64,000 nucleotides of DNA from an uncultured Methanomicrobiales archaeon (GCA_963758915.1 CAVWXH010000003.1:192001-256000); one strand, 5' to 3'. Shown: positions 1 to 64,000, numbered from the stretch's first letter. Notes: generated by a model from the letters alone, not told the origin. Made by a program: numbers and translations.

Positions 1-350
1 CAGGCACTTCCTGTCCGGTCGTCGAGACACTGGACGGGTGTGATGCCTGTATCCTTGTGACGGAATCAACGCCGTTCGGCCTGCACGACCTCCGGCTTGC
101 CGTCGATGTCGCTGGCCGGCTGGGTATTCCCACAGGGATCGTCATCAACCGGAGCGATGGAAAGGACCAGGCAACACTCGAATTCTGCAGGGACCAGGAC
201 CTTGAGGTGATGATGACCATTCCCTTCGACCGGGAGATTGCCGCCATCCAGAGCAGGGGAGATCTCCTCTGCCAGGTACAACCGGAATGGCAGAAGGCAT
301 TTACCGCTCTGTTTGTTAAATGCAGCAAACTTGCCGGGGTGACCCGATGA
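1..350 (+). CDS. MinD-superfamily P-loop ATPase with ferredoxin insert, C-terminal part (5' truncated)
   Basis: PGTSCPVVE..VTESTPFGLHDL..GIVINR..IPFDREIA motifs; stop overlaps next ATG (ATGA 347-350). Confidence 0.85.
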   Translation, partial: GTSCPVVETLDGCDACILVTESTPFGLHDLRLAVDVAGRLGIPTGIVINRSDGKDQATLEFCRDQDLEVMMTIPFDREIAAIQSRGDLLCQVQPEWQKAFTALFVKCSKLAGVTR

Positions 351-1232
351 TCCGGGTTGCGGTTATCAGCGGCAAGGGTGGGACGGGAAAGACAATGATC
401 ACCGCTGCGCTTGCCCAGTTGCTCCCCGGAAGCCTCGTGCTTGCGGACTGCGATGTGGACGCAGCGAACCTTGAGCTACTCCTTTGCCCGGGACTCATCC
501 GGACAGAACCGTTTATGGGGATGAAAACCGCGGTGATCGATCCCGCCTGCTGCAACCAATGCGGGGAGTGCATGGAGCACTGCCGGTTTGGTGCAATCGG
601 ACATGACGGGGATCAATACAGGGTAAATCCGATCCGCTGTGAAGGGTGTGCCGTATGCGTCCATGTCTGTCCCATCGCCATCACGATGCAGCCACGACAG
701 ACTGGAGAGGTGATGTATTCAGACACAGAACGGGGCCACCTTGTACATGCCAGGCTTGTGCCGGGCGCAGGCAACTCCGGTCTGCTCGTCCATGCGGTGA
801 AAAAAACTGCCATGGAACGGGATCGGAATTGCGACCTTTTCCTGATCGATGGTCCACCCGGGACCGGTTGCCCGCTCATCTCCACGATCAGCGGCGTGGA
901 TATTGTACTGATTGTAACTGAACCGAGTGTTTCAGGGTTACATGATCTCAAGCGGGTGGTAGCAGTCTGCAGGCAGTTCCGGCCACGGGTCCTTGTTGCC
1001 ATTAACAGGTTCGACCTGGAACAGCACACTTACTCAAGCAATACAAACATGGTGCAGTGAAGAGAATATTCCGGTAATCGGTAAGATCCCCTTTGATCCT
1101 GCAGTCATTGAATCAGTCCGGAAAGGAGTTCCCGTCACGCAGGCAGGAACATCTCCCGCAGCAGAAGCCATTCAAATGCTGAAGTCTAATCTTGAACAGG
1201 AGTTGATGCACTATAGAGACCAGCGGAAATGA
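347..1232 (+). CDS. MinD-superfamily ATPase with 2x[4Fe-4S] insert, frameshifted near 1020
   Basis: SGKGGTGKT, DCDVDAANL, two CxxCxxCxxxC motifs, DGPPGTGCP; C-terminus (EENIPVIGKIPFD) lies in another frame (ORF 993..1232). Confidence 0.85.
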
Positions 1233-1656
1233 GGGGGCCTGCTGCCGGCGGCGTGGAAGACCCCGGATGAACCGGTCATTTAATGGCTCACCATCTGCAC
1301 GGTGCTATGCGCCACGATGCGGCCCGGACAACAACGGGGAGTGTGTTTCGCTGCTCCCCGAAGAGCTGGCAGTACTTGACCTGATCGACCTTCAGGGCCT
1401 TGAGCAGGAAATGGCTGCAGCAGCACTTGGGATTTCCCGGAAGACGGTCTGGCGGGATATCCATGAGGCACACCGCAAGATCGCCGATGCTCTTGTTCAT
1501 GGTAAAGCCCTTGAGATTGGAGGATGCCTTCGCAGGAGAAACGGGATATGCCCGCTTCGGAATACAGGTATCTGCCCGAAAGATAAGGGTAGTAACGGTC
1601 ACCTCCAGCCAGATGACAGGGTGGACGCAGAACAGAGTGATATCTATCAGGAATAG
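1213..1656 (+). CDS. DUF134 HTH DNA-binding protein; start uncertain (ATA 1213 or ATG 1267)
   Basis: EELAVLDLIDLQGLEQEMAAAALGISRKTVWRDIHEAHRKIADALV; in-frame RRRGRPR upstream of ATG 1267. Confidence 0.8.
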   Translation: METSGNEGACCRRRGRPRMNRSFNGSPSARCYAPRCGPDNNGECVSLLPEELAVLDLIDLQGLEQEMAAAALGISRKTVWRDIHEAHRKIADALVHGKALEIGGCLRRRNGICPLRNTGICPKDKGSNGHLQPDDRVDAEQSDIYQE

Positions 1657-1796
1657 CGATAGTAAATTCTGAGGAGGCTCGTTGGATCGAATAGTTTTTT
1701 TCCCCTATTCTTATTAAACGATGATTCATTGGCAGGCTATTTCTCTAAAAAATCCCTAACAGTAATAGAAAGTTTTCTCATCAGGAGCAAGTGACC

Positions 1797-2243
1797 ATGG
1801 GAGATACAATCAAACTCGGAATCATCATCTGCGACCGGTACCGGACCTGTGCAGGGGGCAAGTGCATGCGTGCGCTGCATAACCGTGAAGGCGCGTTTGA
1901 GCGGTACAAAGGAAAAGACGTGGAACTGGTCGGGTTTGCCACCTGTAACGGGTGCCCCGGCGGCAATGTCGAGTACGTACCCCAGGAGATGAAGAACAAC
2001 GGCGCTGAGGTCATCCACCTTGCTACAGGCATGATCGTCGGGTATCCTCCGTGTCCCCGGATTTCCTATTTTTCCAGGTTCATTAAAGAAAAATACGGGA
2101 TGGACGTCGTGGTCGGCACGCACCCGATCCCGGAAAAATATTATAAAACCCACCAGGAACTCGGCTCGTGGGATACAAACGCCTGGAAAGATCTCATCGC
2201 ACCAACGCTTTCTGACGAGAAAATGCGGCTCGCATATGATTAG
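1797..2243 (+). CDS. CGGC-domain metal-binding protein
   Basis: GIIICDRYRTCAGGKC, GFATCNGCPG, HLATG..PPCP, VVGTH. Confidence 0.85.
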   Translation: MGDTIKLGIIICDRYRTCAGGKCMRALHNREGAFERYKGKDVELVGFATCNGCPGGNVEYVPQEMKNNGAEVIHLATGMIVGYPPCPRISYFSRFIKEKYGMDVVVGTHPIPEKYYKTHQELGSWDTNAWKDLIAPTLSDEKMRLAYD

Positions 2244-2308
2244 GGAGTCCTTGAACTTTTGAAAAAAAAGTCTGGTCTTTATCATATCCCCACACCAACA
2301 GTCCACGG

Positions 2309-2620
2309 ATGACTACCCGATCGACCATGACCATTCCGGAAGCTGCTGGGGTGCTGGGTATTACCGGTAAGGAAAGCCTGAACGGAATTCATGCCCGATT
2401 CCATTCACTGATCAAAGAGTGGCACCCTGATGTCTCACAGCATGATCCTAACCTTTCCCATATCATGCTCATCCGCATAAAAGAGGCATATGTCATTCTG
2501 GTGGAGTACGGTATGAATTATGAATTGTCGTTCAAAGCAGAGGATATCAGGAAAGGCTCTGAATATGACTCAAAGGAGTTCTGGATGAGTCATTTTGGTG
2601 ATGACCCTATCTGGAACTGA
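2309..2620 (+). CDS. Small J-domain (DnaJ-like) protein
   Basis: LIKEWHPD motif, IKEAYVIL, conserved-looking W..HFGDDPIW tail. Confidence 0.8.
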   Translation: MTTRSTMTIPEAAGVLGITGKESLNGIHARFHSLIKEWHPDVSQHDPNLSHIMLIRIKEAYVILVEYGMNYELSFKAEDIRKGSEYDSKEFWMSHFGDDPIWN

Positions 2621-2849
2621 GTAATATCCACAAGCACATCCGGTACCTCCATCATTACGTAAAAAAAAAATTACATAGAATTTAACTCTGGCGTGGTAGG
2701 TACAACGGTTTACTCCCCGGATATCAGAATAAAAATTACTATGATGCAGGATTGCAGCCTGTCACACGATGGTTGCCCTTAACAATCTTTTTAAGTATTT
2801 ATGCGCATATGAGTAATTATGGTGCCTGAGTGGTACCAGGAGAATATCA

Positions 2850-3104
2850 ATGCCAGTATTAAATGGAACGGGACCACAAGGAAATGGTCCATTCGGCGGC
2901 AGAAGATTTCGCCGATGCCACATACCAGAGGTCCCCTCACAGGAACCGGTAACAGCGGCACTGCCAGATCAGGAAATCAATGTGGGTGTGGTATCACAGG
3001 ATTCCCCACAGAAGACAACATTATACGGCCGGGGCCGTGGTGGAGTGCCCTGTGGGTGCGGACCAGGTTTAGGTTTCAATGGCTCCAGGCGCCTCCAGAG
3101 ATAG
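2850..3104 (+). CDS. DUF5320-like small Gly/Arg-rich protein
   Basis: MPxxNGTGPxGxGP..GR and YGRGRGG.PCGCG motifs. Confidence 0.7.
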   Translation: MPVLNGTGPQGNGPFGGRRFRRCHIPEVPSQEPVTAALPDQEINVGVVSQDSPQKTTLYGRGRGGVPCGCGPGLGFNGSRRLQR

Positions 3105-3131
3105 TCCATTCAATATTTTTGAGGTTTTTTT

Positions 3132-3491
3132 ATGAAAGTTGCTATCGCAAAAGAAGGAGATATGGTATCCGAGCATTTCGGCCACTGTACTGAATATGCA
3201 GTGTTCGTTATCGAAAAGTCAAAGATCATCTCACGGGAAATTCTCGAGAGCCCCGGGCACGAGCCGGGAAAGTTGCCGCCATTCCTTGCCTCGCATAAGG
3301 TTACGCACGTCCTCGCAGGCGGCATGGGCCCACGGGCAGTAGACCTGTTCTGCGCAAATAATATCGAGGTTTTCCTTGGGGTACGGGGCAGGATCGATAC
3401 CGTGATTAAGGATTTCATAGCAGGAAACATCGCACAGGGTGAGAGCAGCTGCACCCATGGCGAAGAAGGGCACGAGTGCAGCGGGCATTAA
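3132..3491 (+). CDS. NifB/NifX family FeMo-cluster-binding protein
   Basis: VSEHFGHC, GGMGPRA, His/Cys-rich tail. Confidence 0.88.
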   Translation: MKVAIAKEGDMVSEHFGHCTEYAVFVIEKSKIISREILESPGHEPGKLPPFLASHKVTHVLAGGMGPRAVDLFCANNIEVFLGVRGRIDTVIKDFIAGNIAQGESSCTHGEEGHECSGH

Positions 3492-3664
3492 CCCCCGTTG
3501 ATCACTGCACCACCCTCAGTGATGAGGATGCACTCCGCATTTTACTATGATGGGAAGGGAATCTTCATTCAATAGTTGAAAAACGGCCCCTCAATCGTAT
3601 AATTTGAATAAACTGGGATTAAGACAGTAAATACTCACGAGCACGATACCAGGATGAAATCATT

Positions 3665-4537
3665 ATGACCAAACCACAATCTTCCAAAGCATCGAGTTGC
3701 GATGAGAACTGCAGCTCATGCTCATCAGAACAAGCAACGCATGCCCAAAAAGGGCTTCCACCAAAAGCGAACATCGATGTGAAACATGTAATCCTTGTGT
3801 TGAGCGGCAAGGGAGGCGTTGGTAAATCAACCGTCGCCGTCAACCTTGCCTTTGCGCTTTCCAACCACGGAAGGAATACAGGGTTGCTCGACCTTGATTT
3901 CCACGGCCCCAGCATTCCGAAAATGCTCGGCATCGAAGACCAGAGGCCTGCTGTGCTTGATAAAGCCCTGGAGCCGGTCCATGTCACCGGCACCCTCGCG
4001 GTCATGTCAATGGCATTCCTGTTGCCGGACACGAGCAGCCCGGTGGTGTGGAGAGGGCCGATGAAGATGGCTGCAATCCAGCAGTTCCTTACTGAAGTGA
4101 ACTGGGGCCCGCTTGATTACCTGGTCGTCGATCTGCCACCAGGGACCGGAGACGAGGCACTGAGTATCGCGCAACTGGCCCCGAACCTGCGTGGTGCGGT
4201 CATCGTCACGACACCACAGGATGTCGCCGTCCTTGATGCCGTCAAGGCAATAAAATTTATCGAAAAACTGGAGATGCCGGTGATAGGAGTCATCGAAAAC
4301 ATGAGCGGGATGGTCTGTCCACACTGTGGGGTTACGATAGATCTGTTCGGCATGGGTGGCGGGGAGAAAGCAGCACATGATTTCGGCGTGCCTTACCTGG
4401 GAGCTATCCCCCTTGATCCGGCAATGGTAAAAGCAGGTGACGAAGGACGCCCGTACATCCTTCGCCATGCAGATTCACCCACCTGGAAAGCGGTGGATGC
4501 CGTGATGGAGAACCTGGTTAACGTGGTTGAGTCATAA
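3665..4537 (+). CDS. mrp: Mrp/NBP35 Fe-S cluster carrier ATPase
   Basis: N-terminal Cys motif, SGKGGVGKST, WRGPMK, DLPPGTGDE, ENMS..CPHC. Confidence 0.93.
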   Translation: MTKPQSSKASSCDENCSSCSSEQATHAQKGLPPKANIDVKHVILVLSGKGGVGKSTVAVNLAFALSNHGRNTGLLDLDFHGPSIPKMLGIEDQRPAVLDKALEPVHVTGTLAVMSMAFLLPDTSSPVVWRGPMKMAAIQQFLTEVNWGPLDYLVVDLPPGTGDEALSIAQLAPNLRGAVIVTTPQDVAVLDAVKAIKFIEKLEMPVIGVIENMSGMVCPHCGVTIDLFGMGGGEKAAHDFGVPYLGAIPLDPAMVKAGDEGRPYILRHADSPTWKAVDAVMENLVNVVES

Positions 4538-4591
4538 TGAAGATTATTTTTTTAATGGACCTTAATTGAACGTCACGAGGGTGTGCCTGGT

Positions 4592-4897
4592 ATGGGAAGG
4601 TATTCCGGTATTCCCGAACTGCTCGAACAGTTCATGGATGAGCATGAGACTGATGAGCGGTGGATCACCGTTCACGAACTCCGTGACCGTTTCAACCTCA
4701 CACGGTACCAGTGTAATACCGTTTCCGGGTTCCTGCGCCGGCTCAAATTCGGGACATTCGGGCGGTTCCAGTTTATTGTCGTAACAATTGAGCGGGTGCA
4801 TGGTGCGAACCCGTCAGATCCTAAAAACTGCCGTTACCTGGTCAAGCGAAAAAGCTGGCTGCTTCAAAAGAACAGTCTGAACGAAAAGATGGAATGA
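4592..4897 (+). CDS. Hypothetical small protein, possibly winged-helix
   Basis: Clean ORF; WITVHELRDRFNL..VSGFLRRL looks HTH-like. Confidence 0.55.
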   Translation: MGRYSGIPELLEQFMDEHETDERWITVHELRDRFNLTRYQCNTVSGFLRRLKFGTFGRFQFIVVTIERVHGANPSDPKNCRYLVKRKSWLLQKNSLNEKME

Positions 4898-5225
4898 AAA
4901 CCTGGTAATTAAGAGATAATTACTCCACGAACTGATGACTACCTGATCGCCAACATCGCTGCATCCCATCTGCCCCGGGAACACCGCCAGTATCCTTCAC
5001 AGGTCCCGATCATTTGAGCGATACGCTGTGTCGGTCTTATCAGATTTTTAAGCCCGAATTCATGGAAAATCGTTGTATCAGTCTTCTAATCGGGAGTGCA
5101 TGGTTCTTTTTCCGTAAGAAAACGACCACCTGATTCGCAAATAGTTTATTCAAAAACGGGGCAGATACCCTGGATTGATAGTATGATTTTTGCATCGGTT
5201 GAGTGTGTTGTTAACAGTTCATCCC

Positions 5226-6428
5226 TTAATTATTCAATTGCCGGATAACCTCTTCTCGCACCTTGTTCAGGGGGATTTTCAATGTTCGTGCGATCTGTTT
5301 CAGGTCCTCGTATTCCGGCTTTTTAGCGATGATGCTGCCATTCACGGTGGAGGTCTTCACACTGATAGCAAATTCCTGCCCCCGGACTATTACCTTCATC
5401 GTTTGTCGGGAACGATGAGCGACTAACCTGGGAATATCAAGAATCCTCACGCCAAGAGTCCCGGTTTCTTCCATCAGAATTTCCATTAGCCCCGGGTAGT
5501 CCAGTTGATTCGTAATGACATGCAGGATCTGTACTGGCCGGTTCTTTTTTCCGGATGCCGTTGTGACATATACGTCAACGGCACCTGCTTCGCGGAGTCG
5601 TTCAAGCGTGTAACCGACGGTTTCTCCTGGGACGTCATCGAGATTAGTCTCGAGCATGATGATCCGGTCCTGGATAGCATCAAAATTTGTTCCTTCAACA
5701 ACTCTCAGGACAGAGGGCCTTTCCTTTATGCTCCGTGAACCTGTCCCATAACCTGTTTTCAACGGTGTCATGGGCGGATATGCATCGACAATTCTCTCTG
5801 CGAGGTTGGCAAAAATTGCGATTCCTGTCGGGGTAGACAACTCCGTATCCGCCGGAAATGATGAATACGGGACCTGGTGGCGACAGAGGATCTCTAATGT
5901 TGCAGGGGCCGGGCAGGCAATTTCACCGGTTGCAATCCGGGCAAACCCGGACCCAAGTACCGGAGGGGTCCCGTAAATTTGCCCTTCCAGAAATCCGTGG
6001 TGATCGAGAAGGGATATTGATCCGAGAATGTCAAAGAGCGTATCGACAGAAGCCATCTCGCGATGATGAAAACCGGAGCGATGGAGTTTCGCATCGGCTG
6101 CAAAAAGGTCAGAAATAATGGATTGTGTTTTTTGTTGTGCTGTCTCTGACAGGCCTGCCTTTTTTGCGATAGTGTCTGCTGAACTCCGCATATCGTCATG
6201 ATTCCTGTGATTTTTCTCCTTGATATCGAGGATAAGTTTCTTTGCAGAAATTCCACCTGCGTCGACATCCTGGACCTGGCAAGAAAAATGTTCACAGGAG
6301 GGTAGCTCGTTGATAGCATCCACCAGTGGAACGAGAAGATCGCCGGACCCCGTAAGGTCCACGAGCGCTGCAAGAAGCATATCTCCGGATATTCCGGCAA
6401 TTTTAGGGTCAATTACCAGGACTTTCAT
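5226..6428 (-). CDS. larC: LarC (DUF111) family nickel insertase-like protein
   Basis: AGISGDM, PAPATLEIL, ELSTPTG, LETNLDD, KKNRP, ETGTLGVR, KPEYED. Confidence 0.88.
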   Translation of the reverse strand: MKVLVIDPKIAGISGDMLLAALVDLTGSGDLLVPLVDAINELPSCEHFSCQVQDVDAGGISAKKLILDIKEKNHRNHDDMRSSADTIAKKAGLSETAQQKTQSIISDLFAADAKLHRSGFHHREMASVDTLFDILGSISLLDHHGFLEGQIYGTPPVLGSGFARIATGEIACPAPATLEILCRHQVPYSSFPADTELSTPTGIAIFANLAERIVDAYPPMTPLKTGYGTGSRSIKERPSVLRVVEGTNFDAIQDRIIMLETNLDDVPGETVGYTLERLREAGAVDVYVTTASGKKNRPVQILHVITNQLDYPGLMEILMEETGTLGVRILDIPRLVAHRSRQTMKVIVRGQEFAISVKTSTVNGSIIAKKPEYEDLKQIARTLKIPLNKVREEVIRQLNN

Positions 6429-6440
6429 GCCAGATATTTC

Positions 6441-8282
6441 CTATGCTGCCACGGGCTGGTTCAAACGGGTATAGATCTTTTTTGCGAGCCGGGCTACTTC
6501 AAACGCCCGGTCACGGGCACCGGGTATCGCCTTGGTAAGGTAGGCACCGGTTTCTGCCCGTTTTGATGCGGCCTTTGCATCTTCGCCAAGCAGGGTCGCG
6601 ACTGCTGCGGGTACTGTTACATTGATGATAGTATGGCCGATATATTGCAGTTCCTGGGTGAGTACAGCTCCTGCAAAAAGAGCCGTCCCCATATCCGGGT
6701 TTTCCCGGGCTTTTTCGTTGAGAGCGAATTCAGGGACGGCTTTTGCCGCCAGGTTTTCAATGTGGTACGGTTTACCATCAATGGTGATATCATAGGACAC
6801 ATGGGAGTCAAAGGCCCAGTACCTTTTGGTGAATTCGTCAGTCCGTCTCCCCTGTGGTTTTATTGTGGTAAATTTCAGTGAGATTTTATGACCGGTAAAC
6901 CCGGATAACACCGCTGAACCACGGGACTCGACTGCCGCTTTTCGTTCTTCATCGAGTGCTCGTGCCGCCTCTTCTACGGATTTACCTGCCTTCATCATCT
7001 CGTACACCGTTACTGCCCGGCGGTAGATTGCCCGGTCACGGACATCCTCGCTTGCAAGGATGCAGGCGTGGGAGACTGAACCCCTTGAAACCGTCTCGGC
7101 TTTCCGTGCGATGGTATTGAGTGAGCAGAGCGCCATCTCGGGGTCGATAAAGGAATTCATCTTATAATCGGTGATGGCTTCAGCAACAGGATATGGATCT
7201 CCCCTGTGTTTGATGAGCAGTCGAATTGCAGGCATGCAGTCCCCGCACACATGACCCAGGGGCGGGTTGACCGGACCTCCTGAGAACCCTGCTCCTATCA
7301 TCGGGGCCTCTTCAAAACCCGCAAATATTTCTTCGAATGCCATTGACGCAATGACTGAAGGGCCGCCGATATCTTTGAGTATGAGTCCGAAATCCCCGAT
7401 TACCCTGGCTGTATCATACTCCTCATGGGTCCCCCGGACATGGATCTTCGGGGGTAGTTTTGCTGCATCTCTCGCACCCTTTCCTGCAATATAGGCAGTA
7501 TCAACATCCCCGAAGGTCCCGAATTCCTCCCCGAGTGCTGCATCCGGATGAATCATCTCGAGCGCCACAGCCGCTCCAATAAGTGCCGGCCAGAGCGGGT
7601 ATGCAGTTATTCCGGCGCCATGCATGCTTTTCAATATCGCTTCGGTACCCACTCTTGCGGTATTGCTGGCAAGCTCGGGGATATTAATGTCCTCCCCAAG
7701 CGCACTGTGGCCGTAAATCGCCCCACCTGCAATGAATGGCGGAAGCACCGCCCCGTCCACCCGGGTGAGTTTCTTATCCATGAGCTCGTTATAGACAGCC
7801 AGGTACGCAGGGAATGCAGGTATTTTATGGGTAAACTTTCCCGTCGTGAGTGCGATTGCACTCGTCCGTGGCGCTCCCGCGTGCATCCTCGCGATCGCAC
7901 CGAGCTTCCGGTTCCCGAGGGGGACGCCTGACCGTGCACAGGAACCTGTGAAATAGGCTAGGGTTGCGACGATCAATGCCGCATTCTCGGGAGCTGCACC
8001 GGCCAGCATTGCCTGGCGGATCGCCTTTTGCATTACCATGTCAAGCGGCAGACTTCCCGCAGCAGCATCAACAAGAGTCATCCGGCTCAGAAGTTCCATA
8101 TCCGAGGAGCCTGTACTGCAGAATACGTCCTCTGCAAGTGAATTTGCTGCACAATAGACAGGTATTACTAATGATCCGTGCCCTTTGGTCGCCGCTTCAA
8201 GCTTGTCGTTTGTCATATAATCTGGTTTAAAGGTGGCTGCAGCCTGTGTAGCCAGTAAGATCTTCTCCCTCTCTTCGGTCAT
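6441..8282 (-). CDS. Hypothetical 613-aa soluble protein of unknown function
   Basis: Long ORF ending 12 bp before larC; no family recognised. Confidence 0.85.
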   Translation of the reverse strand: MTEEREKILLATQAAATFKPDYMTNDKLEAATKGHGSLVIPVYCAANSLAEDVFCSTGSSDMELLSRMTLVDAAAGSLPLDMVMQKAIRQAMLAGAAPENAALIVATLAYFTGSCARSGVPLGNRKLGAIARMHAGAPRTSAIALTTGKFTHKIPAFPAYLAVYNELMDKKLTRVDGAVLPPFIAGGAIYGHSALGEDINIPELASNTARVGTEAILKSMHGAGITAYPLWPALIGAAVALEMIHPDAALGEEFGTFGDVDTAYIAGKGARDAAKLPPKIHVRGTHEEYDTARVIGDFGLILKDIGGPSVIASMAFEEIFAGFEEAPMIGAGFSGGPVNPPLGHVCGDCMPAIRLLIKHRGDPYPVAEAITDYKMNSFIDPEMALCSLNTIARKAETVSRGSVSHACILASEDVRDRAIYRRAVTVYEMMKAGKSVEEAARALDEERKAAVESRGSAVLSGFTGHKISLKFTTIKPQGRRTDEFTKRYWAFDSHVSYDITIDGKPYHIENLAAKAVPEFALNEKARENPDMGTALFAGAVLTQELQYIGHTIINVTVPAAVATLLGEDAKAASKRAETGAYLTKAIPGARDRAFEVARLAKKIYTRLNQPVAA

Positions 8283-8525
8283 TATTCAAACCCCGGTTTC
8301 TAATTGGTAATAGGTGGTGGTTCAGATAATAGTTGGGATGTGCAGCGGTCAATATTTACGCCCATTGTGGCCTCATTCGACCAAGCATTCACCCGCCTGG
8401 AGGTCCGCTTTATGGAGATCTGCTGTATGAGGTCCGATTTTTAATATTCACACATATTGCACAGGTTACCCGTATACCCGGGGCCATTGGTCACGATGAT
8501 GATATGAACCAATTAAAGGGGAGGG

Positions 8526-10361
8526 TTACGATGCATCCCGCCTCATCGGACAAACATCTGCCCCTTCCAGCTCCCCGCCTGCCCATGCATACCGGTCCCT
8601 GATCGTGGGGGGAAGATCGTTCTCCCCAATCGGGATGAACCCGAACTGGCGATAAAAGTCCACCAGGTGCAGCACTGAATGCATATAGAGCGTATTTTTT
8701 CCGCACGCTTCAACCAGGCCGGCAACAACGCCCTTCGCAAAGCCGTGGCCCCTCATCGGTTCTGGCGTAAACACTGCATCCAGCTCGTAACCATCCGTAT
8801 GCTTCCTGCACCGGGCAAGGGAAACAGGTTCATTTTCCCTATAGGCTGCGAATATCCGGTCTATTCCAGGGTCACCTTTTGTCTGATGATAATCCACCCA
8901 GAGCGACGCTGCAATCGGGAATTCTGCACTGAGCAATTCCCTTACCTGGATGCCATTCATATTATTCGTGCAATTACTCCCTGATCCACGCTGGGAAAGG
9001 CCAGCGGAAGGGATACCTTCGCCGGAACCTTCAACCCGGTAACAGGCTGCCGGAATATGGATTTCAAACCTCGCTCCCCGGCCTTCCTCACCTGTTTCGA
9101 CGATGGTCATCCCTGAAACTCCGACAATCTGGCTACAGATAAAGAGGCCGATCCCCTTGTGACCCCCGGAATCATATTCAAATATCTCCTGCTTTTTCGA
9201 TTCCGGGATACCCGGGCCGTTATCTTCAATAGAAAGGACCAGTCCCCCCCCGTGTTCAAAATACCTGACAAGGAGAAGGTCGAACCTCCCTGCATACTGG
9301 AATGAATTTGCAACAATATGGCGGAGCACATCCCTTATGAGCGGGTCTGCATTCACTTCCAGTCTCTCACACCAGAACCTGACGGCCACATCCTCTCTCA
9401 TTTTTGAAAGGGCCATGGATACGAGATATCCCTGGACCTGTTGCCATACCGGCGGTGTGGTCCCCAGGTTCCTGTACGATAAAGAAAGGTCGAGGCGGCG
9501 GGATATCGTCGATATCTTCTCCCCGATCTTTGTAAAAAAAACATCCGAAAGCGTGTCACTGACCTGGATTTTCGCCTGCCTGACTATCTCCTTGATCTCG
9601 TTGACATCCCGCTGGAGATGATCTGTTGATATACTCGACAGGAGGTTGAGCTTGTCATTTGCTGATTGTAATGCGTTTTCAGCCCTGACCCGCGGAGTAA
9701 TATCGATAAACGTCAGGATTGCACGGCGATCAGGAAGCAATGCCCCGGAGACGATTACCCGGGCAGACCTCTTCTCTCCGGCAATAAAGGTAGTCTCACC
9801 GGAATACACGGGCTTCTGTGCAGTCAGGCTGGAAAGTACTCCATTTTTCCCACCCTCGTTTTCCCAGAATAATGTTACTGGTGCCCCTTTGAGGTCCGGA
9901 AGGTCTTTCTTGAAAAATTTACGGGCCCGGTCATTCGCTTCCTCAATTACCCACCCTTCAGGCGTATCATGGACAAGGAGACTTCCCGCCCATGAATGGT
10001 CAAAAAGCCCGCGATACAGGGCCTCATTCTCGCGGAGCCGGGTAGTAATCGTTGCCACCAGCCATCCGATCCCGATAATGACGGCAAGTCGCAGGACAGT
10101 TTCAAAAAGGACTCCTGAATCAGCCCCTAAAAAAACAATGACCATGATAAAATATGTCCCACCCAGCAATATCGATGTTAACAGCCCGTACCGTGGGTAA
10201 CGGTATGCTGAAAGGACAACCGGAATATACAACAGATGAGAGAATACAACAGTAATCCCGGAGAGGAGGCCGCCAAGTATCAGGCCAAGGCTAATGGCAC
10301 TGCTGGCGATAATTGCGAAATTCCATGCCCTGTCACGTCGTTTGAGTATAGATAATTCCAT
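8526..10361 (-). CDS. Membrane PAS/HATPase sensor-kinase-like protein fused to C-terminal GNAT
   Basis: About 4 TM helices, PAS, EDNGPGI/IFE/GIGLFI boxes, GNAT FTPEPMRGHGFA..FYRQFGF. Confidence 0.85.
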   Translation of the reverse strand: MELSILKRRDRAWNFAIIASSAISLGLILGGLLSGITVVFSHLLYIPVVLSAYRYPRYGLLTSILLGGTYFIMVIVFLGADSGVLFETVLRLAVIIGIGWLVATITTRLRENEALYRGLFDHSWAGSLLVHDTPEGWVIEEANDRARKFFKKDLPDLKGAPVTLFWENEGGKNGVLSSLTAQKPVYSGETTFIAGEKRSARVIVSGALLPDRRAILTFIDITPRVRAENALQSANDKLNLLSSISTDHLQRDVNEIKEIVRQAKIQVSDTLSDVFFTKIGEKISTISRRLDLSLSYRNLGTTPPVWQQVQGYLVSMALSKMREDVAVRFWCERLEVNADPLIRDVLRHIVANSFQYAGRFDLLLVRYFEHGGGLVLSIEDNGPGIPESKKQEIFEYDSGGHKGIGLFICSQIVGVSGMTIVETGEEGRGARFEIHIPAACYRVEGSGEGIPSAGLSQRGSGSNCTNNMNGIQVRELLSAEFPIAASLWVDYHQTKGDPGIDRIFAAYRENEPVSLARCRKHTDGYELDAVFTPEPMRGHGFAKGVVAGLVEACGKNTLYMHSVLHLVDFYRQFGFIPIGENDLPPTIRDRYAWAGGELEGADVCPMRRDAS

Positions 10362-10663
10362 GCGATCCTCTCCTGGATAATTGCCACACTATTGGCCGGG
10401 AATCAATTATGGTACAAATAATGTGAGTTCTGAGTGAACTGATGACCCTCACAAGGGAAACCGGGACATTTGTATAACATGAAAGAGTGTACTCCGGGAA
10501 TATAGTCATTTCATTTTAGATCTGCCAGGGGTTGATTGGCTACCTCTCATAAGGGTTTCCTGAATCTTATGCTCCATCCTGCTTATTGGCATTGGAGTCT
10601 CCCGACAGGATCACCTGATAAAAATACCAAAATAATCCCCTGTCAATCGTACGATTGTTTTTC

Positions 10664-11413
10664 CTACATCCCCTTCATCATATTCCTTATCTGTATGACC
10701 CGTGCTGCAAAAATAAATCCAACAGAGGCAATGAAGAGAACACTACAGTCAACAAGCGGGGAAAATACTGATCTCCCGGACATGGCCGCGTTGAACAGAT
10801 CAACCAGGTACGTAAGTGGTGAGCAGTACGCAAGGGTGAGAGCCCATCCCTCCATCTGCTGTAGCGGGACGAATATCCCGGAGATGAAGATGAGCGGGAA
10901 CCGTATAAGGTTGGAAAAAATCATCACGTTGGGCGGGCTGTCGGATGCCGGAGACGCAAGCAGGGCGCCGAGTGCGGCACAGGAAAGTGTGCCGAGGAGG
11001 AACGCCAGGACAAAGAATTCCGGGTTTGCGATCGCAATCGGAACGAAGAATATACCCGCTATCCATACGAGCAGCGATATGCCAATCCCGAAGATCGCTC
11101 CCGCCATAACGTCACCCAGTATGATACTATCCTGCGTTATCGGATACGAGAGGAGCCGTTCATACGTCTTTTCCCTTTTTTCCCAGGGTGTGATAAGCGG
11201 GCCAACCGATGATGCAGTGAAAAACAGCATCATCGCGAGAAACGCCGGGAAGAACGTGGTGAGGTCGAGATGACGGCCGACAAAGAATGCGAAGAACATG
11301 AAGAGCGGGAACAGGAGCCCGAACATCAGGACGGGTGGCTTGGTATAATACAGCCTCATATTTTTACCGGTAATGACGAGGATGCCACGCAGGGACAGCG
11401 GGATTTCCATCAT
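10664..11413 (-). CDS. ABC-2 type exporter permease
   Basis: About 6 TM, EKREKTYERLL, FISGIFVP, SPLTY. Confidence 0.88.
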   Translation of the reverse strand: MMEIPLSLRGILVITGKNMRLYYTKPPVLMFGLLFPLFMFFAFFVGRHLDLTTFFPAFLAMMLFFTASSVGPLITPWEKREKTYERLLSYPITQDSIILGDVMAGAIFGIGISLLVWIAGIFFVPIAIANPEFFVLAFLLGTLSCAALGALLASPASDSPPNVMIFSNLIRFPLIFISGIFVPLQQMEGWALTLAYCSPLTYLVDLFNAAMSGRSVFSPLVDCSVLFIASVGFIFAARVIQIRNMMKGM

Positions 11414-12327
11414 GCACACTCCGTGATCTGGACAAATGCTTCTTCAAGGCTCGGGCCGGAGGTCGACAGGGAGGTAATTCCGAGGGATTCACGTTCAGCC
11501 CGTCCGACAAGGTATTTTAAAACCAGGTCTGGATTATCGGTATACAGCCGCCACTTGTCACCGCACGGTTCTGCCCGAAAAATCCCTTCCACTGCAAACA
11601 GGTCCCGGGTTACGGTCCGGTCAAAGGAGACTTCGACCGATTGCGTGGTATCAAACATTTTTTTGAGCCGTTCGGGGCTGTCCTGCGCAACGATCTTCCC
11701 CTTGTTGATGATACAGACCATCTGGCACAGCGTATTGGCCTCCTCGATATTGTGGGTGGTGAGAAAGATCGTGCTGCCCTGTTCATTCATGTCATGAATC
11801 GTCTCGATCACGAGCCGGCGGCTCTGCACATCAAGTCCGCTGGTCGGCTCATCGAGAAACAATACGCGGGGCCGGTGGATGATGGCGCATGCGATACTTA
11901 CCCGCTGCTTCATTCCTTTTGAGAATGACCTGACAGGGTAATGTCTTTTATCAGAAAGGCCAAGCCGCAACAGGATCTCATCAATACGCTCTTCTCTGAG
12001 TACCCGGGGCATGCCATACATTTTTCCGCTCAGCTGGAGGTTCTGCTCCGCGGAAAGGTCACCGTAGACCGTGCTGTTCTCCGGAATGACTCCCATCTGC
12101 ATCTTGGCGTCGAGCGGATGGCGGTGGATGTCAATGCCGTTGATCTGGACGGTCCCTGCATCAGGTGTGAGGACCCCCGTAAGCAGCCGGATCGTGGTGG
12201 TTTTCCCGGCCCCGTTGGGCCCGAGGAACCCGAATATTTCTCCTTCTTTCACAGACAGGTTTACATCATCAACAGCTGACACCGATCCGAACGTCTTCTT
12301 CAGATGTTCAGCCCGGATTGCGTCCAT
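11410..12327 (-). CDS. ABC exporter ATP-binding subunit (DrrA-like)
   Basis: GPNGAGKTT, FSKGMKQR, LDEPTSGLD, SLEEAF. Confidence 0.92.
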   Translation of the reverse strand: MDAIRAEHLKKTFGSVSAVDDVNLSVKEGEIFGFLGPNGAGKTTTIRLLTGVLTPDAGTVQINGIDIHRHPLDAKMQMGVIPENSTVYGDLSAEQNLQLSGKMYGMPRVLREERIDEILLRLGLSDKRHYPVRSFSKGMKQRVSIACAIIHRPRVLFLDEPTSGLDVQSRRLVIETIHDMNEQGSTIFLTTHNIEEANTLCQMVCIINKGKIVAQDSPERLKKMFDTTQSVEVSFDRTVTRDLFAVEGIFRAEPCGDKWRLYTDNPDLVLKYLVGRAERESLGITSLSTSGPSLEEAFVQITECA

Positions 12328-12461
12328 GTAAACCTCCTGAAAAAAATTATTCCGTCAGATTGCACAATTCTGAAGTTCGTAGTCATTTACATCATTCTTC
12401 GTGAGTTGTAGTTGAATACAATTTCTTAATGCAGCATAAGATATTGGTTTTAGATTTTCCC

Positions 12462-12672
12462 GGGCTTTTGAAACCCTGCATAATTAAAAAAAAAGAGGGA
12501 ATCCGTTGACAGGAGGGGGTGAAACCCCTCCCTGCCCCATCCCCGATAAGATAGTAATTAACATGGTTCGGGGGGGCATTCAGGAAAATTTGCGAGATTT
12601 GGATAGGATTCCCTATCCTGACCGGGATCGCCACAGCGACGGGCCATCAGCCACGGGAGCGTGACTAAATTT
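12462..12672 (+). repeat. Dispersed structured repeat, copy 1 (MITE-like)
   Basis: Colinear similarity to 52307-52520: GGCTTTTGAAACCC end, CAGGAGGGG..CCCCTCCCTG hairpin, GGATA..TATCC, CCGGGATCGCC..GGGCC..GGGAGCG. Confidence 0.75.
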
Positions 12673-12804
12673 TTTAATGCCTGCACAATGATGTGATTGC
12701 ACCAATTCATGAGAAAAAGAAAAGCATGGTGGTTTACAGCTTTTAATCGTAAACCGGGCTGAAAAGAAAACTATTATGCTACCCTGAACAGTAATCTGAT
12801 TGTA

Positions 12805-13965
12805 ATGAAAAATGCATTCCATATCATGCTCATCCCGACATTAGGTTGTCCCTCAAAATGCAGTTATTGCTGGAGTTCCGAGGAGGGATCGCCGGTTATG
12901 AGTATTGAAACAGTACAGGAAGTGGTTACATGGTTAAAAGATCTCAAGAAGAACCGGATCACTATTACATTCCATGGGGGTGAACCACTCCTTGCCGGGG
13001 CTGATTTTTACCGGAATGCATTACCACTCCTTTCAAACGGTTTACGGCACCAGAACCCGGAGTTTGCGATGCAGACCAACCTCTGGAAGATGACCCCGGA
13101 AATAGCCAGGGTACTGGCAGAATACCATGTCCCGATAGGGTCAAGCATCGACGGTCCTGAGGATATCAACGATTCACAGAGGGGGGACGGCTACTTCAAA
13201 AAGACCATGAACGGTTACCGTATTGCGAGGGAACATGGTCTTACGGTCCGGTTCATCTGCACATTCACATGTGAATCAGTGAAGTCCAGGGAGGAAATAA
13301 TTGAATTTTTCCACCGGAACGGGTTTGTACTCAAACTGCACCCGGCATTACCCTCTCTGCGATCAGAAAACCCCAGACAATGGGCCCTGGATCCGGAAGA
13401 TTACGGGGACCTGCTCGTGTACCTGCTGGACAAGTCCCTTGATCACTACGGGGAGATGGAGATCATGAATATCAATGACCTCTGCAGGTGCGTATTTACC
13501 CGCCATGGTTCGGTCTGTACCTACGTGGACTGCATGGGGACCACGTTTGCCGTGGGACCGGATGGGAGCATATACCCCTGTTATCGTTTTGTAGGCATGC
13601 CGGAATATGTCATGGGAAATGTACGTGATCGCCCCACTCCTGAAGACCTTGCCGAATCCGGACCGGGAAAGCTGATGGCCCGGTACAAGGAATACGTGGA
13701 CAGGGAATGTGGGGAATGCCCCCATATCAGGTACTGCAGGGGAGGGTGTCCGTACAATGCAATTGCACCGACAGATGGAGAAATAAAGGGTGTTGACCCC
13801 CACTGTATCGCATATAAACGGATATTTAGTGAGATCAGTGAAAGGCTCGATCGGGAGATGTTTGAATCACCCCCCATGGAGATGGCAGGTTTCGGTTCAG
13901 TTCACGGGAAAAGAAAAAAACCCGGAGTAATGGCACTGATGCATAAGTCCGTCTCGGACTATTGA
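12805..13965 (+). CDS. Radical SAM/SPASM enzyme, methanogen putative peptide-modifying family (TIGR04083-like)
   Basis: FHIMLIPTLGCPSKCSYC, FHGGEP, SPASM YPC..CGECPHIRYCRGGC..DPHC. Confidence 0.85.
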   Translation: MKNAFHIMLIPTLGCPSKCSYCWSSEEGSPVMSIETVQEVVTWLKDLKKNRITITFHGGEPLLAGADFYRNALPLLSNGLRHQNPEFAMQTNLWKMTPEIARVLAEYHVPIGSSIDGPEDINDSQRGDGYFKKTMNGYRIAREHGLTVRFICTFTCESVKSREEIIEFFHRNGFVLKLHPALPSLRSENPRQWALDPEDYGDLLVYLLDKSLDHYGEMEIMNINDLCRCVFTRHGSVCTYVDCMGTTFAVGPDGSIYPCYRFVGMPEYVMGNVRDRPTPEDLAESGPGKLMARYKEYVDRECGECPHIRYCRGGCPYNAIAPTDGEIKGVDPHCIAYKRIFSEISERLDREMFESPPMEMAGFGSVHGKRKKPGVMALMHKSVSDY

Positions 13966-14256
13966 CAGCTTTTTTCTGAAACACAAGGGCAATCACCCGT
14001 TACGAGTGTCACTCCCGGACACCGGGGATAGTCATATCGTTTCCTGTTACAGGCTGTTTTTCCAACATGTGCAGGAATCCCGGAGCGGTGAGTCCGGATG
14101 GCCAATTGCAGATATGAGCGCTCAATACAGTATATATACCAAAACATCTGCACAACTTTTTTTTAGTTAATGAAATATAACATTCGTTGATATACCCATT
14201 ATGGCATTATTTTCTTAATCCGGCCAGAATAACGCCATTAAACCCTCAAATCGTTT

Positions 14257-14272
14257 CGAAACCTTTAATTAA
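14257..14272 (+). promoter_or_regulatory. Probable BRE/TATA of mtr operon
   Basis: CGAAACCTTTAATTAA about 110 nt upstream of mtrE; GGAGG RBS before ATG. Confidence 0.5.
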
Positions 14273-14379
14273 GTTATAACCAACCTCTTAATTGAACCAC
14301 AAAGGGTTTGTACTCGATGTGAGTCGTAATGCAGCATGAACACTCTCGTGCACTATTACAGCACGCAGGAGGAGGCTAA

Positions 14380-15282
14380 ATGGACAACATTGTATTTAGC
14401 ATTGGAATTACTGCACTGGCAGGAGCACTTGCCGCTGTAGCCGGTGCTGCGGAAAATGTTGAATCTGATATCGGATCACAGGGAGACCCGAACTCACAGG
14501 TTCAGCTGGCACCGCAGATGGGTTACATCCATAGAATTTATAACAAGGCAATTGCTGGTGAACCACCCGCCTGGGGTCTTTGGATCGCGTTGGGGGCTGG
14601 AATTGCATGGGCATTTATGGCCATGCAGATCAACCCGATTCTCGCGATCGTCCTCGGGGCCGGACTGGCCACCTTTGTCCAGGGAGTATATTCAACCACG
14701 GCTTATTTAGGAAGGACCGCAAGTCTTTCCAAGTTTGGACAGCCGGTGTATATCGATATCATCAAGTCGATGACCACCGTGACCATGGCACATGCATTTG
14801 TCGCCATATTCGCAACGGTGACACTCTGTCACCTGATGAATGCCGCACTCGGCCACCCGTTCCCACTGCCCTTACTCGGATTAGTATGGGGTATTGCACT
14901 CGGTGCAGCCGGATCTGCAACTGGCAACCCGTACTACGGGAAAGAACGCCAGTACCAGACACAGAATTTCGGTGCAGGCGTCCCGATATCAGCATCGGGT
15001 AACATCGTCCGTTACGCAGAAGCAGGCGAGCGCAACTCGCTTGATAATGGTTACTTCACCGCTAAACTCGGCGGGGCTGCAGCAGGGGTCTGCTTCGGAC
15101 TGATCGTATTCCTTGAACTCTGGAGGACAGTTCTCTTTGAGAACGTTGGTGCCGGGTGGGGAGCGATTATCGTTGGTGTTATTATTATCCTTGTCTTCAC
15201 GGTAATCGACCGCTACATTGAGGTCTGGGCACGGAAGAACTACGGACCATACACAAAACCAACGGAGGAGACGTCCTCATGA
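14380..15282 (+). CDS. mtrE: H4MPT S-methyltransferase subunit E
   Basis: ESDIGSQGDPNSQVQLAPQMG, YGKERQYQ. Confidence 0.97.
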   Translation: MDNIVFSIGITALAGALAAVAGAAENVESDIGSQGDPNSQVQLAPQMGYIHRIYNKAIAGEPPAWGLWIALGAGIAWAFMAMQINPILAIVLGAGLATFVQGVYSTTAYLGRTASLSKFGQPVYIDIIKSMTTVTMAHAFVAIFATVTLCHLMNAALGHPFPLPLLGLVWGIALGAAGSATGNPYYGKERQYQTQNFGAGVPISASGNIVRYAEAGERNSLDNGYFTAKLGGAAAGVCFGLIVFLELWRTVLFENVGAGWGAIIVGVIIILVFTVIDRYIEVWARKNYGPYTKPTEETSS

Positions 15283-16118
15283 GCGCTCTTGGAGGTGCGA
15301 AGCCGGCAGGAGGCTCAACAGGGATTGCGCCTGTTCCGGCAGTAATCTCGCTGGTTATCTTCGTAATTATTTTCGCATTGATGTACATGCTCGGCACACC
15401 ACTTGCCATGACAGCCCTTATCGGGATCGTCATCGGCGGGCTTCTCATCGGTTTCGGTGTGCACTTTGTTCCGGTTGGCGGTGCACCCGCTGCAATGGGA
15501 CAAGCCCCGGGTATTGCGACGGGTGTCGCGATGCTGGCAGCTGGTGGCGGTCTTGCCGGTCTCTTTGGCGGCGCATGGGCGGCCTCACAGGGTACCCTTG
15601 TTGCCGTCGTCACCGGTGCTATCGGTGGCGGCCTTATGCTTGCAATCACGTGTTTCTTCGTGAACTTCGTTTATATCTATGGAATGGGTATTCCTGCTGC
15701 GTCCGGAAAGGTCAAGAAAGACCCGATTACCGGAGACACTCAGGCTGAATACAAGTCCCAGGGTACGGAAGGTCATGGATTACCGTTTGTATCGTTTACG
15801 GGCGGAGTCATTGGCGGTCTCCTTGGTGGTGCAGGTGGCACATTGATCTACCTGATGCTGCTCGATGTATACCAGGCATCCCTGCCGGGTGTCATGAAGG
15901 CAACCGCAGTCCAGGTCGAACCAATTGCAGTCTCGCTCGCCGGGATGTTCGCGATCGGTATGTTCCTTGTTATTGCAGTGCTTGCAGCATACAACATCAC
16001 AGGAACGATCGAAGGCCCGCACGACCCGAAATTCAAGCGGTTCCCGCGTGCATTAATTGCATGTGCCGTTGCATCCGCACTCTGCGGAGTCGTAGCAATT
16101 CTGCTGGTAATGGTGTGA
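15279..16118 (+). CDS. mtrD: Mtr subunit D
   Basis: VHFVPVGGAPAAM, GTEGHGLP, GTIEGPHDPKFK. Confidence 0.97.
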   Translation: MSALGGAKPAGGSTGIAPVPAVISLVIFVIIFALMYMLGTPLAMTALIGIVIGGLLIGFGVHFVPVGGAPAAMGQAPGIATGVAMLAAGGGLAGLFGGAWAASQGTLVAVVTGAIGGGLMLAITCFFVNFVYIYGMGIPAASGKVKKDPITGDTQAEYKSQGTEGHGLPFVSFTGGVIGGLLGGAGGTLIYLMLLDVYQASLPGVMKATAVQVEPIAVSLAGMFAIGMFLVIAVLAAYNITGTIEGPHDPKFKRFPRALIACAVASALCGVVAILLVMV

Positions 16119-16129
16119 GGTGTTAGAAA

Positions 16130-16999
16130 ATGTCGGTAAAAGTTGAAGTTATCGAAGGTGGTGTACCCCACCAGAAGATCCTCATAGCCGGGCTCGTCCT
16201 CGCAGTGATCGGGCTTTATCTCTCATACCTCAACGTAATTGTCGGGACGCAGATGTTTGCATTCTTCGGCGGGCTTGCAGCAATTGCAGCCCTTGTCTGG
16301 GGTAGCCACACAATCAAGGTCCTTGCAAGTTACGGTATAGGAACAGGAGTTCCATCTGCCGGTATGATTGCATTCGGCTCAGGTGTTATTGCATTCCTGT
16401 TTGCGACAAAATATGGATTATATGCCCCAATCGTTGCGATAATTCTCGCAGCGGTCATCGGTGCAATCCTTGGTTACCTCGCAAACGAAGTGCTGGCTAT
16501 GCATATCCCGGTGATGATAAAGTCTCTCACAGAGATGGCCGTGGTCGGCGCACTAAGCCTCATGGGATTCTCTGCAATGATTACTGGATCGTTCACGTTC
16601 TCTCCGCAAGGTACGTTCATATTTTCACTGACCACCGGGTCAATGAAAGTCCTTGGCATGAGCCTGCCGTCCTACCAGTCATCTTACATTGGCGGGGCGC
16701 TCATTGCAACCGTCTTCATGCTGGGAGCAATTGCGATACAGCACGGATTTAATGCCTGTCTCGGACCTGGCTGGAAACAGGACCGCATGCTTATGCTCGT
16801 TGCTGAGTGCGGGTTCCTTTCCATGATGGTCGCAGCAGTTATGTCAGCAGCATTGATCAGTCCGGCCGCAGCAATACTCTCGTTCCTGATCGGGCTCGTC
16901 GGGTGGTATTACACCTACATGAAATATATCGAGCTCTCAAAGAGGGATGCAGCTGCATGGCTTGATATGAAACCAATTCCAGAAGTGGAGGGACACTGA
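16130..16999 (+). CDS. mtrC: Mtr subunit C
   Basis: SYGIGTGVPSAG, HGFNACLGP. Confidence 0.97.
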   Translation: MSVKVEVIEGGVPHQKILIAGLVLAVIGLYLSYLNVIVGTQMFAFFGGLAAIAALVWGSHTIKVLASYGIGTGVPSAGMIAFGSGVIAFLFATKYGLYAPIVAIILAAVIGAILGYLANEVLAMHIPVMIKSLTEMAVVGALSLMGFSAMITGSFTFSPQGTFIFSLTTGSMKVLGMSLPSYQSSYIGGALIATVFMLGAIAIQHGFNACLGPGWKQDRMLMLVAECGFLSMMVAAVMSAALISPAAAILSFLIGLVGWYYTYMKYIELSKRDAAAWLDMKPIPEVEGH

Positions 17000-17001
17000 T
17001 T

Positions 17002-17283
17002 ATGTATATCCAGGTACTTCCGGAATATGGACTCGTTGCAGACCCGATGGTCGGAATTGTCACAACAGCCGGAGAATCGCTCTCACCCATACTCGAGAAA
17101 GTAGCGATTCTTGAGGCAGTCTCAGACGACCTTGTGAACATGCTCTCAGGGGAAGGCAATTACCTTGCTTCATTCCCCGGAAGAGAGAAATCTCTGGTTA
17201 TTGCCGGTAGCATGAACGCGTTCTGGTATGGACTCGCTATAGGCCTGTTCATCGCAGGGATAATGGTGTTCCATCTTATTTGA
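17002..17283 (+). CDS. mtrB: Mtr subunit B
   Basis: [16 protein letters not shown]-terminal TM. Confidence 0.95.
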
Positions 17284-17293
17284 GGTGAAAAAA

Positions 17294-18013
17294 ATGGCAG
17301 AAAAGAAATCACCAGCAAGTGGATGGCCAATCGCAAAGGGCGACTTCCATTCAGGAGATGCCAACAGCCCGGTCGCAGTCGTGACCATGGGGTCTCACCT
17401 TGATGAACAGGGTATCTGCGATGGCGGCGCCGCACTCTGCGGTTCCTGTAAGACTGAAAACCTCGGTCTTGAGAAGGTCATTGCAAATATTATCTCCAAC
17501 CCGAACATCAGGTTCGTGCTCCTCTGTGGTACAGAAGTGAAAGGTCACCTCTCCGGACAGACCCTCGTGGCTCTCCACAAGGGCGGGGTCAAGGAAGGCA
17601 GGGTTGTCGGTGCAGAAGGGGCTATTCCTTTCATCGAGAACTTAAACGATGCCGCTATCAAGCGCTTCCAGGAGCAGGTCGAATTCGTCAATATCATGGA
17701 GTCTGAGGACGTCGGGGCCATCAAGGCCAAGATCGGCGAACTCACAAGCCGTGATCCGGGCGCATTCGCCGCTGACCCGATGATCGTCGAGGTCAAGGAA
17801 GCTGCGGGCGGAGAAGAGGCGACCGGAGAAGTGCAGCCACTCTCAGGAGAGGTAGCACTTATCCACGCACGGATGAAGATAATCGAGAGGATGGTAACGG
17901 ATATCGGATACCGCGACAAGTTTGCCGCGGGGGTCTATGGCGGTAAAATAGAAGGTCTCATGATCGGCCTCCTGGTATCGTTTGCCATCATCGGGTTCAT
18001 GTTGATGGGGTGA
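17294..18013 (+). CDS. mtrA: Mtr subunit A (corrinoid protein)
   Basis: [29 protein letters not shown]-terminal TM. Confidence 0.97.
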
Positions 18014-18018
18014 TAAAG

Positions 18019-18225
18019 ATGGCAGAAGAAGAAGTTAAAACAGCAGGACCCATCCGGATGGTCGCAATAGACAGAATGGTGGAGCAAATCCGCTATAAGG
18101 GACAGATCCTGGCCCGGACCAACAAGCCCGAATCGGGGATTATGGACTCGGGAATGATAGGATTTGCAATCGGAATGCTCATTGCCCTGGTCCTGATCGT
18201 TGTGCCGGCATATCTTGTGGGGTGA
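18019..18225 (+). CDS. mtrF: Mtr subunit F
   Basis: [16 protein letters not shown] plus TM. Confidence 0.93.
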
Positions 18226-18230
18226 AAAAA

Positions 18231-18968
18231 ATGGCAGAAAAGAAATCACCAGCAAGTGGATGGCCAATCGCAAAGGGCGACTTCCATTCAGGAGATGCCA
18301 ACAGCCCGGTCGCAGTCGTGACCATGGGGTCTCACCTTGATGAACAGGGTATCTGCGATGGTGGCGCCGCACTCTGCGGTTCCTGTAAGACTGAAAACCT
18401 CGGTCTTGAGAAGGTCATTGCAAATATCATCTCCAACCCGAACATCAGGTTCGTGCTCCTCTGTGGTACAGAAGTGAAAGGTCACCTCTCCGGACAGACC
18501 CTCGTGGCTCTCCACAAGGGCGGGGTCAAGGAAGGCAGGGTTGTCGGTGCAGAAGGGGCTATTCCTTTCATCGAGAACTTAAACGATGCCGCTATCAAGC
18601 GCTTCCAGGAGCAGGTCGAATTCGTCAATATCATGGAGTCTGAGGACGTCGGGGCCATCAAGGCCAAGATCGGCGAACTCACAAGCCGTGATCCGGGCGC
18701 ATTCGCCGCTGACCCGATGATCGTCGAGGTCAAGGAAGCTGCAGGCGGCTCAGAAGTCGCTGCTGCAGGTGTAAACCCGCAATTCCTTGAAATCGAAAAG
18801 AGACTCGACAAGATTGAGAAAAATATTGAGTTTACCGATGCGGAGATTGCCCAGCGCGTGGGCAGGAAAATCGGTCGCGATATCGGTATACTCTACGGAC
18901 TGGTCGCAGGATTAATGGTATTTGTCATGTTGTTAGTTTTGCTGCCAAAATTGAATGTATTGCTGTAA
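18231..18968 (+). CDS. mtrG: MtrA/MtrG fusion
   Basis: MtrA domain followed by [30 protein letters not shown] (MtrG). Confidence 0.93.
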
Positions 18969-18984
18969 TGGAGGTCGATAAAAA

Positions 18985-20022
18985 ATGTTCAGATTCGAAA
19001 AGGAACAGAAAGTCTGGGATTTCAATGGCACCATGATAGGTGGTCAGCCGGGAGAATATCCGACTGTATTAGGTGCATCCATCTTCTACAACAAGCACGA
19101 AGTTGTTCTTGATGACCACAAAGGCACCATCAACAAGGAAACGGCTGAGGCACTCTGGAACCGCTGTCAGGAACTCTCTGACATGACCGGTATCAAGCAC
19201 TTCATCCAGATCATCGCCGAGTACGGCGAAGCTTTCGAGAGCTACTTCAACTGGTTTGACAGTATTGATAACAAGACTGCATTCCTGATGGACTCTTCGG
19301 CGCCAGCAGCACTGATTCACGCATGCAAATACGTGACAGAGGTCGGGCTTGCAGACCGTGCGATCTATAACTCGATCAACGGATCTATCCTGCCGGAGAG
19401 TATTGAAGCGCTGAAGAACAGCGACGTCAACGCGGCAATTGTGCTCGCATTCAACCCCGGTGACCCATCGGTTGCCGGAAGGGAGAAAGTGCTCACAGAG
19501 GGTGGCGTCGCAGGGCAGTCAAAGGGTATGCTCCAGATCGCAGAAGAATGCGGGATTACCCGCCCGATTCTCGATACTGCAGCAACACCCCTTGGCCTTG
19601 GTTCCGGTGGCTCATACCGTGAGATCCTCGCCTGTAAGGCAATCCACGGCTACCCGACCGGTGGTGCATACCACAACATGACGGTATCATGGACCTGGCT
19701 CAAGCGCTGGAAAGGCTCAAAGAAGAACCCATCCAAGCTCGCAGAATCCTTAAACGGCAAGGATTTATACAAATCCCAGCTCTTACACCACTACCAGGGT
19801 GGTATGGAAGGGGTCATCCAGGCCGCCTGGTCGGCCCCGGATATCGGCTGTAACATGATCGCAAGCACACTCGGTGCAGACTTAATCATGTACGGGCCTA
19901 TCGAGAATTGTGAGGCAATGATGACGGCGCAGGCCTACACGGACATTGCAGTCCTCGAGGCAACCAGACAGCTCGGCATCGATGTCAAGGCTGATGAGCA
20001 CCCCATCTTTAAACTCATCTAA
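18985..20022 (+). CDS. mtrH: Mtr subunit H
   Basis: MFRFEKEQ..GGQPGEYPTVL, YNSIN, YGPIEN. Confidence 0.97.
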   Translation: MFRFEKEQKVWDFNGTMIGGQPGEYPTVLGASIFYNKHEVVLDDHKGTINKETAEALWNRCQELSDMTGIKHFIQIIAEYGEAFESYFNWFDSIDNKTAFLMDSSAPAALIHACKYVTEVGLADRAIYNSINGSILPESIEALKNSDVNAAIVLAFNPGDPSVAGREKVLTEGGVAGQSKGMLQIAEECGITRPILDTAATPLGLGSGGSYREILACKAIHGYPTGGAYHNMTVSWTWLKRWKGSKKNPSKLAESLNGKDLYKSQLLHHYQGGMEGVIQAAWSAPDIGCNMIASTLGADLIMYGPIENCEAMMTAQAYTDIAVLEATRQLGIDVKADEHPIFKLI

Positions 20023-20038
20023 TTTTTTTTTGCTTTTG
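20023..20038 (+). terminator. Oligo-T terminator of mtr operon
   Basis: T-run immediately after mtrH stop. Confidence 0.65.
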
Positions 20039-20232
20039 TATCAGATCTAATTAATTCCGGCTTATTTGCCGATTTTTATGTCCCATCATGATATAACCTT
20101 ATAGCACTAATGATACTGTATCACAAAAACCACAGAGGCGCCAGCGGCCATCATCAACAGGATGGATGGGGAAAGATCCGGGCCTCAATCACGTACAGGT
20201 TATACAGTGAGACTACCACCAGATCATACAAA

Positions 20233-20451
20233 ATGACAAAGGAATCCTTAATCCCTACTATTATCGGATCGAGAAGCGGCTATGCGATCCGGTTCACGTG
20301 TCCCTCCTGCCATAATGAAAATAAAATTTTGTACAACATGCCAAAACCGTATTATAAAGAGACCCGCGAGGCGAATTGTAAGCGGTGCAGGACACGCTAC
20401 ACCATACTTGTTCCTGATGATAACTCCAAAAACGTATTGAATCCAATTTAA
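20233..20451 (+). CDS. Small zinc-ribbon protein (72 aa)
   Basis: FTCPSC..ANCKRC paired CxxC motifs. Confidence 0.65.
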   Translation: MTKESLIPTIIGSRSGYAIRFTCPSCHNENKILYNMPKPYYKETREANCKRCRTRYTILVPDDNSKNVLNPI

Positions 20452-20615
20452 CTATTGTTTTCCGGCTGATTTCCGAGCCAGAAAAGCCTCCGGTTGTCAA
20501 TATCACAGACATTGTTGTTACGTTCCCGTAACGTGGAATTTCCCCCGCTGTTTATGGTTTTCCTGGAGCCCGGTCCTACAACAGGTTCTTTTAGTCCTAA
20601 AACCTCCAGATCATT

Positions 20616-21476
20616 ATGGAACTGGAACTTAAGGGAACGGATATTCCCACCAGAATCCGCCAGATGACTCGGGGCGAAGCGGATACAGCTATTGCCTGGG
20701 CCGCAGACGAGGGGTGGAACCCCGGCCTGCATGACGCGGATGCATTTTACCAGACTGATCCTTCAGGGTTTTTTTCTATCGAAACCGAAGGCAGCATGAT
20801 CGGGAGTGTATCGGTCGTCCGGTACGACAATACCTTCATGTTCGGTGGGCTGTATATCGTCCATCCCGACTACCGGGAGATGGGAATCGGACGTGCAGTT
20901 TACGATTTCGTGATGAATTATGCCGAAGGAACTAACCTTGGGATCGATGGGGTTTTTGCCATGCAGCCCGTCTACGAAAAATCAGGGTTTAATTTCGCAT
21001 ACCGGAATATCAGGTTCGAAAGCGTCGGAAAGGGGATTATTGACAAAACACTCACCCCGTTGAGGGAGGTCCCGTTCCCCCGGATCCTCGCATACGATAG
21101 TTTGTTCTTTCCCACCGTGCGGGAACAGTTCCTGAAGCATTACCTGTACCAGCCCGACTGCAAAGGATACGCAAGCATTACGAATGGATCGCTGGACGGG
21201 TATGGTTTTATCAGAAAGTGTTTCACCGGTTATAAAATCGGACCCCTGTTCGCAGGTAATTCACAAATTGCGGAAAAAATATACTCGGCCCTTTCTGCGT
21301 TTGCCGACGGCATGCCGGTTTTCCTCGATGTACCGGAACCAAACGCTGCAGGTATGGCTCTTGCAAAAGCACACGGGATGACAGAAGTCTTTGGAACGGC
21401 ACGGATGTATACCCGGGAAATCCCGAAATTACCAGTTGGGCAGATATTCGGGGTAACTTCGTTTGAACTCGGGTGA
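20616..21476 (+). CDS. Tandem GNAT acetyltransferase (YitH-like)
   Basis: EGWNPG, YIVHPDYREMGIG, YKIGPLFA, TARMY. Confidence 0.88.
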   Translation: MELELKGTDIPTRIRQMTRGEADTAIAWAADEGWNPGLHDADAFYQTDPSGFFSIETEGSMIGSVSVVRYDNTFMFGGLYIVHPDYREMGIGRAVYDFVMNYAEGTNLGIDGVFAMQPVYEKSGFNFAYRNIRFESVGKGIIDKTLTPLREVPFPRILAYDSLFFPTVREQFLKHYLYQPDCKGYASITNGSLDGYGFIRKCFTGYKIGPLFAGNSQIAEKIYSALSAFADGMPVFLDVPEPNAAGMALAKAHGMTEVFGTARMYTREIPKLPVGQIFGVTSFELG

Positions 21477-21544
21477 AAAGGAGGACCTTAATGCGGATAT
21501 TTTTTTATTTTTTAAAAAAAAACTGGTTCTAAATTTTTTTTCAC

Positions 21545-21928
21545 TCATACAAAAAGCGGCTCGAACCCGTTTGTCCCAACCGGTCCGAATTCCTTTTTTA
21601 TCTTCGGGTCCAGGTTGCAAACAGGGCACCGGTAATCATCGGGCAACTTTGAAAACGGGGTACCGGCTTTAATACCCCGGTGGGGCTCACCGCGGCTCTG
21701 GTCATACACGTACCCACAGACACTGCAGACAAATTTCGTAGGTACCCATTCATCGAATCCCCACTTTCCGATCTTGCCTTTCCCTTCCATACCGCAGATT
21801 GGGCATACATAGGTCTCGGGCAGGTCTTCGAAAAGCGTCCCGGCAGGGATCCCGTTGTGCGGCTCTCCACGCAGGGGGGAATATACATAGCCACACAATT
21901 TGCATTTATATCGATTTACTTCCGCCAT
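21545..21928 (-). CDS. Two-domain rubredoxin
   Basis: Two CxxCGYVY..G...GT.F..LP....CPxC units. Confidence 0.92.
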
Positions 21929-22160
21929 GGTTTTAACACCACCATTTTGCAAGCCCATTCCAAAATGAACAAGCCTGATATATAGTGATGGTACCTGGAT
22001 CACATAAATGTGAAGGATGTGGTAATTCAAAGGAGCTACACTTTGGAGGGTTATCAGGAAAAATTGCAGCCTTCACAAGGCTAATCACCTCCAAGATTAC
22101 AATATGGTTCATAAAGCGGGTTTGGAATTATGATGCATGATGAAATGAAGGATATTCAAA

Positions 22161-22850
22161 ATGGATGTTAAGCGGTCACTGTTATTAATTCTCATTCTCG
22201 CGGTGGCAGTGGTATACGTCGCAGATATCTCCGGGTTGTTAATAAAACCGGGGGTGCCGGAAGCCAATACCAGCAGGGTACTTGCCGCTGCCGAAGTACG
22301 GAATTACCAGGGGGAGAAACTATCCTCTGTCACGGATTTTCGCGAAAATTCTATTAAAGGGCCTCAACATGTGAATATGAGTAATTACAGGCTGCAAATC
22401 GGCGGGTTGGTGACTACACCCCGAAGCCTGACCTATGATGAAGTGAAGGGGTTTCCAGGTTACCAGAAGGTCATAACCCTGCATTGCGTGGAGGGGTGGG
22501 ACGCAACAATTCTCTGGGAAGGTGTTAAAGTCAGTGACCTGATCACTACAGCAGGTGCAAGTCCCGATGCCAATACCGTGATCTTCTATGCATATGATGG
22601 CTATTCAACGTCATTGCCTCTTGATTATATCGAAAATAACGATATACTACTCGCTTACGGGATGAATAACGTGACCCTGCCTGAAGACAGGGGGTACCCG
22701 TTCCAGCTCGTAGCAGAAGATAAGTGGGGCTACAAATGGATCAAATGGGTAACAAAAATTGAGCTTTCCAACGATCCGTCCTACCGGGGATACTGGGAAC
22801 AACGCGGGTATTCCGTTGGGGGGGATACACGCAGCTCATTCTTTGCATAA
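22161..22850 (+). CDS. Molybdopterin-dependent oxidoreductase (sulfite oxidase/MsrP family) with N-terminal anchor
   Basis: LHCVEGW, GYPFQLV..KWGYKWIKWV, GYWEQRGY. Confidence 0.88.
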   Translation: MDVKRSLLLILILAVAVVYVADISGLLIKPGVPEANTSRVLAAAEVRNYQGEKLSSVTDFRENSIKGPQHVNMSNYRLQIGGLVTTPRSLTYDEVKGFPGYQKVITLHCVEGWDATILWEGVKVSDLITTAGASPDANTVIFYAYDGYSTSLPLDYIENNDILLAYGMNNVTLPEDRGYPFQLVAEDKWGYKWIKWVTKIELSNDPSYRGYWEQRGYSVGGDTRSSFFA

Positions 22851-22910
22851 TACTATTGCGAAAACCAGGCAGTTGTAAATATATGAGGAAAAACTAAAAA
22901 GGTCATCTGA

Positions 22911-23141
22911 ATGAAAGATCGCGATGTAAAACGGCTGGTCATCTGGCTCCTCGGGGGGGTAACGGTTATATTTCTTCTTTCCGGATTCGGGATTACAAAT
23001 CCGGATCTGTTCACACCACTTACCCTGGGTGTTTTTTCGAAATCGTTCTCCTACCAGTTGCATACCTATCTCTGGGGCCCGTTCCTCATCCTTCTCCTGC
23101 TCCATATCTACCTCGCCCAGAAAAAAACTCCACGCCTATAA
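22911..23141 (+). CDS. Small 2-TM membrane protein with His residues
   Basis: Two hydrophobic segments, LH..LH pattern; follows oxidoreductase. Confidence 0.7.
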   Translation: MKDRDVKRLVIWLLGGVTVIFLLSGFGITNPDLFTPLTLGVFSKSFSYQLHTYLWGPFLILLLLHIYLAQKKTPRL

Positions 23142-23296
23142 CAACAGGCATACCGGATCACCAGTCCCAGAATCCTGTAACATGGAGCAGGTCACTATCT
23201 GATAACAGAACAGATGGATAACAGGAATTAACTCCGGGTGTAATTCCCGGGGTAATAACAGAACAGTTAAGAGCGTTCACTCAATACAGTTTCGTG

Positions 23297-24652
23297 ATGG
23301 ATGAGCCCCGGTATTATAACAAGGCAGTAGAGACACTTGGCCGCGATGACCTTGATGCCCTGATCGATGAGCGTGTCAGCTATACCATTTCTTATGCCGC
23401 AGAACATTCCCCATTTTACCGGGACTGGTTCCGTGCACATCACATTGACCCACGGGATGTCAGGACCCACGAGGACCTCCTTTCACTTCCGATAATCTCC
23501 GGAAAGACCGTGCGGGAGAACCAGCCTCCGCAGACACCAGAGTTCCGTTTCAGGAGTGCTCCCATGGAAGATATTTTTACTATTCATGAAACGAGCGGAA
23601 CATCGGGGGTACCAAAGAGTTTTTTCCTTACGTACGAGGAATGGCTCAGGTATTCTGAAAAATATGCCCGAATATTTGTTTCACAGGGTTTTAAAAAGGG
23701 TGACCGGGTGGTGGTCTGCACCACGTATGGTATGAACGTCGGGGCAAACACCATGACCCTCGCCGCTCACCGGATTGGCTTTACCATGATCCCCACCGGG
23801 AACTGTAATTTTCCTGTACGCACACTGACGAGTTACCACCCGACCGCGATAATCGGCAGTGTATTCAAACTTCTCCATCTTGCACGAAGACTTGGCAATG
23901 AAGGGATTAATATCCAGGATCTGGGCCTTGAGAGGCTGGTTGTCGGAGGCGAGGGTTTTGCACAGGAAGCCAGGGAATATGTCCGGGAATTGTGGGGCTG
24001 TGGTATCTACAATACATATGGGAGCACAGAGGGCAGCATGTGCGGGGAATGTGACCAGCTTACCGGGCTCCATGTACCCGAAGACCTGGTCCACCTCGAT
24101 GTTTATGACCCGGGGATGGCAGAATTTGTGAGGGAGGGAGAATGCGGACGGGCGGTCCTCACCACCCTGCTGCCAGTTGGTGCAAAATGCGGAACGCTCC
24201 TGATTAATTACGATACCGAAGATACCACGGTTGTCATTTCCAGTGAGCAATGCTCCTGCGGCCGGACACATATGAGAATCATGAATCCGCAACGGGAGGC
24301 CGAGACCGTCTGGGTAAACGGGGCCCCTTTTAACCGCGTCGATATTGAACGGGGGGTATTCCAGCATGAAAATATGCAGTACCTGACCGGTGAATATGAG
24401 GCATTCCTCTACTCCGGCCATGACGAGCACGAGACCATCATGAAGGTAGGGCTCGAAAGCGAGGAACCTGACCACTGCAATACACAACGGATCGGTGAGC
24501 GGTTCCTTGATGCTTTCCTGAAAGGGCGCCCGGCGCTCTCAGCTGCACATGCGGACGGGTCCTTTAAAATCCTCTTCGGGTTTACAAAGATGGGCGGGCT
24601 TGAATTGCATACCCTGAAAGGGCGCCCGAAACGACTCGTTGACCGCCGCTGA
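23297..24652 (+). CDS. ftsA: Coenzyme F390 synthetase (adenylate-forming, PaaK-like)
   Basis: HETSGTSG.PKSFFLT, YGMNVGANTM, YGSTEG, KGRPKRLVDRR. Confidence 0.88.
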   Translation: MDEPRYYNKAVETLGRDDLDALIDERVSYTISYAAEHSPFYRDWFRAHHIDPRDVRTHEDLLSLPIISGKTVRENQPPQTPEFRFRSAPMEDIFTIHETSGTSGVPKSFFLTYEEWLRYSEKYARIFVSQGFKKGDRVVVCTTYGMNVGANTMTLAAHRIGFTMIPTGNCNFPVRTLTSYHPTAIIGSVFKLLHLARRLGNEGINIQDLGLERLVVGGEGFAQEAREYVRELWGCGIYNTYGSTEGSMCGECDQLTGLHVPEDLVHLDVYDPGMAEFVREGECGRAVLTTLLPVGAKCGTLLINYDTEDTTVVISSEQCSCGRTHMRIMNPQREAETVWVNGAPFNRVDIERGVFQHENMQYLTGEYEAFLYSGHDEHETIMKVGLESEEPDHCNTQRIGERFLDAFLKGRPALSAAHADGSFKILFGFTKMGGLELHTLKGRPKRLVDRR

Positions 24653-25046
24653 CTACCTGCCAGGAGCCGGTGCGGTGGAGGAACAGACCCCACATGAAGT
24701 TTGGGAACTGCACCAATCGACGATTTATTTACTATAAACTGCATACGATGTAATGCTCTTGATATGGCACCTGGCTTTATTGTTTTGCCGGACCCCCCAG
24801 AAACTGGCATCAACCCCCTAGCAGGTTGTCCAGATTCAAGAGCATTTTACTTTCCCAGCCGATTTTGACGTTATAATTCAATTGTCATTTCATCAATCAA
24901 TACCGGCGGACCCTTTCCGGCGATCGCGGCATTAGCCTTCATTCAACTACATAGGAATGAACGGTATCCAGTTATCAGGGGATGTAATGGACCGGGACTG
25001 ACCACCTGCTTTATCCGTGAAAAAACCAAAAATACTGGTTAGATTT

Positions 25047-25646
25047 ATGACGGATACGATCTCTGCAATAGTATACTCCTTCGGGGCCCTCTTTATTATC
25101 CTTGATCCACTCCTGTCGGTCCCAATCTTCACTGCAATGACAAAAGGACAGTCGAAGGCGGAGATCAGCAGGCAGGCACTTATCGCCGTTGCTGTTGCAG
25201 GGTTCCTGATGTACATCTTCCTTTTCTTTAACTTCCTGATCTTTGACGTGCTCCGTATCAGCCTGCCGAGTTTTCAGGTTGCCGGAGGTATACTTCTCTT
25301 TATTCTTGGTATGCAGATGTCACTTGGCATTGATATAGGAAAATCAAAAGACCATTCAAAAACGGTTGCGGGTGTTGTAATCGGAACTCCCCTCCTCTGC
25401 GGGCCCGGGGCAATAACAACAGTCCTCCTCCTTTCGAAAGATTACGGGATCCTGGTGCCGGCCATTGCAATAGGCCTGTCACTCCTTGCAACGTTCCTTA
25501 TCCTGAAATACTCAGCCTATATCCAGAAGATCCTCGGTGACTGTGTCACAGACATTATGGCAAAAGTGCTGGGAATGCTTGTTGCTGCGATTGCGGTAAA
25601 AATAATCATCGACGGGGTTATTGCACTGATCCCATCAGCCCTCTGA
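25047..25646 (+). CDS. MarC family membrane protein
   Basis: ILDPLLSVP, FQVAGGILLF, TPLLCGPGAIT. Confidence 0.9.
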   Translation: MTDTISAIVYSFGALFIILDPLLSVPIFTAMTKGQSKAEISRQALIAVAVAGFLMYIFLFFNFLIFDVLRISLPSFQVAGGILLFILGMQMSLGIDIGKSKDHSKTVAGVVIGTPLLCGPGAITTVLLLSKDYGILVPAIAIGLSLLATFLILKYSAYIQKILGDCVTDIMAKVLGMLVAAIAVKIIIDGVIALIPSAL

Positions 25647-25767
25647 TCTTCTCTCGCGTGAGAAGCAGGGGTAACAGTACCAGTTTCTATTTTTAACGGT
25701 ACTGAATTGGAGGACCCTAAAATGAGGGGATCCATGGTTTCAAACGCACCATATACCAGTTATTAGA

Positions 25768-25890
25768 GGCTTTATTGAGACCCTGTGGGTTGAAGGCCAT
25801 TAATTTCAGAGTATTGGGGATAGTCCATATCCCAACCGGGGCCACCAAAGCGGCGGGGCCATGAGCCCCCAGCGTGGATAAAATTCGGAG
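25768..25890 (+). repeat. Dispersed structured repeat, copy 2 (internally deleted)
   Basis: GGCTTTATTGAGACCC end, then TTCAGAGTATTGGGGATA..TATCCCAACCGGGG..GCGGCGGGGCCATGAGCCCC. Confidence 0.75.
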
Positions 25891-26109
25891 CTGCCGAAAT
25901 CGATACTGTCATTACAGCATTTTTAAAGAGCCGTTATTGCTCTATCCCAGGTGAAGATAGCGGCCTGTCATCTCCAGTGATTTGGAACAGCCCGGGATAC
26001 CACAGCAGGACCGGTTTTTTTTAACCATACAGGCATTTGAATGGGTTTCCTGGTAATCGAATCCTTTTTGAGGCCGGAAGACATGTTGTAGGTTTTTAAA
26101 CTTGGGATT

Positions 26110-26571
26110 ATGAAGGGTAAGATTGTGAAGAACGAGATCGAAGACTCTCTGGATTATACATTTAATAACCGCAATCTGCTCGAGCGTGCCCTGACCCGCA
26201 AGGCCTTTGCCAATGAACAGGGTCAACGGGGTATCTCATGCGAAGACCAGGAGATATTCTGCACGCTGGGTGATGCCGTGCTGAAAACAGTCCTGATCGA
26301 TCTCCTGATCCGGAACGGTATAACCACACCCGATATGATTACCAGGAGAAAGATTGAACTGGAACGTGAGGAAAACCTTGCAGCAATTGGCAGGAAAATT
26401 AATATCGGCCCTTTTATCAGGCTTGGTAAGGGGGAGGCGAAACATAATGCAGGTGAACAGCCATATGTCATTGCGGAGACTCTTGAGGCAGTTGTCGGTG
26501 CGGTTTTTCTTGACGGAGGATATATCTGTGCAGAAGAGCGGATCAAAGAGTGGTTTAAAGGGCTCTATTGA
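26110..26571 (+). CDS. Stand-alone RNase III-domain protein (no dsRBD)
   Basis: LLERALT, LGDAVL, RLGKGE, AETLEAVVGAVFLDGG. Confidence 0.85.
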   Translation: MKGKIVKNEIEDSLDYTFNNRNLLERALTRKAFANEQGQRGISCEDQEIFCTLGDAVLKTVLIDLLIRNGITTPDMITRRKIELEREENLAAIGRKINIGPFIRLGKGEAKHNAGEQPYVIAETLEAVVGAVFLDGGYICAEERIKEWFKGLY

Positions 26572-26742
26572 AACAAGGGATTCTGTTGAACCACACCTGA
26601 ACAGGAAGTATGGAGCCGGACCATGAAAATGCCCGTTTAAAATCTCCTTGAACAAAGGGTCAGTTCAGGCATGGAAGGCAGATGGTTCCTGCCAGCTCCT
26701 GACAAAAAAACGGTTATCCGGGAGTTTGCGGTTTCCCGCACA

Positions 26743-27675
26743 TTAAAGAGGCCGCCCGGGCTGCTTCGCAATCACGTTGATGAGGTCTTCTTTCCTTGCG
26801 TAATACACCTCTATCATGTGATCCGGGTGGTACCGCATCTTTGCCTCGCGAAGCCCCGAAACCCCCATATCACTTTCCCGGTTTATAAAAGGGAACCTGT
26901 CAAGAAGCAACTGGGCGGTTTCTTTATTGATGGATTTGTAAATACCCTCACAGTCAGGCAAACCTTTCTCAAAATGCACGAGTGCCGTGGTCTCGTTAAG
27001 AGGCTCAAACAGGGCCATGGCACCAATGGATCCCTTCACACGGATCGCAAGGCCCATCAGGCCAAGTTCCAGGAAATGCGAGGCTGCAAAGAAAACCGCA
27101 TCTTTCTCATGTGCAAGGAACGGTTCGGAATCACAGTTCTTCCACTCGCACCACCGGATAAGAAAATCCCTGACATCATTCAGGTTTTTTCCGGTAATGG
27201 GTTCTATTTCGGGCATACAGTTCCTCTGGAATTTATTCAGGTGGTGCCGGATAGTCAGGAATTTCTTTCCGGGGAGGTCTGCGAGGTCCCTTGTGCGATA
27301 AAGGTACTCGTGGTAATTACGGTCCGGGTAAAGCGGCAGACCAGGATAGGTGCTCGTGATCCATGATTTCGAGGGGTTATCCACCAGGACAAGGGGTATA
27401 TCATCGCCTTCCGCTACTGCGAGCCGGATTACATCAGCCAGGACAGACTCATCCCTGGGACCAATCGGTGGCCGGAAGGTTGTTTTCTCTTCAATGGTAC
27501 TGGATAAAACGAGGTTTCCCCGGACATATGCATATTCGTAATGTGCATAATGGTTCCAGCACACCATATTCGTAAATGTATTGTCGCTGTGCACCTGTGG
27601 GTATTTCTGGTAATGGCGTGCAAAGAATTCCCGGTCGCCCATTGTCACCGGTCTGAAATCACGTTTGGTCAGCAT
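26743..27675 (-). CDS. DUF2156 (aminoacyl-tRNA transferase-like) protein
   Basis: YLY...DLADLPGKKF, VHFEKG, INRESDMGVSGLREAKMRYHP. Confidence 0.85.
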   Translation of the reverse strand: MLTKRDFRPVTMGDREFFARHYQKYPQVHSDNTFTNMVCWNHYAHYEYAYVRGNLVLSSTIEEKTTFRPPIGPRDESVLADVIRLAVAEGDDIPLVLVDNPSKSWITSTYPGLPLYPDRNYHEYLYRTRDLADLPGKKFLTIRHHLNKFQRNCMPEIEPITGKNLNDVRDFLIRWCEWKNCDSEPFLAHEKDAVFFAASHFLELGLMGLAIRVKGSIGAMALFEPLNETTALVHFEKGLPDCEGIYKSINKETAQLLLDRFPFINRESDMGVSGLREAKMRYHPDHMIEVYYARKEDLINVIAKQPGRPL

Positions 27676-28126
27676 GAAATTTTTCTCCTTTTTTAGGATT
27701 CTGAAATATCATCGGTACATAACCTTCCATCCTTTCGAACCCCGATGGCAGGTAGAACTGCTCAGTCCCAGGTTCTGCAATCAGCGCAATCCACGTAATG
27801 CCCCGGTCCTGGCAGTACCTGACAAGTGTTATGAGAATTTTCCGGCCGATACCGCTTTGGCGGTACTCTGATTTCACGACCATATCCTGGATATAGGCAT
27901 CAGATGAACCATCTGATATCACCCTTCCCATCGCCACCGCCCTGCCACTTTCGTGGTCAACAGCCACGGCAAATGCCAGTGAACCCGATATCAGGAGACT
28001 GAGGTGCGCGGGGTCCCATTCTTCTTTCCACCACCCTGCTTCCCGGTATAGCGAGCGGATCTCCTCTGTATCCCAGTTCCTTACAAGGAGCACTTCGGTC
28101 CTGTCCCCCTTTGCACCATTATCCAT
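27659..28126 (-). CDS. GNAT N-acetyltransferase
   Basis: MGRVISDG..AYIQDMVV..YRQSGIG, FY..GF. Confidence 0.9.
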   Translation of the reverse strand: MDNGAKGDRTEVLLVRNWDTEEIRSLYREAGWWKEEWDPAHLSLLISGSLAFAVAVDHESGRAVAMGRVISDGSSDAYIQDMVVKSEYRQSGIGRKILITLVRYCQDRGITWIALIAEPGTEQFYLPSGFERMEGYVPMIFQNPKKGEKFHADQT

Positions 28127-28261
28127 GATATTGCCCTGCTGTCTTTGATGATCGGGTTACCCGTAATACCGGATTAAACCTTATGACATGGTAACATTGT
28201 TTTGATCATTTGCCCGGCCTTCCCCGGTATAGTCAGATGAAAATAAGTAAGAACCTTCAGA

Positions 28262-28792
28262 TTATTTCCTGGTCACCGCAATCGCGGTATCAACAATCGC
28301 ACCAAGCTGCTCAATACCCCAGTGCTCTGAGTTCAGGATCATATGGTAGAGCCCGAGGTCGGTGATATCAATCTGGTAATACATCCGGTACCGCAGCGCT
28401 TCACACTTTTCCCTCTCTTCGGTCGTATGTTTCGCTGTTTCCTCGTTAATGACTTCATCTCTGGACTGGATTCTCCTGACCCGGCAGTCAAGTGGAGCAT
28501 TAATCCAGATCTTTAAGTCCGCGGAGGGGACCATCCAGCCGGACAGCCTGCCCTCAACAATGATATTATCCCGGGATTCTGCAATTTCTTTCTGGCGTTC
28601 GTCAATCATCCGGTCAAACGATGGATCACTCTCTGCGAGCGCACCGAATTCAGGAAGGTCCATGTTATGCTCTTTTGCCATCTGGCGAAAGACCTCCCCT
28701 GCGGAGATCAGTTGAAAATTATGTTTTTCAGATAGGTAGCGTGCCAGTGAGGTCGTCCCGCTCCCGGGAAGTCCGCTCACGGTGATACGCAT
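28262..28792 (-). CDS. cmk: Cytidylate kinase
   Basis: MRITVSGLPGSGTTS, SAGEVFR, EGRLSGW. Confidence 0.95.
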   Translation of the reverse strand: MRITVSGLPGSGTTSLARYLSEKHNFQLISAGEVFRQMAKEHNMDLPEFGALAESDPSFDRMIDERQKEIAESRDNIIVEGRLSGWMVPSADLKIWINAPLDCRVRRIQSRDEVINEETAKHTTEEREKCEALRYRMYYQIDITDLGLYHMILNSEHWGIEQLGAIVDTAIAVTRK

Positions 28793-29391
28793 CAGAGGCC
28801 CCCGATGTTGAGGGACTTCCTGATTACCTGGCTGATCGCAAGGGAACAGAACATGTACCAGAGCATCCATGCCGGGATGGGGCCGATGACACCTGCAGCC
28901 AGTGTACTGGCGCCAAAGAATGGCATCACGATGGTACTGGTATCGCTGGCAAGCCGAAACAGCAACCAGAAAAAGATTGGTACCGTAAGCAGGAGAATGT
29001 ACGCCATCGGTTTGAACTGCTGCTGTGAGAGTTGCAACTGCTCTTTCATCATCCTGTCACGTTTTACATCAAGTTTCTTGACCCGTTTTTCGTCCTGCGA
29101 GAGCTGGGCTTCCCGGTATTCTTTCTGGAACTCCTTCATCCGTTCCTGCGTGTCCTGCATTTTTTCGTAGTCAATCGTATACTTCTGGATGAGAGATGAA
29201 TAGAGTGCTGTGATTGTCGAGAGAATGATAATCAGGATAAAGAACGGAATTTTCAGCGTATCAACAAGCGGACCGAAAGCTGTATCAATGCCCTGTCCGA
29301 CAGCAGTATGGATGAACGGGATACTGTAGGAAATGATCAGGAGCATCGCCAGTACAAGGGCGATGTACCCGCTGTATTTTTTCAGGTCCAT
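28792..29391 (-). CDS. DUF106 (EMC3/YidC-like) membrane protein
   Basis: TM-coiled coil-TM, FKPM, WY..CS; canonical position. Confidence 0.9.
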   Translation of the reverse strand: MDLKKYSGYIALVLAMLLIISYSIPFIHTAVGQGIDTAFGPLVDTLKIPFFILIIILSTITALYSSLIQKYTIDYEKMQDTQERMKEFQKEYREAQLSQDEKRVKKLDVKRDRMMKEQLQLSQQQFKPMAYILLLTVPIFFWLLFRLASDTSTIVMPFFGASTLAAGVIGPIPAWMLWYMFCSLAISQVIRKSLNIGGL

Positions 29392-29395
29392 TTAG

Positions 29396-29968
29396 TCACC
29401 TGAGGACATCGGCCATGTCCGTTGTAGCCCTTTCAAGAAGGAAGTCCTGGTTCCGGATAATTTTTACCGTGCAACCAGTAGTCATTGCATAGGAAGCACC
29501 AAATGAGCGGTTAAACTGCTGGTGTTCAGCAATGCCACCCGCGCCTTCCATATCACGGACCCTGGTTGCATCACTGAGACGCCTGAGCAGGATCTGGTCC
29601 TCATCCGTCTCCACGAGCACGATGAGGTCGGGCATCAGTTCCCGCAACACCCATTCGGGGAGACCGGGGAGGTACCCTTTCGGGGTCTTCACTGATGCAT
29701 GGGTATCGATAAGTACATTCCCTGATATCTGGGACATTGCCTTTGCTGCGAGTTTCTGCAGGTTTTTCTGGACGTCCTTGTCCAGCTTCCGCATCTCATC
29801 CCGGTCCTTTGCATACCCTTCCTTCTGGGCGACCTCAAACATGAACGTCCCAAAATTGAGGGACTGGTAGGTGATCCCTTCCTCTTTCAGCTTTGCAAGG
29901 GCCCCGTTTACAACGGTAGTCTTTCCCACACCCGGTACACCAGTAATGATCACTTTCCTTCCGGCCAT
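29396..29968 (-). CDS. adk: Archaeal adenylate kinase
   Basis: GVPGVGKTT, DTH, GYLPGLP. Confidence 0.95.
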   Translation of the reverse strand: MAGRKVIITGVPGVGKTTVVNGALAKLKEEGITYQSLNFGTFMFEVAQKEGYAKDRDEMRKLDKDVQKNLQKLAAKAMSQISGNVLIDTHASVKTPKGYLPGLPEWVLRELMPDLIVLVETDEDQILLRRLSDATRVRDMEGAGGIAEHQQFNRSFGASYAMTTGCTVKIIRNQDFLLERATTDMADVLR

Positions 29969-29992
29969 CTCTCTCACACCAATCCTGAAATT

Positions 29993-31426
29993 TTACTCTT
30001 TACCAAAGAATGTTCTCATGAACGGATACATTTCCATAATCTGCTGGCTGGCAATCTCTTCGTAGAGACGATACGTAATACTTACCGTCAGTAACAACCC
30101 TGTGCCGCTCACACCGCCGATTACACCGAAAAGGTTGGCAACGACACTGAGCACACCGATTGTTACCCCGCCGATCACCGTGACACGGGGAATATAGCGG
30201 TTAAGGTACTTCTCAAGCACCTGCGGGTTTCTCCGGTACCCGGGAATTGACATCCCGGAACCCTGGATCTGCCGTGCCACATCTTTCGAATCGAGCCCTG
30301 CGGTCTTGATCCAGAACAGTGCAAATATTGCACCACCGATGACGACCACGGCGGTATCAATCCCAAGGCGGATCAAGATCTGCCATGGCTCATTAACAAT
30401 TGGATATGCCCACCACATCCAGTCATAGGGCCCGTTAATTGGTGCAAGGTAATACATCAGGCCGTTAATCGGCGTCGTTCCCACATAGGTCCCGAATATC
30501 GTTATCCCGATGTTATTGAGGAACAACCCGATCATCTGGATATTCGCCTGCAGGACACGGACAAGGATCATCGGCAGGACAGATGCATAAATCAGTTTTA
30601 CCGGGAACCTTGCCCGTGCACCACGGACCTGGGCATGGGCGAGAGGGATCTCGATACGGGTGGATTCCACGTATACAATGATGAGGAAAATAACAACCGT
30701 CGTGATGAGCGCAAGCATCTCGGGCCCCATATACTGCAGGAAGTTTGCACCACTGGCGATAACCGCCACGATCCTCGGGAAGAAACCAACAGGATACTGG
30801 TCACTGAGTGGTGCCCAGTTGATAAACCCGTTGACAATTGCCTGAGATATACCTGCAATAATGAAGAGTCCCACACCGGATCCGATTCCCCACTTGGTGA
30901 CTACTTCATCCATGAATACGACGAGCAACCCACCAATACAGATCTGGACGAAAATAATGAACGAAACGGCGAACAGGTTCCCGCCAAAGAAGGTCATGGC
31001 AATCTGGGGATCTGGTTGCATGAACCCTCCGATAAGGTTGGGTGCCGCTTCGAGTATGATCATGACAAAGATGAGTAACTTCTGCAGGCCCATGTACAGG
31101 ACCTGGCCCCTTGCTTCAGAGGTATCGATATGGAGAATGTCTGCCCCTTTCAGCAACTGCAGGACGATCGAAGCCGTCACGATTGGCCCGATACCGAGTT
31201 GCAACAGTGAGCCGCTCTGACCTGCGAGGAGCGCACGCCAGTAGGAGAAAAGGTCCTGTGAAGTGGGAGAAATCCCCCAGAGGGGGACGTTAGTCAGCGC
31301 AAAATACAAAATTAAAATACCCGCCGTCCACAGCAGCTTGTTCTTGAAGTGAACGTGGCCATCGGGACTCCTCACCGTAGGCATTGCTGCGAGCAGGGGT
31401 TCCATTCGATCCAACAGGCTTCCCAT
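29993..31426 (-). CDS. secY: Protein translocase SecY
   Basis: LGIGPIVTASI, KWGIGSG, GTGLLLTVSI. Confidence 0.98.
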   Translation of the reverse strand: MGSLLDRMEPLLAAMPTVRSPDGHVHFKNKLLWTAGILILYFALTNVPLWGISPTSQDLFSYWRALLAGQSGSLLQLGIGPIVTASIVLQLLKGADILHIDTSEARGQVLYMGLQKLLIFVMIILEAAPNLIGGFMQPDPQIAMTFFGGNLFAVSFIIFVQICIGGLLVVFMDEVVTKWGIGSGVGLFIIAGISQAIVNGFINWAPLSDQYPVGFFPRIVAVIASGANFLQYMGPEMLALITTVVIFLIIVYVESTRIEIPLAHAQVRGARARFPVKLIYASVLPMILVRVLQANIQMIGLFLNNIGITIFGTYVGTTPINGLMYYLAPINGPYDWMWWAYPIVNEPWQILIRLGIDTAVVVIGGAIFALFWIKTAGLDSKDVARQIQGSGMSIPGYRRNPQVLEKYLNRYIPRVTVIGGVTIGVLSVVANLFGVIGGVSGTGLLLTVSITYRLYEEIASQQIMEMYPFMRTFFGKE

Positions 31427-31452
31427 TATTTCACCTAAAAACTATTCAGTGA

Positions 31453-31878
31453 TCAGATGACCAGTGCCTGGCCACCTGATGATTCAATTTTTACCTTCGC
31501 CTGTTCAGAAAATGAACCTGCAGAGACCTGGATTTTGTGGGTTACTCTTCCACTGCCAAGGATTTTATCAATCCCCATATCTGCAGCATTAAAGATAACC
31601 TTACCGCCTTCTTCTTTTGCAAGGCCCTGCTGGATTAATGAAGGGATCATCTGGTCAATGGTCCCGATATCCACTGCTTTGACATGGGTTGTAGTCGGGT
31701 TTGAGAACCCGTTTTTACCAAATACAGGTCCTTCCTTGAGGTAATACCGCACAAAATGGTGAGCGTTGATACCTGCACGGCCCCTGCCGCCACGGTTTCC
31801 TGCGCCGCGCCGGTTCTTATGGGTCCCGCCGCCACATGTCCGCGATCCTCGGTATTTAGAGCGTTTATTGACTGGCAT
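31453..31878 (-). CDS. rpl15: 50S ribosomal protein L15
   Basis: RGSRTCGGG..RGAGNRGGRG. Confidence 0.96.
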   Translation of the reverse strand: MPVNKRSKYRGSRTCGGGTHKNRRGAGNRGGRGRAGINAHHFVRYYLKEGPVFGKNGFSNPTTTHVKAVDIGTIDQMIPSLIQQGLAKEEGGKVIFNAADMGIDKILGSGRVTHKIQVSAGSFSEQAKVKIESSGGQALVI

Positions 31879-31884
31879 CTCTGA

Positions 31885-32346
31885 TCACCTCATCTTATAG
31901 AGAAGCGCGTTGATCTCGTTACCGTAGTAACCGAGAGCACCACCCTGTGGAAACGTTCTCTTGATAGTCTTATATCCCTTGCGTGGCGGGTGGAGCCTGA
32001 GCACAGGCTTGACTCCCGGCACATCCATAAGACGTGCATTCCCTGATGAAAGTGCGTTGGCAAATTCTTCAATACCACTGTACGTTGAGTGTTCCCGGAT
32101 ATATTCGTCGGTCAGGGGCAGATCTCCGGTAACCCTTCCACGGGTCTCGAGCAGTGTCTTGACCGTTGCCGGGTCAACTTCACCATAGGCAACATAATCT
32201 TTGACCTTCCTGATCATACCAAGATTTTCCGGGGTATCGGGAACCAGTACACAGTGATTGATGTGGTGGAGCCGCAACATTTTGAGCGTATCCTTGATAT
32301 CACGCCGCACGTTTACCACTCCACGCACCTGTACAATACCGTACAT
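31885..32346 (-). CDS. rpl30: 50S ribosomal protein L30
   Basis: LRLHPPRKG; operon order. Confidence 0.96.
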   Translation of the reverse strand: MYGIVQVRGVVNVRRDIKDTLKMLRLHHINHCVLVPDTPENLGMIRKVKDYVAYGEVDPATVKTLLETRGRVTGDLPLTDEYIREHSTYSGIEEFANALSSGNARLMDVPGVKPVLRLHPPRKGYKTIKRTFPQGGALGYYGNEINALLYKMR

Positions 32347-32963
32347 TACTGTGCTCCCCCCGTCCGGGTCATATTGGTAGCTTTCAGTGCATTGAACGTG
32401 GCCTTGGCGAAATTGATGGTCGTCCTTGTCTGACCGCGTGAGAACGTCCAGACGTCCCTGATACCTGCAAGTTCCAGCACCTTTTTGGAAACCTCACCAG
32501 TAACGAGTCCGATCCCCTGGGGTGCCGGTTTGAGCATCACGAGGACACTGCCAGCCTTGCCTTCCACTTTCATGGGGACAGAGTGGCCGGTCCCGCACCC
32601 GCATTCCCAGCTGCCACATCCACGTTTTACTTTTATTACATTGGTCTTTGCATGCACGATTGCTTTCTTGATCGCGTCGCCGACCTGTACATCTTTACCC
32701 TGGCCGAACCCGATGTAACCATTCCGGTTACCAACGACAACGACTGCCCTGAATTTGACACGGCGACCGGAGTCGGTCATTCGCTGCACCATCTGGATAT
32801 CCAGCACCTCGTCTTCGAGATCGGGCAGGAACGCATCTACGATCTGCGGCTCCTTGATAGGCCTCCCGCTCTCGAGGACCTGGTCGATGCTGGTGATTTC
32901 CCCGGCAGCGACCTGTCTTCCGAGACCGGTAAGAGGTACCCATTCGACTTTTTCGTAAGCCAT
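32346..32963 (-). CDS. rps5: 30S ribosomal protein S5
   Basis: [17 protein letters not shown]. Confidence 0.97.
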
Positions 32964-32964
32964 G

Positions 32965-33492
32965 TTATTCCAGCTCCTTCATAATGGCGTCCATCGTCAT
33001 TTCCACGTTCTCGACCAGGCCTTTTGCCCGGTCAGGGGCAAATTTCTCAATATGCCCGCCTTTTAGTCTTTCCTCGGCAGGAATAATTGATTCGCCGAAC
33101 GGAACATCGAGACCCGCATCTACTGCCCCTTTAAGGGCTGCAAATACACGGGCACCAAATGTTGCCCTGTTAAGTCCGATGTCAAGGACGGCGGCAGACT
33201 GGTCCAGGTTCAGTGCCCGCACCGCGAACAGTACCCCAGTGAGGTATGCTGCCGGCGTGTTTGAGAGCGACCCTGTGTACCCATACCGGACGAGGTCCTT
33301 CGAGTTCGCGGAGACCAGCGTAAAGTCCCCTTCCATCCCTGCAGTTACCATCTGGACAATGATATGGGTGTTCGTCTTCCGAACGACCATCCTTGGCCTG
33401 TCAGCTACCACGAGGTGCGTCCTCTTGTAGTAATCTGTCTTGCCCTCCCTTCTCCGCCGGAAAGGGACAAAGTATCTCGGTCCTGTTGCCAT
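32965..33492 (-). CDS. rpl18: 50S ribosomal protein L18
   Basis: [10 protein letters not shown]. Confidence 0.97.
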
Positions 33493-33945
33493 TTACTTCA
33501 ACCTCCCGGTCATTATCTCAAGCTGGGCTTTTAAGTGCGCTACGCTCCTGAACTGGCCTCCTGCGGCCTTCCGGTACATAAGCCTGTACACATGGGTGTC
33601 AACAGATCCTGTTGCACGGAGTTCACGGAGACTCTTTCGTATGGCACGGATCTTCTGCATCCACTGGTATTTACGGGGGTGCCTCGCACCTGCTGCACCT
33701 TTCCGTCTCCCAGGGCCTTTACAGTGCCCGTATGATCTCTTCGCTTCAAGCAGGCGGGCCCTTCCACGACTTACGCCTTTCTTCTGCTCGGCCTTAACGG
33801 CACCTTCACTGATAAGACCACGGAGGTCTTCGCGTGATATTGCATTCTGGATATCGGTGCTCCGCTCAGGGTCAAACCATACCCGGTGGACACCGCATTT
33901 CAGGATCGCTGCGGACATCCGTTTCTGGTTGGTGAGATCAGTCAT
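33493..33945 (-). CDS. rpl19e: 50S ribosomal protein L19e
   Basis: QKRMSAAILKCG..RVWFDP. Confidence 0.96.
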   Translation of the reverse strand: MTDLTNQKRMSAAILKCGVHRVWFDPERSTDIQNAISREDLRGLISEGAVKAEQKKGVSRGRARLLEAKRSYGHCKGPGRRKGAAGARHPRKYQWMQKIRAIRKSLRELRATGSVDTHVYRLMYRKAAGGQFRSVAHLKAQLEIMTGRLK

Positions 33946-34369
33946 TGGAGGACACCTCCTCATCCGGTGCAGTGGCACCGGCTGCCACAGCCCTGGCCTT
34001 TCCCGGGTTTAATACTTTTAATCCTGCTGAATTTGCTTTTTCGAGGATTATTGCCCGCTTTCTGCCACCCACTGATGCACCAATCCGGATTGCATAACAG
34101 GCCGGGTCGATGCCGGTGAGCTCGTCAGGGGTAAAGACCCGGACTTCAAGGAAACCGCTCGGGTGCATGCCCCTAACAAGGACCGGACTTCCATATCCAG
34201 GAGTCGGGTGTGCACCTTTTGCTTTCTTCTGCCTCCGCTGTTTGTTGTGAAGCCCACGCGGCCTTCTCCACGAATCTGATATCTGGGGTTTCTTGCCGAA
34301 CCCGTCCCGGCGGAACTTCGCACTTTTATCTGCCCGGGTCCGGATCAACCTCTTCTTCTCGTTGACCAT
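33938..34369 (-). CDS. rpl32e: 50S ribosomal protein L32e
   Basis: WRRPRG, RGMHPSG. Confidence 0.96.
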   Translation of the reverse strand: MVNEKKRLIRTRADKSAKFRRDGFGKKPQISDSWRRPRGLHNKQRRQKKAKGAHPTPGYGSPVLVRGMHPSGFLEVRVFTPDELTGIDPACYAIRIGASVGGRKRAIILEKANSAGLKVLNPGKARAVAAGATAPDEEVSSND

Positions 34370-34372
34370 TAT

Positions 34373-34897
34373 CTACACCTTCCGTGTTGTATAAATGCCA
34401 TCCTGGAAAACACGGGGGTCCCGATCTTTTATCTTCGTGGCAATTTCTATGTTCGCAGCGGTGGTCCCGACAGATTCCTTGTTGATCCCACTGATTACAA
34501 CTTCATCAGTGCTCACTTTAGCGGTGACTCCCTTTTCAATCCTCGCGTACCGGGCCTTTTTCTCGCCAAGGAAATTGGCGATCTCAAGTTTTTCACCCTG
34601 TAATTTGAGCTGGATCGGGAAGTGACTGTATACCACTTTCATGTGGTATTCGTATCCGTCTGTTACGCCGATGCACATGTTCTTTACATGGGCGGCAAGG
34701 GTGCCGACCATTGCGATGTTCGCCTTCCTGCCTGAGTCTGTTGAAATGATTACTTCGCTCTCATCACAGGTGACGGAGATCTGCGGGTGCCGGATATTGC
34801 GCTCCTGCTGGCCTTTAGGACCTGTTACGCGAATATAGACGCCATCTATCTGGCATTTCACACCGGCAGGCACCTTATACTTTCTCACTGTCGTCAT
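34373..34897 (-). CDS. rpl6: 50S ribosomal protein L6
   Basis: YSHFP, DPRVFQDGIY. Confidence 0.96.
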   Translation of the reverse strand: MTTVRKYKVPAGVKCQIDGVYIRVTGPKGQQERNIRHPQISVTCDESEVIISTDSGRKANIAMVGTLAAHVKNMCIGVTDGYEYHMKVVYSHFPIQLKLQGEKLEIANFLGEKKARYARIEKGVTAKVSTDEVVISGINKESVGTTAANIEIATKIKDRDPRVFQDGIYTTRKV

Positions 34898-34906
34898 CTG
34901 CGCACC

Positions 34907-35299
34907 TCAATAGACATATCCAAGCAGCTCCCCGCCAATGCCTAGTTTTCTCGCCTGCTCATGAGACATCACACCACGTGAGGTCGAGATAATGAGCATC
35001 CCGAAGTTCTTGGCTGGCAGGAACTGCTCCTCAAAGTATTCCAATTCATCGAGCTGAACTGAGTATCTCGGGCAGATTGCACCGCATTTGTTTATACGGC
35101 CGTTTAAGTGTACCACGAACTGGCCACCCCGCCCATCGTCGATATAATCGAATCCGGTGAGATAGCCTGAGTCCTGCATAATCCGGAACATTGACCCGAG
35201 CAGCTTGCTCGCTGGTTCTATGACGCATTCGGGTCTCCCCTTGTCGGCTGCATTTTTCAGGGTGCTCATACCATCTGCAATTGGGTTAAGTCTTGACAT
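34907..35299 (-). CDS. rps8: 30S ribosomal protein S8
   Basis: [16 protein letters not shown]. Confidence 0.96.
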
Positions 35300-35311
35300 T
35301 GTATGATCACC

Positions 35312-35467
35312 TCAGTTCATCTTCTTGAAGCCCATCTTCGGGGCCCATTCCCGGAAGCACTGCCTGCAGAACATGATGTGGTAACGGCGGACAAGCCCCT
35401 GCTTGCGCCCGCACATCTTGCACTCGTTTGCACCGCGACCGAATTTTTTCGTGCGTTCTCCAGCCAT
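35312..35467 (-). CDS. rps14: 30S ribosomal protein S14 (51 aa, not in ORF track)
   Basis: Manual translation [51 protein letters not shown]. Confidence 0.96.
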
Positions 35468-35469
35468 GA

Positions 35470-36000
35470 TCATACCTCCACCTTGTACCGGGTCTTCAGG
35501 AACGCTATCGAATCTGCGACATTTACGTGCTGTTTTTCCGGCAGCTTTTTCTGTTCATGGTGTCGCCTGCTGATCCTGAGACCTTTTCTTGCAAGGACGA
35601 CATTGATGTCCATACCATAGATACCGATTTGCGGGTCATATGACATCCCAGGGAAATCAGTGTGTTCTTCAATCCCGAATGAGAAATTACCCCGGCGGTC
35701 AAACTGCGTCGGAGCAATCTTCCGCTCAATGATGTTGAGCGATGTCTCAAGGAATGCCTTCGCTTTCGGCCCGCGAAGAGTGACACGGCACCCTATGGGG
35801 GCCCCTTTCCTGATCCCGAAGGCAGGCTGTGTCTTCTTTGCAATGCTCCTGACCGGCGTATTCCCGGTAATCGTCTTCATGATATCGATCGCCTTTGAGA
35901 GCTTTTCTCCGCTCTCCCCGACACCCATGTGGACCACTACTTTATCGATATCCAGCTGATGCATCGGGTTCTCGATATCGGTCTCGTTCTTTGGGTTCAT
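35470..36000 (-). CDS. rpl5: 50S ribosomal protein L5
   Basis: [16 protein letters not shown]. Confidence 0.96.
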
Positions 36001-36722
36001 CCTTCAATCCCCCATTCAGCAAGTGCGGGTGTTTCACGGCCTACCATGTACACAAAGGTCTCCACAGTTTCGAAGTGCTCCTTTGTCTTCTCATCCTCGA
36101 GTTGGACACGGTTGGTAACGCTGCCTGGCACGACGGTGATGGCCTTAATGCGGGCTATTTTACCCGAGTGCCGCCCACCGATCACCATTGCCATGTTGCC
36201 AATGGCATAGGGGAAGTGGTCAACAATTTTAAACCTGCTCTCCGGGTCAATTGAGAGGACAACTGAATCCTTTGGCTTGTAGGTATTGTCCCCGAGAATG
36301 TTCGAGCCGTCACGCATGTTGAGCTGTATTTTTCCGTCTGATACCACGGTCTTGTTGCTGATCTTGCAGAGGCGGGTCTTCGCGGCCTCGATATCGATCT
36401 CGATCGTCTTGTGACGGCCGTTCTTGTCGCGGAGTATCCTGTAGTATTTATTGATCTTTGGCAGCGAGACAATATCGAAGATGCCAATTCCCATCTTCGG
36501 GTCTCTGCAGGCACGCCCGTTGACAATTACATCACGCTGGTGAAGGATCTGCTTGACTTCCTTCATGTTCCGTGCGAGTCCCATCTGGTCACGGAGCCAG
36601 ACTGCTACCGGGAGTGCATTTGCATTGTGCGGACCCGGGGCTGTCTTCGTAATGAACTTGTTTGTTTTCTTGGATATGTGCCACGAATCCGGTGCCTTGA
36701 ACCGCTTCAGGTGTTCTGACAT
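35997..36722 (-). CDS. rps4e: 30S ribosomal protein S4e
   Basis: HLKR..AP..W, PGPH, GGRHSG. Confidence 0.96.
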   Translation of the reverse strand: MSEHLKRFKAPDSWHISKKTNKFITKTAPGPHNANALPVAVWLRDQMGLARNMKEVKQILHQRDVIVNGRACRDPKMGIGIFDIVSLPKINKYYRILRDKNGRHKTIEIDIEAAKTRLCKISNKTVVSDGKIQLNMRDGSNILGDNTYKPKDSVVLSIDPESRFKIVDHFPYAIGNMAMVIGGRHSGKIARIKAITVVPGSVTNRVQLEDEKTKEHFETVETFVYMVGRETPALAEWGIEG

Positions 36723-37090
36723 TATTCATTACCTCCGGCAAGTTTCATTTCCCTCTTCGGGTCTTCCAGGTTGAGCTTGACAATCTGGACATTTGAAGGG
36801 TCCACCGGCCTTGGAACTTCCGTTCCATCAGCCTTCGTCCCGGTAACGCCGTGCACCCAGATCTTATAGTTCTTGGTGCAGACTTTATCGACAAGTCCTT
36901 CCGTTCCTGCAGAGTTGCCCCGGGTCATTTTGACGGTGTCACCCATGACGACACGGAAACTTCTCCGCTTATATTGCTCCCGGAGGGGTTTTGCAAGCGG
37001 TGCCCTGAGGAAATCCCCGCGGACATGTGCAGGTGCATTGTACCTGATTTTTCTTTGTTTCCTTGGTTGTGAGCTGATTATTCGTACCAT
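36722..37090 (-). CDS. rpl24: 50S ribosomal protein L24
   Basis: SSQPRKQRK, KADG. Confidence 0.95.
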   Translation of the reverse strand: MVRIISSQPRKQRKIRYNAPAHVRGDFLRAPLAKPLREQYKRRSFRVVMGDTVKMTRGNSAGTEGLVDKVCTKNYKIWVHGVTGTKADGTEVPRPVDPSNVQIVKLNLEDPKREMKLAGGNE

Positions 37091-37098
37091 GATGCACC

Positions 37099-37497
37099 TC
37101 ACACAATGATAGTCGCCATGGAACCCAGTTTGGGGAACCGCTCAGCCACTTCACGGGCGACCGGCCCTTTTATCTCTGTTCCGCGTGGTTCATTCTTCTC
37201 ATCGACGACCACGATGGCATTGTCATCAAACGAGACACGTAGCCCGCTTGGCCTTCTTATTTCCTTTCTCTGCCTGATTACTACTGCACGCACAAGTTTC
37301 CTGCGCATATCAGGAGTACCTTTCTTGACGCTCACTGTTGCGAGATCGCCCAGGCCCATTTTCGGCTGTCTGCGACGTACACCGTGGTACCCGAACACAG
37401 AAACTATCTGGACTTCACGGGCGCCGGTATTGTCAGCACATGTGAGCCGTGTCCCGGTTGCGAGTGCCCGCGGGGTCTTTGACTGTTTTGCCTTCAT
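37099..37497 (-). CDS. rpl14: 50S ribosomal protein L14
   Basis: [15 protein letters not shown]. Confidence 0.96.
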
Positions 37498-37820
37498 GAT
37501 GCCTGCACCTCGACGACGACGAATGTGGTGGTCTTGGAGAGCGGCCTGCACTCGGCGATCCTTACGGTATCGCCGGTCTTTGCCTGTATACAGGGGGAAT
37601 TATGTGCATGGAGCTTTGAACTGCGTTTTTCATAACGCTTGTATTTCCTCACATAATGCAGGTACTGGCGTTCTACCACTACCGTCCCCATCATACGATC
37701 GCTCACGACCTTGCCAGTGATCACCTGGCCGCGCACAGACAAAGTGCCGTGAAACGGACAATTAACGTCACTACAAACCTCTTTTGGCTGTGGGACGTTT
37801 AATCCTATGTTGTTTGCCAT
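37494..37820 (-). CDS. rps17: 30S ribosomal protein S17
   Basis: [13 protein letters not shown]. Confidence 0.96.
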
Positions 37821-37829
37821 ATCGAACCT

Positions 37830-38105
37830 CTATATTTTCTTATGCAGATTGAGCCGTTTTTCTGGTGCCATGACCAGTACTGAACCCTGTACATCAACCA
37901 GTGTCCCGTCAGGAAGTGTGAGCCTGAACACGCCGGTATTCTTCTGGATCCGTTTTATTCCGGACCCCGTGCGAATAATCAGCATGTTTTTTGTCTCATC
38001 CACGATCTGTCCCGTAACACCCTGGTAGGTAGGGTTGCTGGCATGCACCACCAGAACGTCAAGGCCTATCAATTCATGGCGAATGACGTTCCGGGGCACT
38101 ATCAT
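37830..38105 (-). CDS. rnp1: RNase P protein component 1 (Rpp29)
   Basis: HELIGL, VDETKN. Confidence 0.93.
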   Translation of the reverse strand: MIVPRNVIRHELIGLDVLVVHASNPTYQGVTGQIVDETKNMLIIRTGSGIKRIQKNTGVFRLTLPDGTLVDVQGSVLVMAPEKRLNLHKKI

Positions 38106-38305
38106 ACAGTTCTCCTGTGGTTTATCTCAGTCATCATTCGGGCGACAGTCCTGCGGAGCTCTTTTATACGCCCCGCGTTTTCTGTTGCACCCCCGGCACT
38201 GACTTTTCCGTAGTGTTGGATCAGCTCCAGCCGGATCTTGCTCATCTGTTCCTGTAACTCGACATCAGAGAGCTGCCGGACATCCTTCGCACGGAGAATT
38301 GCCAT
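38102..38305 (-). CDS. rpl29: 50S ribosomal protein L29
   Basis: ENAGRIKELRRTVAR. Confidence 0.95.
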   Translation of the reverse strand: MAILRAKDVRQLSDVELQEQMSKIRLELIQHYGKVSAGGATENAGRIKELRRTVARMMTEINHRRTV

Positions 38306-39010
38306 TTACTGCTCCTCCTGGAACTCTTCTTCTCCCATGGAGAGGTCAATGTCTTCGTCGATCTCCTCACCTACATCAGTAACAACAATTTCGGGCTTCC
38401 TTGGAGCCCTTGCTGGTGCCGCTGTCATAGTCCAGTGGTCAGGGAGCACGGCATCAGGCGGGATGATCCTGACCTGGACACCGATGGTCCCGAGTTTCTT
38501 GATTGCTACCGCGTAGCCGGTCTCGACAATCGTGATTGCGGGCTCGCCACAGTGCTTGATATACCCTTCGACGAACTTCTGGGTCCTGGCACGTGCACCG
38601 GTGAGTTTTCCGGCAATAATGACTTCGCAACCAAGGGCTCCCGAGTCCATGACCCTCCTGATGATGCTTGAGCCGGCTTTCCTGAAGTACCAGCCCCTTT
38701 CAAGGGCATTTGCAAGTCTCTCTGCCATGATCTTGGCATTGAAACTTGGGTTCTGGACCTGCTGTACCTCAATCTGGGGTGACTCAACACCGAAGGTGGT
38801 GGCAAGGTCCTGTGTCAGCTGGCGTACAAGTTTTCCGCCCTTACCGATAACGATCCCCGGCTTTTCCGCGAAAATCGTTACCTGGGTACCGAGTGGTGTC
38901 CGGACGAGGTCCATACCACCGTAACCGGCACGCTTGAGCTCCTTAACAAGGTGCTTCTCGACCCTGGCCCTGCGAACGCCTTCTGCAACAAACTTTCTCT
39001 CTACTGCCAT
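38306..39010 (-). CDS. rps3: 30S ribosomal protein S3
   Basis: KH motif PGIVIGKGG. Confidence 0.97.
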   Translation of the reverse strand: MAVERKFVAEGVRRARVEKHLVKELKRAGYGGMDLVRTPLGTQVTIFAEKPGIVIGKGGKLVRQLTQDLATTFGVESPQIEVQQVQNPSFNAKIMAERLANALERGWYFRKAGSSIIRRVMDSGALGCEVIIAGKLTGARARTQKFVEGYIKHCGEPAITIVETGYAVAIKKLGTIGVQVRIIPPDAVLPDHWTMTAAPARAPRKPEIVVTDVGEEIDEDIDLSMGEEEFQEEQ

Positions 39011-39472
39011 TCATTCCACCTCTTTTGCAACTATCTCGATGTTGACGGTTTCCCTTCTTTTCGGGGTTGCCCGGCCCATTGCACGAGGGAAGAATGCTTT
39101 CTGTCCACGGCCGCGGTTTGCAGACGCATGGACAATGACGAGTTTCTCAGGGTCAAGCCCGATGTACTCTGCATTTTTCTTCACTGACGAGAGCAGGCGG
39201 ATATACGCAAGGGATGCCTTTTTCGGGTACCGGCCTGCGTCCCAACCCTCGAGACCACGTTTGTGAGCGACATCACGGTTGAACCGCTTGAACGGGATTG
39301 CCTTTTTCTGGGCAACTACCAGGTTCAGGTAATCGATTACATCATCGATATTCCGGTTCCTGATGTAACTTGCAATCTCAATTGAGTGCTTTGGTGAGAT
39401 CGGCAGCTCGTTCGCTTTTCCGCGGGCAATATCGTCCCCGGAAATATCCTGTGAATATGCTATTCTTGCCAT
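39011..39472 (-). CDS. rpl22: 50S ribosomal protein L22
   Basis: GRYPKKA, PRAMGRA. Confidence 0.96.
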
Positions 39473-39477
39473 CACGA

Positions 39478-39891
39478 TCACTTCAGCGGGACATATTTAC
39501 TCGACCTGGTAGCACCGATACCGGCACTTCCGTGGGCGACTTTTCTTCGTGTCAATGCAAACTCACCAAGACAATGGAAGACAGATTCAGGCTGGAGTTC
39601 AACTTTCATGAACTCTTTGCCATTGTATACTTCGATCTCCTTTCCAAGCATCTCGGGCATGATAATCATGTCACGCAGGTGAGTCCGGATATTTTCATCA
39701 CCGGCCCTGAACCTGGTAAGGAGGTGCTCCTCACCGCGGCTCAGGCCTCTTTTAATTTTGCGACGGGCGCGGGCTGGCATCACGGGGAGGAGCTCACTGA
39801 TTCCCATTGTCTGGAGTTCCTCGACCCGGAAACCATGATAGGTGAACTCCTCACGCCGCCTCGGTAACCTCTTCTGAGTTTTCTTTGCCAT
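39478..39891 (-). CDS. rps19: 30S ribosomal protein S19
   Basis: [19 protein letters not shown]. Confidence 0.97.
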
Positions 39892-39901
39892 AATTTACCC
39901 C

Positions 39902-40618
39902 TCACTTCCTCGCGCGGCCGGTCTGCCTCGCCGCAACATGTCCGACCGTCCTTCCCGGGGATGTCCCACGGGCAACAGTCTTCGGACGACCAGGGTGCTG
40001 GTGACCGCCACCACCGAACGGGTGGTCGATGACGTTCATCGCTACACCCCTGACACGAGGCCAGTTCGATGCGGTGTTGGCCATCTTGTGGTATTTATTA
40101 CCCGCCTTCACGAACGGTTTTTCTCCACGGCCACCACCGGCGACAATCCCGACTGTCGCACGACACCGTGAATTGAACCATTTGGTCTTTCCGCTCGGCA
40201 TCTTCACGCCGACCTTGTCTTCAGTCTTATCTACAACAATCGCCTGCACACCACTTGCACGGACAAATTTTCCGCCGTCATTGGGTTTCGCCTCGATATT
40301 GCAGATATATGCTCCAGTCGGGATCCCTGACAGCGGGAGCGTGTTGCCGTTCCTGACTTCAATACCGTCACCCCATGCGACAATATCCCCGATACCGATA
40401 CCTTCTGTGACCAGCATATAGACTTTTTCCCCGCTGTCGAGTTTTACGAGGGCTATGGGGCAGTTCCGTGCCGGATCATGTTCGATGTCAAAGATCGTCC
40501 CGCTTGTGGTCACGTCCACGTTGCCCACATGCTTGAGGGCTGCCTTATACCGGTGTGAAGGTGCCCTGTATGTCGGACCGCCTTTTCCACGGGCCTGGGT
40601 AGTTATTCGATGTCCCAT
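39902..40618 (-). CDS. rpl2: 50S ribosomal protein L2
   Basis: VRGVAMN..DHPFGGG. Confidence 0.97.
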   Translation of the reverse strand: MGHRITTQARGKGGPTYRAPSHRYKAALKHVGNVDVTTSGTIFDIEHDPARNCPIALVKLDSGEKVYMLVTEGIGIGDIVAWGDGIEVRNGNTLPLSGIPTGAYICNIEAKPNDGGKFVRASGVQAIVVDKTEDKVGVKMPSGKTKWFNSRCRATVGIVAGGGRGEKPFVKAGNKYHKMANTASNWPRVRGVAMNVIDHPFGGGGHQHPGRPKTVARGTSPGRTVGHVAARQTGRARK

Positions 40619-40627
40619 TTTTCACAC

Positions 40628-40876
40628 CTACATTATTCCTAGCCTGCTGAGGATCTCCTCGGCAGCCTTCTCATTCGCAAAACTTACAATTGCCTTCTTC
40701 TGGCCATGCGTTGTCATTATTGTCCTGACGCTGGTCACTTCCTGTTCGAAGGACTTCTGGATCTCACGCTTGATCTGGTGCTTCGTAGCTTCGTTGGTGA
40801 CAAGGAACTGAAGTTTACTGTCCTTGTCGAGCATCATCATTGCCTTTTCTGTAACAAATGGATATTTCAGAACCAT
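40628..40876 (-). CDS. rpl23: 50S ribosomal protein L23
   Basis: P.VTEKA, KKAIV. Confidence 0.95.
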   Translation of the reverse strand: MVLKYPFVTEKAMMMLDKDSKLQFLVTNEATKHQIKREIQKSFEQEVTSVRTIMTTHGQKKAIVSFANEKAAEEILSRLGIM

Positions 40877-41623
40877 TTATCTCCCCTCCAGCATCTGAAG
40901 TGCTCCTTCAGTCCAGACCGTCAGACGACCGGCCTGTGAACCCGGTGCCAGGAGTTCGGTGTTGAGCTGGTCAACCGTGACGACATCGACACCTGCGAGG
41001 TTCTTCGCTGCACGAAGCGGCTGGTTTGCTGTTACAATAAGGAGACTCTTTCTCTGTTTGTAACGGCGCCCACGCATCTTACCACGGCCGGCACGTACCT
41101 TCTTGCTCGCCTTCGACCGTTCAATATCTGCATAGACCCCTGCGTTTGTAAGGGCAGTAATGACTTCAGTTACCTTTACGAGCTCCTCAAACCGGTCTTC
41201 CATGACCACGGGGACTTCCCCCTCAAACCTGTGTCCTCGACCCTTGACGAGATCCGGAAGGATGCTTGCGGCAACTGCAGAGCAGAAAGCCTTCTCCTTT
41301 TCCTTCTTGTTGATGAACTTTAACAGGATTTTCTGCACTTTCGGAGGATGTGCTTCACGGCCGCCTTTCGCCTGTGGGACTTTTGCCGCACGTGAACCGT
41401 TCCTGATACGGGGTACATGAGACATCCCCCTGCCACTTCCCCATCCTACTGCGGAAGACCGGATACCGGCATACGGGTGTGTCCCGTGGGGCTGCCTCCG
41501 GGTGCTCTGAAGTGCCATTACGGCCTTTCTGATCAGGTCCGGGCGATATTCTTCCCCGAAGACCCGGGGGAGTGTAATTTCCCGTGAAATCGCGCCATCG
41601 AGTGTTCTAACGTTTGCTTTCAT
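40877..41623 (-). CDS. rpl4: 50S ribosomal protein L4
   Basis: RPDLI, RAGRGKMRGRR, LAPG. Confidence 0.96.
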   Translation of the reverse strand: MKANVRTLDGAISREITLPRVFGEEYRPDLIRKAVMALQSTRRQPHGTHPYAGIRSSAVGWGSGRGMSHVPRIRNGSRAAKVPQAKGGREAHPPKVQKILLKFINKKEKEKAFCSAVAASILPDLVKGRGHRFEGEVPVVMEDRFEELVKVTEVITALTNAGVYADIERSKASKKVRAGRGKMRGRRYKQRKSLLIVTANQPLRAAKNLAGVDVVTVDQLNTELLAPGSQAGRLTVWTEGALQMLEGR

Positions 41624-41629
41624 CTCTCT

Positions 41630-42643
41630 CTACCCCTGTTTACTCTGGACGCTCATGAACTCGATAACCGGCAGACGTATGTGGTGTTCGCCCTGCCTGA
41701 TTGCCGGCCTGATCCGTATAAGTCTCTTTACCGGGCCGGGAATAGACCCTTTAATCAGAACATACGGGCTTCTCAGAAGTCCGTAATGAAGGAAACCACC
41801 TGCAGGAGTAACATCAGCGGCGTTATCCCCCATTTTCAGGACACGCTTGTTGAACTCGGTACGCTGCTGGTAACCCAACTGGCCCATCTGCGGGACCTGC
41901 CAGCGGATGTGGTGCGGGGTCCACGGGCCAAGAGTACCAACGTGCCGCTTTTTTCCGCCCCGGGAGTGCTTTCTCTTCCTTAACGCGGTACCCCACCTCT
42001 TTACGGCGCCCTGGGTACCTTTCCCCGTGGTGATCGCGGTTATATCGGCATATGCGCCGGGCTGTATGACCTTGTCAAGCGATACTTCCTTTCCAAGGAG
42101 ACCTGTTGCAAACTCATACTGCTGTTCAACAGTCCCGCCTGCCACTTTTGTTTCCATGAGGTCTGGGACCTTCTTCGGAACACCGGTAAGCCCGGCAGGT
42201 ACTGTGTACATCAATGCAAAGATCTCTGTCACCTGTCCGGCTGCAAGGGCGTCAGCAATACATTTTTTTGCCGCTTCGCCGGTGTATTCCTTTGGCAGGT
42301 TGATCCTGCGGCCGAGGTTGCTGTCAAGCTCTTCGGCCCATACTTCACAAAGTGGATGTTTTCCATAGGTATCACGGACATAGGCACGAACCGCGGCAAC
42401 CCTCATGGAAGGAACTTCAATAATGGTAACGGGTACCATTATGTCCTTACCTTCTGTCGGGCTGTTCTTGTGATCGTCCACCATGATAACATGCGTCATT
42501 CCCACTTTGTAACCTGCAAAACTCTGCAGCAGGGGTGCCCCATTATATTGCGGCCATGACTGGTATTTTGGAATCGGGCTCTTTGCACGCTTTCGGGGGC
42601 TGTATGCAAGAGAACCTCTGCGCGGCCTGTTTATTTTTGGCAT
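41630..42643 (-). CDS. rpl3: 50S ribosomal protein L3
   Basis: [19 protein letters not shown]. Confidence 0.97.
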
Positions 42644-43254
42644 GTTTCAATCAATCCTTCGTTCGCATTTCGTGACCATAACCGGGTTTTCCCGGTACGA
42701 TCGTTTTCGGAACTCCCTGGTGACAGGTGTCCGTTCTGGACTTTCCGGGGATTTCCACCGGATCCGAGACTGATGTGATGCTCCACGCTCAGTACCTGAT
42801 ATAACCCGCGATCGTTCGTATTTCAGACCTCGTCCCTTCCGTATCTCCCCGTTTTCCGGGAAAAACACAAGGGATGTGTCTTTTTATTGGCCCTCCAATG
42901 GACCAGGCTGGTATTACCAGACTACCTGTCTCGCGAATAGATCCTGATATTCATGCGTCCCCTGAAAGGAGTAACAGTCTTTTCAGGGCGGGCCGTTTTG
43001 GTACTCGTCCACCCTTGACGCACTCATCAGATCCAGCTATGTCAGCCCGTTGTGAATTGTTCCACAACTCCTTCTCGGTAACTCCCATGGAGGAGTTACT
43101 CACCTATGAGAAATCATATGGCCGCAGCAAGGTACCGCCTTCACCATCAAACGCAATCTGCATTGTATGCACATAATTGCCTTTTTATGGATGGCCATGT
43201 ACCCTACCCGTCGTCAAATCCTCATATAGGCTTCCATAACAATTGGAGGGAAGC

Positions 43255-43267
43255 AAATATATATTTA
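43255..43267 (-). promoter_or_regulatory. Probable TATA box of the ribosomal protein operon
   Basis: TAAATATATATTT on minus strand, just after the T-run ending tfx. Confidence 0.5.
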
Positions 43268-43337
43268 TTGTAAACACGGGCATTCAAAAAAAAAGAAAAC
43301 AGATTTCTGGTAACGGGGTTTGCGGAAAATATTACAC

Positions 43338-43742
43338 TTATCCGAAATATAATTCGCCTTCCTCGTTAATATACACTTCAATATTCTCACGCACCTGCCT
43401 TGCCTTGAACCGTTCGGGAGTGGACTCCCGGATTTTGTTAATCAGGGAGATTGTGTCATATTTCACTTTTATACCAAGCTTTTCCGCTTCTTTATAAACA
43501 AAAGGGGAGACTTCAAGCAGGTCAGTGCCTGCATGTATCGTGCAGAGGTGAGTGGCATCAAGGGTATACAGGAAATCAAGGGTATCTTTTGCCCGCCTGA
43601 TATTCTCCATTGCAGATTTTTCGATTGTGCAGACATTCGCCTTGGATGTATCGATAATATCTGCGATCTGCTGCTGGGTCAGGCCCTGTTTCCTGTACCT
43701 GAGCACCTCTTTCTGGCGATCCGTAAGCAACCCCTCTTTCAT
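43338..43742 (-). CDS. tfx: Tfx family DNA-binding protein
   Basis: LTDRQKEVLRYRKQGLTQQQIA..TSKANV..IEKSA.ENI..A..TL. Confidence 0.88.
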   Translation of the reverse strand: MKEGLLTDRQKEVLRYRKQGLTQQQIADIIDTSKANVCTIEKSAMENIRRAKDTLDFLYTLDATHLCTIHAGTDLLEVSPFVYKEAEKLGIKVKYDTISLINKIRESTPERFKARQVRENIEVYINEEGELYFG

Positions 43743-43923
43743 ACCAGATCTCTTTAACTACAAATAATTAAACGCTTTCGGTTAACTGGTAAACTATCTT
43801 TGATAGGGCGCATAGATAAATTTTCAGATTCGGAGTGAAAACACCTTTAGGTCGAGGCAGATTTCAAAATGTTTATATTTATCAGGTCATATAAACGTGA
43901 TATAAAATTTTTGAGGTGTAAAC

Positions 43924-44763
43924 ATGGTAGTTAAAGTAGGAGTTGCGAAATTAGGCAACATTGCAAGCGGCGTAATGGCCGAACTTCTTCTCGACGAACG
44001 AGCAGACCGTGAGGACATGCAGACATTTATGGCAACGAGCGGAACCAAGCTCCAGCCGGAAGATATCGAACGTGTAGTTTCCAATATGAAGGCATGGAAA
44101 CCTGACTTTTGTATCGTGGTTTCCCCGAATGGTGTCCTTCCAGGCCCGACCGGTGCCCGTGAGCAGCTCGCTGCGGCAGGTATCCCGGTTGTCGTTATCA
44201 CTGATGATGTAACAACCAAGAAAGAATGGGCAGAGCTCAAGGAGAGCAAGTTCGGTTACATCATCATGAAGGCAGATGCCATGATTGGTGCACGCAGGGA
44301 GTTCCTCGACCCGGTCGAGATGGCAGACTACAATGGCAACCTTGTGAAAGTCCTCTCGGTCACCGGTGCGTTCCGCAAGATGCAGCTCGCACTTGATGAA
44401 GTAATCAACCAGGTCAAGGCCGGCAAGAAGGGCGCAGAACTCGTCCTGCCAAAGGTCGTCATGACCTCCGACAAGGCAGTTGCGGGAGAATTCTCAAATC
44501 CCTACGCACTCGCAAAGGCACGTGCGGCATACGAGATTGCCTCCGCTGTTGCAATGGTCAACGTAAAAGGCTGCTTTATGACGAAGGAATGGGAACAGTA
44601 CGTCCCGATTGTTGCAAGCGCCCACGAGATGATGAGGGCCGCCACAATCCTCTGTGACGAGGCCCGTGAACTTGACAAGGCAGTCGATGGTGTAATCCGC
44701 AAGCCACACAAGAAAGACGGTGTGCTTGTCGCTAAGACCAAGCTGGTCACAAAACCAGAGTAA
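43924..44763 (+). CDS. mtd: F420-dependent methylene-H4MPT dehydrogenase
   Basis: [27 protein letters not shown]. Confidence 0.97.
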
Positions 44764-44767
44764 AACC

Positions 44768-44786
44768 TTTTTTTACTCTTTTTTTT
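44768..44786 (+). terminator. Oligo-T terminator after mtd
   Basis: Two T-runs after stop. Confidence 0.65.
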
Positions 44787-44939
44787 ACTGTTCCTGAATC
44801 AGTTGATTTGGGTTTTCTGACAAGCAATCCCGCGGGGCAGTTACGCAACCCCCATCCTCTGCTTCCTTCTGCATAGACAACGACAAGGCTGGAGAAGGTG
44901 TGGGATATATCCCGGTTGAGATTAGGTTAGTATGGCCTA

Positions 44940-45194
44940 TAGAAATCCTCTCAAATCTGTCTTGCAGATTGGTAATTCCAAAATTTCCTCACGCTCGGGG
45001 CTCATGGCCCGCCGCCTGGCGACCCCGGGTGGGATAGGGATTAATCTCCAAATCTAGGAAATTTTGAGGGATACTACCGTTGAACCCTGCCCGAAAGGTT
45101 ATCTCACCGGGGGTCGGACAGGGAGGGGTTATACCCCCACCTGCCTTACGTATTCCCTGTTCTTTTTTCTAAACACACAGGGATTTAACAAAGC
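44940..45194 (-). repeat. Dispersed structured repeat, copy 3
   Basis: Reverse-complement match to 52307-52560 including all hairpins and degenerate end GGGATTTAACAAAGC. Confidence 0.8.
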
Positions 45195-45214
45195 AGGAAT
45201 CCCCGGAAACGACT

Positions 45215-46141
45215 CTATTGGTTTTTCCTGTACCATGCTCCAAGGTCTTCGGGGAGCGTAAGGATAACAGGTTCCAGGTGGAGCCTTTCCATGAATGCGG
45301 AATCCGCCAGTGACCGGGCATTAGGGTTAATCCTTGAAATTATCGAGCAGAATGCCCTGTATCCACGATCCGGACCGCACTTGTCAAAGAACAGCGAAAG
45401 ATTGAACGCATGGGTACCAAGGTCCCGGTAGAGGCCGATGACAGAAAGGATCCCCTCAATAAGGGTATCAAGATAGTTTTCGGAGTCTTCCAGGGTTGCC
45501 ACCGGCAGGACCCCCCTGACTTCGCGTTCTCCAAGGGGCACAGCATGTGCAGTCCAGCAAATTTCATCCCCGAAAAGGTACCGTTCGGACCCTTCTTCGT
45601 GCTCCCTCCATGCGTCCCAGTAACACCTGCCATGGCGCTCCAGGTAACGCTCACCATTATTCATATACATCCCGGCAACTACCGGCGCTTGTTCATCCGC
45701 AAGCCCCTGGAGGTGGGGGTGTGCAAGACTGGCACCCGCTGACGGCAGATAATTCCAGTTAATACTCGGGTAGCCCCCGGCCTTGGACAACGAACATACC
45801 TGGGCCATAAAGGCATCATACAGCTGTTTTTTATTAAAAAACTCCACAAAGTGCTCAGATGTAATTACAGTAACCGTGTGATAAGAGGCAAAAGGGTACA
45901 GGTTAGGAAACGTTATACTCTCCCCAAGGCAGATCCGTCCACCACCGGGAAATTCAGGGGTCACTGAAAATACCTGGTCCGGACAAAATGGACAGCCATC
46001 CGAGTCAGGAGAATAAGAATAGGGCACATCTAATCCCCGCTTGGTCCGGTCCGGGCTGATCCTGCACCGAAGTCCGGTCAGCTTCTCCATGCGGTACTGG
46101 AGGACCGAATTTTCCAGTTGCAACTCCCGTATCGTAAACAT
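45215..46141 (-). CDS. GalT-like (HIT superfamily) nucleotidyltransferase
   Basis: CPFCP, PNLYPF, NYLPSAGASLAHPHLQ. Confidence 0.85.
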   Translation of the reverse strand: MFTIRELQLENSVLQYRMEKLTGLRCRISPDRTKRGLDVPYSYSPDSDGCPFCPDQVFSVTPEFPGGGRICLGESITFPNLYPFASYHTVTVITSEHFVEFFNKKQLYDAFMAQVCSLSKAGGYPSINWNYLPSAGASLAHPHLQGLADEQAPVVAGMYMNNGERYLERHGRCYWDAWREHEEGSERYLFGDEICWTAHAVPLGEREVRGVLPVATLEDSENYLDTLIEGILSVIGLYRDLGTHAFNLSLFFDKCGPDRGYRAFCSIISRINPNARSLADSAFMERLHLEPVILTLPEDLGAWYRKNQ

Positions 46142-46229
46142 GGCTGATATACTGCCTATTAGGATAATCGGAAATTTAATAGTCTCGATCTGAAATTTCT
46201 AAAAAAAAGTGGATTGTTTTTTGAAGCCC

Positions 46230-47216
46230 TTATACAACGTACTTGCCAAGGAGCCGGATAGATGTGGTCATGTCCGGACCGAGTGGTGAGCCGAAGATAA
46301 TCTGGGTAACACCGGATTGGGTCAGTGCTTCACACTTTGCCTTTACCATTTCAGGTGTTCCGGCAATTGTGAATGCATCGATCTCTTTGTCGCCAACGAG
46401 TTCTCCGACAGTTTTGAAGTCGAACTTGCCCAGCGCATCCTTGATCTTTGCAACATTGTTCAGGTCAAGACCATGACGGGTGAGGAGTTCTGGTGGTGAA
46501 CCGGCCGCAATGAATGCTGCAACTATTTTTGCTGCATTACGGGCTTTCTTCTCGTTCATGTCGATAGACATGGCGGTGTAGGCACCGATATCGAATCCTT
46601 TCTTGCCGACCTTGTCACAGGCTGCCTTGATGATCGGGATTGCAATAGCAAAGTCCTTCGGGTTTGATGCATTGATTAATGCGCCGTCTCCGATGGTCCC
46701 TGCGAGTTCGAGCACCTTCGGGCCCTGTGCACCGATGTAGACGGGTATGCCTTTCTTTCCTGGCAGGTTCACACCTGTGAGCTTGGCACCGTCGTAGTCA
46801 AAGAATTCCATGCCGGACTTCTTGATTTCCTCTCCGCCCCAGAGTTTGCGCATCTGGATTACTGCTTCTTTCAGCCGCGCAACTGGTTTATCTGGCTTTA
46901 TTGCAAGCTTTGGAAGGGTTGAGAGGTCTCCGGGTCCAATACCCATTACAGCACGCCCGTCCGAAATCTCGTTTAATGTGCAGGCAAAGGATGCCATTGC
47001 TGCCGGAGTGTCGGTGAACGCATTCATGATACCCGGTCCCATCTTCAGGGTGGTTGTTGCCTGTGCAATTGCGGCAAGCGTGGGGTAGCAGTGGCGGTTG
47101 TTGTAGTGGTTGGTGATCCATGCAAAGTCAATATCTTTTGACTCTGCGAGTTTGCAGAAATTAACTACCTGCTTGACATTAACATTTCCTGGTACAAATT
47201 CTATTCCATAAGTCAA
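46230..47216 (-). CDS. mer: 5,10-methylene-H4MPT reductase
   Basis: YGIEFVP, WITNHYNNR, GAQGP, GSPLGP. Confidence 0.97.
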   Translation of the reverse strand: MTYGIEFVPGNVNVKQVVNFCKLAESKDIDFAWITNHYNNRHCYPTLAAIAQATTTLKMGPGIMNAFTDTPAAMASFACTLNEISDGRAVMGIGPGDLSTLPKLAIKPDKPVARLKEAVIQMRKLWGGEEIKKSGMEFFDYDGAKLTGVNLPGKKGIPVYIGAQGPKVLELAGTIGDGALINASNPKDFAIAIPIIKAACDKVGKKGFDIGAYTAMSIDMNEKKARNAAKIVAAFIAAGSPPELLTRHGLDLNNVAKIKDALGKFDFKTVGELVGDKEIDAFTIAGTPEMVKAKCEALTQSGVTQIIFGSPLGPDMTTSIRLLGKYVV

Positions 47217-47703
47217 GGCTAATTCACCTCACTGTGTACCTATCGCCCGTGCGTTTAAATAAATTATTATTTTCCTTTCTTCCCAACGTGCAATTTTTAA
47301 CAGCCCACTGGTTTCCGGGGAGTTTCCATTCGCACCGGGAGCATGGATTATGTAAAAATATGCTGAACGCAGAGAGATAACCAGTATCCGGATATAAGGA
47401 GGGATAATCGCCTCCTGGAGAGACTAAAAAAGAGCAGCAGGAAAAAAGACAGGGGAAAACCGGAGAATATGACAGGGGAATCATTGACCTATCACAAACA
47501 CTTTAAGAGATTAGTTAAAAATCTTGGGTAAGAATAGTTTTCACGGGAAGTAAGAGCCCGGATTTTCTTTGTACTGATATTCAGGATTGCCAGCAGTTGC
47601 CCAGGTCAGGGAAGTGGCCCCGGCCAACACAAGGGGGTAATTGACATCCGGGCACCACCCGGACCTGCGTGCAGGGGAAATTATTCAGAAGGAACAGGTC
47701 AGT

Positions 47704-49401
47704 ATGCGGATATTTGCGATCGGACTTGGAGGTGCAGGATGCCGGATAGCAGATATGCTCTATGGCCAGGACCACCAGTTCAGTAAGGTCTCATGCGTGG
47801 AGGCCATTGCAATTGATCGCGATGCCGGTACACTCAATCACCTTGCCCACATCCCCGTAGGGAAGAGAATATATTTCCCCTCTGTATCACTCCAGACGGA
47901 GGATATTACGGATGATATAACGATTGATGAAATCATTAACCTGCTCCACAATCTCGATACCGGTGACAAAGACGCGATTATTCTCTGTACCGGTGCAGGG
48001 GGTACCATGGCAGGCGTGGGAGTTGCCATCCTGGAAAAGGTCAGGTCGGTGGTAGTCGAGCCGGTTTTCGCACTTGTTACCCTGCCTGCTCTCGGGGAGG
48101 GGAGAAGGACTTCTGCAAAGGCTGCGCAGGATATTGACCGGCTTCTCCCGCTGGTCGAAGGGATCATCATATTCGATAATGAAAAACTGCCAGGCCCTGC
48201 AGAGGCAGATGGGAATGAGAGCCGGAAGAATGCCTCCCGGAAACTAATCCCGCCTGCCAAAGCCCGATCCACTGATGACAGGCAGGTGAAATATAAAGCC
48301 CAGAATACCGGCATCGCAAGGCGCCTGGGGTTATTGCTCAGGGCGGGTGAGATCAGCGAAGGGGGGGCTATTGAAACCGGAGAAGTGGTCCTTGACGCCG
48401 GGGAAATCCTCAATACAATCAGGGGGATGGGATTTATTGCCATTGGATATGCCGCAGCTGACACCGGCGGGGGAAAATTCCATATCGGTAGTCTGTTCCA
48501 CCCTTCGGGAACACAGGTTGAATCCGGACATAAAAAGGCTGAAAGGCTGGTTGACCTCGCAAAAGAGGCAATATATGAGAATATTTCTGTACCGTGCGAT
48601 TTAACAAGCGCAGAAAAAGCCCTCATTCTTGTTGCCGGGCCCACACAGGCAATAAGCATGAAAGGTTTTATGACCGTCAGAAAATGGATTGACCGCAGTA
48701 TTGCAGGCATGGAGATGCGTTCAGGGGATTACCCGGTAAAAAATACCCGTTATATTGCCATTATCATCATCCTTGCAGGCCTTTCCAATATTCCAAGAAT
48801 TAACGAAATCCGGGGGATCAGGGATGATTACACGGTCGAAAACCCCGGGTGGGAGCGGGAGTGGCACAAGCAGGCGTACCGGGTGCCGGACCACGGTACC
48901 GTGGTGCGGAAAGCAACCGGTCTCCAAGGCACCCTCGCTGGTACGATCAGCGCCGGGCAGGAGAACATCCAGGCATTCATTCGTACCCGGATCCCCGAAC
49001 ACGGGCAACAGAAATCTTCCGCAAAACCTGAACATGGCAGGGGGGCGGTAAGAAGCATCCCGTTTTTTGGCAGGCACAAGGCCCCGGCGACCAGGGAAAC
49101 GGGGGTTCCTGGCACCCCTGCGCTGCCAGGCAGAGATGATAAGACGCCCCCTGTGCATGAGATCGGAACGCCACTTCCCGATAATACGGGACATAGAACA
49201 GTCATTCCTGAAATTTCGCACGATACACCAGGTACCGCGACAAGTGATAGCAACCCCGGTGGCGAGAAAAAGAACCAGGAGCCCCCCTTAAACGCCAGAA
49301 ACGGACCTGTGCCACCATTAGATGAAGAGACGAATAAAGACCTCGCCTCAGTCGTCGCCCGGGCCCGCGAAGATCTGAAAAAGATGGATGAAAAACACTA
49401 A
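47704..49401 (+). CDS. CetZ-like tubulin/FtsZ family protein with long low-complexity tail
   Basis: IGLGGAGCRI, degenerate GAGGTM loop, FDNE, EVVLDAGEI.NT, RSGDYP. Confidence 0.85.
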   Translation: MRIFAIGLGGAGCRIADMLYGQDHQFSKVSCVEAIAIDRDAGTLNHLAHIPVGKRIYFPSVSLQTEDITDDITIDEIINLLHNLDTGDKDAIILCTGAGGTMAGVGVAILEKVRSVVVEPVFALVTLPALGEGRRTSAKAAQDIDRLLPLVEGIIIFDNEKLPGPAEADGNESRKNASRKLIPPAKARSTDDRQVKYKAQNTGIARRLGLLLRAGEISEGGAIETGEVVLDAGEILNTIRGMGFIAIGYAAADTGGGKFHIGSLFHPSGTQVESGHKKAERLVDLAKEAIYENISVPCDLTSAEKALILVAGPTQAISMKGFMTVRKWIDRSIAGMEMRSGDYPVKNTRYIAIIIILAGLSNIPRINEIRGIRDDYTVENPGWEREWHKQAYRVPDHGTVVRKATGLQGTLAGTISAGQENIQAFIRTRIPEHGQQKSSAKPEHGRGAVRSIPFFGRHKAPATRETGVPGTPALPGRDDKTPPVHEIGTPLPDNTGHRTVIPEISHDTPGTATSDSNPGGEKKNQEPPLNARNGPVPPLDEETNKDLASVVARAREDLKKMDEKH

Positions 49402-49504
49402 AACCGGTTTGTGGAAAAATACACAATCACGGTGTGTTCACACCCGGACTACGAAGAAGTCCCTTCTAAATCTCCTTATATCCGGGTTTATTCAAGTAAT
49501 TTCA

Positions 49505-49809
49505 TAGGAAATGCTCTCAAATTTATCTTGTAGATTCTGGAATTCCGGCTCTGTTGACATGCTCGCAAATCTCTTTTTGGGATTAAGGGTGTTCCCGGAT
49601 TTACCCGCGCTCCCGGGGCTTATGGCCCGCCGCTTTGGCGACCACGGTTGGGATACGGGATGACTAAATCACTGAAATTTTCTGAAATACGATACTTGAA
49701 CCCTGCCCGAAGGAGATATTACCGGGGATGGGCCTGAGGGGGTGAAATCCCAACCAGTCTTCGTATTTTCCTCTTACTTTTTATGACACCGAAGGGTTTC
49801 AACAAAGCC
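49505..49809 (-). repeat. Dispersed structured repeat, copy 4
   Basis: Ends in GGGTTTCAACAAAGCC; TTTTTATGACACCGAAGGGTTTCAACAA is the exact reverse complement of the copy 5 start region. Confidence 0.85.
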
Positions 49810-49962
49810 CTGTTCTTTATTACCAATTAGGGTTTCAATAAAAACGCCAATGACCAAAAAACGAGTTACTGACACTTTTTTTGGAGAGGAAATTCAGAAG
49901 ACTTCAAAAACCCAGAGCAGAGCGATGAAAAAAAATATCATGGGACCATCCGGTAACCACCG

Positions 49963-50913
49963 TTAATCCATGTCAACAATTTTCGAAAACCTGATATTGC
50001 CGGCACCGATTTCCGTGGTGATGCGGACACCCTGTTCTGTTGCATTCGCAACAAAATTCATCCCGCTGAAGGATGCAATTGAGATCCGGTGCGGGTTCGG
50101 CTGGAGGTTCAGGACTTTGTTACCCATCTGTACCGGGAATACGAACCCGCATTTCCGCATCAGAATGATCAGTTCTTTTACCCGGTCTTCCGCTGTGCAG
50201 GGGACTTCCCGGACATTGGCAAGCCCTATTCCCGCCTTTGTTCGGACCAGGGTCCGAATCGACGTCAGACCGGCAGAAACAAATAACTGGAGGGGATCGA
50301 TCGTAGTCCCGCGGTAACCGATTAGGTCAAGGAAAGCGGTCGGAGTCCCGTTTTCGATGGCCAACCTGCCACCATAGGCCATTTTTACCGGGATGCCGTT
50401 TCTCTGGAATACACCATCCATGCTGATACTGCAAATCGTCATAATACCAATGCAGTCAGATGGGACCCTCGGGTCGTGATCAATGATCCGGTAGGAACTA
50501 AAAAACCCACATTCTGCCTTTATTACTTCGTCGAAGACCGAAACCACCAGTTCTTCCTGGTCTTTCGGTACGATTGAAAGGTTATAGCCAACATCCCCGG
50601 TCGCAGTTTCGGGATCGAAGGTGGTCCTGAACGCAAGCCGTTCGAGTTTTGAGATGATGAAACCAATGCGGTCCCCTACAAGGGCATTATTGGTCTCTGC
50701 AATCCCGGCCTCGGTGAGAATACGTCCCAGGTTGCCCACTTTCTCGGTATAACCCATCTCGTCCAGGTACTGAAGATAATACTGGACAGCACGGTCAGTA
50801 AGGATGAACCCGCGTTCAGCCATGATCTCGCTGAGACGCTTTGCACCAACGGGCTCACTGTGATCTTTCAGGATCCGGAGGATCTCGATATATTTACGTT
50901 CTGTACGTATCAT
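49963..50913 (-). CDS. nrpR: NrpR family regulator (wHTH plus one NRD/DUF128 domain)
   Basis: EILRIL..PVGAK.L, RAVQYYL, TICSI..DG, Y.GTTIDP. Confidence 0.85.
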   Translation of the reverse strand: MIRTERKYIEILRILKDHSEPVGAKRLSEIMAERGFILTDRAVQYYLQYLDEMGYTEKVGNLGRILTEAGIAETNNALVGDRIGFIISKLERLAFRTTFDPETATGDVGYNLSIVPKDQEELVVSVFDEVIKAECGFFSSYRIIDHDPRVPSDCIGIMTICSISMDGVFQRNGIPVKMAYGGRLAIENGTPTAFLDLIGYRGTTIDPLQLFVSAGLTSIRTLVRTKAGIGLANVREVPCTAEDRVKELIILMRKCGFVFPVQMGNKVLNLQPNPHRISIASFSGMNFVANATEQGVRITTEIGAGNIRFSKIVDMD

Positions 50914-51106
50914 ACGGCCTCACCAATCCCATCCTGATCCATTGTCGGCTCTTATTAACGTCCTCATATTCACGCACGTGTACTCTGTCCCTGTTAACTC
51001 TGGATTTATTCCTTAATAGTTGATCTGTCGGCTGATGGGATCAACCTTTTGTGCCCCTGATCCTGGCTGATCCTTTACAGGAGGACCCAAATGGCTTATG
51101 ACAGAT

Positions 51107-51661
51107 CTACTCTTCCTTCGAATGGATTGCGCCATGGCTGTCCTGGTACCTGCCATTGTAGAGCCTGTTTCCACCTTTCACTTCATGGATAATCATCTGG
51201 ACAACCCGGTTATGCTGATACAGGGGAACATCTCCGGGCCCCATATTAATTAGACACAGCGTCAATTGCCCCCGGAACCCCGGGTCGACAAAACCCGCTG
51301 CTATCATTACTCCCTTCCGGCCAAATGATGACCGGCACCGGAGCGTGGCTGCGAGGTCAGCAGGTAACTCCACCCACTCAAGGGTGGGAACAAGACTACA
51401 TGCACCCCGTGGCAGGAGCAGGTCATGCGCAACCCTGAGGTCATAGGATGCAGGCTGAAGGCATTCCCCGGAGAACGGGGTGATGATGAGATCATATCCA
51501 TCTGCGGGTGAAGAATTGGTGGTATCAGCTACACCATCGGGTGCACAGGTATCATGACAACCGCAGGCAGCTGTCTCAGGAATACAACCGTCCGGCCGGT
51601 CATTGATGCAGCCTGACTCATACAGTCTTTTCGCTATCTCATGGGCGGAGAGAATCATCAT
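51107..51661 (-). CDS. dcd: dCTP deaminase with N-terminal insertion
   Basis: LQPASYDLR, RSSFGR.G, AGFVDPGFRGQLTL, Y.GRYQ. Confidence 0.9.
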   Translation of the reverse strand: MMILSAHEIAKRLYESGCINDRPDGCIPETAACGCHDTCAPDGVADTTNSSPADGYDLIITPFSGECLQPASYDLRVAHDLLLPRGACSLVPTLEWVELPADLAATLRCRSSFGRKGVMIAAGFVDPGFRGQLTLCLINMGPGDVPLYQHNRVVQMIIHEVKGGNRLYNGRYQDSHGAIHSKEE

Positions 51662-51715
51662 TACTCAGTCGGTAGAAAAATGCTTAATAGGTTACGATTG
51701 CAATATGCAAGGGCT

Positions 51716-51787
51716 GGATCCATAGGGTAGAGGACATCCTCTTGGGCTTCGAACCCAAGGACGCGGGTTCGATTCCCGCTGGGTCCG
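51716..51787 (+). tRNA. tRNA-Arg (TCG)
   Basis: Acceptor GGATCCA/TGGGTCC, anticodon arm TTGGG-CT TCG AA-CCCAA, T-loop GGTTCGATTCC. Confidence 0.95.
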
Positions 51788-52036
51788 TTTATTTTTTTTC
51801 CTAACCCTTCGTACCATGTTAAGCCCCGGAGCATTGTATTGGGAATGCCCGGTTACCCGGAGTGAAGCATCCCGGGATGAACAGAAAGTTAGAACGGTTT
51901 TCCGAAAGATTACGAGAATCACAGGTCAGTTTTTCGTTTATTCAAAGGTTTTACAGGCTGGTACCAACGATACATGGATATTTTTAAGAAGGAAAACGCT
52001 AAATATAATCAACCAAAGGCGTAGCGAGGTGATTGT

Positions 52037-52174
52037 ATACCAACGAGTAAGAAACAGCTGGTAAAGCTGAACCAGGCAAAGAAGGCCAAAGCAGAAGAGC
52101 TCTCGAAGCAGGCGGCTGCGGGTAGCCAAGAGGCCAAGAAAAAGCTCAAGAAGCTCGAGAAAAAGCTCAAGTGA
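52037..52174 (+). CDS. Small Lys/Ala-rich helical protein (45 aa) with apparent ATA start
   Basis: (M)PTSKKQLVKLNQAKKAKAEELSKQAAAGSQEAKKKLKKLEKKLK; GAGGTGA RBS 4 nt upstream; TATA near 52000. Confidence 0.75.
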   Translation: MPTSKKQLVKLNQAKKAKAEELSKQAAAGSQEAKKKLKKLEKKLK

Positions 52175-52306
52175 GCCGCCTGGAATTCCCAACTCTTTTT
52201 ATGTTCTTTGTAAGAGCTGATATAAACGAATAGAGCTCTGCAAGTCGCAAAATACTCGTATCCGGAGGGGAACGGAAGGCACAATGTTCAAATTAAAAAA
52301 AAATAT

Positions 52307-52690
52307 GGCCTTGTTGAAACCCTTCGGTGTCATAAAAAATAAGAGGGAAATATGAAGACAGGAGGGGTTTCACCCCCTCCCTGCCCTACCCCCATTAAGA
52401 TATTCTCCGGGCTGGGTTATCCGAAGGCCCATTAAATTCAGAGTATTTGGGGATGGTCTCTATCCCAACCGGGGTCGCCAGAGCGGCGGGCCGTGAGCCC
52501 CGGGAGCGGGACGAAATTTTGGAATTCCCAATCTGGAAGATATATTTGAGATTGGTTTCCCATGAAAATGACAAAACGGATCCCAGTATATGGAAATTTT
52601 GAACGGGGCATTTTCATAGCCCTGGTGTGAACGTCCTGTTCATGTGTGTTTCTACAGAGCGAAAAAAATATGCAGGGTTTCAATAAAACA
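52307..52690 (+). mobile_element. Dispersed repeat copy 5, putative full MITE with imperfect terminal inverted repeats
   Basis: GGCCTTGTTGAAACCC (52307) and GGGTTTCAATAAAAC (52675-52689); no transposase. Confidence 0.65.
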
Positions 52691-52704
52691 GATAATTGTA
52701 ATGA

Positions 52705-54141
52705 TTAAATCTCGCCTTTTTTCCCGCCACCACCATTCCCATGTCCTTTATTCGTGCTGTGAGAAGACCTGGTTTTGGGTTTTCTCCTGATAACCAGCAG
52801 TATCACGAGGATTACTATGATAATAATGGCTATGATAAGGCCTGCAGTCAGGAAAATACCAATGTTCAGGTCTTTTTCCATAGAGAGCGTAACGGTTGAC
52901 GAGGTGCTCCCGGGATCGATCCTGGAAGTCATGGTGGCCGGTTTGTAGCCTTTCATCGTTGCCGTAATATTATACTCGGTACTTACCTTGACCTTTGTTG
53001 TAAGTGCCCCATTGTCATCGGTAATTCCCGTATTCCTGCTATTCAGGGAGATCGTCACACCGGGTATCACATGGTAGCTTTCATCTTCAACAAATATGGT
53101 AAGGTCTGCCTGCTGGAACGGCAATTCCACGGTGATGTCCTTACCAAGATCATCCTCCCCGATTTCTCTTCGCAGGGATGAAAATCCGGGATGTTTCACT
53201 TCGAGGATATACTGGCCGGAGGGAAGGTCACGGAACGTGTACTTTCCATACTGGCTTGTGTTACCAAGTGCCTTTCCGTCGATTATTATGGAAGCCCCTG
53301 TTACTGGTGCCTTCGTTTCATCGAACACATATATTGAGGCCTGGTACGGGGCAACCACCATCGACGCGGTGACAACTGCCTCATTATCGCTGATCATCTT
53401 CTTTTCAAAATAATCCGTGAAGCCAGGCCTGGTGATTTTTATATTGTACACTTTATTCCGTGGAATTTCAAGAGACAGGATCCCCTTCCCGTCAGTTTTC
53501 CCCTTGGATACGCCGTCGATGAATACTTCTGCATTTGCGATCGGGGTCTGGTCACCTGCACTTTTTGCGAGTATTGAGAACCTGTCACCCCGGATAAGAA
53601 GGTACTGGATATTTTTTCCTTCCATGCCCATTTCGACAACCTCATTCCGGTTCTGGTAATTGGTTGCCGTGATCTGGATATTGTAAATACTCGCTGCCTG
53701 CGCCGGGAACGTGACTGACCCGTTCTTATCAGTCATTTTTAAAGATTCAGTAATATTCGGCCCCATCACCCGTACCTGTGAATTGGTAATCGGGAGGGCG
53801 CTGTCAGCATCAAAAATATCTATGTTAAGCACCAGTTCCTTTTTCCTGAGCTGAACGAGAACTGAAGATTCTGCCATGCCGACATCATCTTCCCAGGGTT
53901 CATACCCTGGCTTCATCACCTTGACCGTGATCGGACTCGTGCCAGGGTGTGTAAATGTGAAGATGCCATCAGTACCGGTTTTCCCGGCGAGGGCACCGTT
54001 TACAAAGACCGATGCATAGGGTATTGCAGTAACATTGGTTGTCTTTTCAAATACATTCACGTAGAGGGTAGCAGCCTGTGCACCACCGGCGATGAGGAGG
54101 AGACAGAGGACCATGAATATCAGACGGCGGGTAACTTTCAT
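52705..54141 (-). CDS. Secreted PEGA/carboxypeptidase-regulatory-like repeat protein with C-terminal TM
   Basis: Signal peptide, repeated A.V..DG...G.TD..G units, TM plus basic tail. Confidence 0.85.
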   Translation of the reverse strand: MKVTRRLIFMVLCLLLIAGGAQAATLYVNVFEKTTNVTAIPYASVFVNGALAGKTGTDGIFTFTHPGTSPITVKVMKPGYEPWEDDVGMAESSVLVQLRKKELVLNIDIFDADSALPITNSQVRVMGPNITESLKMTDKNGSVTFPAQAASIYNIQITATNYQNRNEVVEMGMEGKNIQYLLIRGDRFSILAKSAGDQTPIANAEVFIDGVSKGKTDGKGILSLEIPRNKVYNIKITRPGFTDYFEKKMISDNEAVVTASMVVAPYQASIYVFDETKAPVTGASIIIDGKALGNTSQYGKYTFRDLPSGQYILEVKHPGFSSLRREIGEDDLGKDITVELPFQQADLTIFVEDESYHVIPGVTISLNSRNTGITDDNGALTTKVKVSTEYNITATMKGYKPATMTSRIDPGSTSSTVTLSMEKDLNIGIFLTAGLIIAIIIIVILVILLVIRRKPKTRSSHSTNKGHGNGGGGKKGEI

Positions 54142-54244
54142 ACGAATTAATCCCTCGGATTATATTTTTGAGCACATGATTTATATTTTATCTGATTCCA
54201 GACCACAAAATAAGTTTGATCTGTCTCATTCGCATGTATAACCG

Positions 54245-55771
54245 TTACTGCCATTTGTTATCACCAGGCACGCGGTCAATAAGCATTCCCTCGATCACCA
54301 CGGGCATCAGCCTCCTCCCTTCCTCAACCGCCTTCTCAAGTTGCCATTTTCGTTCTGCATAAATGGTAAAAATCGGGTCCCCGGCCTGCATCTTGTTACC
54401 TTTCTTTGCATGGAGAAGGACCCCTGCACCGGCATTCTGCGGTGCACCGGCAAGGCGGGCAATTGTTATCAGAGACTTGTTATTGAAATCGGTAACATAC
54501 CCGGTTGTCTGGGACTTGACGACAAATTCGTATTTCCCGGGTACGATATCAGATGAGGTCACCTTGGGGTCGCCACCCTGGATTTCGATTATCTGGCGTA
54601 ATTTTTCCAGTGCTTTACCATTTCGCAATAGCTCGCCCGCAACATTAAACCCGGTACCAGCAGCGGCCTTCCCCGACATTTCCAGGGCGATCCCTGCAAT
54701 CGCGAGGCTTTTTTGGATTAGCGAACCTGGTTCCTCGTTTCCTTCAAGCGCTTTTAAGGCTTCTATCACTTCAAGGTTCGGACCAATGGCCCGCCCGACA
54801 GGGGACCCACCATACGTAACGGCACATTCCACCCGGATATTGAGCCTGTCACCGATTTCAATAAATTCACGGGCCAGTTTCCGCCCTTCTACAAGGTTCG
54901 CAACTTTTGTATTTGGCCCGACCGGGATATCAATGACTACCAGGTCTGCACCGATGGCTAGTTTTTTAGCCATTACACTGGCGAGCATCTGACCTCTGGC
55001 ATCTATCTTGAACGGGTATTCCTGGACAATAATCTTGTCATCAGCGGGGGCTATATTCGTGGCCCCGCCCCACACAATCGTCCCACCGACCTTCAACGTC
55101 ATCCTCTGGACTTCCGTAGCTGAGAACGCCACGGGTGCGAGGACTTCCATAAGGTCAGCTGTGCCCCCGGCACCGGTAATCGCCCTTGAACTGGTCTTCG
55201 GGATCTTTAGCCCGCTTGCTGCAATTATCGGGACAACAATTAAGGATATTTTATTACCCGGGACACCACCGATTGAATGCTTATCAACAATCGGATGGGT
55301 ATGGAAATCCAGGCGTTCTCCCGTGTCCACCATGGCCCGGGTCAGGTGTTCAACTTCATCCATGTCGAGGGAGTTGATGTAACTTGCAGTGATGTATGCA
55401 GTAAGCTCGGCGGCACTGAGATCATCGGAGACAACGTCCCGGATTATTGCATAGGTCTCCTCCTTCGACAGCCGCTCTCCGTTCATTTTTTTTGTAATAA
55501 ATTCAAGGGACTGTGGCCGTGCTGCTTCCCTGACTTCGAGGGGGACGCCGTCCATGACACAGAGACGATCGTTACAGATCCTGTAGATACCGATGGTCCC
55601 CTGGGGGACAAGTGTCGCTGTAATGTCAACGCCGGCTGCCGCTGAAATACCGGATACTTCATTAAGGACCTGGACGCGGTCCCCGTGGAGGACCCCGAGA
55701 TTCCTCGCATCGGCGGTATTAAGAAGAACACCCCTGTCAGCAATGTCAAGTAACCGTGCTGTTAATTTCAT
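54245..55771 (-). CDS. AMP phosphorylase
   Basis: [25 protein letters not shown]. Confidence 0.93.
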
Positions 55772-56104
55772 TACCCAATCCCTGCCAAGATCTCATACGC
55801 AATGCTCATATTACCTAATGTAGTCTTTGGGTTTTTATACTTCATAAAAGAGACGAGCCTGATAACAAGCATTATTCCGGTTTATTGTATCATCAGGGAG
55901 CTTTTTATAAGGGGATTAAATAGCCCGGATCCACCAGTGGGAGTTCTTCCGCTGGAATACACCCCATGAAAGACCTGTTTTTGTGACACGCCGTACATGC
56001 TGAAAATGGAATTCAGCAACACGGGAAGTCTTATTAAAACTGTGACAGACAGCCAGAAACCTGGCTCACAGGTGGCGGTTTTAAAAAAAAATTAGATGAT
56101 TAGG

Positions 56105-58663
56105 TTAGTGCTTGCGCACTACGAGGAATGCTACAGCTCCGAGACCGATCAATGCAATCAGTGCACCAAATCCAGGCTGAGTTGTCGGCTTGGTGGTTGG
56201 GACTGTTGTCTTAACGGTGGTCGGAACAGGTGTGTTGTTGACCGGTGCAGTGGTGACCACTGTGGTCGGAACGGGTGTTGGTTTGAACTCAACGACATTG
56301 AACAGAGTTGATGCCTGTGCTCCTGATACAGTGATGCTCTGTGCCTGGACGATGTACTCGTCGGGCTTGAATGCAGCTGCATCTACTGGGAAGGACCACT
56401 TGTTCATGCCATCGGTTGCCTTCTGGACCTTTACGGTTCCGGTTGCTCCACTGAATTCACCGCTCTGGGTCTTTGTGGTTGGCTTGAATGACGAGGAAAC
56501 TACCTCAACGAGGAGTTCGTCATCGACTGCAAGGTTGGTGGTTCCCGCAATGGTGAACTTGTCGCCGACCTGCTTCTCGCCTACCGGGAGAACAGTGACT
56601 TTCGGTACTTCGACGAGGAACTGGAGCTTCGCGTAGGTATCATCAACGCTTGGGTTGTTGAGTGCCTGGACGAGTGCTTCTGCTGCGTCAGATCCCTGGA
56701 GGCTGCCTGGGCCCTGTAACTTGAACAGAGTGTTCCCTGAGACCGGGTAGCTGCCTAATACAAGCTCCCTGTTTGCCGATGGATATACATCGTAGATTTC
56801 GTTGTACATCGGGTGCTGTGCAACCACGAAGTACTGACCTGCTGCCATGTCTGCTGTTGTACCCTGGGTGACTTCGTACTCGAAGGTACCGTCAGCGTTG
56901 ACACTGGTTGTGGAGTAGATGACTTTGTTCTTACCCATGATCCAGACTGCGACACCCTGTGTGGGCTGTCCTGCAGCGGTTCCACGGACGAACAGCTTGT
57001 CACCAGCTGCTACTACAGACTGTGAGGCCTGTGCGCTGATGAATGGCTTCCTGATGATGACTGATACGGTTGCATACTGTGCGTTGGAGAGACCGTTCTT
57101 GTCAACGGGCGTTGCAACTGCGTAAACGGTGTAGGTACCTGCATCAATGTTCAGGTTTGCGGTCTGCCACTTGTATTCCCAGGTGTTGTCTTCAAGCACA
57201 TCTGATGGCTGGAAGGTTGATGTAACGCCTGAAACTACTGGCTCACGCGGGTTGGTCATCTGTCCACCGTTTGATGGAAGGTTCGGACCGGTGATGAACA
57301 TGTAGGTGAAGTCAGTCTCTGAGTTTGTCCCGGTGAACTTGACCTCTTCTCCGAGGAAGTAGTTCTGGGTACCGGCTGCCACGACGGTGACTGCGCCCTT
57401 CTCAACCTTGACGTCGACTTCATCGCTCTTGAACTGCCTCTCTGCGCCAGTGTTTGAGGTTGGCGGGTTGTATGGCTCAGGCCGCTCTACACGGATGGTG
57501 TACTTCTTGTCCTTGGTGTCCTTCGTGGTCGAGAACCCGACAGTGCGGGTACCGGAGTTGGACAGAGTGACTGAAGCATAGTAGACTGTACCGTTCACAT
57601 CGGTTACGCCGTAGAACTTGGGTACATCAGACTGGATGGTCTTGGTTGAACCCTGGTAAACGTACTGACCAATTGGCCATGGTCCTGCGACTGGGTCCAT
57701 CTTCACATTGTCCTGTGAGAGAACAATGCTGGGTGGCTGGTCGAGGGTTGAACCTGTCATTGAACCGGTGCCCTTAACCCAGAGGTAGTATGCACTGTTT
57801 GGTTTACCAGTGATGGTAACTGAGAACGGGTTGCCACGTACGACTGAGTCCTTGCTGGCCTCGATCTTTACGGTGTCAGATGCAATGGTAACGGTTTTGA
57901 CTGCAGAGACGGTCTTCCCGGTGTAGTCGTTACCGGATGCGTCCTTGTAGTTGTCTTTCATCCCATTGAGGTTGCAGTCGGTCCAGAATGTGTAGCCGCC
58001 GGACTTGTAAACCCGGTTACCTTCAGATCCCATGATCCCGGTTGCCCACCCTTTTTCGCTGCCAATGACGAGCGGAATGCTGTTCCACATGTATGGCATT
58101 GCATTCGGTGCCTGGTTCAACAGGCTCTGCTGAACGGTAGCACTCTGGAAGAGGCTGGTGTAGACAGTACCGTCGGAGGTCTTGACCTTGATGGTCATGA
58201 ATCCTGCAGTTGTCTGACGTTCTGACGGGATGATGTTCATGTTGGTTTCAATACGGAATACAAGGAAATCTCCTGCGGGAATGCTCTTCCCTGTAACATC
58301 CTTGCCTGACTGCTGGTCGTACACCGAGATGGTCGTTATGGGGTCGTTTACAACAATCCCTACAACGGCGGTGTTTCCAACATACCAGTTTCCGGTGCGG
58401 CTGACGAAATCAGCCGGTGCTACATAGAAACTCTGTGCGTTTCCGACGTTAACTGTTGCTGCCGGGGCACTTACGCCCGGGGTCTGGGTACCGGTATAGT
58501 AGGCCAGGGTTGTCCCTGATGCTATCCCAGTTAAATTAAGGCCCTGTTCACCGATGAATACATTACCACCGGCTGGGATGGTGTTTAAGGCTGCAAGTGC
58601 CGGTACTACCAGAATTGCAAGCGCTACGCACATCATCAGTGCTATGCTTAATCGCTTAGTCAT
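56105..58663 (-). CDS. Major S-layer glycoprotein (Methanomicrobiales type) with PGF-CTERM
   Basis: Signal peptide, VFIGEQGLN, Thr/Pro linker, PGFG-TM-RKH. Confidence 0.88.
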   Translation of the reverse strand: MTKRLSIALMMCVALAILVVPALAALNTIPAGGNVFIGEQGLNLTGIASGTTLAYYTGTQTPGVSAPAATVNVGNAQSFYVAPADFVSRTGNWYVGNTAVVGIVVNDPITTISVYDQQSGKDVTGKSIPAGDFLVFRIETNMNIIPSERQTTAGFMTIKVKTSDGTVYTSLFQSATVQQSLLNQAPNAMPYMWNSIPLVIGSEKGWATGIMGSEGNRVYKSGGYTFWTDCNLNGMKDNYKDASGNDYTGKTVSAVKTVTIASDTVKIEASKDSVVRGNPFSVTITGKPNSAYYLWVKGTGSMTGSTLDQPPSIVLSQDNVKMDPVAGPWPIGQYVYQGSTKTIQSDVPKFYGVTDVNGTVYYASVTLSNSGTRTVGFSTTKDTKDKKYTIRVERPEPYNPPTSNTGAERQFKSDEVDVKVEKGAVTVVAAGTQNYFLGEEVKFTGTNSETDFTYMFITGPNLPSNGGQMTNPREPVVSGVTSTFQPSDVLEDNTWEYKWQTANLNIDAGTYTVYAVATPVDKNGLSNAQYATVSVIIRKPFISAQASQSVVAAGDKLFVRGTAAGQPTQGVAVWIMGKNKVIYSTTSVNADGTFEYEVTQGTTADMAAGQYFVVAQHPMYNEIYDVYPSANRELVLGSYPVSGNTLFKLQGPGSLQGSDAAEALVQALNNPSVDDTYAKLQFLVEVPKVTVLPVGEKQVGDKFTIAGTTNLAVDDELLVEVVSSSFKPTTKTQSGEFSGATGTVKVQKATDGMNKWSFPVDAAAFKPDEYIVQAQSITVSGAQASTLFNVVEFKPTPVPTTVVTTAPVNNTPVPTTVKTTVPTTKPTTQPGFGALIALIGLGAVAFLVVRKH

Positions 58664-59090
58664 ATATTTTCCTCCTTACTCAATTGTCCATAGTTCTGTA
58701 CGTTCAATCCAATGCACCCAAACCGGATCAGGTTCGACACCTGTCGATTAACGGTTCACAGTGCTCCATACTCCGAATCACGGAATATGAATCAATATTA
58801 GTGAAACACTTAATATATCCTTTTTGGTTGATCGCAGGGATTATTGTGCGGATGTACGGGGTGCTGGGACAAATCAGTGGGTACACCACCCCTGTTTTCA
58901 TCTTCCCGGGGAACCGGCACACTCTCCTGAGTAATACCGGTGTACCGCAATACCGTTGATATTACGCGCACCTTACCATACACGGTTAAAGAATTAGTAT
59001 CTCCGGAAAATGCCTGTTATAAATTAGAGCAGCCCCGTCTTATTACTGACAGATCGTACCCTATATATAACAAGATCCAACATCTGAAGC

Positions 59091-59811
59091 ATGAGGATTA
59101 TCAGGGCACCAAGTATCTCACGTGCTCACGAGCTCGTGATAAAAATGATACTTGAGAAAGGGTTTCCCCTCGTCACCGAGGAGAATGAGGCAACAATAGA
59201 ATTCGAGGAGGTCGCAATGAAAATTGATAACCCCCTTGCCGGACCATTGGTGAGCCCTGCATCAAGATTCCAGCAGCGATTCATGGAGAAATACGCACAC
59301 GACCTGATCGATGGATCGGATTCTGTATTTGAGTATGATTACCATGGCCGGCTTTTTCACTGGGGGGATCCGTTATCATCCGGGGGGTCACCTGTCGAAG
59401 TAGACCAGGTATCATATATAATTAGTAAACTTTCGTCCGCTTCCCAAAGCCGGAGGGCTCTTGCAATTACATGGAACCCGGTTTCCGATGAAAAACTTGC
59501 GAATTGTCCCTGCCTGCAGCTGGTCCAGTGTATTATCCGGGACAACAAACTCCAGATGAAAGTTGTATTCCGGAGTAACGATATGCTGACGGCAGCCGGG
59601 GCGAATATGTTTGCCCTTGCCCACCTCCAGGAGCACATTGCAAAGCAGCTCGGGGTAACACCCGGGTCCTACACACATATCGCGCTCGTCCCCCACATCT
59701 ATTATAAACGGGACATTAATGACATTGAGTCTGTTCTGCCGCAGGGGAGAGCATATCCGCCCGATACGCGAGGTCTGTGACGCGTGCGGCAAATGCCCGG
59801 GATCGCGGTAG
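59091..59811 (+). CDS. thyA: Archaeal thymidylate synthase, frameshift near 59730
   Basis: YDYHGRL, SRRALAITW, CPCLQ, FRSNDM, PHIY; likely C-terminus in next frame ends TAG 59809-59811. Confidence 0.88.
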
Positions 59812-59870
59812 CTGAAGAGATTAATCAGTCAGGTTAATTAGTCTTGGGCGGCAACAAAATAGGAGAACAC

Positions 59871-59943
59871 AGCCCGGTAGTGTAGCGGTCAATCATCCGA
59901 GACTCTGGATCTCGGGACAGCAGTTCGAATCTGCTCCGGGCTA
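59871..59943 (+). tRNA. tRNA-Gln (CTG)
   Basis: Acceptor AGCCCGG/CCGGGCT, anticodon arm CGAGA-CT CTG GA-TCTCG, GTTCGAATC. Confidence 0.95.
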
Positions 59944-60013
59944 CTCTTTTTCGCAGGACAATTTCTTTTCAGCCCGTTGCATGTACAATAAGAGGTTCAG
60001 GTCCAGTCCCTGA

Positions 60014-60075
60014 CCCAACCGGGGTACTTCAGCAGCGGGGTGGAGCCCCGGGAGCGTGGATAGATTTCAGAATAA
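60014..60075 (+). repeat. Dispersed structured repeat, copy 6 (degenerate fragment)
   Basis: CCCAACCGGGGT..GAGCCCCGGGAGCGTGGATAGATTTCAGAA. Confidence 0.6.
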
Positions 60076-60172
60076 CCGGGACCCATGGTTCAGGTTATAA
60101 CTTTTCAACAGGGGCGGTTTTAGAGGAAAATGAATGATGAAACACCCGTGCCCGGTGCCGGAACTTTGCATG

Positions 60173-60781
60173 TTACTCCCGGACAGGTAAACATAAGATC
60201 GCGGCATGGTCCTGGTGATACGGGTGGAGCCATTTTGTGTCCAGCACGGTGATCCGGGCTGCTTCAAATGCAGCCACCGAGCGTTCAAGTACCACAACCG
60301 GGTCCTCAGCAGTATCAATGCTCCTTGTTTTGAGCATGACCAGCATCCTGCCACCATCCCTGAGGAATACACTGTTCCGTATTGCAATAGTGACCTGTTC
60401 CGGCTGGGCGATATCCTGGTACATAAGGTCTGCAACCTCAAGCAGCGGGGCATACCGCTCCGGTTGGGCTGCATCCGCCATCAGGGGGACCACGTTGTCC
60501 CTCCGGCGGGCAACCGCGACCAGGTCCTGCATAGGCCGTGGTGCAAATTCGATGGCATATACCGTCCCTGCATAATCTGCAACATGGGATACGGTTGTCC
60601 CATTTGCAGCCCCAAGGTACAAAACGACAAGGTCCGGCGTAAGTTCAAACTCCCCGCCAAGATAGTAATATGCCGCGAGTTTGCTCCGGTAGGGGTCCCA
60701 GACGCGGAATTCCTTAAGCATCCGCTCACCGTACACACCCCCTTCTCCCGATGATACCAGCACATTTTCAACCCAGATCAT
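60173..60781 (-). CDS. flpA: Fibrillarin-like rRNA/tRNA 2'-O-methyltransferase
   Basis: WDPYRSKLAA, LYLGAANGTTVSHVAD, YQDIAQP.Q. Confidence 0.96.
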   Translation of the reverse strand: MIWVENVLVSSGEGGVYGERMLKEFRVWDPYRSKLAAYYYLGGEFELTPDLVVLYLGAANGTTVSHVADYAGTVYAIEFAPRPMQDLVAVARRRDNVVPLMADAAQPERYAPLLEVADLMYQDIAQPEQVTIAIRNSVFLRDGGRMLVMLKTRSIDTAEDPVVVLERSVAAFEAARITVLDTKWLHPYHQDHAAILCLPVRE

Positions 60782-61635
60782 GTAACCCTCCCGGCATTGT
60801 CAACCGCGGCCTGTGCAGCCTCCATAAACTCCGGCGCCAGCTCCTGGCGGTACTGGTCAATACGTGCGGCAATTGCGAGTTTTGCCGCTAACACCCGGGC
60901 CACCTTCCCCCTGACTTCCTTCGGCGCATTGTGGACCCTGCGGTGCTGAAAGATAATCCCGTGTTTCGGCGGCGGAGTACCACCCCTCATGTGCGAGAAC
61001 AGGGCCGTGCGTGCCCCAAGGACCTGTATCGAACTTCCCGGAAGTATTGAGAGTGCTGCAAGGCTCCCTGCCTGTGAAACAAGGCGTGCAGCAACGAGTC
61101 CCCCGAGGAGGGCGCTGCAGTTTGGTACTACTTCATCCGCACGCCGCGACACTTCCTTCATGAGTGCGTTCCGTGCAGCCGCGAGGTTTTCAATTTCATT
61201 GATAATATGGCGGAATGCCGGGCTCCCGCCCCGTTTCATCATCGGCAGCAGTTTCTGCTTCGGAAGGCGCATGTATTTCCTTGAAAAACCCGGGTTGATT
61301 ATCCGGTGCCACTCGAGTGCCCGCTCTGTCAGTACATTGGAGACCTCATCAAGCTGGTCAAGTGTCCGCACCATCTGGAGCAGCTCTGCGTCCCTGCTTT
61401 CGTACTGCCTGGCAATCCCTGCCTCAGAAAGATAAAAGCAGAGCTCCCGTAATTTTCTTATATATTCCCCACGATCGCGGGTGAAACTGCAGCTCCCTGC
61501 CGTTCTCCAGTCAAACGGGACAAAACGGTCAGGAGAGATTTTTATGGTTTCAAGCCGTTTTGCCAGGGCCTCCGGCCCACCCCGGTATGGTGTACACCCA
61601 GTTTCATCTATATCGCCAAACCAGTACGACTGCAT
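60778..61635 (-). CDS. nop5: Nop5/Nop56 C/D RNP protein
   Basis: IQVLGA..ALF.H, PPKHGIIFQ, RGKVARVLAAKLAIAARID. Confidence 0.93.
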   Translation of the reverse strand: MQSYWFGDIDETGCTPYRGGPEALAKRLETIKISPDRFVPFDWRTAGSCSFTRDRGEYIRKLRELCFYLSEAGIARQYESRDAELLQMVRTLDQLDEVSNVLTERALEWHRIINPGFSRKYMRLPKQKLLPMMKRGGSPAFRHIINEIENLAAARNALMKEVSRRADEVVPNCSALLGGLVAARLVSQAGSLAALSILPGSSIQVLGARTALFSHMRGGTPPPKHGIIFQHRRVHNAPKEVRGKVARVLAAKLAIAARIDQYRQELAPEFMEAAQAAVDNAGRVT

Positions 61636-61720
61636 GGAAATAACTGGGTTATTCCCAACTATTATACTAGTGCACATGATCACCCCTGATCAGGACCCGG
61701 AGTCCCGCAAGTATTGCCTT

Positions 61721-62932
61721 TCAGAAAAGACCAATTCCAAATGAATAGAGGATTACCGGCACCATTATCGCCCCCATGCAAAACACCCGGGAAATGTTGA
61801 CCATCCGGGGGATAAAACCCACAAGGATCGCAAGGACAAGGATGAAGAGGCCGAATGGTCCGGCAATAAGGAAGCTAATCAGGACAATAAACCCGATTGC
61901 GGTATAATTCAGCACCGTTCCGTCTACCCCGTTCAGGCGATCGGCATACCCTGACAACCATATCGTCACCGGGTATGCCAGGCAGGCGGCAAGCGCACCC
62001 GATACCAGCAGGGATGCCATGGAAGGTGCTCCGACCGATGAAATGGCAACCATAACGCCGTTCCGCTCTCTGCCGATTGCAAACAGGGCTGCAAGCCCTA
62101 TAATTGCATTTGCCGTGTTTGCTGCACTCGTGGAGAATATATACGCCCTCCTGTCCCGCCTGTAGTCCGTTTTCGAACAGATCACCGCATTTGCGGTCGC
62201 ATTCGAGAGCCCCGGAAGCCAGCCTACGATGGTGCCGGCAATGGTTCCGATAACGGTCCCCTTCCCAATCTCGCTCCGGGTCATCCCTATCCCGCTGAAC
62301 CGCTGTTCCGGCACAGGCCCCCGCGATGAGAACAGGAGCACTGATATACCGAACATTCCGGTCAGCAGGGGCATCAGCACCCCTGATTCTCCCAGCGTGT
62401 GCCACCCGAGAAATGCATACCGGAACGTGAATATCCCAAGAAGGCCTGATATTCCGAAAATTAACAGCGCCCAGCCCGGGGACTCGCTTTCTAGTACCAG
62501 GTACCCGACAACGGCAACAAGTATGATACCCACCCACCAGTCAAGGTAAGGCTGAAGCGGAGGAAGTATGAAGAAGAGGAGGACCGACAGGGGTATCGCC
62601 AGTATGACAGCGCAGGTACTGCCAAGTGCCGCAATCCTGACGGCTTCCTGCCCTTTGCCTTCAAGGCAGAGCATATGAGAGGGGAGGACTGAAAGTGCGG
62701 TATCAGCATCGGGGATGCCAAGAAATGTGCTGGGAATGCTGTCAAGGAACGTATGCGTGATCAACGCGGCAAACATTGCAGCGGCCAGCGCTTCAAGACC
62801 AATGACCGGCAGGAGGAACGCCTGCATCCCGAGCAGGGAGGCCGCAAGCGTATTTGAGTGGACACCGGGAAAAAGCCCGCTGATTATTCCAAGGAACACC
62901 CCTGCCAGCGTACCGGCAATGATCCCAATCAC
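61721..62932 (-). CDS. TctA/DUF112 family membrane protein
   Basis: GLFPGVHSN, HTFLDSIPSTFLGIPD, LPSH; GTG start inferred. Confidence 0.85.
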   Translation of the reverse strand: MIGIIAGTLAGVFLGIISGLFPGVHSNTLAASLLGMQAFLLPVIGLEALAAAMFAALITHTFLDSIPSTFLGIPDADTALSVLPSHMLCLEGKGQEAVRIAALGSTCAVILAIPLSVLLFFILPPLQPYLDWWVGIILVAVVGYLVLESESPGWALLIFGISGLLGIFTFRYAFLGWHTLGESGVLMPLLTGMFGISVLLFSSRGPVPEQRFSGIGMTRSEIGKGTVIGTIAGTIVGWLPGLSNATANAVICSKTDYRRDRRAYIFSTSAANTANAIIGLAALFAIGRERNGVMVAISSVGAPSMASLLVSGALAACLAYPVTIWLSGYADRLNGVDGTVLNYTAIGFIVLISFLIAGPFGLFILVLAILVGFIPRMVNISRVFCMGAIMVPVILYSFGIGLF

Positions 62933-63003
62933 AGGGTACGCTTGGGAAGACCGGGGATAAAGGAATCGAAATACATACTGTGATATATGAGGGGGGTGAT
63001 GAT

Positions 63004-63693
63004 ATGGCAATGAAGATTGCAATCACACGGCTGAAGGGTAAGGAGGAGAAGGATAAGGAGTATTGTGCCAATTATGGCCATGAATGCTTTATTGTCTCCC
63101 CCCTGACCGCTAAGGTCCACAATGACCGGGTTGCATCTTTTGTAAAGGCTGTTGAACGTGAGGATTTCGATTGCATTTTCTTCACGAGTGCACTGCCAGC
63201 CCATATTATCGCGCCACTCATCACCCGGCGGCCACGGGTGATTGCAATCGGCCCGCAGACAGCGCGGATCCTGAAATCACACGGTGTTGATTGCGAAACG
63301 CTACCGACATATTATTCCAGGGATTTCGTGCCCTACCTCGGGACCTGGATTAAAGGGAAGAGAATTGGCATTCCAAGGGCAGATGTCCCTAATCCCGATC
63401 TTCTCGAGGCAATTTCAAAAGCAGGGGGAATTGCCACGGAGATCAGGTGTTACTCGCTTGTACCTACAGGGCAGGTACTGGACCTTAAAGATGCAGACGC
63501 AATACTTTTTACCAGTGCAATGTCATTTAAACAGGCTAAATGGAAGCGGAGCCCTGATCTGCTGATTATTGCAATTGGTGATGTGACCGCATCCGTAATG
63601 GTGGCCGACGCTATACGCCCGGATGTGATCGGGGATGGATCACTTGAAGGGACACTCCAGAAGCTGAATGATTACCAGAAACAGGCAGGATAA
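63004..63693 (+). CDS. hemD: Uroporphyrinogen-III synthase
   Basis: IAITR, FFTSA, AIGPQTA, PRA, FTSA, AIG..TA. Confidence 0.9.
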   Translation: MAMKIAITRLKGKEEKDKEYCANYGHECFIVSPLTAKVHNDRVASFVKAVEREDFDCIFFTSALPAHIIAPLITRRPRVIAIGPQTARILKSHGVDCETLPTYYSRDFVPYLGTWIKGKRIGIPRADVPNPDLLEAISKAGGIATEIRCYSLVPTGQVLDLKDADAILFTSAMSFKQAKWKRSPDLLIIAIGDVTASVMVADAIRPDVIGDGSLEGTLQKLNDYQKQAG

Positions 63694-63738
63694 CCGAAGG
63701 TCGGGAAATTGCAGAAAGATTGTAACAATGGGACCGGA

Positions 63739-64000
63739 ATGAACAGGCCGGACCCGGACGCGGTGGGAACAGAAGAAGCAGTGCCCTCGGGCATCCTTGT
63801 TATCGATAAACCCAGGGGCCCTTCAAGTCACCAGGTGACTGCATGGGTGGGGAAAATGCTAGGGGTCCGTGTGGGTCACGCCGGGACCCTTGACCCGCAG
63901 GTTTCCGGAGTCCTGCTGGTCATGCTCGGCAGGGCAGTCCGGCTCGCACCCCTCCTTCTCCAGCACCGGAAAGAATATGTCTGCCTTATGAGACTCCACG
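63739..64000 (+). CDS. cbf5: Cbf5 pseudouridine synthase (3' truncated)
   Basis: Manual translation: IDKPRGPSSHQV..VGHAGTLDPQVSGVL. Confidence 0.92.
   Translation, partial: MNRPDPDAVGTEEAVPSGILVIDKPRGPSSHQVTAWVGKMLGVRVGHAGTLDPQVSGVLLVMLGRAVRLAPLLLQHRKEYVCLMRLH

Follow-up and report, generated by a model that had tools for sequence, protein, structure and literature searches.

What is the unnamed 613-residue protein that a methanogen encodes directly ahead of a divergent larC, and what does that larC copy do for it? The pair lies in a 64,000-nucleotide stretch of DNA from an uncultured Methanomicrobiales archaeon, the whole of which we call the window. An initial annotation of this stretch proposed that the protein, here called X, is a non-LarA enzyme dependent on nickel or on the nickel-pincer cofactor and served by a dedicated LarC paralogue. 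The genes are placed as follows.

6441..8282, minus strand: gene X, 613 aa, mostly helical, unnamed conserved family, candidate nickel-pincer enzyme
6429..6440, minus strand: gap of 12 bases that parts the stop codon of X from the start codon of larC
5226..6428, minus strand: larC paralogue, 400 aa, 28.7% identical to the canonical larC of the same genome (G000:C1:24881-26032)

The gene pair and its genome

The coordinates bear out that the 613-aa frame stops 12 bp ahead of the divergent larC on the same strand, and every motif quoted for the two proteins was located in their translations. The description of X as Gly/Ala-rich holds for alanine (16.0%) and fails for glycine, which is ordinary (8.3%). 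The N-terminus of X is charged, and its 19-residue hydropathy peaks at 1.5. Judged from the 12-base gap and the conserved adjacency, X and the larC paralogue are probably co-transcribed; seven metatranscriptome runs were found (shares 0.05-0.08), and the gap was unspanned in the four that were examined, each of which gave just short contig pieces.

A methanogen of the Methanomicrobiales is the host: some 10 kb separate mcrA from the larC paralogue, and the best named relatives of X come from Methanomicrobiales and Methanoregulaceae genomes. As had been stated, the window holds no larB, larE or larA-like match. The source genome (94% complete) does contain the second, canonical larC whose existence was in question; it lies with larE on contig C1, larB is on C6, and the genome has no Lar_N (larA) match and no paralogue of X. 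X itself has no internal repeat.

A LarC with an eroded nickel half

LarC joins a LarC2 domain, with a CTP site and a proposed CMPylation site, to a LarC1 domain with the proposed nickel site, and in the Moorella protein the H108A, H118A and H160A substitutions leave activity below 10%, while E104A and other acidic substitutions lower it markedly (PMC13510736). The window LarC scores 317 bits against PF01969, 120.7 against TIGR00299 (cut-off 90) and 110.5 against NF052512 (cut-off 50), and aligns over its full length with PDB 12bi (E 1.8e-31). Its two halves have fared differently.

5694..6428, minus strand: LarC1 half, eroded; Moorella E104 is replaced by D112, H118 by R123 and H160 by T167 (alignment to PDB 12bi)
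5229..5675, minus strand: LarC2 half, predicted CTP-binding domain by homology, LarC2 motifs kept

The LarC1 half keeps the equivalents of D15, H108, H116, E119, D124, D128 and E187, and in the test of ten LarC1 residues six were found kept, together with one extra histidine. In LarC2 the residues D264, E269, K294, K295, R297, E321, G326, K358 and E372 are conserved across the partners of X. The earlier remark that this LarC has no long His-rich stretch proved uninformative for diagnosis, as residues 1-250 of the copy include 9 His, versus 7 in the canonical one; the active Moorella LarC1 domain has 8 (PMC13510736).

The erosion extends to other methanogens. We compared 58 linked full-length LarCs of Methanomicrobiales and Methanothrix (out of 68 sequences kept; 8 of the 74 locus matches, being truncated, frameshifted or LarC2-only, were left out) with 18 resident copies. 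All five nickel-site residues are kept in 18/18 resident LarCs, and in the 58 linked ones E104 is kept in 15, H108 in 45, H118 in 27, E119 in 13 and H160 in 6, with ten LarC2 positions kept in every one. Mean identity among the linked copies is 45.5% for LarC1 and 58.3% for LarC2, an order that is reversed in the resident copies (54.1% and 50.3%). Erosion is uneven: nine of ten LarC1 residues survive in 3/58 methanogen copies and in 8/9 linked copies outside the methanogen set, LarC1 is intact in the linked LarCs of Archaeoglobus and most Thermoproteota, and the entire His motif is gone from the linked LarCs of Methanocorpusculum. In one genome (G042) X is internally deleted and the larC paralogue is still open.

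These data bear directly on the idea, put forward in the initial annotation, that the paralogue works for X as a dedicated nickel insertase. Such a role would suit the intact linked LarCs of Archaeoglobus, most Thermoproteota and the three methanogen copies, as well as the six residues and the extra His retained in the window copy; it is opposed by the loss of the E104, H118 and H160 equivalents in that same copy, by the missing motif in Methanocorpusculum, and by the distant relatives of X, most of which are paired with a stand-alone LarC2 and have no LarC1 in their partner at all. We consider the idea very improbable.

Linkage of X to LarC-type genes

The tight linkage suspected from the window is confirmed in the wider family, with a LarC match at 75 of 80 genome loci. 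For distant X members in metagenomes a LarC2 match was found at 68/79 loci, and each of the 11 loci without one has a flank of less than 250 bases. Among the five genome loci without a LarC match, the larC start is cut by a contig end in one (L012) and another is a 1.9-kb contig (L036); at the remaining three (L010, L013, L060) the missing larC neighbour looks real.

Within Methanomicrobiales larC is present in 151/151 genomes and X in 46 of them (two broken, one at a contig end). X is consequently not a universal larBCE client in this order and cannot account for its universal larC, for which another client remains to be found; a general role for X as the client that larBCE lacks in methanogens is not supported. 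At least two LarC matches occur in 44/46 X-positive versus 8/105 X-negative genomes, counts made by eye on related genomes which overstate independence. Some X genomes have a single LarC match: in G710 and G711 it is an intact larC adjoining X, and in G085 and G132, where 17/17 key residues of X are kept, X has no larC neighbour. A dedicated LarC copy is thus not obligatory for X.

Elsewhere X is scarce, being found in 3/301 genomes of one further phylum (that of G151; one of the three, L009, is possibly a misbinned contig) and in 1/251 of another (that of G152). In a set of 72,556 plasmids the five records that match X, all close kin, are also the five that match the stand-alone LarC2. A correlation between the X and LarC2 identity matrices (r 0.53) was rejected as evidence of co-evolution, as it reflects shared descent.

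Stand-alone LarC2 partners

In distant relatives the partner of X is usually a separate LarC2 gene of about 165 aa, encoded on the strand of X no more than 80 bases away, on its upstream or its downstream side, and often adjoining an intact larC. The four such partners scanned match the C-terminal third of PF01969 alone. The stand-alone proteins lack both the E and the N of ETNxDD and may for this reason be non-catalytic; their mean identity is 30%, versus 51% for X. The basic and acidic residues that they have in common with catalytic LarC2 vary little or not at all.

It may be asked, then, whether the partner is an enzyme at all, or whether it serves X, itself a pincer-cofactor enzyme, as a subunit, a chaperone or a CTP-sensing regulator with no catalysis of its own. 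The fast divergence and the loss of the ETN residues would agree with this, as would the hexamer formed by isolated LarC2 (PMC13510736). The near-invariance of the residues common to catalytic LarC2 speaks for retained chemistry, and a subunit or regulator would be hard to reconcile with X genomes that have no dedicated copy; we regard a non-catalytic partner as rather unlikely.

In a tree of LarC2 (a 69-domain subset, built by a quick method, with weakly supported deep branches and an arbitrary root) the 28 stand-alone rows form one clade with SH-aLRT 100. The full-length copies linked to X fall with larC of the Thermoproteota type, apart from the resident Methanomicrobiales larC. This suggests two routes by which X acquired a LarC2 partner. 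The simplest history would be an old module of X and LarC2, with one archaeal branch carrying X together with a full larC instead, the nickel half of which probably decayed where a resident larC was present.

Link to larB, larE and nickel transport

Clusters that join X to larB, larC, larE and a nickel transporter, and in which larA is absent, are directly seen in rhizobia and at metagenome loci. At five loci (L112, L132, L133, L143, L166) X and a stand-alone LarC2 share a cluster with larE, larB and an intact larC. On plasmid b of Rhizobium tropici CIAT 899 the same series, in which larE has an in-frame stop, is followed by a HoxN/NixA nickel transporter; Ciceribacter thiooxidans has the X, LarC2, larC, larE and larB cluster, and neither plasmid has a Lar_N match. 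A NicO transporter lies in a further X locus (L165), and at three Thermoproteota loci (L039, L044, L065) the gene order is larB-larC-larE-X.

In a hand-chosen set of 24 X-positive genomes and plasmids, mostly outside Methanomicrobiales and related to one another, larB is present in 23, larE in 22 and larA in 11, the bins without being 1.1-1.2 Mb; the background for larB in Thermoproteota is 105/251. Lar_N matches in 52/151 Methanomicrobiales were rejected as LarA, since they cover about 35-70 of 204 positions at no more than 25 bits, versus 115-217 bits for full matches elsewhere. Apart from X, the complete clusters contain no conserved gene that is a candidate client.

Protein X: family, conserved residues and fold

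The proposal that X fits no characterised family has held up: searches of Pfam, NCBIfam and the PDB sequences, made with X singly and as a family (for Pfam, X and 30 aligned members), gave no match above noise. The homologues of X make up at least 331 clusters; when 50% representatives were searched with a profile, 205 homologues were obtained, most of those listed being fragments. No fused forms of X were seen among proteins of 1088-3105 aa, which is weak evidence.

An alignment of 86 diverse members shows these polar residues to be invariant: N100, R125, K126, R132, K149, H192, E197, E242, D247, K303, D304, H344, K394 and D492; H35 and H245 are kept in 84/86, and the alignment column of R71 is unreliable and was left out of our conclusions. 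No Cys is conserved across the 86 members. In the PPLGHVCGDC motif the two Cys are poorly kept (42% and 15% of the 86 rows), and its histidine H344 is invariant. Such a pattern would suit an enzyme active site, and from the sequence H192, H344, K126, K149, K303 and K394 are the invariant His and Lys that could serve to hold nickel or a cofactor. The most suggestive positions are these.

7887..7910, minus strand: X residues 125-132 (R125, K126 and R132 invariant in 86/86 rows), candidate phosphate or carboxylate binding site
7707..7709, minus strand: X His192 (86/86 rows), candidate nickel ligand or catalytic base
7251..7253, minus strand: X His344 (86/86 rows), candidate nickel ligand or catalytic base

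Two AlphaFold2 models of the whole 613-residue chain (mean pLDDT 88.6 and 89.3) are confident and predict a mostly helical protein with a small beta sheet at 467-508. With the whole chains Foldseek found no PDB match at E <= 0.001 for either model, the best Z values of the wide VIA-align search were 5.9 and 5.3, at background level, and the ESM Atlas gave no usable match for two X homologues. The models were searched as whole chains only, so that a new fold is neither established nor excluded.

Several specific resemblances were followed and dropped. For one model a likeness to MCR alpha/beta (McrA) appeared at Z 4.8 (rmsd 4.9, 149 aligned), within background; for the second the McrA row is outside the top 50, and hhalign gave 0.7% and 0.4% against single sequences. 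The label methylthioribose-1-phosphate isomerase, which JGI gives to some X members, finds no Pfam or NCBIfam match to the IF-2B/MtnA family, and against two proteins that we take to be isomerase-like the hhalign probability was 0.1% and 0.3%. Neither X nor its 30 aligned members match the Lar_N domain (PF09861), the hhalign probability against one presumably LarA-like protein being 0.3%, and neither matches the Pfam families of aldo-keto reductase (NphT) or ornithine cyclodeaminase.

The same conserved residues could be read in another way, with X standing in for LarC1: it would take the CMP-activated pincer precursor from LarC2 and, by modifying or metallating it, supply a variant cofactor to an enzyme whose gene lies elsewhere. 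This would account for the decay of LarC1 while LarC2 is kept beside X, and the invariant E197, E242, D247, D304, H192 and H344 could serve such a purpose. No profile similarity exists between X and LarC1, though (hhalign probability 0.5%), and the enzyme to be supplied has no conserved candidate gene in the complete clusters, which makes this reading unlikely.

Neighbour genes and substrate leads

Genes that we take to be methanopterin or methanofuran genes, their names being in part our assumption, occur at 5/80 genome and 3/79 metagenome loci of X (L025, L042, L060, L062, L074, L091, L151, L165). Mch is found in 14/15 X-positive archaeal genomes outside Methanomicrobiales and, with the reservation that the genomes are related, in 7/7 X-positive Thermoproteota versus 63/251 in the background; it has no match in the two X-positive Desulfobacterota genomes or in two plasmids. 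The rhizobial cluster is preceded by an amino-acid ABC transporter, RidA and a MalY/PatB gene. Other neighbours are diverse (about 60 of 300 neighbour clusters scanned). As leads, then, the neighbourhoods would point to methanopterin- or methanofuran-linked C1 metabolism in archaea and some bacteria and to an amino acid in rhizobia, and the family may act on several substrates.

It can also be imagined that X and LarC2 form a nickel-independent module, for instance for CTP-dependent activation of another phosphorylated metabolite from methanopterin or methanofuran metabolism, with larB and larE hitch-hiking. The eight loci and the Mch enrichment would favour it, and larB is common in archaea anyway; still, larC, larE and larB are all present in the proteobacterial clusters, two of which also have a nickel transporter, and Mch has no match in the two Desulfobacterota genomes or on the two plasmids. 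We hold a module of this kind to be quite improbable.

Proposed function

The reading that we prefer, at a probability of roughly 0.5, is that X is a new pincer-cofactor enzyme, whose LarC2 likely cytidylylates the cofactor or loads it. The ordinary larB, larE and larC of the genome would make the nickel pincer, and the LarC paralogue would serve X only through its LarC2 half, in a putative CTP-dependent step that either cytidylylates the cofactor, to give a cytidine-dinucleotide pincer, or activates it for loading. X would then hold the nickel-pincer cofactor and may carry out hydride transfer, as an analogy to LarA, to NphT and to the pincer-dependent ornithine cyclodeaminase suggests. Several of the findings above weigh against this reading: the loss of E and N from ETNxDD in the stand-alone proteins, the single LarC of G710, G711, G085 and G132, the largely complete LarC1 of some linked copies, the open larC paralogue beside a deleted X in G042, and the stop in the larE of R. 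tropici. Taking the readings together, it is very probable that X is tied to pincer chemistry in some way. A more far-reaching version is tentative: X may be a nickel enzyme of new fold using a nickel-pincer cytidine dinucleotide, a third form of the cofactor, produced by a stand-alone LarC2 subfamily of cytidylyltransferases that extends from methanogens to rhizobia, for a novel hydride transfer that is possibly part of methanopterin-linked C1 metabolism.

PMC13524815 puts the number of known nickel enzymes at only 12 and notes that LarA is absent from hundreds of prokaryotes in which the pincer cofactor is made. X, with no sequence relationship to LarA, NphT or the cyclodeaminases, is a candidate for one more client scaffold, and it can be approached in cultured sources, namely Ciceribacter thiooxidans, Rhizobium tropici, Methanothrix soehngenii and Methanoculleus. 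With the stand-alone LarC2, the two half-reactions of LarC are naturally set apart, and the purpose of CMPylation thereby becomes directly testable.

Comparison with known systems

A keyword and accession search, with subscription journals and some supplements outside its scope, found no published description of X or of the stand-alone LarC2 subfamily. X has no match in the searched supplements of PMC13524815, other files of which, including the main supplementary PDF, could list it. That study mined bacterial genomes by Pfam co-occurrence, and X could therefore have been missed.

The closest precedent for a client other than LarA is NphT, described in PMC13524815 as a pincer-dependent homologue of aldo-keto reductases, repurposed from NAD(P) enzymes. 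Like X it adjoins larBCE; it is a TIM barrel of PF00248, whereas X matches no Pfam family. Ornithine cyclodeaminase uses a nickel-pincer adenine dinucleotide, bound non-covalently (Desguin 2025, as cited in PMC13524815), which offers a precedent for the dinucleotide variant proposed for X, although the form proposed here is the cytidine one and X again has no Pfam match.

With the LarA superfamily (PF09861) X has in common the larB, larC, larE and nickel transporter genes encoded with it and the conserved His and Lys, and it differs in having no Lar_N, in its length of about 600 aa, in its mostly helical structure and in its extra, dedicated LarC2 partner. Compared with the LarC of Moorella thermoacetica and the LarC2 of Lactiplantibacillus plantarum (PDB 12bi, 6bwo), the window LarC keeps the LarC2 motifs but, unlike the Moorella protein, has lost nickel-site residues. 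The stand-alone partners differ as well: they are an extra copy next to a larC that is itself intact, and do not stem from the splitting of one gene into two halves.

A dedicated tailoring step for one class of enzymes is known from another metal cofactor: MocA is the dedicated cytidylyltransferase of molybdopterin cytosine dinucleotide synthesis. The analogy is functional only, both the proteins and the cofactor being unrelated to X and LarC2. What is new in the system described here is a pincer-linked arrangement which combines an unrelated candidate client with a putative extra maturation component.

Distribution of X and larC in Methanomicrobiales

Every one of the 151 Methanomicrobiales genomes surveyed carries larC and a convincing larA was found in none of them (0/151), while X, the 613-aa candidate nickel-pincer enzyme, occurs in only 46. 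With X confined to a minority and larC universal, there is room for a further universal larC client or role in this order.

In two genomes the module of X and its adjacent larC paralogue is in decay: in G042 (L170:2978-3644) the middle of X is gone and the larC paralogue is still open, and in G141 (L171:3654-5180) X is reduced to a C-terminal remnant and the larC paralogue is frameshifted.

Genomic neighbourhood of X

Further features of the window are as follows.

57-4537, oriented towards the larC paralogue: cluster of DUF134, CGGC, NifB/NifX-type, Mrp/NBP35 and ferredoxin-ATPase genes
8526-10361, minus strand: PAS-type membrane histidine kinase carrying a GNAT domain at its C-terminus, encoded immediately upstream of X
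12805-13965, plus strand: peptide-modifying radical SAM/SPASM enzyme (TIGR04083, 708 bits)
17285-18013 and 18222-18968, plus strand: two mtrA copies, with the same N-terminal part and different C-termini

Members of the first cluster adjoin X again in Methanomicrobiales, Methanothrix and Methanobacterium-like loci (listed for L003-L006, L016, L059, L067, L070-L072, L094, L107 and L124), and their recurrence near X hints at a metal-cofactor island.

Bacterial loci

The larE of the Rhizobium tropici CIAT 899 plasmid (NC_020061.1; L172:18631-19437) is interrupted by a single in-frame stop, and the annotation divides it into two hypothetical proteins; its Ciceribacter counterpart is intact. A Desulfuromonadaceae bin (G151, locus L009) holds an X 79% identical to that of the window, alongside a larC of methanogen type; this contig is possibly misbinned. 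At four proteobacteria-like loci (L132, L149, L165, L166) a gene for a beta-etherase-like glutathione S-transferase lies just upstream of X.

The mtr region

The TIGR04083 gene is positioned just upstream of the mtr operon. The two mtrA copies resemble mtrA-mtrF and mtrA-mtrG fusions, which are usual in Methanomicrobiales.
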